Positions 1 through 64,000 of a stretch of 64,000 nt of DNA are shown here, one piece after another (the stretch's first letter is position 1; every line of letters starts with the position of its first letter). Origin of the DNA: Candidatus Calditenuis fumarioli (GTDB lineage: Archaea > Thermoproteota > Nitrososphaeria_A > Caldarchaeales > Calditenuaceae); NCBI GenBank assembly GCA_030059665.1, contig JANVYR010000001.1, positions 512,001-576,000 of the forward strand, written 5' to 3'. The position numbers were made by a program, and so were the translations under genes. Under the pieces are notes generated by a model. It did no database searches, had not been told where the DNA came from, and saw nothing but the letters and a program-made list of their open reading frames with translations.

Positions 1-1015
1 TCACCCTCGGGTCCTCCGGATCAAGCTTGTGGTAGAAGGCCTTCGCCTCGCGGGGGTAGTGCGTGACGAAGACGGGCCTGTCGAACTCGTTCGAGATCAC
101 CCTCTCCTCGTCGGCTCCGAGGTCCGAACCCCACGGAAGCTCCTTGCCCCTTTTCCTGAGGATCTCGAGCGCCTCGGAGTACCTGATCCTGTAGAAGGGC
201 CCCTCCACCTCCTTGACCGGTATCCTCCTGCCGAGCACCCTGAGCTCCCGCTCCGACAGCTCCGCGGTGCGGATCACCGTATACCTGACCAGCTCCTCGA
301 TAGTCCTCAGAAGCGTCTCGAGGTCTGCGAAGGCCATCTCGGCCTCGACGTGCCAGAACTCGGTGAGGTGGCGGGGCGTCCTGCTCTTCTCGGCCCTGAA
401 GCTCGGCTGGACGCTGTAGACCTTCTCCAGCGCGTATATCGCCGCCTCCTGGTAGAACTGCACGCTCTGGGTCAGGTAGACCTTCCGGCCGAAGTAGTTC
501 ACCTCGAAGAGCGTGGCGCCGCCCTCGACGGCCGCGGTGATGAAGGTCGGGCAGTGGATTTCCACGAACCCCCTGCTCCGGAAGTACTCGTGGACGGCCC
601 AGACGAGGTTGGACCTGATCCTCATCAGCGCTGTTAGCCTCGGACTTCTGATGTGGAGGTGCCTGACGTCGTAGAGCGCCTTCGCCCCCATCCCCTTCCT
701 GACGGGGAAGTCTCCCATCGACTCGGAGACCTTCTCCGCCCTGAGGCACCGCACCTCGACGCCGAAGGGAGCCCTAGGGTCCCTCACCACGAGCCCCCGC
801 ACCTTCACGACCGATTCCCTTCCGAGCTCCCTCAACAGCTCGAGGCTCTGCTGGTCGGTCGTTCCCGCCTTTGCGGCCACCTGGACCACGCCGGTCCCGT
901 CGCGGAGGTCGACGAAGACGAGCTTTCCGTGCTCGCGCTTGTTCCATATCCAGCCCAGGAGCTCCACCTCCTCGCCCTCGGGAGCGTCGAGGACCTCCGT
1001 CACCGTCCTCCTCAT
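1..1015 (-). CDS. asnS: Asparagine--tRNA ligase, 3' end outside the window
   Basis: Manual translation from ATG 1015: MRRTVTEVLDAPEGEEVELLGWIWNKREHGKLVFVDLRDGTG (OB fold), EGGATLFEVNYF, FRAEKSRTPRHLTEFWHVEAE (class II motif 2, Asn-type), PVFVTHYPREAKAFY. Absent from the ORF track because it runs off the edge. Confidence 0.93.
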   Translation of the reverse strand, partial: MRRTVTEVLDAPEGEEVELLGWIWNKREHGKLVFVDLRDGTGVVQVAAKAGTTDQQSLELLRELGRESVVKVRGLVVRDPRAPFGVEVRCLRAEKVSESMGDFPVRKGMGAKALYDVRHLHIRSPRLTALMRIRSNLVWAVHEYFRSRGFVEIHCPTFITAAVEGGATLFEVNYFGRKVYLTQSVQFYQEAAIYALEKVYSVQPSFRAEKSRTPRHLTEFWHVEAEMAFADLETLLRTIEELVRYTVIRTAELSERELRVLGRRIPVKEVEGPFYRIRYSEALEILRKRGKELPWGSDLGADEERVISNEFDRPVFVTHYPREAKAFYHKLDPEDPRV

Positions 1016-1139
1016 CCGAGAGAGCCCCTGACGGTCAGGCTTTATTCTTGCAGTTCACGTGAGCCCGAAGGCCAGCGATCTGGAAAGGTCGTCCGGGAAA
1101 CAGCTTTACGGACCCAACACGGGAACGAACGGGGCAGGA

Positions 1140-2024
1140 TTGTGCAGGATGGTGGCGCTGCGGTTCGACCGGAGGGCTGCAGGAGCCGCGAGGGCGCTGA
1201 TCGGTGCGCTGTTCGAGGCATCCGCGGAGGACCCGTACCTCCGTAGGCTCATCGGCGACGGAAGGCACTGCCACGGGTTCGGCTACGCGCTCGCCGGGAA
1301 GAGGGGGTCCTCGTGGGAGGTGAGCTGGGCGAGGTACGACGCTCAGGACGGGCGAAGGGACGAGCAGGAGGCCTGCGAGGCCAACCTCAGGGAGCTGGCC
1401 CGGGCCGTGAGGTCGCTCGAGTCCGCGATCGAGGGTTACGGTGAGGTCGCGCTCACCCTTCACAGCAGAAGGACGCTCGGTGAGCCGAGGGGGACGACCG
1501 ATGCCCATCCGTTCAGGGCCGAGCTGCCCCTCTCCGTTAACGGCGTTGCCGAGCCATTCGAGCTCTACCTCTCGCACAACGGAGGCGTCGACAAGCTGCC
1601 GCTGGCCGAGGAGATCGGGCTTCCAGCTGCGGAGAGGATGACGGACTCCCACGTGCTCACCCATTACGTCGCGTGGCACCTCCGCGGAACTGATGTGGTG
1701 GACCTCCCGGCGAGGATTGCGGAGTTAGCCCGGTCCATCGAGCGCCACGTCCGGTCCTCCCTCGACCTGAACCTGCTCTTCTTCGGCAGGTCAACAGGAC
1801 CCCTTCTGCTCGCGGTCGGGTACGTGGTCTCTAAGGACGAGAACAAGGTGCGCTACTACGAGCCGGTGCTCGTCAGGGGAGACGGCATATCCGGATACGT
1901 CTCGAGCACGGTCAGGGACCTCGTCGAGGAGAGGCTTAAGGAGCTGGAGTTCAGGAGCTTCAGGGACCGGTTCGTCGCGGTGCTGGGACCCGGATTTTAC
2001 GAACTCCTCGAGATCGGTGGGTGA
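1140..2024 (+). CDS. Class II (Ntn) glutamine amidotransferase-like protein, YafJ/EgtC-like
   Basis: TTG at 1140 gives M-C-R-M with the N-terminal nucleophile Cys; later HCHGFG, HSR, HPF and HNG motifs. The track's 1059 start is probably too long. Confidence 0.75.
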   Translation: MCRMVALRFDRRAAGAARALIGALFEASAEDPYLRRLIGDGRHCHGFGYALAGKRGSSWEVSWARYDAQDGRRDEQEACEANLRELARAVRSLESAIEGYGEVALTLHSRRTLGEPRGTTDAHPFRAELPLSVNGVAEPFELYLSHNGGVDKLPLAEEIGLPAAERMTDSHVLTHYVAWHLRGTDVVDLPARIAELARSIERHVRSSLDLNLLFFGRSTGPLLLAVGYVVSKDENKVRYYEPVLVRGDGISGYVSSTVRDLVEERLKELEFRSFRDRFVAVLGPGFYELLEIGG

Positions 2025-3019
2025 TCCGTGGGTTGGAGCTGAGGAGGGGAACGAAGGGGCCGGTCCTGGTGCTCGACGACGGAAGGCAGCTCACGCTCGA
2101 CTCGGACGAGGAGTCCATCGTCGCATGCGTCTCGCACGCCCACATGGACCACCTCTCCGGGATGAGCTCGGGAGTTGCGCTGATGACCGAGGAGACGAGG
2201 CTGATCTTCTCCGCGAGGGGTGCCAGGTACCGGAACCACATGCCCCTTCAGCTCGGAGGGAGCGTGAGGCTGCTTGGGGGTGACGTGACCTTCTCGGCCA
2301 GGTCGTCCGGTCACATGCTCGGCTCCGCGGTCTTCTCGGTCGACCTCGACGGCCTGAGGCTCACCTACACCGGCGACATGAACACGTATCCGAGCGTCCT
2401 CCACGACCCAGCAGAGGTGGTGAGCGGGACCGATGTCCTCGTTATCGAGTCCACCTACGGATCTCCGGTCTACAGGTTCGCGGAGAGGGAGCAGGTCTAC
2501 GCCTCGATCGTCGGTTGGATCAGGAGGGTCCTCGAGGAGGGAAAGGTTCCGGCCTTCGAGGTTTACGCCGCCGGGAAGGCGCAGGAGGTGATAGCGCTCG
2601 TCAACACCTCGCTCGAGGTGCCGGTTGTGGTCAGCAGGGCCGTCGGGCGCGTTGCAGAGGTGTACAGGAGGACCTATCCGTGGCTCGACTTCGTGGTGGA
2701 GGGGACGAGGGAGGCGGGCGAGGTCGTGAGGGGAGGAGGGTTCGTCTACGTCTCGAACCGTAGAGCGCCGACCGCGTGGAGGTCCGAGTGGGCCGTCGCC
2801 ACCGGATGGGCTCTCACCCGCACCTTCCCCGGTTACGACGCAGCCTTCCCCCTCAGCAGCCACGCCGATTTCCACGGTCTGCTCGAGTACGTCCGCTCGA
2901 CGGAGCCGAAGCTGGTCGTTACAGTCTACGGCCACTCGGCGACCTTCGCCAGGTTCCTGAACAGGACTGGAGTTAAGGCGATATCCCTTGACGAGAAACC
3001 CCTCATCAGGATGATCTGA
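2021..3019 (+). CDS. Metallo-beta-lactamase / beta-CASP-type nuclease
   Basis: SHAHMDH, SGHMLGS, YTGD, IESTYG, C-terminal SSHADF; GTGA overlap with the upstream gene. Confidence 0.85.
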   Translation: MIRGLELRRGTKGPVLVLDDGRQLTLDSDEESIVACVSHAHMDHLSGMSSGVALMTEETRLIFSARGARYRNHMPLQLGGSVRLLGGDVTFSARSSGHMLGSAVFSVDLDGLRLTYTGDMNTYPSVLHDPAEVVSGTDVLVIESTYGSPVYRFAEREQVYASIVGWIRRVLEEGKVPAFEVYAAGKAQEVIALVNTSLEVPVVVSRAVGRVAEVYRRTYPWLDFVVEGTREAGEVVRGGGFVYVSNRRAPTAWRSEWAVATGWALTRTFPGYDAAFPLSSHADFHGLLEYVRSTEPKLVVTVYGHSATFARFLNRTGVKAISLDEKPLIRMI

Positions 3020-3094
3020 GGCGACCCGTCTCGGACAGCATCTCCTAATCCCAGAAGCGATTGCACCAAAAAGTGATCAATAGGTGACGGAGGC

Positions 3095-3991
3095 TCAGAG
3101 CTGGATGCCGAGCTTCTTGGCTATGCGCTCGAAGTCGTCCTTATAGAGTCCCGGCGCGAACTCCTCGGGGACCTCTGGGAGGACTGGGACTGGGCCGCCC
3201 TCTGGGGGACCTTGAACCACCTCGAGCTCGCCGTCGCCGGTCGGAGACATCCCCCTCCAGATCAACTCTATGTCCTTGTAGTCGGCTTGGCTGAACCTGT
3301 AGAGCTTCCTGTGCACTCCCTGAGCCATGTACTTCTTCGCCTCCGGGAACTTGTCGTTCTCTATTTTTGGGATCGGTAGCATCTTCCAGACCTCAACGCC
3401 CGTCACTATCTCCAGCGCCTTCCCGTATGCGAGTGCGTGGACCCCGCCCCTGACCAGCAGATACCCTATCATCTCCCTCGCCACCGGGTTGTCGGTCATC
3501 TCGTAGACCCTGATCTTGGCGAGGCGGGCGCCGCATTCGAGGAAGAAGTTGTGCAGAAGGTCAAGGGTGAGGTTTCCGCTGGAGAAGACGTAGCCGCCGT
3601 TCCAGAAGGCTCCCATGCTGTCGCCCACGAAGGAGGAGATTGCGGTGTTGATGAAGTGGAATGTGTTCCTTGCCGACTTGCCGCGCTCCAACGGTTTCCG
3701 GTCCGGCGGGACGTTCTTGGTCGATCCCTGCAGCAACGCGTTGACTGTGGCCGCCACAAGCTCGATGTGTCCGAGCTCTTCTGTTGCTATGTTGGCGATC
3801 AAATCTCTGAACGGCCTTAACGCTGGGTTGTTGTGTGCCCTGAAGTTGAACGATTGGTACGTGTAGTTCATCAGGGTCGACATCTCGCCGAACCTACCTC
3901 CGAGAAGTTCCTGAACCGCGGCAGCTGCGTCCGGATCAGGTTCCGTAGGTGCGGGGAGCTGTATTTGGAGCCGATCGATCCTAAGCCACAT
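3095..3991 (-). CDS. Manganese catalase family protein
   Basis: GGRFGEMST, TEELGHIELV, E-x-x-A-R, RGGVHALAYGKALE ferritin-like dimanganese motifs. Confidence 0.9.
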   Translation of the reverse strand: MWLRIDRLQIQLPAPTEPDPDAAAAVQELLGGRFGEMSTLMNYTYQSFNFRAHNNPALRPFRDLIANIATEELGHIELVAATVNALLQGSTKNVPPDRKPLERGKSARNTFHFINTAISSFVGDSMGAFWNGGYVFSSGNLTLDLLHNFFLECGARLAKIRVYEMTDNPVAREMIGYLLVRGGVHALAYGKALEIVTGVEVWKMLPIPKIENDKFPEAKKYMAQGVHRKLYRFSQADYKDIELIWRGMSPTGDGELEVVQGPPEGGPVPVLPEVPEEFAPGLYKDDFERIAKKLGIQL

Positions 3992-4028
3992 GGCATAGGT
4001 TCACCCGATCGGGAGTAATTAAGAGTCA

Positions 4029-4042
4029 TTCTCAATTGATAA
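4029..4042. promoter_or_regulatory. AT-rich near-palindrome upstream of the Mn-catalase gene, candidate Fur/PerR-family operator
   Basis: TTCTCAATTGATAA (one mismatch) between the fur stop and the catalase start, next to a TATA-like TTAATTA. Confidence 0.35.
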
Positions 4043-4066
4043 CAACTGTTAAGTGCACTGTGCAGC

Positions 4067-4492
4067 TCAACGTCGTTCCCGACAATGCCTGCAGACGACC
4101 AAGACGTCGCATCCCACCGGGTTCAAACCAATTCTCGATAGGTATCTCAGAATCTTACGCGAACGGTGGGCCTCCATGTCCCAAATTCGTCCGCAGTTCA
4201 CACACATGACGTTGACGTGGGGCTCTGTTCGCAACTCAAACCTCGTCGAGTTCTTTAGGTCTGTCAACTCCCGAATTATGCCCGCTTTCTTGAAAAGGGA
4301 GATCGTTCGGTAGACGGTGGCGAGGCCTATCGTCGGCATTTTCCTGCTGACGTACCTGTAGACGTCAACAGCAACCGGATGGTCCAGCGCTGATATTGCT
4401 TCCGCTATCAGAATCCTTTGAGCGGTTATCTTGAGTCCCCTCGATTTGAGCAGCCTCGTCAGGTCTTCGGCCTCCGGAGCTTTCCCCCTCAA
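4067..4492 (-). CDS. Fur/PerR family transcriptional regulator
   Basis: GLKITAQRILI, HP-x-A-x-D-VY, IGLATVYRT, H-x-N-x-x-CVNCG and C-terminal CRHC. Confidence 0.9.
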   Translation of the reverse strand: MRGKAPEAEDLTRLLKSRGLKITAQRILIAEAISALDHPVAVDVYRYVSRKMPTIGLATVYRTISLFKKAGIIRELTDLKNSTRFELRTEPHVNVMCVNCGRIWDMEAHRSRKILRYLSRIGLNPVGCDVLVVCRHCRERR

Positions 4493-4556
4493 GCCGCGAC
4501 CTTCCCCGCAAACGATACGCGCATCAGGCTGTAAATAATTGTGGTGAAGCAGGCCC

Positions 4557-5612
4557 TCAGACCGGCCTCAGCGGCGGGTAGTTCAGGCCGGTCCTCTCGT
4601 CGATTCCGAGGACGATGTTCATGCACTGGACCGCCTGACCGGCGGCACCCTTCATCAGGTTGTCGATAGCCGCGAACAGTGCGGCCCTCCCCAGCCTCTG
4701 CTCCACAGCGACGCCGACGTCCGTGAAGTTGGAGCCGATGACGTACTTGGGATCCGGATACCTGCCCCTAACGATCCTGACGAAGGGTTCGTTGCCGTAC
4801 CTCTTGGCGTAGGTCCTCCAGAGGGCCAGCTCGTCGAGCGAGCCGTCGGTGAGCCAGACGTGCGAGGTAGCCAGTGCGCCCCTCACAGCACCTACTGCAT
4901 GGGGAACTAGGGCCACCCTCACCTCCTTTCCCGCGACCCTCCTCAGCTCCTGCTCCACCTCAGCCACGTGCCTGTGGCCTGATGCCTCATACGGCCTCAT
5001 CACGTTGGCCCGCTCGGGGTGGTGCGTGCCGATCGAGGGCTTCATCCCGGCCTCGCTGCTCCCGACCTTCACGTCCACCGCTATGTGCTCGGGATCGATG
5101 GCTCCGGCCTCGACCGCTGGGATCAGTGACAGGAGGGCGGCCGTGGCGTTGCATCCGGGGTTGGCGACCAGCTTGGCGCTCCTCAGCTCCTCCCTGTGGA
5201 GCTCCGGGAGGCCGTAAACCGCTTTCTCGAGGAGGTCCGGTGCGGGGTGCTCGAACTCGTACCAGACCTCGTACTGCCGCGGGTCCTTCAGCCTGAAGTC
5301 GGGGCTCAGGTCGATCACCGATAGGCCGTGCTCCAGGAGCTTGGGCGTGAGGTCCTTCGAGACGCCGGCGGGCGTGCTCATGAAGACCAGGTCGCACTTC
5401 TCCAGCAGCAGGTCTATTGAGAGCGGAGAGAACTTCAGGTTACCGACGAAGCCCCGGAGGTGGAAGTGTACCGAGGTGATCGGCTGGCCGGCGTACTCCC
5501 TTGATGTGGCCACGGTGACCTCGACCTCTGGGTGAAGGGCCAGAAGCCTGAGCAGCTCGCCTCCCGTGTATCCTGATGCGCCAACGATCCCGACGCGCCT
5601 CTTCGCGCTCAC
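4557..5612 (-). CDS. lysY: N-acetyl-gamma-glutamyl-phosphate / [LysW]-aminoadipate-phosphate reductase
   Basis: GASGYTGGEL, ANPGCNAT, GSSEAG, HHPER, IDNLMKGAAGQAVQ. Confidence 0.9.
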   Translation of the reverse strand: MSAKRRVGIVGASGYTGGELLRLLALHPEVEVTVATSREYAGQPITSVHFHLRGFVGNLKFSPLSIDLLLEKCDLVFMSTPAGVSKDLTPKLLEHGLSVIDLSPDFRLKDPRQYEVWYEFEHPAPDLLEKAVYGLPELHREELRSAKLVANPGCNATAALLSLIPAVEAGAIDPEHIAVDVKVGSSEAGMKPSIGTHHPERANVMRPYEASGHRHVAEVEQELRRVAGKEVRVALVPHAVGAVRGALATSHVWLTDGSLDELALWRTYAKRYGNEPFVRIVRGRYPDPKYVIGSNFTDVGVAVEQRLGRAALFAAIDNLMKGAAGQAVQCMNIVLGIDERTGLNYPPLRPV

Positions 5613-5758
5613 CTGTCGACCCCGAGTCGGGTCACCTATAACGATGACCGGGCCGGTTCGGGCGTCGACTGATAATTCCCCTTCCTTCTGGGGGTGAGCT
5701 TAAATTGAGAGTCCGGCTGGATGCTGGAGGTGCGCGGAACGTTGAGCGGGTGGTCGAG

Positions 5759-6475
5759 ATGCACCTGAAGAGGTTGGCGGCACCGGTAGTCTTCGACATA
5801 CCGCCGAAGGGGAAGAAGTTCGCTCCACGTCCGAGCCCAGGGCCCCATCCCATCGACTACTCGGTACCGCTGCTGGTGATAGTCCGGGACTGGTTGAGGT
5901 ACGCGTCGACCGCGAGGGAGGCGGAGAAGATCGTCCACCAGGGAAAGCTGCTCGTCGACGGCAGGGCCGTCCGGGACCCGAGGTTCCCCGTCGGGCTGAT
6001 GGACGTCCTCTCGGTACCGGAGACGGGCGAGATCTACAGGATGCTGCCGGTTTACAGGAGGGGGCTCAGGCTCGTGGAGATCGACAAGTCCGAAGCCGGC
6101 TTCAAGATCGGCCTCATCGTCAGGAAGCAGCACGTCAAGGGCGGAGCTCTTCAGTTCACCCTCCACGACGGAAGGAACGTCCTCGTCAAGCATCCGACCG
6201 AGAAGGACCTCTCGATCGGCACCTGGGACTCCTTCCAGATCAGCGTACCTGAGAACAAGGTGCTCGCCCACCTTTCGTTCGACGTTGGCAAGTACGCCCT
6301 GATCTACAGGGGTTCCAGGGCAGGCCTTCACGGCCCGGTCGTCGACTACGAGAGGGTCAGACGCTATCCCGCGAAGCAGCTCGTCACGATCCAGACCTCT
6401 GAGGGCGACATATCCACCATACTGGACTACGTCATGGTGGTGGGTGACGAGAGGCCATGGCTGAAGCTGCCGTGA
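5759..6475 (+). CDS. rps4e: 30S ribosomal protein S4e
   Basis: HLKRLAAP, PSPGPH, VDGRAVRDPRFPVGLMD. Start is ATG 5759 or GTG 5750; a TATA-like TTAAAT lies near 5700. Confidence 0.95.
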   Translation: MHLKRLAAPVVFDIPPKGKKFAPRPSPGPHPIDYSVPLLVIVRDWLRYASTAREAEKIVHQGKLLVDGRAVRDPRFPVGLMDVLSVPETGEIYRMLPVYRRGLRLVEIDKSEAGFKIGLIVRKQHVKGGALQFTLHDGRNVLVKHPTEKDLSIGTWDSFQISVPENKVLAHLSFDVGKYALIYRGSRAGLHGPVVDYERVRRYPAKQLVTIQTSEGDISTILDYVMVVGDERPWLKLP

Positions 6476-7002
6476 GGGAGCAGGTCGAGCGGAAGGAGAA
6501 CCCGATGAGGAGGCTCAGGATAGAGAAGGTCGTGGTCAACTGCAGCGTCGGCGAGGCCGGCGCGAGGCTGGAGAGGGCTGTTAAGATCCTGGAGCAGCTC
6601 ACCGGTCAGAAGCCGTCGATCAGGAAGGCGAAGAAGACGATCAAGGGCTTCGGGATACACAAGGGAGAGCCCATCGCCGCGATGGTGACCCTCCGGAAGG
6701 AGAAGGCAGTTGAGTTCCTTCGAAGGGCCTTCGAGGCGGTGAGGAACACGATACGCGCGGAGAACTTCGACGAGTACGGGAACTTCGCCTTCGGCGTCAA
6801 GGAGCACCTCGACATGCCGGGGACCAAGTACGATCCGGAGCTGGGCATCATCGGGTTCGACGTGATAGTTCACATCTCGAGGCCCGGGCTGAGGGTGACG
6901 AGGAGGAGGATCAGGAGGTCGCGTATCCCGAGGGGCCACAGGCCCACAAAAGAGGAGGCGATTGAGTTCGTCCGCAGCACCTTCGGCGTCAACGTGGTCT
7001 GA
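6457..7002 (+). CDS. rpl5: 50S ribosomal protein L5
   Basis: NPMRRLRIEKVVVN, LTGQKP, VTLR, GNFAFG, YDPELGIIGFD. Confidence 0.97.
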   Translation: MAEAAVREQVERKENPMRRLRIEKVVVNCSVGEAGARLERAVKILEQLTGQKPSIRKAKKTIKGFGIHKGEPIAAMVTLRKEKAVEFLRRAFEAVRNTIRAENFDEYGNFAFGVKEHLDMPGTKYDPELGIIGFDVIVHISRPGLRVTRRRIRRSRIPRGHRPTKEEAIEFVRSTFGVNVV

Positions 7003-7091
7003 GCGATCGCCCGCTTTCTCACGGAAGACCTTGACCCGTGCAACGGGTTGACTTAATAGCGGCTGTTGTCGTCCGATGGCAGGAGGTCGAA

Positions 7092-7907
7092 TTGGAGGAG
7101 AGGTGGGCGAGGAGGCTCGAGAGGCAGGAGGCTATAGCCGAGGTCAGGAACCGATTCCTCGAGAAGGACAGGAGCCTCGACAGGGCGGCTTTCGAGGAGG
7201 TCTTCGACGCCCAGACGCTCCTCACGGTCTACAGGCTGATGAAGAGGGGACTGATCGAGGACTTCCACGGCGTCATCAGCGCAGGAAAGGAGTCGAGGAT
7301 CTACCACGCCACGAGCAAGCAGAGAGAGGAGCTCGCGGTGAAGATCTACCTCGTCAACAACAGGGAGTTTCGGAGGGGCAGGCTCGAGTACCTCCAGACC
7401 GACGTCAGGCTTGGAAGGATAGGAGGGTCTGTGAGGAAGCTGATCTACGCGTGGGCCAAGAGGGAGTTCCTGAACCTGAAGCAGGCACACGAGGCGGGGG
7501 TTCCAGTACCTAAGCCCCACGCCGTCGCCAACAACGTTTTGGTGATGAGCTTCCTCGGTGAGAACGGACAGAGGTACCCGCTGCTCCGCGAGACCTCCCT
7601 TGGAGCCGACGAGTACGCTGTGATCTACCGCAGGGTGGTTGAGGGCATGAGGGCCCTCTACAGAGGAGCTGAGCTGATCCACGGCGACCTCAGCGAGTAC
7701 AACGTCATGTGCGGCCCAGACCTCTCCGTCTACTTCATCGACCTCTCACAGGCGGTGCTGATCCACCATCCACGTGCCGACTTCTACCTGATGAGGGACG
7801 TCCGGAACGTCAACAGGTTCTTCGCCTCGAAGGGGGTCGAGGTCCTCGGGGAGGAAGAGCTCTTCGAGCAGGTCGCCGGCCGGAAACCCTACGAACCGGT
7901 CGCGTGA
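7092..7907 (+). CDS. rio1: RIO1-type serine kinase
   Basis: ISAGKESRIY, AVKIY, WAKREFLNL, IHGDLSEYN, IDLSQAV. Likely TTG start at 7092 after AGGAGGT. Confidence 0.92.
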   Translation: MEERWARRLERQEAIAEVRNRFLEKDRSLDRAAFEEVFDAQTLLTVYRLMKRGLIEDFHGVISAGKESRIYHATSKQREELAVKIYLVNNREFRRGRLEYLQTDVRLGRIGGSVRKLIYAWAKREFLNLKQAHEAGVPVPKPHAVANNVLVMSFLGENGQRYPLLRETSLGADEYAVIYRRVVEGMRALYRGAELIHGDLSEYNVMCGPDLSVYFIDLSQAVLIHHPRADFYLMRDVRNVNRFFASKGVEVLGEEELFEQVAGRKPYEPVA

Positions 7908-7989
7908 TGGGGGCGAGCCTCCGATCAAACAGGGCGACGTTCTCCCCGGTGCCTGATCCATAAATTTCAGCGGGTAGCAGGGATCCGGG

Positions 7990-8382
7990 ATGACCGTCTG
8001 GCACACCGACATCCACAAGAGGAAGAAGACCGGGGGAAGGAAGGGAGCCCATCGGAAGAAGCGGAGGTACGAGAGGGGCAGGGATCCGCTGCTGCCTGTT
8101 GTGGGTGAGCCCGAGAGGCTGGTCGAGCGCGTCAGGGGAGGCAACCTCAAGGTGAGGGTGAGGTACGACAAGTTCGCGAACGTGACCGACCCGTCCACCG
8201 GTAAGACGTCTCGGGTCCAGATCCTGAAGGTCCTGCAGAACCCGGCGAACCCGGACTTCAGCAGGATGGGCGTGCTCACGAGGGGTGCGCTGATCGAGAC
8301 GCCGCTCGGCGTCGCAAGGGTCACGTCGAAGCCCTCGTCAGACGGAGTGATCAACGCGGTTTTGGTGAAGGCTAAGGCGTGA
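7990..8382 (+). CDS. rps8e: 30S ribosomal protein S8e
   Basis: RKKTGG, RVRGGNLK, NPANPDF, LTRGALIET, VTSKPSSDGVINAVL. Confidence 0.97.
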   Translation: MTVWHTDIHKRKKTGGRKGAHRKKRRYERGRDPLLPVVGEPERLVERVRGGNLKVRVRYDKFANVTDPSTGKTSRVQILKVLQNPANPDFSRMGVLTRGALIETPLGVARVTSKPSSDGVINAVLVKAKA

Positions 8383-8383
8383 C

Positions 8384-8662
8384 ATGATCCGGAGGGACGG
8401 CTACGTCGTCTGGGTCCAGTACTTCAGCAGGGAGCTCTCCAGGTCCGAGGGGAGGAGGGTTCCCCTGAGGTTGGCGGTGAAGAACCCGACGGCCGATGAC
8501 GTGCTGAGGGCAGCGTCGAGGCTCGGGTGGGAGGCACGGAAGCTCGACCTGAGGTACCCTTCGCAGTGGTGGAGGCCAAGCTCCGCGGTCCTCGTCAGGC
8601 CCGACAGGCAGATGCGGAAGTCCCAGCTCTTGCTGCTCCTCGCGGAACGGATGAGGGGTTGA
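8384..8662 (+). CDS. srp19: Signal recognition particle protein SRP19
   Basis: VVWVQYF, SRSEGRRVP, AVKNPT, YPSQWW. Confidence 0.9.
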   Translation: MIRRDGYVVWVQYFSRELSRSEGRRVPLRLAVKNPTADDVLRAASRLGWEARKLDLRYPSQWWRPSSAVLVRPDRQMRKSQLLLLLAERMRG

Positions 8663-8931
8663 AAGGGGAGAGGGTGGTGGTTCTCGGAGGGGTCGTCAGG
8701 AGCTTCGGCGACTCGGTCCTGGTCGTCTCCCGGGAGCCCGTCCCCATCGGCGCCAAGGTCTACTCCGAGAAGGGCGAGGTCGGTCACGTCTCGGACGTCT
8801 TCGGACCCAAGGACGAGGTGTACGTCCTGGTCAGGCTGGAGCCGGGTAGGGAGCCCGGGAGGCGGCTCTACGTTGTTCTGCCGTCGAGGAAGAGGGACGT
8901 AGGAGGGGCTTCGCGCAAAGCCCGATCCTGA
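8659..8931 (+). CDS. gar1: H/ACA RNP component Gar1/Naf1
   Basis: From TTG 8659, overlapping the srp19 stop: LG-x-V, VPIGAKVY, VGHVSDVFGP-x-x-x-x-YVLV. Confidence 0.8.
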   Translation: MKGERVVVLGGVVRSFGDSVLVVSREPVPIGAKVYSEKGEVGHVSDVFGPKDEVYVLVRLEPGREPGRRLYVVLPSRKRDVGGASRKARS

Positions 8932-8988
8932 GTCCGTTGAACTCAAGATTTTATGGACGCCAAGATTGGCTAAGTGTGGACTGGCCGC

Positions 8989-9062
8989 GGGCCCGTAGCT
9001 CAGCCTGGCAGAGCGGCCGGCTCATAACCGGTAGGTCGTGGGTTCGAATCCCACCGGGCCCA
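8989..9062 (+). tRNA. tRNA with CAU anticodon, probably tRNA-Ile2 (agmatidine type) rather than Met
   Basis: GGGCCCG/CGGGCCC acceptor stem, CCGG-CT-CAT-AA-CCGG anticodon arm, GGTTCGAATCC T arm, A73, CCA not encoded. Confidence 0.92.
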
Positions 9063-9204
9063 CCTGTCTTTTCAAACCGAGGTTGTCGCGAGGCGGTGAC
9101 GTGCGGAAGGACTTGCATCTACTCCAACATGTTGCGGTTGATTGGCGGTCGCATACTATCTAATCCGACTCCTCTAGCCATGGGGATTCTGACACGCCGT
9201 CTTT

Positions 9205-9600
9205 CTATCGCACGTTCTCCAACTTTTCCAATTCGTTCAACATTTCAGAGAGCATCGCGGTGTTCAACCTGAATCTACCACGTCCTGCGAAGACAACAAA
9301 TGGATTAGATGTCAAGGCGTTCAACAGCTCGGTGCCTTTCAGCTGGGTGATCAACGATATTTCGCCCAAGTTGATAGTGTCATCCTCAATGAAACCTAAC
9401 GTCTTTGCCACGACCCTGCCCAACATGTAAGCCAAGAGAGTAGATATCCTGTTCGAAAACCGCCTTTTCAGAAGAACCACACCGTCTTCGGTCACCGCAA
9501 CGATCTCACCAATCCGATCGATTTCTTTGATTATCTCAGCCTTTTCGTCAAAGACAAGCCTCTTCAGCTCTCCCGGGATCTCCTTCGGTGGGCCTGCCAT
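9205..9600 (-). CDS. Hypothetical protein with probable C-terminal winged helix; paralog of the adjacent gene
   Basis: 131-aa ORF in a lower-GC segment; aligns by eye with 9607..10032. Confidence 0.7.
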   Translation of the reverse strand: MAGPPKEIPGELKRLVFDEKAEIIKEIDRIGEIVAVTEDGVVLLKRRFSNRISTLLAYMLGRVVAKTLGFIEDDTINLGEISLITQLKGTELLNALTSNPFVVFAGRGRFRLNTAMLSEMLNELEKLENVR

Positions 9601-9606
9601 GAGATG

Positions 9607-10032
9607 TTACCCCTCGGTTCTACTGCCGAGAGCTTTCTCAACTTTATCCAGAATTTCGTGAAGTCTGGCGAGCTGGACGATGTATCCACCTCGCTCCACC
9701 GTTTGAACGAGCTGCTGATCCTTGAGCTCCTTTAGGCGACCGGCTGTCGAGAAATAGTCAGCTCCGATCGCGGACGAAATCTCCTCTATCGTTGCCACGT
9801 CGTTCTCTATCAACCCGGCCTCTTTGGCGAGGCGCTTGCCTGCGAGGTACAGCAGCACCCGGGCCCAGATCGGCAGTTTCTCAAGCGGGACCAAAAAGAC
9901 GACCTTTCCGTCCCTAGTGAGCCGTATGAAACCCTTGACCCTGTCGATGAGGGCGGCCGTCAGCTCCTGCTCATCGATTATCAGCTCCCGCAACTTCGCC
10001 TTCAAATCCGCTTCTGACCCGGTTGAGGTCAT
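9607..10032 (-). CDS. Hypothetical winged-helix protein
   Basis: 141-aa ORF; ATIEEISSAIG...STAGRLKELKDQQLV...ERGGY resembles a wHTH; TATA-like TTTATTA upstream on the minus strand. Confidence 0.75.
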   Translation of the reverse strand: MTSTGSEADLKAKLRELIIDEQELTAALIDRVKGFIRLTRDGKVVFLVPLEKLPIWARVLLYLAGKRLAKEAGLIENDVATIEEISSAIGADYFSTAGRLKELKDQQLVQTVERGGYIVQLARLHEILDKVEKALGSRTEG

Positions 10033-10327
10033 TTCTGGCAGACTGAGTTTTGCGAGACTAATAAATTTTACGAAAGATGCAGGTTCCTGAACCCGGCATT
10101 TCTGCGATCAAAAGCGCTATTTTCGTGAATTTCGCTCCGAGCGACCCGTTTACGCGCAAATGCAGCGACCTGTCGATGTGTGATCTCATAACGGCGAGTG
10201 CTCGACCCTTGGTGCTGAAGTCGAAGCGTGTCATCAGCGAAGACCGCAGCACAGCAATTGTGGACACAATCGTCATCGAGCCTTCTGCGCGGAAAACCCT
10301 AATGAAACTGCTGGGAATGGCGGTGTC

Positions 10328-11737
10328 GTGACTGACCGTGACGTAGTTTACCGGGTGCGGGCGCTTCTTGACGAGGACGGGAAGTTCCTTCCGGTTCTGG
10401 GCGGGCGCGGCGAAGGCGTCCTCACAGGAATCGGCACCATTGGGGGGAGATGGGTCGCGGTCTGGGCGAACGACCCGTCGGAGCGCGCAGGGGCCTTGAC
10501 CTCTCAGGGCATGAGGAAGGTGCTGAGGCTGACGGACCTGGCGGTGCGGTCAGGGATGCCAATCGTCTACCTCGCTGACTCCTCAGGTGCGGCGCTGCAG
10601 GAGGGGCCTGCCTCCCTCATCGCGGTGGGTGAGGTCTACAGGGCTCTGATCAAGGCTTCGAGGCGCGTTCCGAGGCTGGCGGCGGTGCTCGGAGGGTGCG
10701 TCGGCGGCAGCGTCTTCTTCGCGGCCTCGTCGGACGTCGTGGTGGGCAACCTCTCAGGAGGGTACGCGTTCGTCTCTGGTCCGAGGGCAGCCAGGTTCTT
10801 CACGGGAGAGGAGGTCGACGTGCAGGAGCTCGGCAACATCAGGAACTCCTTCAGCGCAGGGACCGTCCAGTTGGTAGGAGAGGACGAGGTCTCCTGTTTG
10901 AGGGTTCTGAGGAGGGTGCTCGGGTACCTCCCGTCCACGACCAGCGAGGTGCCTCCGAGGACAGGAGGGTGGAGCCCGCCGTCGTCGCGGCCCGAGGTCC
11001 CTGGGGGCGAGGACGAGCCCTACGACGTACGCGACGTGATAGCTGCGCTCGTCGACGAGGGGAGCTTCATCGAGCTCGATGCCGGCTACGGTGAGGCGGC
11101 GGTCGTGGGCCTCTCGAGGATCGCGGGGGAGGTTGTAGGGGTTGTTGCGAACCAGCCCTCGGAGAGAGGTGGCCTCATCGACTCGAGGTCGGCGGAGAAG
11201 ATGGCCAGGTTCGTCAGCCTCTGCGACAGGTTCAACATACCGCTGCTCACGCTCGTCGACACCCCGGGGTTCCTGCCGTCGAGGTCCGAGGAGCTCTCGG
11301 GCCTTCCCAGACACGGATCGAAGCTCCTCCACGCATACGCGGTCTCCGAGGTCCCGAAGGTGGCCGTGATCCTCCGGCGGGCCTACGCAGGCGGTTACGT
11401 CTCGATGTGCAGCAGGGGCATCGGGGCCGACTACGTCATAGGGTTGCCCAACGCGATCGTCGCGGTCCAACCTCCTCGCCTCGCCGCCGAGATAATCCAC
11501 AGAAGGGAACTCGAGCGAGCAGACCCGTCCGCCCGGGAGGAGCTTCTCCGGAGACTCTCCGAAGATTACGAGAGGACCTTCAGGGGCAAGGAGGCCCTCA
11601 TCGCGAACGGGGTGGTGGACGAGGTCGTCGAGCCCGGCGCCCTGAGGGAGAGGATCGTGGGTGTGATGGGCGCGCTGGTTGAAAGCTACCGCAAAAGGCT
11701 CAAGAACAGATCCAAGTTCTACTTCATCCCCTACTGA
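10328..11737 (+). CDS. Acyl-CoA carboxylase carboxyltransferase (beta) subunit
   Basis: DSSGAALQEG, FVSGP, PYDVRDVI, GVVANQP, FNIPLLTLVDTPGFLP, RRAYAGGY. Confidence 0.88.
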   Translation: MTDRDVVYRVRALLDEDGKFLPVLGGRGEGVLTGIGTIGGRWVAVWANDPSERAGALTSQGMRKVLRLTDLAVRSGMPIVYLADSSGAALQEGPASLIAVGEVYRALIKASRRVPRLAAVLGGCVGGSVFFAASSDVVVGNLSGGYAFVSGPRAARFFTGEEVDVQELGNIRNSFSAGTVQLVGEDEVSCLRVLRRVLGYLPSTTSEVPPRTGGWSPPSSRPEVPGGEDEPYDVRDVIAALVDEGSFIELDAGYGEAAVVGLSRIAGEVVGVVANQPSERGGLIDSRSAEKMARFVSLCDRFNIPLLTLVDTPGFLPSRSEELSGLPRHGSKLLHAYAVSEVPKVAVILRRAYAGGYVSMCSRGIGADYVIGLPNAIVAVQPPRLAAEIIHRRELERADPSAREELLRRLSEDYERTFRGKEALIANGVVDEVVEPGALRERIVGVMGALVESYRKRLKNRSKFYFIPY

Positions 11738-11830
11738 GCCCATCCCGTCGGCGATCGGAACGTCTGACCGGCGTCCTCATCTACGCTGCGGGCTCCGGCG
11801 AGGGCTTAAAATTGGGCTCCGTGAATGTAA

Positions 11831-13459
<1,629 letters not shown>

Positions 13460-13505
13460 CGGAGGAATGAAAGTCGAGAATCGCCGAACGGTCACCAGGT
13501 GAGGG

Positions 13506-14255
13506 TCACTCCTCCACGACCTCAGGACCGTGTCCCAGCGTCAGCACGTGGAACCCGTAGACGTTGCACAGCTCCTCCGATGCGATGACCTCACCCAACG
13601 TGCCGAAGAAGGACCGGTCCCTGTTGACGCAGAGGACCTTGCTGCTGCGGAACGCTGCCAACGCCGAGACGTCGTGGGTGACCGTGATGACCGTCGTCCC
13701 CAGCTCCCTGTTCAGCCGTGTGATCAGTTTGAGGAAATCGGAGACGCCGGTGACGTCGATGTACGCGGTTGGCTCGTCGAGCAGAAGCAGCTCCGGTCCG
13801 TTGATCAGGGAGATGGCGAGTAGGACGCGCTGGAACTGTCCGCCGGAGAGGTGGAAGAGCGGCCTCTTCAATACCGACCCGGGGTCCTGGAAGCCCACCA
13901 ACCTCAGGACCTCGTTCACGTCCATCGCCCTCCCCCGGATCCGGGACGCCCTCAGGACCTCCTCGACCGAGACGGAGGTCCTCGAGAGCTGGGACATCGC
14001 GTTCTGAGGGACGTATCCGATCCTCCACCACTCCTTGAAGCGCTCTATGGGCGTGCCGAAGAGCTCGATCGAGCCCGAGGCCGGTTTGACGGCGCCGATC
14101 AGAGCCCTGAGGATGGTCGACTTCCCGGCACCGTTCGGTCCAAGGATGTAGAGCATGTCGCCGCGAGGTACCTCGAAGCTCACCCCTCTCACCGCGTACT
14201 GACCCCTCGAGTACGAGACCGAGAGGTCCTTGACCCTGACTACCACCTCCCTCAA
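13506..14255 (-). CDS. Zn/Mn ABC transporter ATP-binding protein (ZnuC-like)
   Basis: GPNGAGKST, IGYVPQ, LSGGQ, LLDEPT, VTHD. Confidence 0.9.
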   Translation of the reverse strand: MREVVVRVKDLSVSYSRGQYAVRGVSFEVPRGDMLYILGPNGAGKSTILRALIGAVKPASGSIELFGTPIERFKEWWRIGYVPQNAMSQLSRTSVSVEEVLRASRIRGRAMDVNEVLRLVGFQDPGSVLKRPLFHLSGGQFQRVLLAISLINGPELLLLDEPTAYIDVTGVSDFLKLITRLNRELGTTVITVTHDVSALAAFRSSKVLCVNRDRSFFGTLGEVIASEELCNVYGFHVLTLGHGPEVVEE

Positions 14256-15199
14256 GCCTCGAACCCCTCCAGCAGCGCCTGCAGGTTCTCCCTCATCCGC
14301 TCAAGATATCCCCTGCCCGAGATGGCCTCCTCGAGGGTCATCGACTCCATGGTGTCCAGCCTCAGGACCTTCAGGCCGAGTTCCCGGGCGAACGACTCGA
14401 CGGTCTTAGAAACGGCCGACGGGTTGTCGACGTAGATCGCCTTTATCCCCTGCTCCTCGACCAGCGACCTCAGCTCAACCAGGTGCCTCGGGTCGGGCTC
14501 CTGCTCCTCGACGCCCTTGACGGCCACGTTGGTCAGCCCGAATTCCCGTGCGAGGTACCTGAAGGCCAGGTGCTCGGTGAGGAAGGCCCGTCCGGCGTAG
14601 GGTTTCAGGCGTTCCCGGTATTCCGCAAGAAGGGAATCAGCCCTCCCCACCAGCGTCGCCTCGTTCCGGTCTATCACCTCCCTCAGCTCGGGGTAGAGGG
14701 CCCTGAGGCTTTCTGCGATGTTCCTAACGAGCGCCACGTAGTTCCTGAGGGAGAGCCAGAGGTGAGGATCGATTCGATAGCGCATTTGTCGATCCTCCAT
14801 GCCAGACAACGGGATCGTCTCTACCCCTGGTGCCCTCTCGAGGATGACGATGGGCCCCCTGTAGCCTGAAGAAGCGACGAGGCCCCGCATCCATCCCTCC
14901 AGCGCGTCGGTGAGGTAGATCACCAGGGTCGCCCTGCTGACCTCGGAGACTTCTTTCGCTGACGGTTCCCAGTCGTGAACCTCCGCGCCCGGCGGCAAGA
15001 GGACCCTCACGGGCACCCTTCCGTCTGTGAGTCGATACACGATCTCCCCGATCAAAGCCGTCGAGACGACCACGTTCCCCCCACGACCGGTTTCAACTGC
15101 GGAGTCCTGGGGGAAGAGGTTGAAGGCTATGGCAGCCGCAGCTGCAGCCGCAAGGACCGCGGCCACCAGAACGAGGGGCCGCAGAACGCTCACCTGCAT
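14252..15199 (-). CDS. Zn/Mn ABC transporter substrate-binding protein (ZnuA/TroA-like)
   Basis: N-terminal hydrophobic anchor from ATG 15199; HDWEP, DPHLWL, EHLAFRYLA. Confidence 0.92.
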   Translation of the reverse strand: MQVSVLRPLVLVAAVLAAAAAAAIAFNLFPQDSAVETGRGGNVVVSTALIGEIVYRLTDGRVPVRVLLPPGAEVHDWEPSAKEVSEVSRATLVIYLTDALEGWMRGLVASSGYRGPIVILERAPGVETIPLSGMEDRQMRYRIDPHLWLSLRNYVALVRNIAESLRALYPELREVIDRNEATLVGRADSLLAEYRERLKPYAGRAFLTEHLAFRYLAREFGLTNVAVKGVEEQEPDPRHLVELRSLVEEQGIKAIYVDNPSAVSKTVESFARELGLKVLRLDTMESMTLEEAISGRGYLERMRENLQALLEGFEA

Positions 15200-15624
15200 G
15201 ACCAGTGAATCACCTCCTTGCCGTGGACGCAACGATCGGGCCAGTTGAGGGACCTGCACATGCTCGCGACGACGCGTTCTCCCACCAGATGTCCGATCTT
15301 GGAGGCCTCCCTGCAGGCGTATTCGACGTCGAGCCCAAACGCGATCACGAAGTACGACTCGATGACGCGATGGTTGTGAAGGAGCGTTTCTGCGGCTCTC
15401 CTCCCACGTGCCGTCAGCTCGAACCTCCCCCAGCCAGTCCTCCTCACCATTCCCTTTCCCTCCAGCCGCTTCAGTACCTCCGAGACCGTCGGCGGCCTCA
15501 CCCCAAGCCTCCTCGCCAGCTGAACCGTCCCCGGGCTTTCGCCCTCCTCGATCAACCGCTGCAGTTCCAGGAGGAACCTCGCATCCGAGCTGGACAGGTC
15601 CTGAAGCGAAACCTTAGGCATCAC
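15190..15624 (-). CDS. DtxR/MntR family metal-dependent repressor
   Basis: LARRLGVRPPTVSEVLKRL wHTH, HRVIESYF, PDRCVHG. Confidence 0.9.
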   Translation of the reverse strand: MMPKVSLQDLSSSDARFLLELQRLIEEGESPGTVQLARRLGVRPPTVSEVLKRLEGKGMVRRTGWGRFELTARGRRAAETLLHNHRVIESYFVIAFGLDVEYACREASKIGHLVGERVVASMCRSLNWPDRCVHGKEVIHWSCR

Positions 15625-15653
15625 CTAAATTAGGTGCATCCTAAATTTAGGAT
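15622..15653. promoter_or_regulatory. Tandem palindromic operator candidates for the DtxR/MntR repressor
   Basis: CACCTAA-A-TTAGGTG (15622-15636) and ATCCTAAATTTAGGAT (15638-15653) overlap the regulator's start and presumed promoter. Confidence 0.7.
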
Positions 15654-15721
15654 TCACCTCAATTTGCAACCCCTTGTGATATGCGCAACCTATAATTGGG
15701 GCGAGGTGACCCTGGACCCGA

Positions 15722-16429
15722 ATGGATAGGGCTGAAGCATCAGTTCTGATCCAGCACCTATTGCGTTGCCGGAGGCCGCCCGTTGCCATCCGGTTCATCT
15801 CTGAGGGAGAGGAGTTCCCGGAGCTCCCCCGATCGAACGAGTGGGTCCCCTCCAGCTGCGCCTTCTGGAACCTCGCGGCACAGCGCTCCTTCCTCACGTC
15901 ACCCGAGCAGCACGTGAACTGCAGCATCGGTGCGGTGACGCACGGCGTGAGAGGTCACGAGGAGGTGATGCCGGGGTGCGGGTGCGCCGACGTGGACGCC
16001 CTCATCGCGATGGGAAGGATCAGACCGGAGGATTTGACCTCCCTGCCCTCGGTACGGAGAAGACCTTCCTCGATCGCCTACGGGCCGCTCGAGGACTTCC
16101 CGGTGGAGCCCGACGTGGTCCTGATAGTGACTGAGGCGAGGGGCGCCCAGATGGTTTTCGAGGCCGCGAGGAGGGCTGGTCTGCCGGTGGAGGTGCAGGG
16201 GATGCCGACGTGCGCCGGCATACCGATCGCGCTCAACAACGGCTCGGTGGTGATAGGCCTCGGGTGCTCCACCAGCAGGCTCAGGGCTTCGTACGGAGAC
16301 CACGAGCTCGTCGTCTTCGTGCCAGGAAGGGCCCTCGAGAGGCTCGTCTCAAGCCTCGAGGATGTTGTGATCGCCGACAGGGCCCTTGTCGAGGCCGAGC
16401 TGGGGAACCGGAACCCCGGAGTCCGGTAA
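15722..16429 (+). CDS. DUF169 (COG2043-like) protein
   Basis: PVAIRF, SCAFW, NCSIGAVTHG, PDVVLI, PTCA, GLGC-x-x-SR; divergent from the DtxR gene. Confidence 0.75.
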   Translation: MDRAEASVLIQHLLRCRRPPVAIRFISEGEEFPELPRSNEWVPSSCAFWNLAAQRSFLTSPEQHVNCSIGAVTHGVRGHEEVMPGCGCADVDALIAMGRIRPEDLTSLPSVRRRPSSIAYGPLEDFPVEPDVVLIVTEARGAQMVFEAARRAGLPVEVQGMPTCAGIPIALNNGSVVIGLGCSTSRLRASYGDHELVVFVPGRALERLVSSLEDVVIADRALVEAELGNRNPGVR

Positions 16430-16474
16430 GTCCGGGAGAGCTCAAATATTCGGTCGGGGCACCGCTGGGTGAGC

Positions 16475-16957
16475 ATGGCGTCGCTCCCTCCCCACGTGGA
16501 GGACGTTTTCGAGCGGTCGCTGGTGGCCCTATTCACGACGGTCAACTCGCGGAACGAGCCGGTCACGCACCCGATGCTTCCGCTGTACGAGCGGGGATCC
16601 GGGAGGATCTACTTCACCTCGAGCGTCCTCTTCAGCCGCAAGCTCGAGCACATCAAGAGGAACCCGAAGGTCTCAGTGCTCTTCTCGGAGAGGGAGTTCA
16701 CCCGCTGCGAGAGCGGTGACGCGGTCCTCGTGAAGGGAACGGCCCGGGTTGACGACTCGGACCCGAGCAACGGCTGGATGAGGTTTCTGCCGCTCTGGAG
16801 GAGGAAGGAGCCATACATCGACGCCTACCTGAAGCAGCGTTTCGCCTTCCCCCTCTTCTGGGAGCGCGCGGTCATCGAGGTGAGGCCGGACGTGGTCTAC
16901 GTGTGGCGGGGCGGCGACCTCGACGCCGAGCCGGAGGTGTACGATCTGAGGAGGTGA
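16475..16957 (+). CDS. Pyridoxamine 5'-phosphate oxidase-like split-barrel flavin-binding protein
   Basis: FTTVN-x-x-x-x-P-x-THP, IYFTS, RKLEHIKRNPKVSV, LVKGTARV. Confidence 0.85.
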   Translation: MASLPPHVEDVFERSLVALFTTVNSRNEPVTHPMLPLYERGSGRIYFTSSVLFSRKLEHIKRNPKVSVLFSEREFTRCESGDAVLVKGTARVDDSDPSNGWMRFLPLWRRKEPYIDAYLKQRFAFPLFWERAVIEVRPDVVYVWRGGDLDAEPEVYDLRR

Positions 16958-16962
16958 GGTGG

Positions 16963-18288
16963 ATGAGCGTCGCCACCGACCAGGAGCTTTACGAGCAGAG
17001 GGCCATCTCGTTCGTCGACGACGACGGATACCCGGTCACGGTCCCGGCGCGCGTCAGCGTAGAGGACGGAGAGATCAAAGTGAGGCCCGCGAAGGGCTTC
17101 GATCCCCCGAAGATTGCGGGAAGGAGGGTGAACGTCGTCCTGAACCACATCACGCCTCTCCCCGGAGGGGGTTACACGGACCGGAGGTACATCGCCTTCA
17201 CGGGGCAGGCCGCGGCGGAGGGCGACCAGCTGGTCGTGCGGCCCGAGCGGACGTACAGGTGGAACGAGCGCGAGGTCCCGTTCCCTGAGTACGTCGAGGT
17301 CTCCACTCCCCGGGCGAGGAGGTACCTCGAGGCCCTCGGGAAGAGGCTGGGCGTGGACTTCAAGCCCGCGATCGGTGCGTTCTGGCGCTTCTTCAGGGTC
17401 GTCAGGTTCCCGTTCCTGATAGCGACGGCGGTTCCGGTGGCGATCGGTGGCGGCGTCGCCCTTTACCACGACTCGTTCGATGTAGCGCTCCTCCTGCTGA
17501 CCTTCCTGGGACTGGCGCTGATCCACATGGGCCTCAACGTCGCCAACGACTACTTCGACACGGTCCTCGGCGCAGACCCTGCCAACAGGAGGCCCACGCC
17601 CTTCAGCGGCGGCTCCAGGTCGATCCTTTATGGCCTGATCTCCGAGTCCGGAGCTCGAGCCCTTTACGCCTCCCTCTTCGGCTCAGGGGTCGCGATCGGC
17701 CTCTACCTCGCCCTCACCCGGGGCCTCCTGCCGATACTTGGCCTCACGGCTCTCGGTCTCTTCCTGGCCTACTTCTACACCGCTCCGCCGATCAAGCTGG
17801 CGTACAGGGGCCTAGGTGAGCTGGCGGTGGGCACGGGCTTCGGTCCGGTCATCGTGATGGGCACGTACTTCGTCCAGACCCAGAGGTTCTCGCTCGACGC
17901 GTTGGTCGCCTCTGTTCCGATCGGTCTGCTGATCATGCTGATCCTCTACGTGAACGAGATCCCAGACGCCGAGTTCGACCGCATCGCGGGCAAGAGGCAG
18001 CTCGTCACGCGGTTCTCGAGGGAGCAGGCGCTCGCTTTCCTAGCCGGGTCTTTGGCAGCCACGTACTCCGTCATCGCCCTGATCCCCGTTCTGAGGCTGG
18101 GGCCTCCGACGGTTCTCGTAGCGCTGGCCACGATACCGCTGGCCGTCAAGGTATACCAAGGAGCGCGGTCCAACTTCGGGAAGCAGTACGAGATGATACC
18201 CACCATGTCGCTGAACGTGAACAACGCCGCGATCACCGGGGCCCTCATCGCTGCTGGCTACTTCGTCGGAGCCCTCCTCGGCCTCTGA
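16963..18288 (+). CDS. Fusion of an N-terminal split-barrel-like domain with a MenA/UbiA-family prenyltransferase
   Basis: ATG 16963 after GAGGTGAGGTG. The first ~140 aa carry SFVDDDGYP; then RFPFL, NVANDYFD, GAD, GGSR, NEIPDAEFD and several TM helices. Confidence 0.85.
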   Translation: MSVATDQELYEQRAISFVDDDGYPVTVPARVSVEDGEIKVRPAKGFDPPKIAGRRVNVVLNHITPLPGGGYTDRRYIAFTGQAAAEGDQLVVRPERTYRWNEREVPFPEYVEVSTPRARRYLEALGKRLGVDFKPAIGAFWRFFRVVRFPFLIATAVPVAIGGGVALYHDSFDVALLLLTFLGLALIHMGLNVANDYFDTVLGADPANRRPTPFSGGSRSILYGLISESGARALYASLFGSGVAIGLYLALTRGLLPILGLTALGLFLAYFYTAPPIKLAYRGLGELAVGTGFGPVIVMGTYFVQTQRFSLDALVASVPIGLLIMLILYVNEIPDAEFDRIAGKRQLVTRFSREQALAFLAGSLAATYSVIALIPVLRLGPPTVLVALATIPLAVKVYQGARSNFGKQYEMIPTMSLNVNNAAITGALIAAGYFVGALLGL

Positions 18289-18425
18289 TCTCGTCCGGCA
18301 TCGCTCTTAGCTTTCTTGAACTCCGATCTCTCAGTTACAGTATCAGCACGTCATCAAATCACGACCCAACCGAAATCAAGCGGCCACCGAAGGACAGGTC
18401 TGCAGTAGATCGGACCTGTATCGGT

Positions 18426-18854
18426 TCACCTCTTGGGCTTCTTCACCTTGCCCGTGATCAGAAGCTTCAGGGGAACGCCGTTCACCATGAAGACCTCGTA
18501 CCTGACCCCGGGTAGGTCGCCGTAGGACTTGCCCAGCGTCCCTCCTATGCCCTGGACCAAGACCTCGTCGTGCTCGTCGATCACGTTCAGCGCTCCGTCG
18601 CCCGGGCAGAAGGCGGTGATCACCTTGCCGTTCTTGATCAGCTGTACCCTGACGGCCTTCCTGACGGCGCTGTTCGGCTGCCTCGACTCGATCCCCTTCT
18701 TCTCCAGTACTATCCCCCTGGCCATGGGCGCACCCTCGAGCGGGTCGTACTTCTCCTTCAGCCTGAGCATCCTGATGCGGTAGGGTCGATAGCTCCACCT
18801 GAACTTCTGACGCGTCTTGATCAGCGACCTCGCCGCGAACTCTCCGTTCCCCAT
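18426..18854 (-). CDS. rps12: 30S ribosomal protein S12
   Basis: [35 protein letters not shown]. Confidence 0.98.
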
Positions 18855-19026
18855 TCCCCGCTCCGGAGCCTCCGACGAGCTCTAAAATCTAACCCTCCAG
18901 CCTCCGGTCATCTGGCCCTCCATCGGTCGACCACGCATTGAACCTGCGAATTGCCCGCTTCGCTCGGCCTCTGGGTAGTCCCTCCCAAATCCTAATTTAC
19001 GACCCGAAGGTGCAGGAGTAGCGGAG

Positions 19027-19992
19027 ATGATCTCGCTGGTCCTCTCGGACCGGGAGCGTCCGGGTGTGAGGGAGCTCGAGAGTTACGGACGCCTGGTCAG
19101 GCGCGGAACGACCGCGGTCAAGAGGGGGTTCGCGCACATGCTGAAGCACGGCGTGGTGATGGACGTCACCAACGTCGAGCAGGCCCAGATAGCCGAGGAG
19201 GCCGGTGCGGTGGCCGTGATGGTTCTGGACAAGCTCCCCTACGACGTGAGGAAGGCGGGAGGGGTCGCCAGGACCGCCTCCATCAAGGCGATAGAGGAGA
19301 TCATGGACCACGTCACGATACCCGTGATGGCCAAGTGCAGGATAGGTCACACGTGGGAGGCGAGGGTGCTCGAGGAGGTGGGGGTGGACATGATCGATGA
19401 GTCGGAGGTCCTTACTCCGGCTGACGAGGAGAGGCACATCTGGAAGTGGGACTTCACGACACCCTTCGTCTGCGGTGCCCGCGACCTCGGTGAGGCCCTC
19501 AGGAGGATCGAGGAGGGCGCATCCATGATCAGGACAAAGGGAGAGCCGGGTACCGGGAACGTCGCCGAGGCGGTGCGACACATGCGCATCGTCAAAGCCG
19601 AGATACGGAGGATCAGGGCCATCTACGAGGAGGGCGACGAGCAGGAGCTGATCAAGGCCGCGCGTGAGCTGAGGGTGTCGTACGAGCTGGTCGTCGAGAC
19701 CGCGAGGCTGGGGAGGCTGCCGGTGGTGAACTTCGCTGCGGGAGGGATCGCAACGCCCGCCGACGCGGCGCTGATGATGAGCCTCGGCTGCGACGGAATC
19801 TTCGTCGGCTCCGGCATCTTCAAGTCGGCAGACCCCCTCGAGAGGGCTCAGGCGATCGTGCTGGCCACCACCTACTGGGACAGGCCCGAGAAGGTGCTGG
19901 AGGCCCAGAGGATGGTATCGGAGGCGAAGTCGATGACCGGGATGGACCTGAAGACGCTGGAGCTGAGGATGCAGGAGCGCGGCACCGGTTAG
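19027..19992 (+). CDS. pdxS: Pyridoxal 5'-phosphate synthase lyase subunit
   Basis: [54 protein letters not shown]. Confidence 0.98.
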
Positions 19993-20769
19993 TCACAGAA
20001 CGTAGGCCCCGACGTTCCTGTTGCTCAACCTCTCCCTCCTCTCCTGCTCGAGCCTCTTCGGATCCAGCTCGACCGTCAAAGTCCCCGGCTCCTCTCCAGC
20101 CTCGACCTCAGAGGTCCTCGCGACCCTGAATTCGTCCAGCTCAAGGTCGACCGCGATGGAGCGGCCGTTGAAGGCCCTTCCGAGCACCACGTTGCACCCG
20201 ATCACCTGGACCCTGTTCTCCAGAGCCCTTGCCCTGAGGTAGACGTGCCAGGGTTCGACGCCCTCCCTCCTGATCCGGGAGGGGTTCAGCAGCAGCTCCG
20301 CGCCCTTGAGGACGAGGGTCCTGGCGGACTCGGGGTAGACCACGTCGTGGCAGACCATCACGCCGAACCTCACACCTCCCGCCGAGAAGACCTTGAATGC
20401 GTCTCCGGCTTTCAGGAAGTTCCTCTCCTCCCTGAACGGATGGACCTTCTCCTGGAATCCGACAATTTCGCCGCTCGGAGAGATGACCGGCACCGTCGCC
20501 GCGTAACCGTCCCGGAACCTGAGGTAGAGGGCGCCGCCGACGATGGTGGAGCCGAGGGAGGCCGCGAGTTCCCGCAGGACCGCGAGCGCTCTCTCTGAGG
20601 CCTGCACGGCGCCCGCGATGTCGAGGATCGGGGCATGATGGATCCAGGCCTCGGGAAGGACCACCAGGTCGGCCCTCGTCCCGAGCGAGGAGAGCGTCCT
20701 CGAGACCCACTCGACGTTCCTCATCGGATCCCCTTCTACTGGAACCTGGACGATCGCGACCCTTACCAT
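19993..20769 (-). CDS. Carbon-nitrogen hydrolase (nitrilase superfamily)
   Basis: VVLPE, QEKVHP and VCHD supply the Glu-Lys-Cys triad. Confidence 0.88.
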   Translation of the reverse strand: MVRVAIVQVPVEGDPMRNVEWVSRTLSSLGTRADLVVLPEAWIHHAPILDIAGAVQASERALAVLRELAASLGSTIVGGALYLRFRDGYAATVPVISPSGEIVGFQEKVHPFREERNFLKAGDAFKVFSAGGVRFGVMVCHDVVYPESARTLVLKGAELLLNPSRIRREGVEPWHVYLRARALENRVQVIGCNVVLGRAFNGRSIAVDLELDEFRVARTSEVEAGEEPGTLTVELDPKRLEQERRERLSNRNVGAYVL

Positions 20770-20810
20770 CCCTCTGAACCCAAAAAAGGAGGGCCTGGCA
20801 CGGGATATGG

Positions 20811-21353
20811 ATGACTCCCGACGACGCTGTTGGTGATGAGGGGCCTCGCGAGGGACCGGAAGGGCCCGGGCACGAAACCCCGCCCGAGGGCGAACGGGAG
20901 GAATCGGAGCTGAGAATGGAATTGGAGAGGCTGAGGGAGGAGCTGGTGGCGCTCAAGCAGGAGCGGATGAGGCTCGCCGGTGCGGTCGAGAGGCTCCTCC
21001 GTCACCTGATAGGCGTCTCGGAGACCGTCGAGCGGGTCGCAGGCCTCTACGAGCTCTCGGAGGACGCCAACGCGAGGGCCCTCTCCGAGGGGCTGAGGAT
21101 GGTCTCGTCGGCGATCGAGCGCGCCTTGAGGGAGGAGGGGGTGGAGGTGATAGGTTTTGTCGGATCGAGGTTCGACCCGGCGCTGCACGAGGCCGTCGGC
21201 TTCGTCGAGTCCGAGGAGCACGAGGAGGGGACCGTCGTCTCGGTGGTGGAGAAGGGTTTCGCGTATGCTGGCAAGGTCCTCCGGCCTGCGAAGGTGCTCG
21301 TGGCGAAGAGGCCCCAGCCGGAAGGAGCGGGTGAGGCCGGACGGGTCACCTGA
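20811..21353 (+). CDS. grpE: Nucleotide exchange factor GrpE
   Basis: Coiled-coil N-terminus, FDPALHEAV, KGF, VLRPAKVLV. Confidence 0.9.
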   Translation: MTPDDAVGDEGPREGPEGPGHETPPEGEREESELRMELERLREELVALKQERMRLAGAVERLLRHLIGVSETVERVAGLYELSEDANARALSEGLRMVSSAIERALREEGVEVIGFVGSRFDPALHEAVGFVESEEHEEGTVVSVVEKGFAYAGKVLRPAKVLVAKRPQPEGAGEAGRVT

Positions 21354-22197
21354 GGCCCAAGACCCTCTCCGCGTTCCTCCAGAGGATCATCTCCTTCGTT
21401 TCGCGCTTCAGCTCGATCCTCTCGAAGTCAGCGAGCCACCTCGAAGGCCTGATCATCGGGTAGTCCGATCCGAACAGGACCTTCTCGGGGATCAGGTTGT
21501 CGGCGTACCTCCAGACCACCTGCGGTATGTACCTGGGAGACCAGCCCGAGAGCTCGATGTACACGTTAGCCTTGTGCTGAGCGATCGCCAGCGCCTCCTC
21601 GTACCAGGGCCAGCCGAAGTGGGCCATCACGACCTTCAGGCGCGGGAACTGGGCGGCGACGTTGTCGACGTAGATCGGCCTGCCGTGGTCCAGCCTGATC
21701 CCACCTCCTCCTTCCAGGCCAGCCCCTATCCCGGAGGTGCCCGTGTGGAAGAGCACCGGTATCCCGAGGTCCTCCGCCATCTGGTAGACCTCGAAGCACC
21801 GCTCGTCGTCTGGCCGGAACCGCTGGAGCTGGGGGTGAAGCTTAAGGCCCCTGAGCCCTAGGTCCTTCACCGCCCTCTCCAGCTCGAGCACCGACCTCTT
21901 CCCTCCGAGGGGGTCAACGGTTGCGAAGGCGATCACGCGTTCCGGGTCCACCCGCTGGAGCTCGGCCATCTGCTCGTTGCTGTCACCGGGGATGCCGGTG
22001 AGCCTCGACGCGTCGAGCGGCAGAAGCACCATCCTCCCCACACCAGCCTCCTCGTACTCCCTCAACGCCTCCTCGATACCTATCTGCCCGAAGTCGCTCC
22101 TGAAGTAGGACCTCATCTTCTCCACGAACGGGCCCAGGGTCCTGAAGAAGCCCGGAGTGGTGAGGTGGACGTGGAAGTCGATCGGTCTCCCGCTCAT
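21346..22197 (-). CDS. Amidohydrolase 2 family protein (CouO-like)
   Basis: DFHVH, GLKLHP, FHTG, MAHFGWPW, LSGWSP, LFGSDYP. Confidence 0.88.
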   Translation of the reverse strand: MSGRPIDFHVHLTTPGFFRTLGPFVEKMRSYFRSDFGQIGIEEALREYEEAGVGRMVLLPLDASRLTGIPGDSNEQMAELQRVDPERVIAFATVDPLGGKRSVLELERAVKDLGLRGLKLHPQLQRFRPDDERCFEVYQMAEDLGIPVLFHTGTSGIGAGLEGGGGIRLDHGRPIYVDNVAAQFPRLKVVMAHFGWPWYEEALAIAQHKANVYIELSGWSPRYIPQVVWRYADNLIPEKVLFGSDYPMIRPSRWLADFERIELKRETKEMILWRNAERVLGLR

Positions 22198-22263
22198 GGG
22201 TCGTGTGGTGAACAGTCACAGATTAGAATTTGCTCGGTCGGAGCTTCCAGAAACGCAAATCCG

Positions 22264-22335
22264 TGGACCGGGCGGGACTCGAACCCGCGACCTCCCGGGT
22301 GCGAACCGGGCGATCTGCCGCTGATCTACCGGCCC
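22264..22335 (-). tRNA. tRNA-Ala(CGC)
   Basis: Reverse complement GGGCCGG...CCCGG-TT-CGC-AC-CCGGG...GGTTCGAGTCC...CCGGTCC-A with a G3:U70 pair; TTTAAA about 28 nt upstream. Confidence 0.96.
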
Positions 22336-23010
22336 AAGCATCGACTATTTTCCATCTTAGCATTTAAACCTTAAGTAGAGGATGCCTTGTGGCTTATTTC
22401 ATCGGCCTATTTCTGCTGGATATTGCGTAATCATAACTACTGGTAATTACCCACAGGCATTCGATTCTGAGGTCTTTCCTATCGAGGTTCAGGGGAGTAA
22501 GCAAGAGGTACCTCCAAGCATACCTATCGATCCTAGCGCTTCTGATCGACATGCCTAGGAGTTGGTTCAGTCCGCTGCTATCCCTTTCGATGCCGAGACG
22601 AGCGTTTGTAAAATTTTGGTTGACGGCGTGAACGGGAAGGGGACGTCGTTATCAGATCCGTAGATCTCCGGTCATCCCCTGCTCGGCCTCTACTCGTCGG
22701 TTTGGCGTACGGTCGATAGCAAGAGGCAACTAAGGTAATACCATTTTTCAGCAACTGATAAGTGCTCTGAATTGAGTTGATATTGAGATTCAACTTTTAC
22801 CTCATCGAGCAGCATATATAAATCCCCTAAATGAATTTTGCTGAAGACAACCCCAATCATCTTAAAATAGAGGTCAAAAAATTCATCCGTGCGAAGGGGT
22901 GGCGCGGCGGGAAGCCGCGCAGAGCCCGAAAATCCCGGAATCGGGAACGGTGATCCCGAGAGAGGGAGTTGAAAGTCCATATCAACGAATCGCGTGGGGA
23001 GCGAGTAGGG

Positions 23011-23766
23011 TCAAGCCCTCGAGAAGGGCTTGGTCCTGAGGTTTTCGGGGTCGAGGCGCGCTATCACCTCCCTCTCCTCCCTCGTGGGCTCCCGCGTGGG
23101 CGGTGCATCCCTGCCTGTGACGTCGAAGCCGGTGGACGCGATCACCTCGTCGACGGATGACCAGGGATGGACCGACAGGAGCCTCCACGCCCTTTTCTCC
23201 CTCTCGTGCTCGAGGAGGCAGAGGTCTGTGCAGAGCAGGACCCTGTTGGACGCGTTCCTGGCGGTGGCGGTGACGAAGTCGACCCGCCTGACGAGGCTTC
23301 TTGGACCGTGCCTGAAGTTCCACAGGACCGCCTTCCTGACGAGAGGGAGTATGAAGGCAGCAGCCGCGCCTCCGGGCAGCCTCACCTTCGGGCTCTCGAG
23401 CTGGCCGATGACGGAGACGTTGACGTTCGCATCGGAGTCGATCTGCGCCGGTCCTAGGAACATCACGTCCACCTTGCCCTTCTGGGCGAGGTCGAAGGCG
23501 TCGACCGTTGGCATGACGGCCCCCAGACCAGCCAGCTCAGGGTCACCGGTGGAGCGCTTGACCTGGATGTCCGCCAGCGACGGCTCGTAACCCTCCGCGA
23601 CCGTTGTGACCCTGATCCGCTTCCCGTGGACGAGCTTGGCGACGGCCGCCGCGAGCAGAGCGTGGTGCGAGTTGAGGCCCACGAAGACCAAGTCGCCGTC
23701 GGAGAGGAGGTCCGCCATGCAGGTCACTATCAGGTCCGCAGCGTAAGTGGGGTCCCGGAAGGCCAT
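23011..23766 (-). CDS. CoA-transferase subunit B (GctB-like)
   Basis: LVFVG, DVMFLGPAQID-x-x-ANVN, VRLPGG, FVRRVDF equivalent, TDLC, SVHP. Confidence 0.82.
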   Translation of the reverse strand: MAFRDPTYAADLIVTCMADLLSDGDLVFVGLNSHHALLAAAVAKLVHGKRIRVTTVAEGYEPSLADIQVKRSTGDPELAGLGAVMPTVDAFDLAQKGKVDVMFLGPAQIDSDANVNVSVIGQLESPKVRLPGGAAAAFILPLVRKAVLWNFRHGPRSLVRRVDFVTATARNASNRVLLCTDLCLLEHEREKRAWRLLSVHPWSSVDEVIASTGFDVTGRDAPPTREPTREEREVIARLDPENLRTKPFSRA

Positions 23767-25700
23767 CAGCCTCCCCCACCCGCCTGTAGGGACCTTTTCA
23801 GCGACTCCACAGCGGCCCTAATTTCCTCAACGCTGGCCTCGTCCTCCAACGTCGACAGGTCTCCCGGCTGAGAACCCGTCAGCACTGCCCTCAGAACCCT
23901 CCGCATGATCTTTCCCGTCCTGGTCCTCGGAAGCCGGTCGACCAAGTACACCGCGCCGATGACCGCCACCGGCCCCACCTCCTTCCTGACGATCTCCCTG
24001 ACCTCCTCCTCGAGCTGCCGCGGATCGACCTCGTGACCCTTCCTCAGCGTTGCGAAGACCGCCAGCACCTCGCCCCTCACCGGATCCGGGACCGAGACGA
24101 CGGCCGCCTCAGCCACCGCGGGATGGCGCGCCACCGCGTTCTCCACGTCGGCCGGCGCAAGCCTGTGACCCGCCACCTTTACCACGTCGTCAACCCTGCC
24201 CAAGATGTAGACGTATCCCTCCTCGTCGACGTAGCCGTAATCGCCGGTGAGGTAGAGCCCCTCGAACCTGCTCCAGTAGGCCTTGACGTACCGCTCGGGA
24301 TCACCCCAGACGCTGTACATGAACGCGGGCGGGACCGGGGGCTCGATCACCACGTTCCCCCTCTCACCGGGGCCGAGCGGCTCACCGCTGTCGGAGAGGA
24401 TCCTGATCTTGATGCCGGGATAGGGAAGGCCGACTGAGCCCTGCTTGTAACGGATGCCGCCGGCGATGCCGAACCCGAGGGGCGCGGCGATGAAACCGGA
24501 GTTCTCCGTCTGGCCCCATGTCTCGATGACGTGGCAGTCCTCCCTCTCTCGGGCGACGTTCCTCTTCAACCACCTCCAGGCCTCGACACCGAGGATCTCG
24601 CCTGCGCTGACTATCAGCCTCAGCGAAGAGAGGTCGTACCGCTTCGGGACCTCGTCGCCGTACCGCATCAGGAGCCTCACCGCCGTGGGCGCGACCCACA
24701 TCGAGCTCACCCTGAACCTCTCCACAATCTCCCACCAGATCCCCGGATGGGGGTGATCCGGTGCGTCCTCGTACCAGAGAACCGTGACGCCGTTCAGCAG
24801 CGGGCCGTAGGTGCTGTAGCTGTGACCGTTGATCCATCCAATATCGGGCGTGGAGAAGAAGACGTCGCTTTCTCCCCATCCGAAGAGCCACTTGTTGTGG
24901 GCGCAGGCCCAGACGGTGTAGGGGCCGTGAAGGTGGACGACGCCCTTAGGCCTCCCGGTGGTCCCCGACGTGTAGAGGATGAAGAGCGGGTCCTCCGATC
25001 TGACCCTCTCCGGATCGGAGCTCGAACCCGGGGTTTGACGCTGGACTAGCTCGTGGTACCAGTGATCCCTCCCCTCCCTCATCGGCGTCCGATCGAGGCC
25101 GACGCGCCTCAGAACCACAACGCTCTCGACGGTTCCGGCGAGCTCGGCCGCCTCGTCAACGACCCGCTTCAGCTCGATCACCTTACCCCTCCTGAACATC
25201 CCGTCGGCGGTCACGACCAACCTCGACCCCGAGTCCCTGATCCTCTCCGCGAGAGCTCCGACGCCGAATCCGCTGAAGACGACGCTGTGGACGGCTCCGA
25301 TCCTCGCAACCGAGAGCATCGCCACCATCGCCTCGGGCACCATCGGCATGTAGATGGTTACCCTGTCTCCCTTTCTGACCCCGAGCTCCCTCAGGGCCGC
25401 CGAGAACCTCCTGACCTCTTCGAGCAGCTCAGAGTAGGTGAGCCTCTTCGTCTCGCCATTGCTGCCGCACCATATCAGCGCAGTCCTTCCTCCCCTGCCC
25501 TCTTTCACGTGTCTGTCGAGGCAGTTCTCGGTCACGTTGAGCTCGCCGCCGACGAACCACCTGTAGAAGGGAGGGTTCGAGCTGTCCAGCGTCACGTCCC
25601 ACTTCCTGTACCAGCTCAGCTCCGACGCCACCCTGCTCCAGAAGCCCTCTGGATCCCGGATGGACTCCTCGTAGACCTCGCGGTAGAGCTCCAGCGACAT
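23766..25700 (-). CDS. acs: Acetate--CoA ligase (AMP-forming)
   Basis: FILYTSGTTGRPKGV, DIGWINGHSY, ETWGQTE, GRVDDV, PRTRTGKIMRR. Confidence 0.93.
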   Translation of the reverse strand: MSLELYREVYEESIRDPEGFWSRVASELSWYRKWDVTLDSSNPPFYRWFVGGELNVTENCLDRHVKEGRGGRTALIWCGSNGETKRLTYSELLEEVRRFSAALRELGVRKGDRVTIYMPMVPEAMVAMLSVARIGAVHSVVFSGFGVGALAERIRDSGSRLVVTADGMFRRGKVIELKRVVDEAAELAGTVESVVVLRRVGLDRTPMREGRDHWYHELVQRQTPGSSSDPERVRSEDPLFILYTSGTTGRPKGVVHLHGPYTVWACAHNKWLFGWGESDVFFSTPDIGWINGHSYSTYGPLLNGVTVLWYEDAPDHPHPGIWWEIVERFRVSSMWVAPTAVRLLMRYGDEVPKRYDLSSLRLIVSAGEILGVEAWRWLKRNVAREREDCHVIETWGQTENSGFIAAPLGFGIAGGIRYKQGSVGLPYPGIKIRILSDSGEPLGPGERGNVVIEPPVPPAFMYSVWGDPERYVKAYWSRFEGLYLTGDYGYVDEEGYVYILGRVDDVVKVAGHRLAPADVENAVARHPAVAEAAVVSVPDPVRGEVLAVFATLRKGHEVDPRQLEEEVREIVRKEVGPVAVIGAVYLVDRLPRTRTGKIMRRVLRAVLTGSQPGDLSTLEDEASVEEIRAAVESLKRSLQAGGGG

Positions 25701-25749
25701 TCGGGTCCCCTCTGATTCGACTACGCATAAGCGTTTTCAATGGGGGACG

Positions 25750-26271
25750 ATGAGGTCTCAGCGGATGATCAAGGCCTTCGTCCTCGGAGTGGTCGGCAGC
25801 AGGAGCGAGCTGGTCTCTTCGCTCAACGCGATCAGGAACCTTCCGAACGTCGAGGAGGCCTACCTGCTGTGGGGGACCTACGACGTGATCGCTAAGGTCG
25901 TGGTGCCGAGCCTGGAGGACCTGAACTCCGTCCTCGACGGGCTCTACAGGTCGGGCGTTGTGGACTCGAACACGCTGATCGTGAACCCTGGAGGCCTCTC
26001 CCTCGAGAAGCCGGAGAGCAGATCGAAGCGGAAGTGCGCCTACACCTTCATCAAGATCAGGAGGCCGGCCGCACCGAGGCTCTGGGGCAGGTTCCTCAGC
26101 GAGATAGACGCGGTGATGGAGGCGTACGAGATCTTCGGGATGTACGACGTGATCGTCGCCGTCTCAGAGGACGTCAGGACCGACTTCTTCGACTCCTACT
26201 TCCGGAAGCTCTGGATCCTCACCGAGATCAACATGAACAACACGACCACGATGTTCACCGTCGAGGTCTGA
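25750..26271 (+). CDS. Tandem Lrp/AsnC ligand-binding domain protein without HTH
   Basis: Two repeats: VEEAYLLWGTYDVIAKV and VMEAYEIFGMYDVIVAV, ending NTLIV and TTTMF. Confidence 0.8.
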   Translation: MRSQRMIKAFVLGVVGSRSELVSSLNAIRNLPNVEEAYLLWGTYDVIAKVVVPSLEDLNSVLDGLYRSGVVDSNTLIVNPGGLSLEKPESRSKRKCAYTFIKIRRPAAPRLWGRFLSEIDAVMEAYEIFGMYDVIVAVSEDVRTDFFDSYFRKLWILTEINMNNTTTMFTVEV

Positions 26272-26369
26272 GGCCGCTGGACCCCCTTGCATCGGGCAGT
26301 TTGGGGACAGCCCTGGCGATGGATATTAACCAAACCGCGCTGAATGGTTGAGCGGGCCGGCGTTCGGAG

Positions 26370-26458
26370 GGGCCCGTGGCCTAGCATGGATATGGCGCCG
26401 GCCTCCGGACGGGAAGGGGGAGAGCCGGAGGTCCCGGGTTCGAGTCCCGGCGGGCCCG
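26370..26458 (+). tRNA. tRNA-Arg(CCG) with a 14-nt intron at 37/38 (26409-26422)
   Basis: GGGCCCG/CGGGCCC-G; CCGGC-CT-CCG-G-[ACGGGAAGGGGGAG]-A-GCCGG. Confidence 0.93.
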
Positions 26459-26537
26459 ATCGTCCATTTCTTCCGCTCTCAGCTGCAAGGTGCACCCTGA
26501 AAGCCATCGGCGGAGCGATCGGTACCGATGCGCTGTT

Positions 26538-26903
26538 TCAGTGCTTGAAGTAAACCGAGAGGAGCATGTTGATGAAGCCGAGGTTGGGGTTAGGCTTGGT
26601 GATCGCGACGACGATGTCACCTCGATAGTGGAGCGCGAACATGTAACGCCTGTCCTCGAGCTCGACGTAGATCCTCTTGTAGTCGCCGAGCCTCATCATG
26701 TCAAGGACTGAGGTGACCACGCCCGAGACGGTCGAGACCGCGGCGGCCAGGAAGTCGGGCCTGAGGGAGATGGTGTTGGCGTAGGCGACCGGCGTTCCGT
26801 CGGGCTTCACCACCATCAGGACCTCCAGGGCTCCCCTGCTGACCCTGATTATCTCGTCGAGGTAGCTCTTGAGGGTCTCAGGGTCCTGGACGTAGCTGCT
26901 CAC
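26538..26903 (-). CDS. Roadblock/LC7 (MglB-like) protein
   Basis: GTG 26903 overlaps the upstream stop; VLMVVKPDGTPVAY, FLAAAVS, IYVE, ITKPNPNLG. Confidence 0.8.
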   Translation of the reverse strand: MSSYVQDPETLKSYLDEIIRVSRGALEVLMVVKPDGTPVAYANTISLRPDFLAAAVSTVSGVVTSVLDMMRLGDYKRIYVELEDRRYMFALHYRGDIVVAITKPNPNLGFINMLLSVYFKH

Positions 26904-27601
26904 TCCCCCCTCACCCCCAGCATCGACCGGAGGAAGGAGGAGCACGAGCTGACGGCGTTCCTCAGCGTCTCCGCCGGAACCCTGCCGAAGGGCCTGACGT
27001 AGACGAAGACCTCCCTCTCAGCAACCGCCTCGAGCCGCGCAACGGCTTCCGTTACGTCGTCCTCGAGGAGGACCATCTTGACGCCCTCGTTGGACATGGA
27101 GATGACCGAGTAGGCCTCGGCGAGCAGGGCCGCGACCTTCTCCGCCTCCACGTCGCCAACGTAATCGATGACCTGACCGGCCGAGTCGAAGAGGACCACT
27201 CCCTGGAGGTTGAAGTGCCGCGCGATCTCCGCGAGAGATTCGAACTTCACCGGCTCGGCGGCGGTCACGGTCAGAGTCCTCTGAGCGGGTTGCTGGGGCT
27301 CGGGCGACAAGGGCCCTTCTACCTGCGACGTCTGGGTCTCGGGTCTCGCAGTTTCCTGGGAGCTCGGGGTGGAGGGTTCGGTTGGGGTCTCGGGGACTGG
27401 TCTCTCCTCCGCCGGCGTCTCCGGTCTCGTGGGCTGCGGCACCTCTCGCACGGTTATCTGGAGGGCCTCCCGCATCAGCTTCAGCTCGGTCGTCAGCCTC
27501 CTGACAGACCCGAGGACCTGAATTACGAAGACCAGCAGTATCGCCACCACCACGCCGATCGCCAGCAGCGTCGTGAGCTCCGCACCCACCAGCATCTCCA
27601 C
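26900..27601 (-). CDS. Membrane-anchored protein: TM helix, Pro/Glu/Thr linker, roadblock-like C-terminal domain
   Basis: LLAIGVVVAILLVFVIQVL; PETP-rich linker; QGVVLFDSAGQVI...KVAALLA. Confidence 0.75.
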   Translation of the reverse strand: MEMLVGAELTTLLAIGVVVAILLVFVIQVLGSVRRLTTELKLMREALQITVREVPQPTRPETPAEERPVPETPTEPSTPSSQETARPETQTSQVEGPLSPEPQQPAQRTLTVTAAEPVKFESLAEIARHFNLQGVVLFDSAGQVIDYVGDVEAEKVAALLAEAYSVISMSNEGVKMVLLEDDVTEAVARLEAVAEREVFVYVRPFGRVPAETLRNAVSSCSSFLRSMLGVRGE

Positions 27602-27707
27602 CGCTCCGAGCGCTTTGCGGAGTATAAAGGTCGATCTCCAGCATCAGGCCGATATCATCCCGCGAGGTTCAGGGGAATTCCGGGATAGAGGCCCTTGAAT
27701 CCCAACG

Positions 27708-27935
27708 TCAGCGGGCGCCCGCCTCGATGGCCGAGAGCCTGATCCTCAGACGGGCCTCCTCCAGCAACACCTTCCTCATGTAGCAGAGGGCGCAGACCGG
27801 CCCGGAGGTGTGGAGGACCGTGCAGCTGACGCAGATCAGCCTGCCGCAGAGTCCGCATCTCCTCGGTGCGAACCTGTCCGGGTGGTAGTAGCACTTGAAC
27901 GTCAGGCTCTCCGCCTCGGCAAGAGGGATCACCAT
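27708..27935 (-). CDS. Small B-box-like zinc-finger protein
   Basis: CYYHP...CGLCGRLICVSC...CALC. Confidence 0.75.
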   Translation of the reverse strand: MVIPLAEAESLTFKCYYHPDRFAPRRCGLCGRLICVSCTVLHTSGPVCALCYMRKVLLEEARLRIRLSAIEAGAR

Positions 27936-28071
27936 CCCGCCTCAACGCAGTTGTCCTCCCTAATGTCCTCAGGACCCAGCGCCGATCGGACCGTTTTCCA
28001 CGTATCCACGCCGACTGTCCACGTTAATACCCTCGGAATCCCTCAACCCGTGTTTCTGGAGTTCTCCCAGA

Positions 28072-28389
28072 TCAGCCTGACCTGCCGGAATGCCCCTTGC
28101 CTCCACGAGGGTCGGGGCCGAGCAGGATGTATTTCCGCCTGTCGGAGAGGAGCTTGACCCCGTAGAGCCATCCGGACATGCAGGGCGCTGCGCCGAGGAC
28201 TTCCACGCGAACGCCCGAGACGTCTATCACCAGGGTTCCGGGCCTGGTGACGTTCCCCGACCGCTCGAACCAGTGGACCACGATCAGCCTTCCCGGCAGA
28301 AGAAAGACGTGGCCCTCGATCACCTCCAACAGGTCCTTCCCCTCGAGACCCGGGCTCGTCGGGAGTCCTCTGCGATCGGAGCCGGTCAT
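28072..28389 (-). CDS. Hypothetical protein
   Basis: 105-aa ORF whose start overlaps the stop of the upstream dehydrogenase; no recognisable motif. Confidence 0.5.
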   Translation of the reverse strand: MTGSDRRGLPTSPGLEGKDLLEVIEGHVFLLPGRLIVVHWFERSGNVTRPGTLVIDVSGVRVEVLGAAPCMSGWLYGVKLLSDRRKYILLGPDPRGGKGHSGRSG

Positions 28390-29516
28390 CTCCTCGTCCC
28401 GAGCACGAGCACCTTGTCGTCGCCGGTTCTCGGCGTCCCCCTCCCGTCCCGATTGCTGGTCAGGACGTAGATGGCACCGTCCGGTCCCTGCCTGACGTCC
28501 CTGAGCCTTCCGTAGGTCCCCCGGAGCGTCGTGAAGTGCTCCACAGGTGAGAGCTCGTCGCCGTCGAACCTTACCGCGTGGAGCGCACTACCCCTCAAAG
28601 CGGCGAAGAGCAGGCAACCGCTGAGTTCCGGCGGGTCGGGAGAGGTTAGGAAGTCGCAGCCCGATGGCGCCCAGGTCTCGCTCCCGCTCTCCAGCACGGG
28701 ATCGATGAACCTGGGGTCTCCCGCCCTTCCGATAGCGAGGGGCCAGCCGTAGTTCCCGCCCGGAACTATCAGGTTCAGCTCGTCGTGGGCGAACGCGCCG
28801 AACTCCCCGGTCGGCCCGTGCTCCGTCGCGAAGAGCCTCTTGTGCTTCGGGCTCCAGGCGAGTCCCTGGGGGTTCCGGTGGCCCAAGCTGTAGACCGGAG
28901 ACCCGGGAAAGGGGTTGTCGCCGGGAGGAGATCCGTCGGGCCTGATCCTCAGGACCTTCCCCGCCATCGAGTCGAGCCTCTGGGCGAGCTCCGGCCTCCT
29001 CGCGTCTCCGGTGGTCACGTAGAGGTTGCCGTCCGGACCGAGCCTGACGCGGCCGCCGTCGTGGACGCTCGATCCCTCAATTGGCCCAAGCAAGTCCACA
29101 CCGTCCTTCAGGGTGAGGTCGTCGTAGGACGTCACGACGTTGACGAGAGATCCGCCGGACGTCACGGTCCTGTAAAGGACGACCCGTGGACCGGGCTTGA
29201 CCACCTCGCACCCAAGCAGCCCTCCCTCGCCGACGTGGGACACCTGAACGGTCGCGAGCACCTCGGACCTTCCAGTCCCGAGATCGACCAGCCTGACCCT
29301 TCCAGGCCTCTCGGTGACCAGCGCCTCGTCGCCGGAGAGGAAGGCGATCGACCAGGGGATCTCGAGCCCCGTGACCAGCTCGTTCACCTCGAGCTTCTCG
29401 GGACCACCTGTGCCTCCGTTCCTCTCCCACGTCGAGCTCCTGCTCAACACCAGGTAGGCGGCCGCTAACCCTCCAGCTGCGATGGCGGCGATGAAGGCCC
29501 TCCTCCCTAACCTCAA
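28386..29516 (-). CDS. PQQ-dependent aldose sugar dehydrogenase (beta-propeller), exported
   Basis: TTG 29516 gives GRRAFI and a hydrophobic stretch; PWSIAF, LVTERPG, GLLG, HDGGR, GHRNPQG, DELN, NYGWP, APSG, GRLRD. Confidence 0.9.
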   Translation of the reverse strand: MRLGRRAFIAAIAAGGLAAAYLVLSRSSTWERNGGTGGPEKLEVNELVTGLEIPWSIAFLSGDEALVTERPGRVRLVDLGTGRSEVLATVQVSHVGEGGLLGCEVVKPGPRVVLYRTVTSGGSLVNVVTSYDDLTLKDGVDLLGPIEGSSVHDGGRVRLGPDGNLYVTTGDARRPELAQRLDSMAGKVLRIRPDGSPPGDNPFPGSPVYSLGHRNPQGLAWSPKHKRLFATEHGPTGEFGAFAHDELNLIVPGGNYGWPLAIGRAGDPRFIDPVLESGSETWAPSGCDFLTSPDPPELSGCLLFAALRGSALHAVRFDGDELSPVEHFTTLRGTYGRLRDVRQGPDGAIYVLTSNRDGRGTPRTGDDKVLVLGTRR

Positions 29517-29577
29517 TCCCCTCCACCCGAAAGTCCGGGAGCAAAAAATATCTGACGATTCCGAAGAGTAGAACGTC

Positions 29578-30033
29578 GTGACGCAGTACTGGATTCTGAT
29601 CGCGAAGGACCACAGGGGGAGGCAGAAGGGGGCCCAGATACCCGCGCAGGCGGTGATCGAGCGGAGGGTGAGGTACGGCATCTGGTTCATCAACCCGAGG
29701 AACCCCTACGCGAGGAGGGTCGAGCAGGGCGACAGGGGCCTGATGCTCGCGCTTGGGAAGGAGGGGAACCAGTTCATGGGGGAGCTGACGATCAACAGCA
29801 GGCCCATCCCTGCGGACGCGGCGCTCGAGTCGCTCAAGGAGGGCGTTCCGTCGACGATGCTGACGCATTACCTCAAGGTCACCGCGATCCTCTGGCCTAA
29901 GCCGAAGCCCCTCGAGCGCTTCCTCCACAGGCTCGAGTTCGTCAAGAACAGGTCCAAGTGGTACGCCTACTTCCAGGGCTCGCTGAAGCCTATCTCGGAG
30001 GAGACCTTCAGGGCCATCGCCTCGGACCCCTGA
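29578..30033 (+). CDS. EVE domain protein
   Basis: YWIL, GIWF, R-x-x-QGD, FVKNRSKW, FQGSLKPISEETF. Confidence 0.75.
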   Translation: MTQYWILIAKDHRGRQKGAQIPAQAVIERRVRYGIWFINPRNPYARRVEQGDRGLMLALGKEGNQFMGELTINSRPIPADAALESLKEGVPSTMLTHYLKVTAILWPKPKPLERFLHRLEFVKNRSKWYAYFQGSLKPISEETFRAIASDP

Positions 30034-30038
30034 GGACG

Positions 30039-31307
30039 TCACCTCGCCGGAACCGCGAAGACCCAGCTCGGTCTCCTCACGGTGACCACCTCACCGCGCT
30101 CGAGCACATCCTTGAAGGGAGGGACCTCCAGGTAACCGTCCGAGAGGGCTATGGTCGAGAAGGCCGAGGACTCCGATACCATGGGCCGGCAGAGCGTCCT
30201 CTCGCCGTCGCGCTCCAGCCTTACCCAGACGACCTTCCTGAAATCGACGTACTTGGTGAACCTGAGGCCCTCGGCGAGCACGGCCCGCGTCGTGTGGACG
30301 AGCTGCTCCGGGTCGAAGGACCCCAGCCTGCCCAGTATCGGGACGGCCAGGTAGTTGAAGACGTTCACGGTGGAGTGGATGAGGGCCGGGAGCATCACGA
30401 CTGGTTTGCCGTTCATCACCGCGACTCCTCCGACCCTTCCGGGCTGGAGCTGTAGGCCCTGCACGAAGAACCAGTTGCCAGATCCGTGAAGGAGGGAAGT
30501 GACGTCGGTGTCGCCGACGCTGGATCCCCCTATCGTCAGCACCATGTCCGAGGAGGACAGGGCACGCTCGAGCGCCCCGGAGACCAGACCGAGGTCATCG
30601 GGGACGAGTCCGGCGTATCTGGGAACGCACGGGAGGGCAGAGAGGAAGGAGAGCACCATAGGTGCGTGGGTGTTGAGCGTCTTCCCGTCACCCGCCTCCT
30701 CCGGGTCGTCCGTCAGCTCCGAGCCGATCGCGAGGACCGAGACGACTGGCCTCCTGAAGACCTCGATCCGCCTCACGCCGAGGGTCTCAAGGAGCGCCGC
30801 CTTCACCGGCCTCACAACCTCGCCTCTCCTGGCCACCAGCAGCCCCTCCACGACGTCAGACCCCTTCCGATCGACGTACTGGTACGGCGCTGCGGGCCTT
30901 TTCAGCGCGATCTCCTCCCCGACGACCTCCACCTCCTCCTGCGGGACCACCGCATCGGCGCCTTCCGGTAACAATCCCCCGGTCAGGATCCTCCTCGCCC
31001 TTCCGGGGGCCAGCGGCGGTCCTGAGACGTTGGGTAGGTTCACGTGGCCGTCGAGCCTCAGCCTGACGGGCCTCTCCTCCGAGGCGCCCTCGGTGTCCCG
31101 CGACCTGACGGCGTAACCGTCCATGTGGGACGCGTCGGCCGGCGGCCTCGAGACCGGCGAGAAGACGTCGGCCGCGAGAACCCTTCCGATCGCGTCGAGC
31201 GGCCTGACCCTCTCCGTCTCGACGATGGGCGAGATCCTGGAGAAGACCTCCCTCAGGACCTCATCGACCGGATGGAAGCGCTCGATCGCCCGGTGCCTGT
31301 GGACCAT
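30039..31307 (-). CDS. moeA: Molybdopterin molybdenumtransferase
   Basis: GRVLAADV, SHMDGYAV, ILTGG-x-x-PEGADAV, IGSEL, GGSSVG, QPG. Confidence 0.92.
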   Translation of the reverse strand: MVHRHRAIERFHPVDEVLREVFSRISPIVETERVRPLDAIGRVLAADVFSPVSRPPADASHMDGYAVRSRDTEGASEERPVRLRLDGHVNLPNVSGPPLAPGRARRILTGGLLPEGADAVVPQEEVEVVGEEIALKRPAAPYQYVDRKGSDVVEGLLVARRGEVVRPVKAALLETLGVRRIEVFRRPVVSVLAIGSELTDDPEEAGDGKTLNTHAPMVLSFLSALPCVPRYAGLVPDDLGLVSGALERALSSSDMVLTIGGSSVGDTDVTSLLHGSGNWFFVQGLQLQPGRVGGVAVMNGKPVVMLPALIHSTVNVFNYLAVPILGRLGSFDPEQLVHTTRAVLAEGLRFTKYVDFRKVVWVRLERDGERTLCRPMVSESSAFSTIALSDGYLEVPPFKDVLERGEVVTVRRPSWVFAVPAR

Positions 31308-31828
31308 TCCTTCCCAGCGTTCTCCGCCTCGAACCTCAATAGCATTACCTTGAGGCGCGGATGTGGAGAGTAGCCTCCGGCCCCTCCGTCGGACCTGACC
31401 ACCCTGTGGCACGGGATCAGAACGGGCAGCGGGTTCGCCGAGAGGGCTGAGCCGACGGCCCTCGCACCGCTTGGCACGCCGATGGACCGGGCGACCTCGG
31501 CGTACGTCCTCGTCTCGCCGTAGCGGATCGCTGAGGAGGCCCGCCAGACCCTGAGCTGGAACGGTGTGCCCACGGGTCGGACCGGCAGCACGAAGGACCT
31601 CCTCGATCCCCGGAAGTACTCGTCCAGCTGGCGGAGCGCCTCCCTCAGCACCGGATCCGTCGAATTCGATCGAGCGCCCTCAAGGATCTCGGGTTCGTCG
31701 ACGAGTGACACCAGCGTCACGTCGCCGCGCGACACGACCACGTACACCCTACCGATCCAGGTCTCGACGAAGCCGATCGAGACGGCTTCAGGTGGAGCGC
31801 CTTGCACCGGCCTCAAGGACCTCAGCAC
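31253..31828 (-). CDS. ogt: Methylated-DNA--protein-cysteine methyltransferase
   Basis: GTPFQLRVW, GETRTYAEVA, ARAVG, NPLPVLIPCHRVV. Exact start uncertain. Confidence 0.93.
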   Translation of the reverse strand: MLRSLRPVQGAPPEAVSIGFVETWIGRVYVVVSRGDVTLVSLVDEPEILEGARSNSTDPVLREALRQLDEYFRGSRRSFVLPVRPVGTPFQLRVWRASSAIRYGETRTYAEVARSIGVPSGARAVGSALSANPLPVLIPCHRVVRSDGGAGGYSPHPRLKVMLLRFEAENAGKEWSTGTGRSSASIRSMRS

Positions 31829-33191
31829 CCGAATGTGTGCCGAGCCTACGCGTGACCTCCCGGTGGACCATCTCGGCTATCTCGACCGAGAGGCCAGTGT
31901 ACGCCAACGGATCTTTTGGCATCACGTCCTCGACCCGCGCGCCGTATTTCCTGCAAAGCTCCCCGACTGCCTCCCTCAGCTTCAGGCCCGAGGCCAGAAG
32001 GGACCTGAGCTCGTCGATGGCGTCGATCCCCAGGCGCCTGAACCTCAGCTGGACCGCCTCCGCGAGGGCCTCCTCGTGGCGCATCAGGTCCTCCCTCATC
32101 CTCTCCGCGTCGAACCTCGCCCTCCTCAAGAACCTCCTCAGCTGCCGGACGCCGATGAGCAGATGTGCGATTCCCACGGAGACGTTCCTCCTCACCGTCG
32201 AGTCCGAGAGGTCCCTCTGGAGCCTGGAGGTCTGGAGGCGGTTCGCGACGAAAGCGAGCAGGTCCGCTGCCAGCTCGAGGTTCCCCTCCGCGTTCTCCGC
32301 CTCGACTGGGTTCTGCTTCTGGGGCATCGTGGAGGACCCCACCCTGGTCGGCTCGAGCGAGACGTACCCCAGCATCGAGAGAAGCCAGAGGTCCCTGGCG
32401 AGGTCCGTCAGGGCCATCGAGAGGGAGGAGAGGTGGTGGAGGTAGATCGAGTGTCTGTCAGCTGGGATGACCTGCTTCGTCACCAGGACCGGCTCGAGTC
32501 CCAGCGAGCTCAGGAACCGCCCGACGAACTCGAGGGTCCTCTCCCCCAGGACCTCCATCAGCCCGGCGTAGCTTCCGATGGCACCGCTAACCTTGCCTGG
32601 CATCCTGAAGCCCCTCAGCCTCTCGATCCACTCCAGCGCCCTCATCGCGTGGTACGCGAGCTCCCTACCGAGCGTCGTGGGAACAGCGGGTTTACCGTGG
32701 GTCCTGGCGAGCATCGGCGTCGCTTTCTCCCTCAGCGCGAGCTCCGCAAGCTCCTCGCAGAGCCTCGAGAGCTCCGGCACCAGGACGCCCTCGTTGACCT
32801 CCCTCAGCGCCAACGAGAACGCGTTGGAGTTGACGTCCTCCGAGGTCAGACCGGCGTGGACCCAGACGGCGGCCCTCGCGTATCCCTGGGACCTGAGCCT
32901 CGCCTTCAGGAAGCGGACCACGGCCTCGACGTCGTGGCCAACATCCGCCTCGATCGCCTTGACCTCCTCGGCCTCCTCCGGACCGAACCGCTCGGGAAGC
33001 GACTTCAGGTACTGCAGGGCACCCGGCTCGAGCTCGGCGACGCCCCACTCCGAGAGGGCCCTCAGGTACTCCGCCTCGACCAGAAGTCGGTAGCGTATGT
33101 AGCCGAACTCGGAGAGGTGGGGCCTGAGGTCATCGACCAGGTCGGCGTACCTTCCGTCGACGGGGGAGAGGGCGAGGAGCCTGTGCCTCAC
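31788..33191 (-). CDS. purB: Adenylosuccinate lyase
   Basis: GTG 33191; ALSPVDGRY, HDVEAV, GLTSEDVN, ARTHG, GSSTMPQKQNP, SRLQRDLSD. Confidence 0.93.
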   Translation of the reverse strand: MRHRLLALSPVDGRYADLVDDLRPHLSEFGYIRYRLLVEAEYLRALSEWGVAELEPGALQYLKSLPERFGPEEAEEVKAIEADVGHDVEAVVRFLKARLRSQGYARAAVWVHAGLTSEDVNSNAFSLALREVNEGVLVPELSRLCEELAELALREKATPMLARTHGKPAVPTTLGRELAYHAMRALEWIERLRGFRMPGKVSGAIGSYAGLMEVLGERTLEFVGRFLSSLGLEPVLVTKQVIPADRHSIYLHHLSSLSMALTDLARDLWLLSMLGYVSLEPTRVGSSTMPQKQNPVEAENAEGNLELAADLLAFVANRLQTSRLQRDLSDSTVRRNVSVGIAHLLIGVRQLRRFLRRARFDAERMREDLMRHEEALAEAVQLRFRRLGIDAIDELRSLLASGLKLREAVGELCRKYGARVEDVMPKDPLAYTGLSVEIAEMVHREVTRRLGTHSGAEVLEAGARRST

Positions 33192-34435
33192 CGCTCGAGC
33201 ACCTCCTCGATCCCCGGTCCTATCCCGATGTGAGATACGGGAACCCCGAGCTCGGACTCGACGAACTCGACGTAACGCCTCGCGTTGGGGTGTAGCGCTC
33301 CGTACCCCTCCCTCATCAGCCTCGAACGCTCCGCGCCGTCGATCGGAGGCCACCCTTCCAGCTCGACGTACTGGGGCCTGACGCGCTCCAGGCCGCTGAG
33401 GCTTTCGGGGAAGGAGACGGCTCCCTCGTAGGAGACGCAGACCCTCACCCGCTCGAGGCCGGAGAGCGTGTCGAGCCTCGTCAGGAAGACCGAGTCGACG
33501 CCGTTCAGCTCCACCGCGAATTTCAGCTGCGGGAGGTCGAGCCACCCGATCCTCCTGGGCCTGCCAGTGGTGGCGCCGTACTCTCCGCCGGCAGACCTGA
33601 TGCGCTCCGCCAGCTCCCCCTGGATCTCGGTCGGGAAGGGGCCAGAGCCGACCCTGGTCGTGTAGGCCTTCGCAACGCCTACCACCCTTCCCAAGCTCCT
33701 GAACGGAACACCGCATCCCACAGCGGCGCTCGCGGACGTGGTGAGGCTGGAGGTCACGTAGGGGAAGGTGCCGAAGAGGAGGTCGAGCATCGTCCCCTGA
33801 GCTCCCTCGAAGACCACGGTCCCCCCTCCACTAAGCGCGCCTGAGATGACGGGACCCGTCTCGACCACCTTCACCTCAAGCCCCTCGAACGCCCCCAGCA
33901 GCTCCCTCGCCTCCTGCTTTGGGTCCGGGCCTCCGAGGCGCCAGAAGTCCCTGAGCTCCCTGAGCCTCGCGACCAGCGAGTCGGGCTCCAGAAGGTCAGC
34001 CACCCTGACCGAGAGCCGGGCAGACCTCTCCACCGACGTAGGACCTATCCCCCTCCTGGTGGTCCCGATCGGCCTGGGACCCTTGAGGCCCTCCAGGAAC
34101 TCCTCGGCGATCGACGCGGACGGCCTGATCACGGACGCCCTCGGGCTCAGGTAGACCTCGATCTCACCCCTCACCCTCCTGACCTCCTCCAACTCCTCCT
34201 TGAGGACCCTGAGGTCGACCAGGACGCCGGCGCAGATCGCGGCCGACCCGCAGACGACGCCACCTGCGGGTATCAGGTGTAGCCTCAAGACCCTTCCGTC
34301 GTACAGGATTGTGTGGCCGGCGTTGGGGCCTCCGTTGAACCTGACCGCGAGGCGCGCCGACCGGGAGAAATATGCTGCTACCTTGCCCTTCCCCTCATCG
34401 CCCCACTGGAGGCCGATGACGGTGATCGAGGGCAG
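33188..34435 (-). CDS. purA: Adenylosuccinate synthetase, apparent CTG start
   Basis: (L/M)PSITVIGLQWGDEGKGK, GGPNAGHT, EGAQG, KAYTTRVGSGPFPTE, TTGRPRRIGW. Confidence 0.93.
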   Translation of the reverse strand: MPSITVIGLQWGDEGKGKVAAYFSRSARLAVRFNGGPNAGHTILYDGRVLRLHLIPAGGVVCGSAAICAGVLVDLRVLKEELEEVRRVRGEIEVYLSPRASVIRPSASIAEEFLEGLKGPRPIGTTRRGIGPTSVERSARLSVRVADLLEPDSLVARLRELRDFWRLGGPDPKQEARELLGAFEGLEVKVVETGPVISGALSGGGTVVFEGAQGTMLDLLFGTFPYVTSSLTTSASAAVGCGVPFRSLGRVVGVAKAYTTRVGSGPFPTEIQGELAERIRSAGGEYGATTGRPRRIGWLDLPQLKFAVELNGVDSVFLTRLDTLSGLERVRVCVSYEGAVSFPESLSGLERVRPQYVELEGWPPIDGAERSRLMREGYGALHPNARRYVEFVESELGVPVSHIGIGPGIEEVLER

Positions 34436-34436
34436 C

Positions 34437-35888
34437 TCACGTCACCCGTTCCACGTCGTGCGGCAGCCCCTCCCTGTACCCAGCCTCCGTGATCCTGACG
34501 AAGACCGCCCGCTCCCTCAGCTCCCTTATGGTGCGTGCTCCGAGGTAGCTCATGCCGGACCTGAGGCCGGCGACGAGCTGTGCGAGGACCTCGGCGACCG
34601 AGCCGCGGTAATCGACGTACGCCTCGATCCCCTCGGCCATGAACGAGTAGTCCGCGACCTCGTCGAGGTCCAGATCGCCCTTCTCCCTCGCCTCCCTCCC
34701 GAGCATCGCGTAGAACGATGCCATCCCCCGGTAGACCTTGCTCTTCTTCCCGTTGCGAACCACTACGGCTCCCGGGCTCTCGTCGGTACCTGCTAGCAGC
34801 ATCCCGATCATGACGGTCGATGCGCCCGCGGCCAGCGCCTTGACGAGGTCCGCGGAGCTCCTGATCCCACCGTCGGCGATCATCGGGACCCCCGTCCTCT
34901 CGGAGACCTCGGCGCAGTTCATGATGGCGGTCAGCTGCGGAACCCCCACACCGGCGACGACCCGCGTGGTGCAGACGGCTCCCGGGCCGATGCCGACCTT
35001 GACGGCGTCCGCGTAGGCCGCCAGGTCCTCGAAGCCCTCGGGTGTCGCGACGTTTCCGGCGACCAGCTGCACGTCGTCGCCGAACTCCCTCCTCAGACGC
35101 TTCAGCGCGCTGAGCACCATCTCCATGTGACCGTGGGCCACGTCGATCACCAGTGCGTCGACCTCAGCCTCCAGCAGCGCCTTGGCCCTCTCGAGGTAGT
35201 CGGGCTTCACGCCGATCGCGGCAGCGACTCTCATCCTGCCCTTCGAGTCCCTGGTGGAGTGGGGATAGAGCCCCCTCGACTGGATGTCCTTCGCGGTGAT
35301 CAGGCCCCTCAGCCTCCAGTCGTCGTCCACGATGGGGATCTTCTCGACGCGGTGGGTCCGTATCAGCTCGATCGCCTGCTCCTGCGTGACGCCGGGCCTC
35401 GCGGTGATCAGCTCGTGCCTCGGTGTCATCACCTCCCTGACCGGCCTCTCGTCGGGCTCGAAGAGCAGGTCCCTCCTCGTCACGATGCCCCAGACCCTCC
35501 TGTCCCTGTCGACCACGACGAGCCCCGATACGCCGTGCCTCGCCATCTCCCTCCTGGCGTCGCCCACCGTCGCCTCTAGCGGTATCGTGTAGGGGTCCTC
35601 GATCAGAACGCCCTCGGCGCGCTTCACCTTCTGGACCTCCTTGACCTGCTGCTCTATCGGCATGAACCTGTGTATCACACCGATCCCTCCCTCCCTTGCC
35701 ATCGCTATCGCCATCCTGCTCTCCGTGACCGTGTCCATGGCTGCCGAGACGATCGGTATGTGCAGCTCTATCTTCCTGGTGAAGAGCGTCCTCGTCGAGA
35801 CCTCCCGCCTGGACCTTATGTCCGAATATCGGGGCACCAGGAGCACGTCGTCGAAGGTGAGGGCCAGCTCCTCCACGAACCGACCCAA
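34437..35888 (-). CDS. guaB: IMP dehydrogenase with CBS pair
   Basis: [46 protein letters not shown]. Confidence 0.98.
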
Positions 35889-36001
35889 CCGATCCCACCA
35901 GTAAAATCAGGGACTTGGTGAAAAACCTGAGTCCGGAGGAGGGCTAAACAGGATATCAAACGATGACATGAACCAGGAAAAAAGAGGCGTGTGGTTGGAC
36001 C

Positions 36002-36511
36002 TCAGAGGATCCGGAGCAGCGCGTCGACGGAGTAGGCACCTGGTCCGAGGAGGAAGAGCAGCAGCGCGACGCCCAAGATGAGCAGGTCGAACTCCCAGCC
36101 GCCGACACCGGCCACAAAGCCCCTCATGAACCGCCTCGAGTTGGTCACCATCTGATGGAGCATCTCAGGGGGCGGCACCATCGTTCCCAGCTTGCCGAGG
36201 TAGAGGGCTATAGTCCCGATCATCTCGAGCAGGAAGAGCAGCGCCACGACCCTCGTCAGGAAGCCGATGATCAGCGTTATCCCTCCGAGGAACTCCAGGA
36301 GGCCCACGAGGTCGAAGAGGGCACCAGGGATCCCGAGCTGCGACATCCCTCCCCTCATCATGGGCCTCGCGGGTCCGAAGAGCTTCGGCGCTCCGTGGAC
36401 GATCATGATGAACCCCAAAATCAGCCTCGTCACCAGTAGCCCGGCGTCGCCGTAGGTTCCCAGGAAGTCCAGCTGGATCAAGCAGTTTTCACCTCGCAAC
36501 CCAGTTGCCAA
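36002..36511 (-). CDS. DoxX family membrane protein
   Basis: RLILG, HGAPKL, EFLGG, GFLTR, GWEF, GPGAYSVD. Confidence 0.88.
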   Translation of the reverse strand: MATGLRGENCLIQLDFLGTYGDAGLLVTRLILGFIMIVHGAPKLFGPARPMMRGGMSQLGIPGALFDLVGLLEFLGGITLIIGFLTRVVALLFLLEMIGTIALYLGKLGTMVPPPEMLHQMVTNSRRFMRGFVAGVGGWEFDLLILGVALLLFLLGPGAYSVDALLRIL

Positions 36512-36552
36512 ACGCCATTTTATTAATCGGTCAGTGACTGACTTGATACCGG

Positions 36553-37026
36553 ATGACGACGGCGCCGGTGGAGGAACAGGAGCGTTGGTGTCCGGTGGCT
36601 GCAGCGACCAGGATGCTCGCCAGCGTCTGGGCGATCGTCGTGATCTACTACCTGATGGACGGGCCGAAGGGCTTCAACGAGCTCCTCAGGGCTATTCCCG
36701 GCGTCAACTCCAAGACCCTTTCCAGGACGCTTAAGCACCTCCAGGCGAAGGGCATCGTCGTGAGGGAGGTGGTCAGCCTCCAGCCCTTCTCGGTCAGGTA
36801 CAGGCTCACCGAGATGGGTCAGGACCTAATGCCGGTCCTCGAGGCGCTGCGGGAGTGGGGGATGAGGTGGATGGGGCCTGACGCGGCACCAGACGGGACG
36901 GTACCGTCCAGGGCCGGGGCTAAGTCGTGCGAGGGAACGCCAATTACCGGGAAGGACGAGGGAGCCGAGCGAGGAGGGAGCGCTTGGGGATCCGGAACGA
37001 AGCGGTCGTCACGGAGGAGCTCGTGA
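36553..37026 (+). CDS. HxlR family winged-helix regulator
   Basis: CPV, W-x-x-x-x-I-x-x-L, FNEL, KTLSRTLKHL, YRLTEMG. Confidence 0.9.
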   Translation: MTTAPVEEQERWCPVAAATRMLASVWAIVVIYYLMDGPKGFNELLRAIPGVNSKTLSRTLKHLQAKGIVVREVVSLQPFSVRYRLTEMGQDLMPVLEALREWGMRWMGPDAAPDGTVPSRAGAKSCEGTPITGKDEGAERGGSAWGSGTKRSSRRSS

Positions 37027-37925
37027 AGGTTTACGAGGGAGGCGTCAGGGCGCTCGACGGCGTCTCGCTCCGGGTCGGAAGGGGCGAGGTATTTGCGCTG
37101 CTCGGGCCTAACGGCGCCGGCAAGACCACGCTCGTCGAGATCCTCCTCACCCTCAGGCGTCCCACGTCGGGAAGGGCCTACGTGCTCGGCGAGGACGTCT
37201 CGGATCCGAGGAGCAGGTCGACCGTCAGGAGCAGGGTTGGTGCGGTCCTTCAGGAGTCCGATTCGTTCGAGCTGCTCACGGTCCGGGAGACCCTCGAGCT
37301 CTACGCTAGCCTTTACGGCGCCGATCGCCGGAGGGTTGACGAGCTGCTGGAGCTCTTCGGGCTGAGCGGTTACGCGAAGAGGCTCTACGGCAAGCTCTCC
37401 GGAGGCCTGAAGCGAAGGGTCCTGGTGGCAACGGCCCTGATCAACTCACCTGAGCTGGTCTTCCTCGACGAGCCCACGACGGGCCTCGACCCCGCGATGA
37501 GGAGGGAGGTCTGGGAGGTCCTGAGGCGAATGAGGGAGGAGGGCGTTACGGTCTTCCTCACGACCCACTACATGGAGGAGGCCGAGGAGCTCGCCGACAG
37601 GGTGGGTTTCATCGTGGGAGGGAGGCTCGTGGCGGTCGGCTCTCCGAGGGAGCTCGCGGAGAGGTACGGCGGCTCTAAGGTCGTTAGGGTCTCCGGGCTC
37701 GACCGGAGAGCTGCTGAGGAGGTGGCGAGGGCCCTCGGCGACGTCAGATCGGAGGGCGACGGGCTGGTTTACACCGCTTCCGATCAGAGGGACGCGAACA
37801 GGGCCGTCCAGACAGTCCTCTCGATCGCGCCGGATGCGGTCATCACCGTCAGCAACCCAGGTCTCGAGGAGGTGTTCCTCAAACTCACCGGTTATAGAAT
37901 AACAGAGGAGGGAGAGGTCGCTTGA
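36984..37925 (+). CDS. ABC-2 exporter ATP-binding subunit
   Basis: GPNGAGKTT, LSGGLKRR, FLDEPTTGLDP, TTHYMEEAE; likely TTG start 36984. Confidence 0.92.
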   Translation: MGIRNEAVVTEELVKVYEGGVRALDGVSLRVGRGEVFALLGPNGAGKTTLVEILLTLRRPTSGRAYVLGEDVSDPRSRSTVRSRVGAVLQESDSFELLTVRETLELYASLYGADRRRVDELLELFGLSGYAKRLYGKLSGGLKRRVLVATALINSPELVFLDEPTTGLDPAMRREVWEVLRRMREEGVTVFLTTHYMEEAEELADRVGFIVGGRLVAVGSPRELAERYGGSKVVRVSGLDRRAAEEVARALGDVRSEGDGLVYTASDQRDANRAVQTVLSIAPDAVITVSNPGLEEVFLKLTGYRITEEGEVA

Positions 37926-39172
37926 GGAGGCCGATCGCGTTCGCCACGGTCGTCGTTCGCGATTGGGTGCGGAGCAGGTCGACCGTCTTCTGGACGCTCG
38001 CCTTCCCGCTGATCCTGCTGCTGGTCTTCGGCTCCGTCTTCGGCGACGTGAGGGTCACGAGCGTCAGGGTCCTGGTGGTGAACGAGGACCTCGATCCATC
38101 CGGAAGGCCGACCCAGCTCTCGGAGGCCTTCGTCTCAGCCCTCAACTCGACCGGGCTCCTCGAGCTCAGGCCCGTCGAGCCAAGTAAGGACCTCGGCGAG
38201 GCGATGAGGGACCTCGGCGTCTACAGGGCGCTGGTGATACACCGCGGGTTCCAAGAAGGTCTGATCGAGGCCTCTGTGGCCGCGCGGATCGACGTCATCA
38301 CCTCCACCCTCGAGTACGTGCTCGCCAACTTCGGTCAGTCCGTTCCTCCCGAGAACAGGTCGATGATCGAGGAGGGCATCTCGGCCCTGAGGCAGATGAG
38401 GTCTAACCTGCGCGCAGGACCTGTTTCGATCACCTTCGTCCGGGACGACGCGGACCCCTCAGCCGGTGCGGTGGAGGGCGTGATAAGGTCAGTGGCCCAG
38501 GCCTTCAACCTGAGGCTGATCGGCGCCAACGATTCCGTCGTTCTGGACAGTTCAGGACTGGGCTTCAGGAGGACCAGGTGGATCGACCTGTACGTTCCTG
38601 GGGTGCTGATGGCCTTCGTTATGGTCAACGGAGTCCTCGGCTCGTCACAGATGCTGGCCGACATGAGGCGGAGGAGGCTTCTTCGGAGGCTTACGATAAC
38701 GCCGCTGAGGAGGTCCGAGCTGCTCGCGGGGCTGATGTTTGCCCACCTGCTGATGGCGCTGGTGCTGACGGTCCTGACGCTCTCTGTCGGCTGGGGCCTC
38801 TTCGGTTCCTCGTTCTCGCTCAACGCCCTCTCCGCTGCGCTCATCGTGGCCGGCAGCCTCCTCTTCACCTCGCTGGGCCTCGTGGTGGGAACGGCCTTCA
38901 AGGAGGTCGAGGCGGTAAGCGCCGCGGCCAGCGCGATAACCTTCCCGATGATGTTCCTCTCGGGGGCAGTATTCCCCCTCGAGCTCGCCCCACCGGCGAT
39001 GCAGGCGGTTGCCAAGTTCCTCCCGCTGTACTACCTCGTGGAGGGACTCAGGGCCTCGGGGGTTTACGGCAGCACGGTCTCCTTCATCGAGGGCCTCGCG
39101 GTGAGTCTGGCGGCCTTCCCGGTCCTGCTCCTGTTGGGTTCGGTCCTGCTCGATCGGGAGCTGACCACCTGA
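37922..39172 (+). CDS. ABC-2 exporter permease with a large extracellular domain
   Basis: FWTLAFP, soluble insert, YVPG, FLSGAVFP, FLPL. Confidence 0.88.
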   Translation: MRRPIAFATVVVRDWVRSRSTVFWTLAFPLILLLVFGSVFGDVRVTSVRVLVVNEDLDPSGRPTQLSEAFVSALNSTGLLELRPVEPSKDLGEAMRDLGVYRALVIHRGFQEGLIEASVAARIDVITSTLEYVLANFGQSVPPENRSMIEEGISALRQMRSNLRAGPVSITFVRDDADPSAGAVEGVIRSVAQAFNLRLIGANDSVVLDSSGLGFRRTRWIDLYVPGVLMAFVMVNGVLGSSQMLADMRRRRLLRRLTITPLRRSELLAGLMFAHLLMALVLTVLTLSVGWGLFGSSFSLNALSAALIVAGSLLFTSLGLVVGTAFKEVEAVSAAASAITFPMMFLSGAVFPLELAPPAMQAVAKFLPLYYLVEGLRASGVYGSTVSFIEGLAVSLAAFPVLLLLGSVLLDRELTT

Positions 39173-39553
39173 ACTAGTATCGGTTTGATCATCCGGATGT
39201 TGATCTTTATGCGAAAGAAGTAAATGTGGTTGGTGCTTCGCCATTCTAATTTACTGGGAGCATATCAGCTTCTTTCGGGTTTTGCTTGCATTGTTGAATG
39301 GTTTGTATGGCCGTTGCCCTCCACTGCATATCGTGTCTGAACATCAGCCAAGTAGCGAGAGTAGCCTTTTACGTAGTTCCTCAAACTCTTCATCGGCAAA
39401 CTTTGTAGATCTATTGCTATATTATGTGTCGATGTCATTGATAAGCTAGATTGGGTGACTCGGGCTGAAGCAGCCGTGCAGCCTGTCTCTTAAGAAATGG
39501 GAATTTTTTCCACGAAGTACTCCTTCAATGGACCACATGTTTAAAGTCGTGCC

Positions 39554-40318
39554 TCATTCTATGATGCGCCTAAAACTTATTGATGCTAAAATGAATGATA
39601 TTGCATCGAAGATCGTTATCGAAGCCAAATCCATTAGGAGATTAGAAAGGTCTCCAGTGATCAATAGTCCTCTGACAGCGTCAACGACGTAACTCAAAGG
39701 GTTAAACGTTGAAATCTCCCTAAGGAGAGGTGGCATTATTTGGGTAGGATACAAGGCATTGCTGGCAAAGAAAAGTGGCATAATTATCGCCTGTCCCAAT
39801 CCCAAAAACCTCTCGCGGGTTTTCATAAAGGAGGCTATGAGTATGGATATGGCTGCAAACCCTCCTGAGGCCAGGAATATAATGGTGAAGGCTAGGACGA
39901 AATAAACCGGGTTGTGGATAAAATGTACTCCTATTATGAGAGCTACAGGAAGTATTATGAGGGCCTGAAACAGAGCCCTAACACCTGAAGCCATAGAGCG
40001 TCCTATAACCACCGAATACCTCGAAGCTGGAGTGACGAGCAGCTTCTTCAGAATTCCAGAGTCGCGTTCCCAAACCATCATCAAACCATAGAATATGCTG
40101 ACGAATGTTGTTGTCTGTATCATAATGCCCGGGGTTATGAAATCGGTATATGGGACTTCTCCTGTAGGTATAGCCCTAACACTACTCATTACGGGGCCGT
40201 AAATCACTATCCAAAGTATTGGTTGGACGGCCCTGAAGTACAATTCCGTCCTATCGTGACGTAATCTTCTCAATTCAAGCTCAACCATGACCAACATGAT
40301 TTTCAGACCTTTTATCAT
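39554..40318 (-). CDS. ABC-2 (DrrB-like) permease
   Basis: QPILW, YTDFITPG, WERDSG, FFASNALYP, NPLSY. Confidence 0.92.
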   Translation of the reverse strand: MIKGLKIMLVMVELELRRLRHDRTELYFRAVQPILWIVIYGPVMSSVRAIPTGEVPYTDFITPGIMIQTTTFVSIFYGLMMVWERDSGILKKLLVTPASRYSVVIGRSMASGVRALFQALIILPVALIIGVHFIHNPVYFVLAFTIIFLASGGFAAISILIASFMKTRERFLGLGQAIIMPLFFASNALYPTQIMPPLLREISTFNPLSYVVDAVRGLLITGDLSNLLMDLASITIFDAISFILASISFRRIIE

Positions 40319-40322
40319 GTTT

Positions 40323-41330
40323 TCACCCCTTTCTAATCATATCTCGCATATGCTTAACATCGCTTATTCTTCCCTTCTCTACAATTCTTGTTCCAACAAA
40401 CTTAAGAAAAACGTCGTCCAGAGTAGGCCTGGTAATAGAAACTCGGCCTATAGGTACGCCATTCTCTCTTAAGATATTTATTAAATATGGTAATGTTGAT
40501 TCGGCATCGCTGACAATTACATTTAAGCCTTCCTCTTCAACAATAACATCTTTAACATAAGATGATTTGCGGAATTCTTGAGCTATATCAGGTTTGAAGA
40601 TGCCCTTCTCGAATGTAATAGTAATAATCTCCCCGCCTAAGGAATGCTTCAACTCTTCGGCAGTCCCTCTCGCAACAATCTTTCCCTGATTTATTATGGC
40701 TATGTTATCAGCATATTGGTCGGCCTCATCCATATAATGCGTGTTGAAGAAAATGGTTACGCCATACTCCCTTTTAAAAACCTGTAAACTTTCCCAAACC
40801 ACCTTCCGGGCAGCAGGGTCCAAGCCAATGGTTGGTTCGTCCAAAAAGATTATTTTGGGCTTTATGAGCATGGCGCATGCTATTTCCAGTCTCCTGATCA
40901 TTCCTCCTGAATACGTGCTAACGGGCTCGTTCTGCACACCGGTCAGACCCATATTTTCCAAGACCTCATCGATTACCTTCCTTCTTTCATGACGCGGTAT
41001 TCCAAAAATTTTCGCGTATATCAGGAGGTTCTCGTAGCCACTGATGTCTGTCCAGACGCTCATCTCTTGGGGGACATAGCTTATCAGCCTCCTAACTTTA
41101 CTGCCTTGTCGAACGACGTCCAATCCGAAAACGCGCGCTTCGCCTGCCGTAGGTCTAATCTGTGTTGTCAAAATACGCATAAGCGTCGTTTTTCCAGCAC
41201 CGTTAGGACCTAAAAGAGCAAATGACGTCCCGGCATCAACAGTCAAATCCACCTTATCCAATGCCCTTACCTTTCCACCATAAACTTTTACAAGGCCTTT
41301 GGTCTGTACAGCAAGCTCCATATCGCTCAT
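40323..41330 (-). CDS. DrrA-like ABC ATP-binding protein
   Basis: GPNGAGKTT, YSGGM, FLDEPTIGLD, THYMDEAD, PTLDDVF. Confidence 0.94.
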   Translation of the reverse strand: MSDMELAVQTKGLVKVYGGKVRALDKVDLTVDAGTSFALLGPNGAGKTTLMRILTTQIRPTAGEARVFGLDVVRQGSKVRRLISYVPQEMSVWTDISGYENLLIYAKIFGIPRHERRKVIDEVLENMGLTGVQNEPVSTYSGGMIRRLEIACAMLIKPKIIFLDEPTIGLDPAARKVVWESLQVFKREYGVTIFFNTHYMDEADQYADNIAIINQGKIVARGTAEELKHSLGGEIITITFEKGIFKPDIAQEFRKSSYVKDVIVEEEGLNVIVSDAESTLPYLINILRENGVPIGRVSITRPTLDDVFLKFVGTRIVEKGRISDVKHMRDMIRKG

Positions 41331-41719
41331 CCAGCGATCATAGGGACAGAGGTCTATAGAACTATTTGTTCGGCACGTCGTTCAAAAACATTAGAGTCTC
41401 GATGGATGTATGCGATGTTACTTCTTATATACTCATCTACCGGAACTCGGTCAAGGAACAGCTGAGGGATGAACACGGTACGTTGATGCTTAGTCGGACC
41501 AATTCCTGTTCCTCCCGTCCTATCTCGAGCACCTTAGAGTCTCATTAGACCTAACCCTCCCTTGGTTGTTGAGACGCTCCCGCTATCTGGAAGGAATGCC
41601 GACCTGACTACATCTGAATCCACGATGCACGCAATGCTCCTGCGTATCGAACACTTACTATGACGAACAAAACATCTAGTAAAGTCAAATAGGGATAGCT
41701 GAAGGGAGGTGTTAATTAA

Positions 41720-42919
41720 TTGCTGCAATCTGTCCTCTCGGAGCGGATGGTCCGGCTGATCAGGTTCTTCGCGCCGAGGGGAATCAGAGTATCGAGGGCG
41801 ATGGGCCAGTACGTCTGGGACACGGATGGCAGGAGGTACCTGGACTTCCACACCGGCAACGGTGCGGCCTTCCTCGGTCACCTCAACCCCCACGTGGTGA
41901 GGAGGTTGAGGGAGCAGTTGGACCGCGTCACGGTCCTGCCGCCGCTCTACGACAGCGACGCCCTCGACGAGGCCCTCTCCGCGCTCGGAAGGGTGCTCCC
42001 TCCGCACCTGGGGAACGTCTTCTTCCAGAACTCCGGGAGCGAGGCGGTTGAGCTGGCCCTGAAGCTGGCGAGGAAGAGGACGAGGAGGAGGAGGAAGGCG
42101 GTAGCCTTCACCGGCTCCTTCCACGGAAGGACGTTCGGTGCGCTCTCGGTCACCTTCAACAGGTCCTACAGGGAAGGTTACGAGCCGTTCCCCTTCGAGG
42201 TCGATTTCCTGCCCTTCAACTCGATCGATGACCTGCGGAGGATCGGGGAGGACGTGGCCGCCGCGATCGTCGAGCCAGTTCAGGGAGAGGGAGGCCTCAC
42301 GCCGGCGACCGAGGAGTTCCTGAGGGAGCTGGAGAGGAGGTGCAGGGAGGTGGGAGCGTACCTGATCGTCGACGAGGTCCAGTCAGGCTTCGGTAGGACC
42401 GGTCTCGTCTGGGACCACATGAGGGCGAACTTGAGGCCCGACGTCCTCGTGGCGGGGAAGTCGATCGGCGGAGGATTCCCCGTGAGCCTGGTGGCGGTGA
42501 CCGACGAGATAGCGTCGAGGGTGGAGGACGGAGAGCACGGCTCCACTCACGGAGGCAACCCGCTTGCGCTGGCTGCGGTGACCGGCGGCGTCGAGGCCCT
42601 CATCTCTGACGACGTGCCCTCGAAGGCGAGGGCCGCGGCGGAGCTGCTCATGTCCGGACTGAGGGAGATCGCTTCGGAGAACGGCCAGGTCGTCAGGTCG
42701 GTGAAGGGGAGGGGGCTGATGTTGGGCCTGGAGCTCCGGTTCAACCCCGCACAAGCGATCAGGGACCTGCAGACTCGTGGACTACTGGCGCTGAGGGCCG
42801 GCACGACCGTCCTGAGGTTCCTCCCGCCCTACCTGATCACGCCTGAGGACGTCGAGTGGGCAACGGCGCAGATCTCCGGGTCCCTGACCTCCCTCGGGTC
42901 CTCGAAGCCGTCCGGTTAG
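41720..42919 (+). CDS. lysJ: Acetylornithine / [LysW]-aminoadipate semialdehyde aminotransferase
   Basis: NSGSEA, FHGRT, EPVQGEGG, DEVQSG, GKSIGGG, HGSTHGGNP. Confidence 0.88.
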   Translation: MLQSVLSERMVRLIRFFAPRGIRVSRAMGQYVWDTDGRRYLDFHTGNGAAFLGHLNPHVVRRLREQLDRVTVLPPLYDSDALDEALSALGRVLPPHLGNVFFQNSGSEAVELALKLARKRTRRRRKAVAFTGSFHGRTFGALSVTFNRSYREGYEPFPFEVDFLPFNSIDDLRRIGEDVAAAIVEPVQGEGGLTPATEEFLRELERRCREVGAYLIVDEVQSGFGRTGLVWDHMRANLRPDVLVAGKSIGGGFPVSLVAVTDEIASRVEDGEHGSTHGGNPLALAAVTGGVEALISDDVPSKARAAAELLMSGLREIASENGQVVRSVKGRGLMLGLELRFNPAQAIRDLQTRGLLALRAGTTVLRFLPPYLITPEDVEWATAQISGSLTSLGSSKPSG

Positions 42920-43055
42920 AGGCGCGCTCCGCAGCGGGAGGCAGATGAGTCCTCCGCTCGTATCGGAGGGCCCTTCCTGGGTCGTTTCTCCGGCAAACCG
43001 CGGAGGTTCGAGCCCAAAAGAGCTTCAAGGAGGGGCGCGAGGATCTGCTCAGCGG

Positions 43056-43595
43056 ATGAAGAGCATCAAGGTCGTGATCGTCGGCCCGTTCAACGCAGGC
43101 AAGACCACACTGGTCAAAACACTCTCCGAGATCAGCATGACCCACGACGTCGAGGTCACCTCCCCCCAGGAGCGGGCCAAGAAGAGGACGACGACCGTCG
43201 GCATGGACTTCGGAATCGTCAACATCGGCGAGGGCTACGTCGTCAGGCTCTTCGGCTCGCCGGGACAGCCCAGGTTCTCATTCATGTGGAGGGTCTTCAT
43301 GCCCGGGACCGACGGCGTGATCTTCATGGTCGACTCTTCGGACAGGGAGGCGCTTCCGGAGGCGGCGAGGGAGTTCGCGAGGGCCAGGTCCACCTTCAGC
43401 GGCCTTCCGATGGTGGTGGCTGCGAACAAGCAGGACGTGCCCGATGCGATGCCCCCCGAAGTCGTGAGGTTCGTGCTCGACGTCCCCTCCACGGTGCCCG
43501 TGATACCGTGCGTAGCAACCGACAGGGGTATGGCCTGGAGGGTTTTGGGGACGCTTCTGGAGGAGGTCTTCCGGGTCAACAGGATTCAGGTCTGA
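43056..43595 (+). CDS. Small GTPase, MglA/CvnD (ATP_bind_1) type
   Basis: GPFNAGKTT, TTTVGMDFG, FGSPGQPRF, ANKQD, CVA; ATG 43056. Confidence 0.88.
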   Translation: MKSIKVVIVGPFNAGKTTLVKTLSEISMTHDVEVTSPQERAKKRTTTVGMDFGIVNIGEGYVVRLFGSPGQPRFSFMWRVFMPGTDGVIFMVDSSDREALPEAAREFARARSTFSGLPMVVAANKQDVPDAMPPEVVRFVLDVPSTVPVIPCVATDRGMAWRVLGTLLEEVFRVNRIQV

Positions 43596-43602
43596 CGGAC
43601 CC

Positions 43603-45525
43603 TCAGCTCCCAGAATCTCCCTGCTCCTGACCCGTCGCCTTTCGGGAGACCTTCAACTCGACGACCTCTCCGACGCCGTACGGAACCAGCGCGACCAGCT
43701 GGGATGCGACATCCTCGTCTGGCCTCGTGCCCCACGCCCTCTCCACCTCCCTAAGGAGCTCCGCCACCAGCTCCCTCGCTGGCTTCCGGCCGGGACGGAG
43801 AACGAGGTAGGCGTCCGCGACGGACCTCACGTAGTCCGGGTGGCCTGAGACTACACGACCGTCACCGGTCAGACCTATCGCGAGTTTGAGCTCCGCGATC
43901 AGGTAGTTCTTCGGAGGCTTGACGACGAAGGAGCCCTTCTCGAGGTAGGTCCCGGGAGGAGGGGTGAAGGAGACCTGTTCTGGCCTCACGTAGTAGACCG
44001 ATACGCTCCCGAGGCCCTCCCGCCAGGCCCTGCTGTAGGAGGCGCAGAAGGTCGCGGCCTGGACGACGTCCGACTCTTCGGATGCCCCTCCCTTCAGGAG
44101 CACGGCCGGTGATCCCCGGACCTCCGCGTGGAAGACCAGGTCCCCGGGCTCCATGTGTTTCTTCAGGAGCCTGACGTTGGATGAGGCGTCCCTCCCGGCG
44201 ACGACGAGCTTCCCCGATGTGGTGAAGGTCCACCGGTAGGACTCGTACCACTGCTTGGGCCTGGAAGGTCTGAACGCCACTGGCTTCGGTGCCTCGGCCC
44301 TCGTCGCCTCGCGCCTGACCCTCTCGATCTCCCTCCTCAGCGCCTCGGCCTCCGAGAGGACGTTCCTCCTCGCCTCCTCCAGCCCCTTCGCTTTGTCGAA
44401 GATCGATGAGACCTGCCGCGTCACGGGCTCGGAGAGGCCCATCAGGAGCTTGCGGCCGCAGACGTCCACCTCCAACGCGTTCCCCTTCACCTCGGCCCTC
44501 AGCGTTCCGAGATCGATCGATCCGGACCTGCTCAGCCTGAGCCTCTCCAGCTCAGCTGCATTTGTGAAGATAGCCTGAGCGGCCCTTCTCAGCTCCTCCG
44601 CCTCCCGACCCAGCGAGGCCGCTAGCGCGAGCTTCTCCTCCAGCTCCCTCTCCATCCTCCTCGCCTTCTCCTCGGCCTCCCTCGCCTTCGCGGACCTGCT
44701 CAGGTGCTCCACCGCGAGCCTCAGGTACTCAAGAACGGCCTCGTTCACCCCCTCGAACTCCCTCACCTCCACCGCCTCGAACTCGAGGTGCGTCAGCCTG
44801 ACCAGCGATAGCTCGACCCTTCCGGTGAGCAGGTAGATCCTAGGCCTCCCGGACCTGGCCTCCTCCAGGAGCCTCCCCAGCGTGGCCCTCAGTCCCTCGA
44901 GCTGCTCCTCCGTCAGGTCGCCGATCCTCACGTCGCCTCTCAGCCCGGACCTGTGGAGGGCCTCGTTGGCGTACTTCGGCGCGATGCCCAGCTCCCTCAC
45001 CAGCACCGAACCCAACTTCTTCGACGGCCCGGCGGACCTGACCTCCCCCAGCGACGGCATGCCCTTGACCTCCTTGGAAACGCATGGGCCCGTCAGACCC
45101 TCTCCGGACTTCAGGGGCGGGTGCGCCGCGAGCACCTGTCCCTCAGTACCTCCGAGAAGCAGTAGCCTGCCGCCGGGGTAGAGCTCGCAGCAGAGCCTCA
45201 GGCCTCCCTCGAATCCCATCGAGATCGCCCTCTCGCCCCTGAAGGGTTCGAGGCTCGTCAGGGTCCTTCCCCTGAGGTGCTCCCTGAGGGCCCTGCAGAA
45301 GCCGTCCGGTTCGGCCCTCTCCTCGAACGTCCCCTTGACCAGCACCAACAACGATTCGGGCACGAGCTGGAGCTCCCAGCTGATCCCCTCCCCCCTCAGC
45401 CTGATCGTGTAGGACCCGTCGGGAAGGAGGTAGGCGTTCTGGACCCTCGAGCCGACGACCTGGGGAGCGATCTCCGCTGAGAGCCGTTCGATCTCGATGC
45501 TGGAGAGCTGGACCCGCACGACCAC
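43603..45525 (-). CDS. Rqc2/NEMF (NFACT) ribosome quality-control protein
   Basis: NFACT-N region, coiled coil, WYESYRW, GRDA-x-x-N, FHAE-x-x-GSP, YLEKGSF. Confidence 0.88.
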   Translation of the reverse strand: MVVRVQLSSIEIERLSAEIAPQVVGSRVQNAYLLPDGSYTIRLRGEGISWELQLVPESLLVLVKGTFEERAEPDGFCRALREHLRGRTLTSLEPFRGERAISMGFEGGLRLCCELYPGGRLLLLGGTEGQVLAAHPPLKSGEGLTGPCVSKEVKGMPSLGEVRSAGPSKKLGSVLVRELGIAPKYANEALHRSGLRGDVRIGDLTEEQLEGLRATLGRLLEEARSGRPRIYLLTGRVELSLVRLTHLEFEAVEVREFEGVNEAVLEYLRLAVEHLSRSAKAREAEEKARRMERELEEKLALAASLGREAEELRRAAQAIFTNAAELERLRLSRSGSIDLGTLRAEVKGNALEVDVCGRKLLMGLSEPVTRQVSSIFDKAKGLEEARRNVLSEAEALRREIERVRREATRAEAPKPVAFRPSRPKQWYESYRWTFTTSGKLVVAGRDASSNVRLLKKHMEPGDLVFHAEVRGSPAVLLKGGASEESDVVQAATFCASYSRAWREGLGSVSVYYVRPEQVSFTPPPGTYLEKGSFVVKPPKNYLIAELKLAIGLTGDGRVVSGHPDYVRSVADAYLVLRPGRKPARELVAELLREVERAWGTRPDEDVASQLVALVPYGVGEVVELKVSRKATGQEQGDSGS

Positions 45526-45540
45526 GTCCGCGGCCTTGCT

Positions 45541-46770
45541 CTACCTGTCCCACTCCACAGGCCAGAAGTTGTGGCTCCAGTAGATCACCGGTATGTCCGC
45601 CAACCTCTTACCGCGTGCGAGGTTAGGAAGCAGGATCAGGTTCCTGAAGGAAGGCGTCAGGATCCTCACGCGGTAGGGCCTGTCCGCTGCATCGGACCTG
45701 ATGTAGTAGGCGCACTCGCCGTGGGCCGCCTCCACCCTCGCGAAGGCCTCGCCGGCGGGGACCCTCAGGTTGATCGGGTGCTGCTTGTTCTTGACCGGGC
45801 CCTCCGGCATCATCTCGATGGCCTGCCGGATGATGTTGACGCTCTGGAGCATCTCCTCGTACGCGATCCACGCCCTGGCGTAGGCGTCCCCCTCGGTCCT
45901 CACGGGTACCTCGAACCTGAACCTGTCGTAGGCGTCGTAGGGCTCGTCGATCCTGACGTCCCGCTTGAAGCCGGAGGCCCTCAGGCTGACCCCGACCGCT
46001 CCGAGCTCAGCTGCCATCTCCCTGGTCAGCACGCCCACGCCCCTGGTCCTGTCGATGAAGATCGAGTTCTCCAGTATCAGGTCCCTGTAGTGCTGGAGGC
46101 GGGCCTCGAGGAAGTCCATCACCCTCAGCACGTACTTCGGGAAGTCGTCCGTCAGCTCTCCCTCGGCCGGTGACCTGCCGGTAGCGTCCCTGTACCAGGC
46201 CCTGAACCGCTTCACCAGCTCGCCCGGTACCTTCTTCGGGACGTCGTTCCTCACACCTCCGGGGACGAAGTAGGAATGTGTGATCCGCTGACCTCCGATG
46301 AACTGGACGAGGTCCACCACGAACTCCCGGTCGCCGAAGCACCAGAGGAAGGGCGTTGTCAGGCCTAGGAAGACGCCGTACAGCGCGAAGTAGTAGAAGT
46401 GGCTGCCGATCCTGTTCAGCTCCGCGACGAGCGGCCTGATGAACTTGGCCCTCTCCGGGATCTCGACGCCAATCAGCCTCTCCACCGCCAGGCAATATGG
46501 GTAGATCAGGCCGGCCGAGTCCAGGATCGCGGGGCGCTCGAGGTGGGGTATGTTGGTGATCCAGGTCTTCTGCTCGCACATCTTCTCCTCTCCCCTGTGG
46601 ACGTACCCGGGATCAGGGTCGAGGTCGATCACGGTATCGCCTAGGACGCGGACGATCATCCTGAAGTGCCCGGTGCCTGGGTGCTGGGGACCGTAGGAGA
46701 ACGCCAGGCCCTCGCCGGCCTCCCAGATCGAGATCTCCTTGACCTCGGCATCCTCAGCCATCGGCCCCAC
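45541..46770 (-). CDS. nuoD: NADH:quinone oxidoreductase-like complex I subunit D
   Basis: GPQHPGTGH, GYVHRGEEK, ELNRIGSH, GGVR, LRASG, EA-x-x-GE, PSF; no NiFe CxxC pairs. Confidence 0.9.
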   Translation of the reverse strand: MGPMAEDAEVKEISIWEAGEGLAFSYGPQHPGTGHFRMIVRVLGDTVIDLDPDPGYVHRGEEKMCEQKTWITNIPHLERPAILDSAGLIYPYCLAVERLIGVEIPERAKFIRPLVAELNRIGSHFYYFALYGVFLGLTTPFLWCFGDREFVVDLVQFIGGQRITHSYFVPGGVRNDVPKKVPGELVKRFRAWYRDATGRSPAEGELTDDFPKYVLRVMDFLEARLQHYRDLILENSIFIDRTRGVGVLTREMAAELGAVGVSLRASGFKRDVRIDEPYDAYDRFRFEVPVRTEGDAYARAWIAYEEMLQSVNIIRQAIEMMPEGPVKNKQHPINLRVPAGEAFARVEAAHGECAYYIRSDAADRPYRVRILTPSFRNLILLPNLARGKRLADIPVIYWSHNFWPVEWDR

Positions 46771-47022
46771 TTCCCTCTCGCCGAATATATAACCGCCTTT
46801 TCACGAGGCGGTGTTGCGTGCTGCGGTGGCTCCCAGCGGCAACGGAACCGAGACCTTACCCGTCTCCTTCACCGGCGAGCTCGCCCTCGCAGCGAAGGGG
46901 GACCGCTCGCGATCCGCGCGTCCCAACCTCCTCGAGACGAGTTGGAGGTTCCGTAGAACTGTTCTGCTTCAGGGCCGCATCAGATTTTTTAGTAATGGCT
47001 CGAGAGCTCGGAGGGAGAGAAG

Positions 47023-47469
47023 ATGGCGAGGATGCACGCGAGGAAGCGGGGTAAGTCCGGATCCAAGAGGCCCCTGGCGAAGACTCCGCCGAGCTGGCTG
47101 ACGGTCACACCTCAGGAGGTGGAGGAGCTCGTGGTCAGCTACGCGAAGGCCGGGATGACGCCCAGCATGATAGGCGTTGTCCTCAGGGACCAGCACGGCA
47201 TACCCCTGGTCAAGGCGGTGACGGGCAAGTCGATCACGCAGATCCTCGCGGAGAGGGGGCTCCTTCCTGAGATACCGGAGGACCTGATGCACCTCATCGA
47301 GCGGGCGAGGAGGATGCACGTCCACCTCCAGCGACACAGATCTGACCGCTACAACAGGCACAGGCTCCAGCTCCTCGAGGCCAAGATCCACAGGCTGGTG
47401 AAGTACTACAAGCGCGTCGGCAAGGTCCCGAAGGACTTCCAGTTCAGGACGCTGTACACCTACGCCTGA
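47023..47469 (+). CDS. rps15: 30S ribosomal protein S15 (S13e family)
   Basis: MARMHARKRGKSGS, IGVVLRDQHGIP, IPEDL, EAKIHRLVKYYK. Confidence 0.98.
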   Translation: MARMHARKRGKSGSKRPLAKTPPSWLTVTPQEVEELVVSYAKAGMTPSMIGVVLRDQHGIPLVKAVTGKSITQILAERGLLPEIPEDLMHLIERARRMHVHLQRHRSDRYNRHRLQLLEAKIHRLVKYYKRVGKVPKDFQFRTLYTYA

Positions 47470-47480
47470 TCCGATGAACT

Positions 47481-47657
47481 ATGTCCTCCCGTACGACCGA
47501 GAGGGGCATCGCGTACGCCCTGCTCGGTGCGGTGCTGCTGCTGGTGGGCATCGCGGTGAGCTGGCGCCTCCTCGTGGAGCTCATCGGCCTGCTGGTGGCA
47601 GCGCTCGGCCTCTTCCTGCTGCTGAAGGGCATCGGTGACCTCCTGGGGAGATGGTAG
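47481..47657 (+). CDS. 58-aa two-TM membrane protein, absent from the ORF track
   Basis: Manual translation MSSRTTERGIAYALLGAVLLLVGIAVSWRLLVELIGLLVAALGLFLLLKGIGDLLGRW*; overlaps the next start by 7 nt. Confidence 0.75.
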   Translation: MSSRTTERGIAYALLGAVLLLVGIAVSWRLLVELIGLLVAALGLFLLLKGIGDLLGRW

Positions 47658-48169
47658 CAAGCTTGCTGACCGTTCAACTGGATCAGCTCCTCCCCCTTGC
47701 GCAGCTTTTGGCGGGCCTTCTCCTGATTTTGGTCGGGAGGGGTCTGGTCAGGTTCGGCGCCTTCGTCGCGGCCGGCTCGATAGGGGCCTATCTGATCTGG
47801 TTTCTCATAGGCAGATCGCTCGGTGAGGTCGCATCGCTGGTCCTCTTGGTCCTAGGCTTCGTCGGGTTCGGGCTGCTGGGGCTCCTTCTGCTCCGGGTGG
47901 GCGTCGGCGTCGCATCGGGTGTCCTCGCGTACCTGATCGCTTCGGGCCTGGGGCTGCAGTGGTTCTACGCCCTCGCGGCCTCGCTGGTGGCGCTCGCGGT
48001 CGCACTGCTGTGGCACGAGCACGCCCTCGCGGTCCTTTCGGTCTCTGTGGGTGCTCTTCTAGTTCAGAGGGGACTCTCCTGGCATCAGATGGATCCCGGG
48101 ATCGTTGTCATGATCGTCGCAGCTCTGGTCGCCCTGGGGCTGACGGTCCAGCTGAGGCCGAGGAGGTGA
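47651..48169 (+). CDS. Polytopic membrane protein (DUF4203-like)
   Basis: About six Gly-rich hydrophobic segments. Confidence 0.75.
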   Translation: MVASLLTVQLDQLLPLAQLLAGLLLILVGRGLVRFGAFVAAGSIGAYLIWFLIGRSLGEVASLVLLVLGFVGFGLLGLLLLRVGVGVASGVLAYLIASGLGLQWFYALAASLVALAVALLWHEHALAVLSVSVGALLVQRGLSWHQMDPGIVVMIVAALVALGLTVQLRPRR

Positions 48170-48218
48170 ATCGCGTCCGACGACAAAGTTCATTGAGGCC
48201 TGTTGCTGTGAAAGGACG

Positions 48219-49103
48219 TTGATCGTGGTCAACCTCACCGGATACGACGTGGAGGTCTCGCAGGAAGGTGATCGTGCTTTCACGGTAACCGTCAGGTCCA
48301 AGAGAGAGGTCAGGGTCCGCGGCATCGAGACGGGAGTCGGACGGTGGAGCTTCGGCTACACGAGCAGCCGGCACGGCAAACGGTGGAACGTGGGCTTCGA
48401 GATGATCAGCGTCCACGGACGTGTGGGGGACCAAAGTAAAACAAGGGAGGTCGAGGTGAGGCTGATCGGTGATCGTCCCTCATCGGGCTTCGTGGTGAAG
48501 GATGACCTGCGCGGGTTCCTTTACTGTACCGCCGCTAGGGCGGACATCGCCGGAGCCTTCGACGTCCACGTGTGCCTCTTCGCTCCAGCGCCGTCGCCAC
48601 CTCAGGTGCAGGCGGAGAAGTCGATGCTGACCGCCAGCTCTGACGGCTCCTTCGCGATCGCGTACCTCCAACCATCCGGGTCTGGACTCGAGGTCTCGGT
48701 CACGTGCAGCGGTGAGGGCGTAAGGTCTGCCCGACTGGAGCTCGAGAGGTCAGGTTCCTTCAAGCTCGGATTCTTGAACGAGCTGAAATCGGTCGAGAGG
48801 TTGGTGACGGTGCTTCCAGGTCAGAGCTCCAAGGTCACCTGGTCTCCCGCGAACGGGCCAGCGGATCCCGTGTTGCTCGTCACAACGATCAACGACGCCT
48901 TAGACCAGAGGAAGTTCCAGAAGTTCCTGAGCGCCATCGGGTGCAGGGTGCGCGCCGGCCTCTTCGGAGGCATGATCCCTGAGTTCGGGGACGTCTTCGT
49001 GATGGGCGACCATGAGCCCGTGAGGCACGTGATGCGATTGGTGCTGGATTTGCCTTGGAAGGTCGACGTGAAGGAAAGCGCGGAGCTGCAGGTCATCGGA
49101 TGA
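48219..49103 (+). CDS. Hypothetical beta-rich protein
   Basis: 294-aa ORF; family not recognised. Confidence 0.65.
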   Translation: MIVVNLTGYDVEVSQEGDRAFTVTVRSKREVRVRGIETGVGRWSFGYTSSRHGKRWNVGFEMISVHGRVGDQSKTREVEVRLIGDRPSSGFVVKDDLRGFLYCTAARADIAGAFDVHVCLFAPAPSPPQVQAEKSMLTASSDGSFAIAYLQPSGSGLEVSVTCSGEGVRSARLELERSGSFKLGFLNELKSVERLVTVLPGQSSKVTWSPANGPADPVLLVTTINDALDQRKFQKFLSAIGCRVRAGLFGGMIPEFGDVFVMGDHEPVRHVMRLVLDLPWKVDVKESAELQVIG

Positions 49104-49246
49104 GGAGTTCGAGCGGCCCATGGCTTCGGGCTACCGCCCGTTCCGCTCGATGCACCAACGGTCAGGACCCGCCTCATCCGTCGGTCGGTTCTGATGTGCC
49201 GCGGATCATGGTTAAATGTCGCACCGTTGTGCAATTAGTGGCAGTC

Positions 49247-49318
49247 GGGCCGGTAGATCAGTGGTAGATCGCCCGCTTGGCGTGCGGGAGGTCGGGGGTT
49301 CAAATCCCCCCCGGTCCA
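49247..49318 (+). tRNA. tRNA-Ala(GGC)
   Basis: GGGCCGG...CCCGC-TT-GGC-GT-GCGGG...GGTTCAAATCC...CCGGTCC-A with G3:U70. Confidence 0.96.
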
Positions 49319-49407
49319 GAAATTAATCGTGTAATCGCAGTAGCCTCCTATGTGTCGCTTACAATTTCTACTGTGGTTAATGCTAAGAGATTTGGTGATA
49401 GCGCTGG

Positions 49408-50325
49408 TCAGCTCCTCATTTCTAAGCCGTCGGTGGTTTTGATCTGCACGAGGACCTCCTCGATGCCCTTCTTCAGACGATCCAGCTCGTCCCCCGTAAG
49501 CTGCCTGACGGGTTCCGGAGGCGGCCCGAGGTCAATGCCCCTGATCCTGAGCGCGGACCGCTGGGTCTCGAACTCAACGCCCAATCCCTCCAATAGCGAT
49601 GAGGCCCTGTTCACGAGCCGTTGGTACCTGAACCCCTCCTCGATCCTCCCCTCCCTGATCGACCGGTACACTCCCACCACGACCTCCGGGAAGACGCCCG
49701 CGACGCCGCTGACGGTGGCGTTGGCGCCGATCAGGAATCCGTAAGCGATGAGTTCGTCGCTGCCGATCGCGATGAAACGCTTGTCCCTGAACTCGGAAAC
49801 GAGCTCAAGCGCGAGAGCAGGATCTCCGCTGCTGTCCTTGATGCCCTTCACGTTACCCAGCTCTCCCAGAACCCTCGAGATGATCCTGAAGCTGAGGCTG
49901 TAACCCTGCCTCGACGGGATGTTGTACAGGACCACCGGGATCGATGACGTCTCCGAGAGCTCGGCGTAGAACCTGAAGAGCGTCTCCTCGTCGGGCCTGT
50001 AGTAAAACGGGGCCACCGCGGCAGCCGCGGTAGCGCCTATGTCGTTCGCGTGCCTGAGAAGCTCCTTCACCGTCTCCATATCCGATGCGCCGACGTGAAC
50101 GATCGCCACCTCGCCCGTCTCCAGGTTGCCGACGAACTTCTCGGCGACGCGCTTCCTGTGCTCGACCCCGTGCCTCGGCCCCTCTCCCCAGGTACCCAGG
50201 ACGTAGTAGCCCCTGACTCCTCTACCTCTCAAGAACTCCATGTACGACGGTATCGCGTTCTCGTGGCCTCTGGAAGGCGTGATCGTCGACGCGATTACCC
50301 CCTCGAACCTGATCAGGTCTGCCAT
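49408..50325 (-). CDS. DHDPS/NAL family class I aldolase
   Basis: GTWGE, APFYY, YNIP, GIKDS (Schiff-base Lys). Confidence 0.88.
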   Translation of the reverse strand: MADLIRFEGVIASTITPSRGHENAIPSYMEFLRGRGVRGYYVLGTWGEGPRHGVEHRKRVAEKFVGNLETGEVAIVHVGASDMETVKELLRHANDIGATAAAAVAPFYYRPDEETLFRFYAELSETSSIPVVLYNIPSRQGYSLSFRIISRVLGELGNVKGIKDSSGDPALALELVSEFRDKRFIAIGSDELIAYGFLIGANATVSGVAGVFPEVVVGVYRSIREGRIEEGFRYQRLVNRASSLLEGLGVEFETQRSALRIRGIDLGPPPEPVRQLTGDELDRLKKGIEEVLVQIKTTDGLEMRS

Positions 50326-50438
50326 CGGAGCTGCAGCAGTTCACCTTAGGTTATCCTTTTCCCTCTTCGTGCAGAACTTCGGCGTGAGCCGAACGCTAAG
50401 GGCGTCGGAAGGCCCTTTCTAAGGGACCGGAGTTCCAG

Positions 50439-51038
50439 GTGGCACGGCCAGTACGGCATCGACATATCCGATATATACAACGTCGTTCTCCCGAGGAGGA
50501 GGACTGTGCGGAGCGAGGGAAGGTGGGCCGGTTGGCGACGCAGAGGGAGCGGTTAGAGCTGATGAGGCAGGGCATCATCAGGGGTGCGATAATCCCCAAG
50601 CTCGAGGCGGACGGCTTCATGGTCTCCAGCTGGAAGCGGCCCGTATCGTTGGAGGACATGGAGCTCCGGGAGGACGGGTGGGTTCCTTACTACACCCAAT
50701 ACACGACGTGGGAGACGTACAAGAGGGAGGAGCCTTTACACCTCTTCTTCAACACCTTCTACGGCGACGTCTACGAGAGAGCGTACAGGCACTGCTTCGT
50801 GGAGTACCTCCTCCCCATCAAGTCTTCCAGGATACCGATGGCGCTCGTGGGGACCTTCAGCCGCCTCAACCTCAAAGACGGTGGCCACATCTGGAAGCAC
50901 AGGATCATGGTGGACATCTCAGACCCTGACGTCGCGATCACCGAGATCGAGAAGGTCTACGACGAGCTCCTTCTGGCGCTGATCGAGGCCGGCCTGGTCA
51001 AGGTCGTCGAGGACAAGGAGAGGAAAGGCGGTAGGTGA
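50439..51038 (+). CDS. Hypothetical protein (true start probably 50532-50562)
   Basis: Core-like codon usage from about 50562; no recognisable family. Confidence 0.6.
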   Translation: MARPVRHRHIRYIQRRSPEEEDCAERGKVGRLATQRERLELMRQGIIRGAIIPKLEADGFMVSSWKRPVSLEDMELREDGWVPYYTQYTTWETYKREEPLHLFFNTFYGDVYERAYRHCFVEYLLPIKSSRIPMALVGTFSRLNLKDGGHIWKHRIMVDISDPDVAITEIEKVYDELLLALIEAGLVKVVEDKERKGGR

Positions 51039-51112
51039 TCGGGAAGCGTCGGTCTTCGATGCACCAGCGATTGGAGGGATAAAACGAAGAAGGTTTTTGG
51101 TGATACGCCAGC

Positions 51113-51295
51113 TCAGACTCTGCGTATCGCCGCCTCTATCTTCGACCTGATCTCGGATGGGATCTCGGTGAGATTGTGGGCACGCCTTGCGTGGACCGCG
51201 ATCATCTCAAGGGCCTCCTCCTTGCTTCCGGCGCCCCTGATCTCGAATCCGCAGTCCATCCCGACGTCCTTGCACCTGAACTCGTAGCGAGGCAT
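51113..51295 (-). CDS. DUF1059 small metal-binding protein
   Basis: FRCKDVGMDCGF...HARRAH. Confidence 0.85.
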   Translation of the reverse strand: MPRYEFRCKDVGMDCGFEIRGAGSKEEALEMIAVHARRAHNLTEIPSEIRSKIEAAIRRV

Positions 51296-51576
51296 CTCGC
51301 ATCGAGTTGTGCGTCCCTCACCGACAAGCTTTCCGGGATGACCTGATGTGGAGTGTGGTGGCCCGACGGTTCGCGGTCGAGCACCGCTCGCAAACCGAGC
51401 TTCAGGCGGTCAAGAGGGCCCTCATGAGTCCCAGCCGGACCACGTTAGATGCGGCTACTTCTACATGGTGTGATGCGTTCGTGGGATGGTCTCTCTGAGG
51501 TCTCGCGTTCCAGCCGATGGTTCTCCGCAAAACTAAACGATATGTGTTGGATGGGTGGAGCAAAATCCGGTCAGCC

Positions 51577-52293
51577 ATGTCAGCGAGGCGCGCGACGGCC
51601 TACGAGACGGTGACGGCCGCGGTGGACGTGATCAGGTACCTCAAGGAGCGGTACAACTACAGGAAGCTCTCGTCGCTGTTGAAGATACCGCAATCAACGC
51701 TCACGCGCTACGTCAGGGGCGAGACGGTTCCGAGGCTGAGCCACGCGCGTAGGATACTGGAGTGGGGACAGAGGTACCTGAGACCAGAAGACCTAGTTAG
51801 GGAGTTCGTGAACGGAGAGGACCTCGACGGTTTCGCGAGGATCGTGACGGAGCCATCTGTGGTCAGGATGCTGGCGGGGAGCGCGATCGAGGCCTTCACC
51901 GGCAGGAGGATTCTAGGGGTGCTGAGCATCGACCACCTGGCGCTGCCCATAGCGACGGCCTTCGCGCTGCTCACCGGCACCAAGCTGTTCCAGCTCTCGG
52001 AGGGGCCACAGTGGGGCCGTGAAAGGTCGTTCCCCATATTTTACCGGCATGAGGGTGAACCGTCGCCGAAATGCCTCTGGTGCCCCACATCGGTCAGCGA
52101 GGCCGGTGATGGGATGCTTCTGATGACGCTCGCCGTCACCCACCACGCCCCACTCTCGGAGGTCATTAAGGCGTTAGAGGAGAGGAAGGTCCGCGTATCG
52201 GGGATATACACGCTGGTGGCCAAGAGGAGGGTCTGGAACGAACTGAGGGTCCCTGTGGCGTGCAAGAAGCACGCGGTCCTTCTCCTCTCGTGA
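51577..52293 (+). CDS. HTH plus phosphoribosyltransferase-like domain regulator (PurR-like architecture)
   Basis: YRKLSSLLKIPQSTLTRYVRGETVP HTH, then a PRTase-like fold with a degenerate PRPP motif. Confidence 0.75.
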   Translation: MSARRATAYETVTAAVDVIRYLKERYNYRKLSSLLKIPQSTLTRYVRGETVPRLSHARRILEWGQRYLRPEDLVREFVNGEDLDGFARIVTEPSVVRMLAGSAIEAFTGRRILGVLSIDHLALPIATAFALLTGTKLFQLSEGPQWGRERSFPIFYRHEGEPSPKCLWCPTSVSEAGDGMLLMTLAVTHHAPLSEVIKALEERKVRVSGIYTLVAKRRVWNELRVPVACKKHAVLLLS

Positions 52294-52296
52294 GCT

Positions 52297-52626
52297 TCAC
52301 GTGTACTCGCGCCATGTGTGACCGCACTTGGTGCACCTGAAGAACTGCGTCATCGGTTCGTCTGCGGACCTCGTCTGGACAGTCCACCAGTAGGCTTCCC
52401 GGTTGCCGCACTGTGGGCAGACCACGTCGGTCGTCTTCGGATGGATCGAGGCCTCGTCGCTCTCGTCCACCACGATGGCCTTCCTCCTCTGGGCCCTGAC
52501 CCTTCCGAGGTTGACTGTGACCGATCCCGAAGCCTTCTTGTAACCGCACTTCCTGCAGACCAGCACGACGCCCGATGAGGTCCGTGTCGAGGTCATGAAG
52601 CCGCCGCACTTCGGACAGAACTCCAT
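52297..52626 (-). CDS. tfs: Transcription elongation factor TFS
   Basis: MEFCPKCG...CRKCG and CPQCG...QTRSADEP-x-T-x-FFRC-x-x-C. Confidence 0.96.
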   Translation of the reverse strand: MEFCPKCGGFMTSTRTSSGVVLVCRKCGYKKASGSVTVNLGRVRAQRRKAIVVDESDEASIHPKTTDVVCPQCGNREAYWWTVQTRSADEPMTQFFRCTKCGHTWREYT

Positions 52627-52692
52627 CCTCTCCCGGCACGACATCGCAGCTATGTATATGTTAGCTGTTCGTATGGGTCCGGGGGTGATCGA

Positions 52693-53682
52693 TTGGAGAG
52701 GGTGAGGGTCGCCGTTATCGGCGCAGGGTTCTGGGGGAGGAACCACGTCAGGGTGCTGACCGAGCTCGATGGGTGTGAGGTGGTTGCGGTCTGCGACATC
52801 GACCTCGACAGGGCCAAAAGGGTCGCACAGGCTTTCGGTGTTCCGAGGTACACCGCAGACTACAGGGAGCTCTGCGAGGACGACTCCGTGGACGCGGTCA
52901 CCGTCTGCACCCCATCCACCACCCACGCCAGGATGGCCGTCGACTTCGTCTCGTCGGGGAAGGACGTGCTGGTGGAGAAGCCGATGGCCTCGAACCTGGA
53001 GGAGGCGCTGTGGATGGCCGACGAGATCAGGTCGTCCGGAAGGTCCGTGATGGTCGGGTTCATCGAGCGCTTCAACCCGGCGGTGCAGAAGGCGGTCGAG
53101 ATGCTGCGCCAGCGGAGGATCGGTGACCCCATCCTGATCTACGGCAGGAGGATAGGGCCGTGGCCCGAACGGATAGGAGACGTCGGGGTGATCCACGACA
53201 CCGCCATCCACGACATCGACCTCTCGGTGCACCTGTTCGGCGGCCTTCCGAGGTCGGTCTTCGCCGTCGGAGGCTCGGTCATACACACGAAGGAGGATCA
53301 CGTCCAGTCGACGCTCGACTTCGGAGGGGGAAGGTCTGCGATGATCGAGGCCAACTGGCTCACCCCCAGGAAGAAAAGGGAGATGTTCGTGACGGGGACC
53401 GAGGGGGTGCTGAGCATCGAGTTCCTCAGGAGGGAGGTGGTGCTCGAGAAGGCCGATGGCTCCTACTCTCCCGTGGTGGAGCAGCGTGAACCCCTGAAAG
53501 TGGAGCTCGAGAACTTCGTCAGGTCGATAGCTACCGGGAGCCCTCCCTCACCGGATTACCGGGACGGCCTGATCTCGACGGCGATCGCCGAGGCAATCCT
53601 CCTCTCGATCAGAAGAGGGAGGACCGTTCACCTCGACGAGCTGGTCAGCCTCCGGGAGCTGGGGGTCGATGTAAGGGATTAG
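52693..53682 (+). CDS. Gfo/Idh/MocA family oxidoreductase
   Basis: VIGAGFWG, VLVEKP, GFIERFNPA, DTAIHDID. Confidence 0.92.
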   Translation: MERVRVAVIGAGFWGRNHVRVLTELDGCEVVAVCDIDLDRAKRVAQAFGVPRYTADYRELCEDDSVDAVTVCTPSTTHARMAVDFVSSGKDVLVEKPMASNLEEALWMADEIRSSGRSVMVGFIERFNPAVQKAVEMLRQRRIGDPILIYGRRIGPWPERIGDVGVIHDTAIHDIDLSVHLFGGLPRSVFAVGGSVIHTKEDHVQSTLDFGGGRSAMIEANWLTPRKKREMFVTGTEGVLSIEFLRREVVLEKADGSYSPVVEQREPLKVELENFVRSIATGSPPSPDYRDGLISTAIAEAILLSIRRGRTVHLDELVSLRELGVDVRD

Positions 53683-53743
53683 ACGGGTCGCTGCCTGGGT
53701 CGTCGCGAACAACCCTATGTTTCGGTTTTGGGGCTGATGGCCG

Positions 53744-54358
53744 ATGGACCTCGACGTCAGGACGGTGACTGTCGGTCCGCTCATGACCAACTGCTACGTG
53801 CTCGTCTCCGCGGGGGAGGCGCTCGTCGTCGATCCTGGATGGGAGGTGGAGAAGATCCTGGCCGAGCTGTCGGGGCTGAGGGTCGTCGGGATAGTGGCGA
53901 CGCACGCCCACTTCGACCACGTAGGAGCTGTGGAGGAGCTCAAGGAGAGGTTAGGCGTTGAGTTCCTCATGCACAGGGCTGACGTTCCGCTGCTGGATTA
54001 CGTGGAGGAGTTCGCTTCTCGTTTCGGACTGAGGGTCAGGAGGCCCAAGCCGGACAGGTTCGTCGAGGACGGTGATGAGCTGCGGGTGGGTGATGTGAAG
54101 CTCAGGGTGCTGCACACTCCGGGTCACTCGCCGGGGAGCATCTGTCTCCACCACGATCTTGTGCTGCTCTCCGGTGACACGCTCTTCAACGGATCGGTGG
54201 GCAGGACCGACTTCGTTGGAGGCAGCTTCGAGCAGCTGGAGCTTTCGATCAAAACCAAGATCTACACGCTCGACGACGCCACGATAGTGTACCCAGGTCA
54301 CGGACCGATAACGACCGTCGGGACGGAGAAGGCGTTCAACCCGTTTGTCAGGCCATGA
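53744..54358 (+). CDS. MBL-fold hydrolase (glyoxalase II/YcbL-like)
   Basis: NCY, THAHFDHVG, TPGHSPG, SGDTLF, GRTD, YPGHG. Confidence 0.92.
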   Translation: MDLDVRTVTVGPLMTNCYVLVSAGEALVVDPGWEVEKILAELSGLRVVGIVATHAHFDHVGAVEELKERLGVEFLMHRADVPLLDYVEEFASRFGLRVRRPKPDRFVEDGDELRVGDVKLRVLHTPGHSPGSICLHHDLVLLSGDTLFNGSVGRTDFVGGSFEQLELSIKTKIYTLDDATIVYPGHGPITTVGTEKAFNPFVRP

Positions 54359-55059
54359 CCCCGGATGCCTGGGCCGATCTCGTGGAGCGGATCGTTTCCT
54401 GTGAGAGGTGTCCGAGGCTCGTAGAGCACAGGAGGAGGGTTGCCGAGAACCCGCCGAAGAGGTACAGGGGCCAGCAGTACTGGGCCAGACCACTTCCGGG
54501 CTTCGGGGATAGGAACGCGAGGATCCTCGTGGTGGGACTTGCGCCGGCGGCCCACGGAGGCAACAGGACCGGCAGGATGTTCACAGGCGACTCGTCGGCC
54601 GACTTCCTGATGAGGACGCTCCACTCCCTGGGGTTGGCCAGCATGCCGAGGTCGGTGAGCAGGGACGACGGCCTTCAGCTCTGGGACGTCTTCCTAACCG
54701 CGCCGGTGAGATGCGTACCTCCCGAGAACAGGCCGACGCGCGAGGAACTCGAGAACTGCTACCCGTTTCTGAGGGAGGAGTTTGCGCTGCTGGGGAACGT
54801 GAGGGTGATAGTGGCGCTCGGAGCGATAGGGTTCTCGGCTGTGAGGCGTCTGCTGGCAGACGAAGGTTTCTCGCCGGTGGGAAAGAGGACTCCCAAGTTC
54901 TCTCACGGGGCCCACTACGAGTTCAGGAACCGGGAGGGCAGGAGAATTCACCTCCTGGCGTCCTATCACCCGTCGAGGCAGAACACCAACACCGGGAGGC
55001 TCACCGAGGCGATGTTCAGGAGGGTCTTCCGCAGGGCGATTGAGCTGGCCAGGTCCTGA
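54355..55059 (+). CDS. udgB: Family 5 uracil-DNA glycosylase
   Basis: CERCPRL, GLAPAAHGGNRTGRMFTGD, RCVPP, YHPSRQNTNTG. Confidence 0.92.
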   Translation: MTPDAWADLVERIVSCERCPRLVEHRRRVAENPPKRYRGQQYWARPLPGFGDRNARILVVGLAPAAHGGNRTGRMFTGDSSADFLMRTLHSLGLASMPRSVSRDDGLQLWDVFLTAPVRCVPPENRPTREELENCYPFLREEFALLGNVRVIVALGAIGFSAVRRLLADEGFSPVGKRTPKFSHGAHYEFRNREGRRIHLLASYHPSRQNTNTGRLTEAMFRRVFRRAIELARS

Positions 55060-55073
55060 TGCCCCCGTAACAG

Positions 55074-56114
55074 TCACCCCTGCTCTATCCTGATGAGGTC
55101 CGAACTCTCCCGGACGAACCTGTTGATCCCCGTCTGGGCGATCAGCCTGCAGTTGTCCAAAATCTCCACGAGGTTCGTCAGCATCAGCCGGTACGAGAGC
55201 GACTTCTGGACGTCCCTCACCGACTCCAGCACGGTTGACTCTAGCGCGTTTATGCGGTCCAGCAGCTCCGGCACCTTATCGAGGGCCTGATTCAGCAGCT
55301 TGATGTCCGAGACGAGGTAGCCGTTGAGGGACATCCCGAAGACGTTCGAGACCTCCGAGGCCAGCTCCTTCAGATGCTCTACCAGCTGCCTCCCCTCCCT
55401 TCCCCTCGACTGGCCCAGCTTCACCACCTCCCTCGAGACCTGAAGCGCGTGGTCAGCCGTCTCCTCGACCGCGGCAAGCACGACCCTGAGACCCGTGAGC
55501 GCCAACGGCGAGTCGAGCCCGACCTCCTTCAGCAGCGACCTCTCGCGTGCTGTGGTGAGGAGCTGCCTCAAAGCCAAGAAGTAGTAGGAGTCGATCTTCT
55601 GCTCAGCCCTAGAGACCTCTGCTGCCTTCTCGGACATGTTGTGGATCAGCGCGTCGACGGAGGACTCGATCATCCATGCTATGAGCTCCTGCATCCTCCT
55701 CAGCAACTCGACCACCGTGTACCTCCTCGAGTCGATGAGGACCTTCATCACCACCTCGTAGTCGTCCTGCCTCACGACCTCCAGACCCGGCAGCCTCTCG
55801 ATGGTCCCGAGTATCCAGTCCAGCTTCTGAGCCGCGAGCCCCGTCTTCGACTCGATGACGATCTCGTCATAGCCCTGGAGGTAGCACGCCGTGACGATCC
55901 TCTCGAGGACCTCTCCCCTCTCGATGGCGTCCCCGTTCACGACGGCCCTTAGCGTCCTCGTCTCCCTCGGGGCCAACCGTATGAAGAGGCCCTCGTCCAG
56001 CTGCTCGACGTACACCGAGTCGCCCGGCTTGAGGCCCCTCTCCAGCGCCCACTTCCTCGGCAGCGACACCACCAGCGTCGTCGTACCCAATTTCTGGAGC
56101 CTCCTGATCTCCAA
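55074..56114 (-). CDS. phoU: Archaeal PhoU-family regulator with an AbrB-like N-terminus
   Basis: RRLQKLG-x-x-TLVVSLPRKW, YLQGYD, EQKIDSYY, EETADHA. Confidence 0.88.
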   Translation of the reverse strand: MEIRRLQKLGTTTLVVSLPRKWALERGLKPGDSVYVEQLDEGLFIRLAPRETRTLRAVVNGDAIERGEVLERIVTACYLQGYDEIVIESKTGLAAQKLDWILGTIERLPGLEVVRQDDYEVVMKVLIDSRRYTVVELLRRMQELIAWMIESSVDALIHNMSEKAAEVSRAEQKIDSYYFLALRQLLTTARERSLLKEVGLDSPLALTGLRVVLAAVEETADHALQVSREVVKLGQSRGREGRQLVEHLKELASEVSNVFGMSLNGYLVSDIKLLNQALDKVPELLDRINALESTVLESVRDVQKSLSYRLMLTNLVEILDNCRLIAQTGINRFVRESSDLIRIEQG

Positions 56115-56339
56115 CCCCGTCCCAGTATATGCGTGAATATACCATATTTGACTGTTGCGCGAACACGGTCCATGCCAATTCGTTGGCTATTAAGGACCTC
56201 ATGAGGACGACGTGAAGGCACCCCACTTCTCAGCTTGCGGGGCTGAGCGCTGAACGGGCTGCTGCAACTCGCTGCGGAGGGCTCGACCGTCAAGCCCGGA
56301 GCACGCACATTTTTTATTTCTACTGAAGTTGGGTGGAGC

Positions 56340-57242
56340 GTGAGCCCGCAGGAGGGGAGGGAGCCCCTGGTTTACATCAACGGCGAGCTGTATCCCAAAT
56401 CTGAGGCGAAGGTCTCGGTCTTCGACCACGGCCTCCTCTACGGAGACGGTGTCTTCGAGGGCATAAGGGTCTACAACGGCGTGATCTTCAAGCTCCGGGA
56501 GCACGTGGACCGGCTGTACAGGTCCGCGAAGGTCCTGAGGCTGAGCATCCCGATGGACAGGGAGCAGATGGTGCAGGAGGTCGTGCGGACGGTGAGGGCC
56601 AACGGCTTCAGGGACGCCTACATCAGGCTGATCGTCACGAGGGGTGTCGGTGACCTGGGACTGGACCCGAGGAAGTGCGGAAGGCCGAACGTCATCATCA
56701 TCGTGGAGCACCTCGAGCCGATCCTCGGTTCTGGTGTCAGGGAGAAGGGGATCACGGTCATCTTCAGCTCGACGAGGAGGGACCCGGTCCAGTCGACGAG
56801 CCACGAGGTCAAGTCCCTCAACTACCTGAACTCGATACTCGCGAAGATAGAGGCGATCGAGGCGGGTGCGGACGACGCGATAATGCTCGACAGCAGGGGC
56901 TTCGTTGCGGAGGCCACGGGCGCCAACGTCTTCATCGTCAGGAACGGGACGCTGATCACACCACCGGTCACCACTGGAATACTGCCGGGGATAACGAGGG
57001 CGGTCGTGATCGAGATCGCAGGGAAGCTGGGCATACCGGTTCAGGAGCGGGACATCACGCCAGTCGAGTTCATGACCGCGGACGAGGCCTTCGTGACCGG
57101 GACGGGTGCGGAGCTCGTGCCGATAGGATACGTTGGCAAGGTCCCGATAGGAGACGGTAGGCCGGGGCCGATCTTCAGGCGCATCCTCGAGGAGTTCAAT
57201 AGGTACAAGGTCGATCCGAGGAACGGCGTGCCAGCCTTCTGA
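56340..57242 (+). CDS. ilvE: Branched-chain amino acid aminotransferase
   Basis: DHGLLYGDGVFEG, DAYIR, KSLNYLN, EATGAN, ILPGITR, ADEAF-x-TGT. Confidence 0.95.
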   Translation: MSPQEGREPLVYINGELYPKSEAKVSVFDHGLLYGDGVFEGIRVYNGVIFKLREHVDRLYRSAKVLRLSIPMDREQMVQEVVRTVRANGFRDAYIRLIVTRGVGDLGLDPRKCGRPNVIIIVEHLEPILGSGVREKGITVIFSSTRRDPVQSTSHEVKSLNYLNSILAKIEAIEAGADDAIMLDSRGFVAEATGANVFIVRNGTLITPPVTTGILPGITRAVVIEIAGKLGIPVQERDITPVEFMTADEAFVTGTGAELVPIGYVGKVPIGDGRPGPIFRRILEEFNRYKVDPRNGVPAF

Positions 57243-57351
57243 CGCGCGGAACCCGGAACCGCACGGTCATTGCGATTTTCGCGATGTGAGGGTGACGCGA
57301 CGCGATTCGGGAGTCGGATTCAGATCTCACCGAAACGAGGGGCCCTTGGCG

Positions 57352-58803
57352 TCACTTCAGAAAGCCCCAGGCGACCAGCACGTTCTGGACTGCACCGACG
57401 TAGATCCCGAAGGTGACGAGGAGCGCCAACAGCACAACCATCGGAGCCATCATCGAGATGGGAGCGTCGTGAGCGTGCCTGTGCTCCCCCACCTGGAAGA
57501 CGTACATGAAGGTCCTGGTGTAGTAGCCGAGCGTGATGGCGGTGGTTAGGATCGCTATCGAGGTGAGCAGCCAGAGCCCGGCCTGGAAGCCTCCGAGGAA
57601 GATCACCAGCTCGCTGAAGAAGCCCGCGAGGGGAGGAGTACCGGCGATGGAGAGACCTCCGGCGAGGAAGGCAACGGCGGTGAAGGGCATGCTCGACATG
57701 AGACCGCCGAGCTTCCGGATGTCACGCTCCCCGACGGAGTGGATGATCACGCCTGCGGTCATGAAGAGCAGGGACTTCGCGAGTCCGTGCGTCACCACCT
57801 GGAGGAGCCCTCCCATGACGCCGACGGGTGCGAGGAGCGAGAGGCCGAAGGAGATGTACCCGATCTGGCTCACGGAGCTGTAGGCGAGGACCCTCTTGAT
57901 GTCCGTCTGGACGAGTGCCATGGCTCCTCCCCAGATCATGGTGACGACGGAGAGCAGGGCGATGGCGCTGGCGAAGGGCTTGAAGTGCGGTCCCAGCATC
58001 TCGATCACTATCCTGGCGAAGGCGTAGACGCCGGTCTTGATCATCACGCCGCTCAGGAGGACGCTGATCGGTGTCGGAGCCTCGGCGTGGGCGTCGGGTA
58101 GCCAGGTGTGGACCGGGAAGAGGGCCATCTTCACCGCTGCGCCTGCGAAGATCAGGAGCGAGACGATCTGGAGCTCGGGCCTCGTGTCCAACGGTGCCCT
58201 GCTGAGGAGCGTGGAGAACTCGACGTTACCGTAGAGCACGTTGAGCCATACGATGCCGGTCAGGAGCGCGAGGGCGCCGGCGTGGGTCATGGCGAAGTAC
58301 TTGAAGCCGATAACGCGGGCGTTCCCTGTCCCCCAGTAGGCGATCAGGAAGTAGCTCGGGATCAGCATCAGCTCCCAGAAGATGTAGAACAGGAAGAGGT
58401 TGGTGACGAGGACGACGCCGAGCATCCCTCCCACGAAGAGCAGCAGAAGGGCGTAGTAGGCTTCAAGGCCCCGCTCGCCCTCCATGTACCTCGAGGAGTA
58501 GACGCTGGCGAGGAAGCCGACCAGTGCTATCAGCGTCAGGAAGAGGAGGCTCAGGCCGTCGAGCCTGAAGCCGAGGGAGAGGCCGAGCTGCGGCAGCCAA
58601 GGATATCTCTCCTCGATGACGCGTCCGGAGGCGACCTGGAGGGCGTTCAGCGCGGTGAGCGCCAGGACCACTCCCAGCACCGCGTGGGAGATCAGCTCCG
58701 AGGCCCTGTGGCCAGCGATCCGGCCGAACAGGAACGCGAGCGGCGCGAATCCCACGGGGAGGGCGACCGTCAGCAGCAGAGAGGGCACTTCCAGCTCGAT
58801 CAT
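57352..58803 (-). CDS. nuoM: Complex I membrane subunit M (NuoM-like antiporter module)
   Basis: LDGLS, FYIFWELMLIP, FPVHTWLPDAHAEAP, KRVLAYSS, GTPPLAGF. Confidence 0.85.
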   Translation of the reverse strand: MIELEVPSLLLTVALPVGFAPLAFLFGRIAGHRASELISHAVLGVVLALTALNALQVASGRVIEERYPWLPQLGLSLGFRLDGLSLLFLTLIALVGFLASVYSSRYMEGERGLEAYYALLLLFVGGMLGVVLVTNLFLFYIFWELMLIPSYFLIAYWGTGNARVIGFKYFAMTHAGALALLTGIVWLNVLYGNVEFSTLLSRAPLDTRPELQIVSLLIFAGAAVKMALFPVHTWLPDAHAEAPTPISVLLSGVMIKTGVYAFARIVIEMLGPHFKPFASAIALLSVVTMIWGGAMALVQTDIKRVLAYSSVSQIGYISFGLSLLAPVGVMGGLLQVVTHGLAKSLLFMTAGVIIHSVGERDIRKLGGLMSSMPFTAVAFLAGGLSIAGTPPLAGFFSELVIFLGGFQAGLWLLTSIAILTTAITLGYYTRTFMYVFQVGEHRHAHDAPISMMAPMVVLLALLVTFGIYVGAVQNVLVAWGFLK

Positions 58804-58978
58804 TCAACGATCGGCCCGACTCCGTTTATTTAAATGCGACACGCGACGGATCCGGTCCGCCGGACGACCCGTGAGGACGACTATGGCCAGAGATGCGCGT
58901 CTCTTGGTGTACCGGCAACGCCTTCGCATCAGCATTTGAAATTACTGCAAAAGATGCCAAGTCCGGTCGAGCGAATTA

Positions 58979-58997
58979 TGGTATTCCAGAAATACCA
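58979..58997. promoter_or_regulatory. 7-5-7 inverted repeat upstream of the secreted-protein operon
   Basis: TGGTATT-CCAGA-AATACCA, about 30 nt upstream of a TATA-like TTATAT (59029-59034). Confidence 0.45.
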
Positions 58998-59058
58998 AAA
59001 AACCGTCCCGATCTACGCCAAGCTACGCTTATATTTTGGACGTCTTAGGGGTTGGAGC

Positions 59059-59493
59059 ATGAGAGCGGAAGACAGGAGTCGGATGTTCGCGTTACTGCTG
59101 CTGGCGCTGGCGGCGGTCGTTACGGTGGCATCGGCAGCATTGGCGGTGCAGATATCCCTCGGCAGCTCGGACGTCAACCAGCTGGGCGGTACCGGCCTCG
59201 TAGACGTCACCTGCCCTGCCAACCCCTGCCAGGTGACGAAGGTCAGCTGGGTCCTGACGTCTTCAGCACCATACAAGGTCGATAAGGTGAGCGTCCAGTG
59301 GACGACCGCCAAGTCGTCGGGCGCAAACTACATGGTCTACGTGGTCCTCTACGACAGCTCCAACAACGTCAAATCCAGCGGTTCCGCGACCCAGGCAGCC
59401 GCATCAGGCGCGGTTACGACCCAGGTCGACGTGGCTCCGGACGTGGACCCCAAGGACGTCTACAGGGTCGAGGTAGTGATAGTTGAGCAGTAA
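59059..59493 (+). CDS. Secreted beta-rich pilin/TasA-like protein 1 (candidate major subunit)
   Basis: Signal peptide ending AALA, then VQISLGSSDVNQLGG; CPANPC; VVLYDSSNNVKSSGS. Confidence 0.8.
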   Translation: MRAEDRSRMFALLLLALAAVVTVASAALAVQISLGSSDVNQLGGTGLVDVTCPANPCQVTKVSWVLTSSAPYKVDKVSVQWTTAKSSGANYMVYVVLYDSSNNVKSSGSATQAAASGAVTTQVDVAPDVDPKDVYRVEVVIVEQ

Positions 59494-59523
59494 GCCGCTG
59501 CCACCTATGTTGTCGGTCGCGAC

Positions 59524-59940
59524 TTGAACCGAAGGTATATCGCTGTTTTTTCCATCGCGCTATTCCTCATAACGCTCACAGCCTTCTCCGTCTCGATATC
59601 CATCACGACCGTAGACCCTTTGGCCAGCAGGGCCTACGTCGAGTACGTGCTCGGAAAGGCGTCGGGTACAAATCCTCCTGAGATCAGGAGCGTATTGCTG
59701 AACGGTAATCCAGTCAGCAGCGTTAGCATCTCGTTTTACATGAGAGCATTACTTCAATTCATTAGGGTGACTGTTACGTTGTACGACGACAACGGTATTG
59801 TCATAGGTTCGGGCAGCGACTGCGGATTTTACATATTTCCAGGTATCCAAAGTATGACTGTTCCGGTCTCTCCAAATCCACTGCCATCACAGGTGGCCCG
59901 GGTCGAAACCTCGATACAGGTGGTGCTTCTATGCAATTGA
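59524..59940 (+). CDS. Secreted pilin-like protein 2
   Basis: Signal peptide ending TAFS, then VSISITTVDPLAS; VTLYDDNGIVIGSGS; two Cys. Confidence 0.78.
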   Translation: MNRRYIAVFSIALFLITLTAFSVSISITTVDPLASRAYVEYVLGKASGTNPPEIRSVLLNGNPVSSVSISFYMRALLQFIRVTVTLYDDNGIVIGSGSDCGFYIFPGIQSMTVPVSPNPLPSQVARVETSIQVVLLCN

Positions 59941-60329
59941 GGGCCGTATCGCTTTCAATGTTGTTGCTTTTGATGGCATCGGTATCGGTTACAGCTCTCA
60001 GCATTGCGGTCTCGCTCACTTCCTCAAACGTCGACAGACTGGGAGCCGGAGGGTCCAATGTGCCGAAATACAATTTCTGGGTGACGTCCCTCTCCGTAAC
60101 GGTCAACAACGATAACGTGAACAACAGGATCAGGGGAGTAACAGCGTACATCGGGATCAACGTTCCCGGAACTTATGTGGTGACCGTGTCGGTGAACGAC
60201 AATCCCTCGTGTAGCGCCAGCACGACCGCCAGCCTTCCGGGTACCGTGACCGTAACACTGCCCAACGTCGCCGCGTGTAACTACGTTAGTGCAGGCGCGC
60301 CCGTCAGGATAGAGGTCAGGCCTCCATGA
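59931..60329 (+). CDS. Secreted pilin-like protein 3
   Basis: Signal peptide ending TALS, then IAVSLTSSNVDRLGAGG; two Cys. Confidence 0.78.
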   Translation: MQLRAVSLSMLLLLMASVSVTALSIAVSLTSSNVDRLGAGGSNVPKYNFWVTSLSVTVNNDNVNNRIRGVTAYIGINVPGTYVVTVSVNDNPSCSASTTASLPGTVTVTLPNVAACNYVSAGAPVRIEVRPP

Positions 60330-61024
60330 CGCGAGCCGTTGCCAGGAATCTGGTCCTGATCCTTGTAATTGCGTCTGCGGTCCTCCTAACGGCCCAATCC
60401 CTTCCAGGGCTGATGCTCCTCCACGTCGTCAGCGGATCGATGGAGCCCAACGTCCCTATCGGCAGCATGGTGTTGCTGGCGAGAGGGGACAAGCCCTCGG
60501 TGGGCGACGTGGCAGCGTACCTGCTGGAGGTCCAGGGCAGGCGGTACGTGATACTCCACCGGGTGACCGGGGTGACCGAGGACGGAAGGTACGTGTTCTC
60601 GGCCGATGCGGGCGATCCTTACGGTACCGACCTGGTGGAGCCCGAGAGGGTGCTCGGCCGGATGCTGATCGCCATACCCTACCTCGGGTACGTCGTGCCC
60701 TACGCTCCGGTACTGGTGGGCCTTGCTCTGCTCCTCTCCCTCGTGCCCAAGAGGACGAGGCTCCACGTTCATGGTCCGGTCGATCCGGGCTTCCTGAGGT
60801 ACCTCCCGGCGGTTCTCGTGCCGCTCACGCTGCTGCTCCCGGTGAAGGGCCTCCCCATGATGCTCGGTCCCGCGTACGCCGTCCTGACGCTCGCGATCTA
60901 CGCGATCACGCTCCGCTTCGAGCGAGAGATCAGACACGCGGACCTCGTTTACGCGCTCCTCTCGATCTCGGTACTGGTCTCGATAGACTACGCAAGGCTC
61001 GCTGCTCTCCTATGGGGACTGTGA
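60326..61024 (+). CDS. sipW: SipW/ER-type signal peptidase I (S26)
   Basis: N-terminal TM, VVSGSMEP (Ser), VGD, LHRV (His), IPYLGY, further TM helices. Confidence 0.85.
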   Translation: MTRAVARNLVLILVIASAVLLTAQSLPGLMLLHVVSGSMEPNVPIGSMVLLARGDKPSVGDVAAYLLEVQGRRYVILHRVTGVTEDGRYVFSADAGDPYGTDLVEPERVLGRMLIAIPYLGYVVPYAPVLVGLALLLSLVPKRTRLHVHGPVDPGFLRYLPAVLVPLTLLLPVKGLPMMLGPAYAVLTLAIYAITLRFEREIRHADLVYALLSISVLVSIDYARLAALLWGL

Positions 61025-62470
61025 AACAGCGGGGGAGAGGATCTCACCGCACTCCGGGCAGACGTTGGCGTCGGCGGGGACCTCGTGCCCCTTGGAGCAT
61101 AGCCTGATCCTCAACACCTGATCCTCCTCTTGCTTCTCCATGGAGCCTGTTCGAGGCTTCGACCTCCCCTTCCTGCTGGGCCTGTACAGCAGCAGGAATC
61201 CAGATCCTGCGATGACCGCCGCCAGCAGCCCTATGTTCACGAGGTCTGGCTCCGTTACGTAAACCGCCTCGACCCTGATCGGCCTGTCGACTACGACCCT
61301 GATCGCGCCGTTCCGGTGCTCGAGCGTCCCTATGTTGCCCACGAAGCCCGTCAGCCTCGGCCTGAAGAACGCGTTGCCGGGCGGGTTGGGGACGGCCATC
61401 AGCGTCGCCTCAGATCCCTCGTCGTACCACCCCGTACCACCGGCGCCGTACCTGCCCCTGACCTCGACGTAGTACTGCCTCACGTAGACCGCCTCCGCCC
61501 TGACAGGGCCTTTCACTTCGAGCTCTAACCTCTCCTGTGGCGGCAGCAGGGACGAGTTCCAACCGACGAACCGCAGCCTGACCTCGTTCTCGCGCAGCAC
61601 TACCTGGGATTCGACCGAGACCGCGACCTTCTCACCAGCGGTGACCCAGCCGTCGTAGACGACGCCCTTCGGCCCCGTCAGAACAACCCTGTACTGGCGC
61701 TCGTAGACCGGCCTGACCACGTGGGGGCCTCTCACCTCGAGCACGGCCACGTTCGAGACCACCCTGTTGACGATCGCGGGCACCGAGCCGACCGATTCCC
61801 AGCCGGTCAGCACCAGCCTCTCCCCCTCTGAGAGCTGTATCACCGATGGCGCGCTCAGCAGCACCGTCTGGCCCAGCCTGTACCAGCCCGATCCGTTGAC
61901 CACAGCGTAAGGTGAGACGCCCTGAACGTAGTACTCCCGGACGTAGACCGCCTCGATCCTGAGAGGTCTGGAGACGTAGACGCGGTTCGACGAGTTGAAC
62001 GGGTACTCGCCGAGGCTCCAGCGGACGAACCTCAGCCTGACCCCATCGGACTCGTAGTGAACCGACGGCGCCACAAGCTCCACAACGGTACCCTCCTCGA
62101 CCCAGAAGGACCTCCTGAGGTTCTCCAGCTCCGAGTCGATCACGACCAAGTACTCGGCCTTGTAGACCGCGACGAGGGCCTTGACGTTCCTGAGCGTCAC
62201 GCACGGGTCCCTTATGGTCCAGTTCCAGCCGACGAACCTGAGACGTGCGTCCACGTCGACGTACTGTACCGGAGGCGCGCAGACCGTTGTGCCCTCGGAG
62301 GCCCTGAAGGGAACCCTCGCGGGCGCCCCCTCATGGAGGACCGTGACCGGGTAGTTCGAGGTTATTTGGACCTGTCCCTCCTCCGCCGTGGCCGTGGGGG
62401 CCAGCGTAGCCAGAGCCGCGAGCGCTAGGACCGCAAGCGAGATCAGCCAGCACCAGCCGGTCGCTTTCAA
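61010..62470 (-). CDS. Membrane-anchored surface protein with five ~75-80 aa repeats and a C-terminal zinc ribbon
   Basis: TTG 62470 start, signal peptide, repeats with GW/FW...RLRF-x-GW...AVY-x-R-[EQ]Y, TM helix, CSKGH...CPECG. Confidence 0.82.
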   Translation of the reverse strand: MKATGWCWLISLAVLALAALATLAPTATAEEGQVQITSNYPVTVLHEGAPARVPFRASEGTTVCAPPVQYVDVDARLRFVGWNWTIRDPCVTLRNVKALVAVYKAEYLVVIDSELENLRRSFWVEEGTVVELVAPSVHYESDGVRLRFVRWSLGEYPFNSSNRVYVSRPLRIEAVYVREYYVQGVSPYAVVNGSGWYRLGQTVLLSAPSVIQLSEGERLVLTGWESVGSVPAIVNRVVSNVAVLEVRGPHVVRPVYERQYRVVLTGPKGVVYDGWVTAGEKVAVSVESQVVLRENEVRLRFVGWNSSLLPPQERLELEVKGPVRAEAVYVRQYYVEVRGRYGAGGTGWYDEGSEATLMAVPNPPGNAFFRPRLTGFVGNIGTLEHRNGAIRVVVDRPIRVEAVYVTEPDLVNIGLLAAVIAGSGFLLLYRPSRKGRSKPRTGSMEKQEEDQVLRIRLCSKGHEVPADANVCPECGEILSPAVSQSP

Positions 62471-62614
62471 ACCTAATTCATCGAACCGGGATGCCGTAAA
62501 ATAATTTTGTGCAGCATAGTCAGGCAGGCGGTTGGCCGGCATACTACAGGGGTGTTTCCGATCGGTTTCTTGCGGTGACCTCGAACCCCTCGAACGACCT
62601 CTTTCTGGCCTCCG

Positions 62615-62706
62615 TGGGGCCGGTGGGATTTGAACCCACGACCTCCCGGGTTCGCGTCCCTCACGATCCCGAGCCGGGCGTCCACTCCATGCTAGACTAC
62701 GGCCCC
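62615..62706 (-). tRNA. tRNA-Pro(CGG) with a 17-nt intron at 37/38 (62651-62667)
   Basis: GGGGCCG/CGGCCCC-A; CCCGG-CT-CGG-G-[ATCGTGAGGGACGCGAA]-C-CCGGG. Confidence 0.92.
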
Positions 62707-62847
62707 CTCGATCCACCTGCGCTCCCACCATTTGATCTTGACTCCGCTCTATTCGGAGCTCCACCGGCGCTTCTCCTTGCCACAACTCACCCTGACCGCT
62801 CTGCGGAAAAACCTATAATCGTCCCCTCTCGATCACCTATCACTGGA

Positions 62848-64000
62848 ATGACAAACATAGTTCTGACGTTCGACCCGTCCCTGGGGCACCTCTTCCACAA
62901 CTTCCCGCTGCTCTCGTTCCTGCCCTGCGCGCCGGTCAGGTTCGTTCCGCCGCCGATCTACCGATACCTGGCACAGCCGACGGTACCCGCGGACGAGCAC
63001 GGGAGGGCCGTGTTGGCCCCCTACGGGATCAGGAAGCTGGAGGCTGCCCTCAAGGGGAGGACGAGGTACACCGTGGAGGTCGCCCACCCGGATCACCTGG
63101 AGAAGCACATCAGGGAGGACACGAAGGTCATCGGGGTGAACACGATGGACCCGCTCGGGATAGGACCATTGACGCTGATGTTCAACAACGCAGGCCGCGA
63201 GAGGTCCTGGGTCACGGAGGAGTTCGTCGGTCTGCTCCGGAGGATTCACGCGCTGAGGAGGGAGAGGTGTCCTAAGGCGAAGGTGATAGTCGGTGGCGCC
63301 GGAGTCTGGGAGTTCCAGATGATCCCCGAGGCGATGGACAAACTCGGGATAGACCACGCCGTTGAGGGGGAGATCGATGACGTCGCTCCTCTGTTGTTTG
63401 AGGGAATAATAGAGGACTCGCTGGACACGAGCGTCTTCATGTTCGGTTACAAGTCGACCACGTTCGACATCAACGGCAGGCCCAGGATAGCGTACGTCAA
63501 GGACCCAAACGGCCGTTTCATAACCAGGAACCCCTTCTCCAGGTTCAAGCTGCCTAAGGTCGACGAGATACCGACGATCGTGAACCCGGCCATCTCCGGT
63601 CAGGCCGAGATCATGAGGGGGTGTGGGCTCGACTGCGACTTCTGCGAGGTGACCACGAGGCCACTGCGGTACTACACGCCGACGAAGGTGCTGGAGGAGG
63701 TGAAGGTGAACCTGAGGGGAGGGGTTACCCACGCGTGGTTCGTGACGGACAACCAGTGGGCGTACATGCTCCGGGACAAGGACTACTGGCCCAACAAGGA
63801 GGCGATCTTCGAGCTCTACCGGACCGTCATGTCCTATCCAGGCGTAACAGGGGCCAACCCGATGCATGCCACGCTCGCACCTGTGGCCGCGGACCCTGAG
63901 CTGGCCTTCGGCGTCGCGAAGATAGTCCGGGCGGGTCCCAACAAGCACATCGGCGTCCAGATAGGGCTCGAGACGGGGAGCGACAAGCTGATCAAGATGC
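62848..64000 (+). CDS. Radical SAM protein with a B12-binding-like N-terminal region, 3' end outside the window
   Basis: Manual translation from ATG 62848: APYGIRKLEAAL, VIGVNTMDPLG, VIVGG, EIMRGCGLDCDFC (CxxxCxxC), IGLETGS. Confidence 0.88.
   Translation, partial: MTNIVLTFDPSLGHLFHNFPLLSFLPCAPVRFVPPPIYRYLAQPTVPADEHGRAVLAPYGIRKLEAALKGRTRYTVEVAHPDHLEKHIREDTKVIGVNTMDPLGIGPLTLMFNNAGRERSWVTEEFVGLLRRIHALRRERCPKAKVIVGGAGVWEFQMIPEAMDKLGIDHAVEGEIDDVAPLLFEGIIEDSLDTSVFMFGYKSTTFDINGRPRIAYVKDPNGRFITRNPFSRFKLPKVDEIPTIVNPAISGQAEIMRGCGLDCDFCEVTTRPLRYYTPTKVLEEVKVNLRGGVTHAWFVTDNQWAYMLRDKDYWPNKEAIFELYRTVMSYPGVTGANPMHATLAPVAADPELAFGVAKIVRAGPNKHIGVQIGLETGSDKLIKM

Follow-up and report, generated by a model that had tools for sequence, protein, structure and literature searches.

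Donor-strand fibres (TasA, AbpA, threads, Tafi, cannulae and AbpX) have become, since 2022, the main route by which archaea are understood to build filaments for biofilm formation and adhesion other than type IV pili. To our knowledge, every new family of such fibres has so far been discovered in a cultured organism by cryo-EM, and the surface structures of the Caldarchaeales (formerly Aigarchaeota), a group of uncultured hot-spring archaea, are essentially unknown. In chaperone-usher pili (type 1 and P), small Ig-fold pilins carry an N-terminal extension that completes the sheet of the neighbouring subunit, with one major and several minor pilins encoded in tandem.

TasA was shown to polymerise by donor-strand exchange (PMC9674648). 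The thread subunit of Sulfolobus (Saci_0406) and AbpA of Pyrobaculum form N-terminal donor-strand fibres independently of PibD, after processing by the Sec and signal peptidase I (SPase I) pathway (PMC9715654, PMC9245690). An earlier, sequence-only reading of the locus described here assumed that AbpA is paired with a SipW-type peptidase; this is contradicted by the Pyrobaculum ABP operon, near which a dedicated peptidase gene is absent (PMC9245690). Tafi and taf-like clusters occur in Haloarcula, Natrinema, Thermococcales and Archaeoglobales, the non-halophilic versions having Sec-type signals (PMC11821415, PMC12337348). Their in-locus multi-TM signal peptidase I, TafD, is required for processing of the major subunit, and TafF is anchored in the membrane (PMC11821415, PMC12337348). 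Assembly of the paralogous Tafi subunits by strand donation was predicted, and was reported for Natrinema TafE (PMC12337348). AbpX loci, found in Pyrodictium and in other archaea and bacteria, have an SPase I of the TIGR02228 type, with ten reported TM helices, directly downstream of the gene for the donor-strand fibril subunit. This subunit belongs to the TasA superfamily; it is a jelly-roll of 163 aa that has Ca2+ sites and whose donor strand carries Trp2/Glu4. Larger AbpX loci also encode minor subunits, tip proteins and accessory factors (10.64898/2026.01.04.697558).

Gene content of the module

The window, i.e. the whole stretch of 64,000 nucleotides of Candidatus Calditenuis fumarioli DNA that was analysed, contains at 59059-61024 four co-directional genes, the first three for small secreted proteins and the last for a signal peptidase I of the archaeal/ER type. 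The sequence-only reading stopped at these four genes and left out a conserved fifth one, which lies on the opposite strand at 61010-62470; the unit therefore comprises five genes rather than four.

59027..59036, + strand: TATA-like A/T-rich box CTTATATTTT, recognised by reading the sequence, 23-32 nt 5' of the g1 start codon
59059..59493, + strand: g1, secreted subunit, ATG start, 144 aa (mature 115 aa, pI 4.5)
59524..59940, + strand: g2, secreted paralogue, TTG start, 138 aa
59931..60329, + strand: g3, secreted paralogue, ATG start, 132 aa (mature 108 aa, pI 8.8)
60326..61024, + strand: signal peptidase I, archaeal/ER (Sec11) type, ATG start, 232 aa
61010..62470, - strand: repeat protein, fifth conserved component, 486 aa

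The gap between g1 and g2 is 30 nt; overlaps of 10 nt and 4 nt join g2 to g3 and g3 to the peptidase gene, respectively. The TATA-like box is a candidate archaeal promoter.

The three consecutive small genes, each with a signal peptide and a shared motif, were found as previously described. A single N-terminal hydrophobic stretch in each product ends in A-x-[AS] and is followed by the common motif, giving, with the predicted cleavage marked by a slash, AALA/VQISL...VNQLGG in g1, TAFS/VSISI...VDPLAS in g2 and TALS/IAVSL...VDRLGAGG in g3. The VxVxLYDxxxxVxxSGS block ascribed to g1 and g2 was recovered in both by BLASTP, and g3 has the N-terminal motif V-x-x-LGG(T)G in common with g1; g2 has residues of the LP/RP type where g1 has GGTG, and its C-terminal Cys is conserved. 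The count of two cysteines per subunit was right, although their positions (52/57 in g1, 100/137 in g2 and 94/116 in g3) are non-homologous. No N-glycosylation sequons were found in the subunits, and scans of g1-g3 against Pfam and NCBIfam gave only sub-threshold matches (fn3, Kre9, FxLYD) and no family annotation.

Pairwise BLASTP among g1-g3 gave weak matches (E values of 1e-3, 4e-4 and 0.2). Profiles of the orthologues aligned by hhalign over the full length (E 1.3e-15 for g1/g2, 1.6e-13 for g1/g3 and 3.2e-11 for g2/g3), and by this profile evidence the proposed paralogy of the three subunits is beyond chance. The most conserved of the paralogues is g1, at 60-67% across families (g2 and g3: about 30%), with V30, I32, C52 and C57 invariant in 79 homologues, the cysteine pair being located in CPANPC. 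The mature N-terminus of the g1 orthologues is not more conserved than the remainder of the protein (0.69 vs 0.67).

The anatomy of the signal peptides bears on whether these proteins could instead be membrane-tethered products or type IV pilins, their N-terminal helices being uncleaved signal anchors or class III signals. Residues 3-26 of g1 are helical in the AlphaFold model and a Peptidase_A24 (prepilin peptidase) gene is located near one distant locus, L051, which would suit such a reading, but it is highly improbable: no [KR]-G/A cleavage motif precedes the hydrophobic stretch and A-x-[AS] follows it, the peptidase encoded beside them belongs to type I and not to type III, and genes for a pilus ATPase or platform are absent between 54 and 64 kb of the window. 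The identity of g1-g3 as type IV pilins was rejected on the basis of the signal-peptide anatomy and of the missing machinery genes. The n-region of g1 contains R-S-R before a strongly hydrophobic h-region, RR is present in the n-region of g2 and of some orthologues, and the genome encodes TatC.

The cluster peptidase passed the TIGR02228 model (54.9 bits as a protein and 55.3 bits in the genome scan; cut-off 51.85), and its profile matched human SEC11A/C with E values of 1e-11 to 1e-12. It carries a catalytic Ser and His, with no Lys, and a conserved Asp; an alignment of six peptidases, the housekeeping copy included, shows no variation at Ser38 (in SGSMEP), His78-Arg79 or Asp94. The description of the fourth gene product as a SipW-type Ser-His peptidase thus holds for the residues and for the ER/archaeal type, but not for SipW itself, as the SipW equivalog model NF046067 was failed by a wide margin (53.1 bits vs a cut-off of 190). 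An N-terminal TM helix, the catalytic domain and a second TM helix are followed by a conserved extension of about 90 aa, roughly three further hydrophobic helices, which the housekeeping copy does not have. These two are the only SPase I copies in the 1.57-Mb genome (55.3 bits for the cluster copy and 91.9 bits for the housekeeping one with TIGR02228), the housekeeping gene being located on contig 2 at 184117-184464, minus strand, and in a phylogenetic tree linked and housekeeping SPases were separated with support of 97/81. It is the cluster enzyme that would be expected to cleave g1-g3.

The fifth gene encodes a protein with a signal peptide, five tandem beta-grasp domains (predicted, divergent and InlB B-repeat-like), a C-terminal TM helix and a zinc-ribbon tail, which is predicted to be cytoplasmic and is variable among relatives. 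PF18998 was matched by four of eight orthologues (best E 8e-5) and not by the protein from the window. Its model (pLDDT 82.8) resembled linear ubiquitin chains, SHIRT and InlB B-repeat structures, at low TM-scores only. In the window this gene is convergent with the peptidase gene, with an overlap of 15 nt; in most relatives it is co-directional with it and located directly 3'.

Linkage, distribution and transcription

Among 41 related genomes, the divergent SPase was present only where subunit genes occur. A strong g1 homologue was found in 11 of them, all of which (11/11) also encode a second, divergent SPase, on the same contig in 10 cases; in the remaining genome (G037) the cluster is split over two contigs. 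In two genomes, G002 and G003, the divergent SPase gene lies at the start of a contig, with g2 and g3 retained beside the G003 copy. Genomes free of the cluster have one SPase or none (two incomplete assemblies), except that other SPase paralogues occur in three genomes belonging to a single genus. The order g1-g2-g3-SPase is conserved in three families of Caldarchaeales, and the repeat-protein family adjoins in 9 of 10 Caldarchaeales loci as well as in L034, L036, L050, L065, L066 and L068.

An exhaustive profile search yielded 285 representative proteins at E<=1e-3, and a signal peptide was present in 109 of 111 small full-length matches. Giant proteins from this search were rejected as relatives, being generic Y_Y_Y, PKD or Big repeat proteins, which score because many weak Ig-domain matches add up. 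In eight of nine distant contexts examined, the subunit genes have a peptidase of the same lineage as immediate neighbour or are separated from it by a single small gene; at L067, a distant family member, no peptidase is adjacent. In G053, a further genome from the phylum sample, locus L065 encodes the subunit, the peptidase and the repeat protein side by side, and this module is also present in a Desulfurococcales MAG, in other archaeal metagenome contigs and in Chloroflexota bacteria. When the peptidase and the repeat protein were used as queries against a word index, mostly Caldarchaeales were reached, under generic names only. Had the linkage to the peptidase not been conserved in other genomes, this would have spoken against the filament operon proposed from the sequence; in the relatives and in the distant loci a dedicated second SPase is tightly and widely linked to the subunits.

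The five-gene module is transcribed in situ. In one hot-spring metatranscriptome, strand-consistent RNA reads covered the region from g1 to the peptidase gene at a depth of 0.3-0.9 and the repeat gene at 0.6-4.2; two other raw-read metatranscriptomes gave no reads at all and are no test of expression, and in an index of RNA runs, no run was listed as containing the locus. In metagenomes of hot-spring mats, the locus is present at a word share of 0.8-0.98. The depth over g1 was low and not above that over g2 or g3, so that calling g1 the major subunit finds no support in expression.

These data are relevant to the possibility that g1-g3 form a finite hetero-oligomer at the cell surface, such as an adhesin head or cap, placed on a stalk of B-repeats, with the peptidase serving only for their maturation. 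Across domains of life, no component is better conserved than the repeat protein, which scores 135-567 bits in distant loci and, with its beta-grasp domains in tandem, looks like an ordinary surface stalk; its gene has a higher RNA depth than g1, and the three paralogues always occur together in Caldarchaeales. We nevertheless regard such a fixed complex as unlikely, since the number of subunit genes per locus varies from 1 to 6, which suits interchangeable fibre subunits better, and since two minimal loci (L038 and L051) encode one subunit and the peptidase with no stalk gene. A further argument against it comes from the structure predictions.

Predicted structure and assembly of the subunits

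The monomer model of g1 is an Ig-like sandwich of 115 aa (pLDDT 80.6; above 90 in the core and 73-79 in the N-terminal 20 residues), which is already complete with its own N-terminal strands. When three mature copies were submitted to complex prediction, an ipSAE of 0.72 was obtained, as compared with 0.00 for the best of three controls. Of proteins solved as pairs of one chain, 20 of 30 attained this score, as did 1 of 23 among those solved as single chains; these counts are only a rough guide for g1, because a custom alignment and three copies were used. At least 85% of the contacts agreed between runs, with a pLDDT of at least 82 in the partner. In the model, one copy reaches the next through residues 31-50, which contact residues 62, 98 and 134-140 there; its 20 N-terminal residues run along the last strand of that neighbour. 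An oligomeric interface, the lack of which would have spoken against the filament proposed from the sequence, is thus predicted for g1, and it suggests a head-to-tail oligomer formed through the N-terminal strand; according to the model, the contact may be groove insertion, edge-strand augmentation or part of a closed oligomer. Since this predicted interface is heterologous, non-symmetric and made by the N-terminal extension, it has the property that an open-ended polymer requires, and it argues against a finite complex.

A separate problem is whether the subunits assemble at all. They could be soluble or matrix proteins with an Ig-like fold, of a binding or protective kind, whose unusual signal peptides need a specialised peptidase. 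The fold itself would allow this: Foldseek and VIA-align searches of the PDB with the g1 model gave generic Ig-like matches only, the best being Ig domains of GH2 enzymes (Z 8.0, rmsd 2.9, 89 residues aligned), with adhesin repeats also present, and g1-g3 belong to no annotated family. In the ESM Atlas, actinobacterial hypothetical proteins of about 130-146 aa were matched (feature score 0.95, TM 0.62-0.68). Because the fold matches are generic, the g1 fold cannot be presented as new. However, the oligomer prediction for g1 is strongly separated from the controls, the amphipathic mature N-terminus is conserved across the paralogues and across archaea and bacteria, and several paralogous subunits are encoded along with a membrane-anchored partner, which is how Tafi and AbpX fibre loci are built (PMC11821415; 10.64898/2026.01.04.697558). 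Non-assembling proteins therefore seem quite improbable.

Taken as a whole, we consider it probable that the five-gene module specifies a cell-surface fibre other than a type IV pilus. Of the filament system suggested earlier, the peptidase linkage and a predicted head-to-tail oligomer remain, homology to TasA and AbpA does not, and the filament itself is what we infer. In the proposed mechanism, the precursors of g1, g2 and g3 would be exported, most likely by Sec, given the marked hydrophobicity of the h-regions and the lack of a twin arginine in g1. The membrane-bound SPase I of the operon would then cut after the conserved A-x-[AS] site and expose the amphipathic N-terminus [VIA]-x-[IL]-x-[LVI] ... 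[LIV]-G-G-T-G-x-V-x-V. Mature Ig-like subunits of 12 kDa could polymerise head to tail, the N-terminal 20 or so residues of each lying on the last beta-strand and the core of the next, in an arrangement that would amount to donor-strand complementation or beta-sheet augmentation, and assembly would proceed with no ATPase, chaperone or usher. Being first in the operon, the most conserved and the one that passes homo-oligomer prediction, g1 may be the shaft subunit, and g2 and g3 may act as adaptor, tip or terminator subunits, which would correspond to the one major and two minor subunits of the sequence-only reading. The B-repeat transmembrane protein could be the stalk that anchors the fibre at the membrane or nucleates it there.

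Comparison with described fibres

The locus resembles Bacillus tapA-sipW-tasA in that a signal peptidase of the ER/archaeal type is encoded in one operon with secreted subunits. Unlike in that system, no TapA-like protein is encoded and the peptidase is not recognised by the SipW model; TasA is also twice as large as the subunits here. Kinship with TasA and AbpA was not borne out by sequence or by fold. PF12389 (Peptidase_M73/TasA) was absent from g1-g3, from 35 family members and from the genome, although control genomes gave matches; phmmer and hmmsearch against PDB sequences gave no match for g1, and the family profile hit only Ig constant domains (E>0.06), with no TasA, AbpA or other pilin among solved chains at E<=10. 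Neither a known donor-strand pilin nor a TasA or AbpA chain was among the fold matches listed for the g1 model against the PDB. For lack of a sequence signal, homology of g1-g3 to TasA or AbpA was rejected.

Threads and AbpA differ in having subunits of about 200 aa and loci with no dedicated peptidase. The hallmarks of threads (N-terminal Asp and YYY, isopeptide bond, heavy glycosylation) are absent from g1-g3, whose mature N-termini are VQISL, VSISI and IAVSL in place of the Asp and YYY type, and neither a sequence link nor a clear fold link to thread subunits was found. With chaperone-usher pilins the likeness lies in the small Ig-fold subunits, and Foldseek gave a weak match of the g1 model to self-complemented FimA (E 0.1, TM 0.26); the present system has neither usher nor periplasmic chaperone, and the cell no outer membrane.

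Similarity to AbpX is seen in the TIGR02228-type SPase downstream of the subunits, in a predicted disulfide Cys pair, in an acidic subunit (g1) and in the occurrence in both archaea and bacteria. The g1 N-terminus, V-x-I-x-L with GGTG, and the peptidase with about five TM helices set the locus apart from it. With Tafi it shares several paralogous secreted subunits, an in-locus signal peptidase I and a membrane-anchored component, and one distant family member even adjoins an SPase-DUF5305 fusion (63 bits), the TafD/TafG module, which also serves as accessory module in AbpX loci. On the other hand, the mature g1 of about 115 aa is Ig-like, whereas the DUF1102 proteins of Tafi have 150-200 aa, and PF06510 (DUF1102) had no match in g1-g3, in the 35 family members or in the distant members; nor do the subunits match TafA/E. 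Scans for DUF1102 over the genome and over 401 genomes of the phylum gave nothing, but neither did their controls, so that they count for nothing here. TafD has four TM helices and a C-terminal Ig-like ectodomain, in contrast to the cluster peptidase with its approximately five helices, 232 aa and no ectodomain; scans found DUF5305/TafG neither in this peptidase nor in the genome. The anchor-like partner is the B-repeat/zinc-ribbon protein and not TafF.

It is conceivable, and we put this forward tentatively, that the module represents a distinct chaperone-free class of pili in Thermoproteota archaea and Chloroflexota bacteria. Such pili would be built from the smallest donor-strand pilins known (about 12 kDa, Ig fold), non-homologous to the TasA superfamily, DUF1102 and thread subunits, and would be served by an ancient SPase lineage of their own. 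The B-repeat TM protein, here with a cytoplasmic zinc ribbon, might then be the platform or anchor and could couple assembly to the cytoplasm. The module would add a sequence-defined family of at least 285 representative clusters, found in archaea and Chloroflexota, with a diagnostic gene signature composed of the subunits, a peptidase of distinct lineage and a B-repeat membrane protein. This family, its signature and its presence in two domains make it a small, thermostable target for assembly in vitro and for structural work, and the module offers a way into the question of how fibre subunits come to be paired with signal peptidases of their own. As to the earlier suggestion that the system might be undescribed, the subunit family and the accessory set are new, and the operon logic, that of donor-strand fibres coupled to a signal peptidase, is one already known in archaea.

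Layout and expression of the cluster

The genes considered here very likely constitute a peptidase-coupled secreted-subunit module, with the following components and neighbours.

Features of the module (positions in the window)
59059-59493, same strand as g2, g3 and the peptidase: g1, small secreted protein, 144 aa
59524-59940: g2, small secreted protein, TTG start, 138 aa
59931-60329: g3, small secreted protein, 132 aa
60326-61024: cluster peptidase, 232 aa
61010-62470 (-): repeat protein with signal peptide, five tandem beta-rich domains, C-terminal TM helix and zinc-ribbon tail
62614-62706 (-): tRNA-Pro(CGG), 93 nt, a length that permits an intron; just upstream of the repeat gene
23-32 nt upstream of the g1 ATG: A/T-rich box CTTATATTTT, possibly an archaeal promoter

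The ORF list and translations bore out the four co-directional genes of the sequence-only reading, with a gap of 30 nt between g1 and g2, whereas g2 overlaps g3 by 10 nt and g3 overlaps the peptidase gene by 4 nt. The small proteins each have one N-terminal hydrophobic stretch ending A-x-[AS], after which the shared motifs quoted in that reading are indeed present. The count of two Cys each was likewise correct; their positions are non-homologous among g1, g2 and g3 (52/57, 100/137 and 94/116). Pairwise similarity of the three proteins is weak by BLASTP. Their proposed paralogy is nevertheless real, since orthologue-based profiles align along their entire length (hhalign E 1.3e-15, 1.6e-13 and 3.2e-11 for the three pairs) and the joint alignment is collinear. 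Several n-regions contain R-R (e.g. N-R-R-Y-I-A in g2 and D-R-R-R-K-V in g1 orthologues) and TatC is encoded in the genome; Tat export of some family members is possible, despite the strongly hydrophobic h-regions of the subunit signals.

The mechanically listed ORF of the repeat protein, 61010-62785, crosses tRNA-Pro(CGG), and the true start is therefore at 62470. The genome holds a single full-length copy, whose AlphaFold model (pLDDT 82.8) resembles beta-grasp strings such as linear ubiquitin, SHIRT and the InlB B-repeat; PF18998 (divergent InlB B-repeat) is matched by 4 of 8 orthologues, and the zinc ribbon is found only in part of them. Homologues adjoin the peptidase in 9 of the 10 Caldarchaeales loci where the contig permits. 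In those loci the repeat gene is mostly co-directional and directly 3' of the peptidase, and is inverted in the sub-lineage of the window.

The assembly consists of three contigs totalling 1.57 Mb, several studies of hot-spring metagenomes contain near-identical DNA, and source names of homologues include Candidatus Caldarchaeum, Nitrososphaerota archaeon and archaeon HR01. One hot-spring metatranscriptome, sampled at about 5% of the run, gave 66 reads over 7.6 kb, 43 of them at ≥99% identity. The first-mate strand was opposite to the gene strand in all covered bins, flanking genes included, which argues for RNA and against DNA. These reads show low-level in situ transcription of the module; their depths (0.3-0.9 from g1 to the peptidase, 0.6-4.2 over the repeat gene) are no reliable guide to subunit ratios.

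The linked signal peptidase and spread of the module

The proposal that the peptidase is SipW-type held only in part. The protein scores above the cut-off of the archaeal signal peptidase I (SPase I) model TIGR02228 (54.9 vs 51.85 bits) and its profile matches human SEC11A/C, but it lies below the SipW equivalog cut-off (53 vs 190 bits). Ser38, His78-Arg79 and Asp94 are invariant among the aligned peptidases. A second copy elsewhere in the genome scores better (91.9 bits) and is taken to be the housekeeping enzyme; relative to it, the cluster peptidase has an additional conserved region of about 90 aa containing about three further hydrophobic helices. On contig 2 of the same genome (locus L001, 1306-3326(-)), the housekeeping SPase gene overlaps the end of a 479-aa protein with beta-rich repeats, a C-terminal TM helix and a basic tail, an arrangement loosely resembling the way the cluster pairs its peptidase with a repeat protein.

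Conserved linkage to the peptidase was confirmed in related genomes. Among 41 relatives surveyed, a second, divergent SPase was present in every one of the 11 genomes bearing a strong g1 homologue, on the same contig as g1 in 10; in the remaining one (G037) the cluster is divided between two contigs. The divergent SPase also sits at the start of a contig in two further genomes, and in one of these (G003) g2 and g3 lie there too. Cluster-free genomes have one SPase, or none in two incomplete assemblies, with the exception of one genus bearing other paralogues. Genomes of one Caldarchaeales genus contain an extra SPase I pair that is not beside the subunit family, as in L062 (G019:C4), where the genes (1746-2255(+) and 6819-7337(-)) lie about 5 kb apart; these branch with the housekeeping enzymes and may serve another secreted-protein module.

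Linked and housekeeping SPases were separated at 97/81 support in a maximum-likelihood tree, which also took in one spurious non-peptidase row on a very long branch. Taxonomic relationships are followed among the housekeeping enzymes but not among the linked ones. This conflict, together with the two cluster types held by the window's own genus, the dip in G+C over g2 and g3 (0.545-0.554 at 59500-60500 vs about 0.62 around) and flanking genes conserved only inside the genus, suggests that the module moves horizontally.

The joint subunit profile, used in an exhaustive HMM search, matched 285 representative proteins at E≤1e-3, with source names including Desulfurococcales, Thermofilaceae, Chloroflexota and Dehalococcoidia. 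Among 111 small full-length matches, a hydrophobic signal at the N-terminus is present in 109 and a G-G-T-G-like motif additionally in 74. Nine distant contigs were inspected for the module components.

Subunit-family genes, peptidase and repeat protein on the nine distant contigs
L034, Desulfurococcales MAG: 3 subunit genes, peptidase, repeat protein
L036, metagenome contig: 4 subunit genes, peptidase, repeat protein
L050, metagenome contig: 5 subunit genes, peptidase, repeat protein
L066, 3925-10159, Dehalococcoidia (Chloroflexota) MAG: 3 subunit genes, peptidase, repeat protein (567 bits)
L068, 4518-10407, metagenome contig: 5 subunit genes, peptidase, repeat protein (300 bits)
L038, minimal locus: 1 subunit gene, peptidase, no repeat protein
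L051, minimal locus, Thermofilaceae MAG: 1 subunit gene, peptidase, no repeat protein
L052: 2 subunit genes, SPase-DUF5305 fusion (63 bits), no repeat protein; PGF-CTERM gene nearby
L067: 1 subunit gene, no adjacent peptidase, no repeat protein

The peptidases of L066 and L068 belong to the linked lineage, and their B-repeat proteins (bits against the archaeal profile) are much longer. Across 401 evenly sampled genomes of the phylum, complete clusters were mostly in Caldarchaeales and sporadic elsewhere; G053, from another family of this sample, carries the subunit, peptidase and repeat-protein genes consecutively. The module is conserved in several archaeal lineages and in Chloroflexota. An AsnC/Lrp-type regulator gene adjoins the archaeal module of L034 (4418-4846) and the bacterial one of L066 (2456-2920), and none lies beside the window's cluster; the Tafi regulator TafB is likewise annotated Lrp/AsnC. 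Many Caldarchaeales (L014-L017; G008, G009, G011 and others) also encode proteins of about 380-440 aa, one domain of which matches the core of the small subunits (profile positions about 50-131) without the N-terminal motif; these are relatives at the domain level.

Predicted assembly of g1

g1 is modelled as an Ig-like sandwich of eight strands (mean pLDDT 80.6; core above 90, first 20 mature residues 73-79). Its best PDB match is a GH2 Ig domain (Z 8.0, rmsd 2.9, 89 residues); the matches listed are generic Ig-like only, with adhesin repeat domains following, and self-complemented FimA reached only Foldseek E 0.1. The predicted monomer already closes its own sheet, as was likewise reported for models of donor-strand pilins (PMC9715654).

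When mature g1 was modelled in three copies, an oligomeric interface was predicted, with a score of 0.72 vs 0.00 for the best control. Such a score was attained by 20 of 30 proteins solved as one-chain pairs and by 1 of 23 solved as single chains, counts that apply only approximately here, given the custom alignment and the use of three copies. Agreement between runs was at least 85% of contacts, with partner pLDDT of at least 82. By the confident contacts, residues 43-50 would run antiparallel to 134-140 of the next copy, touching 62 and 98, and residues 31-36 also take part. The predicted interface is head to tail, because the two copies use different surfaces; this is what an open polymer requires, and it supports strand donation as the candidate mode of assembly.

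Comparison with known fibre systems

The gene observations of the sequence-only reading are confirmed, and its filament-operon interpretation finds partial support. One premise does not hold: pairing of AbpA with a SipW-type peptidase had been considered established, but the Pyrobaculum study states that it found no gene for a dedicated peptidase near the ABP operon (PMC9245690). The best reading would be a signal-peptidase-coupled surface-fibre module, and we lean towards a donor-strand fibre.

The true precedents are Tafi and the taf-like clusters of Thermococcales and Archaeoglobales, where two or three subunits of the DUF1102 type are accompanied by TafG (DUF5305) and by tip and anchor proteins, and where genetic evidence demonstrated that the TafD peptidase is needed for TafA processing (PMC11821415); Natrinema TafE was studied by cryo-EM (PMC12337348). 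For AbpX, a preprint reports a TIGR02228 peptidase immediately 3' of abpX and also describes loci in which minor subunits, tip proteins and DUF5305 occur (10.64898/2026.01.04.697558). The operon logic therefore has established precedents. Our literature search found no publication describing this subunit family; on the best reading, both it and the accessory protein are new. In contrast to the known subunits, those described here belong to no Pfam/NCBIfam family, are half the size, lack sequons, begin V-x-I-x-L...GGTG and are predicted to adopt an Ig-like fold, not a recognised jelly roll. The peptidase architecture also differs from the Tafi and AbpX precedents, and a B-repeat membrane protein takes the place of their DUF5305. 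Since an SPase-DUF5305 fusion adjoins distant family members, the gene context suggests that the processing module is shared with the Tafi and AbpX systems.
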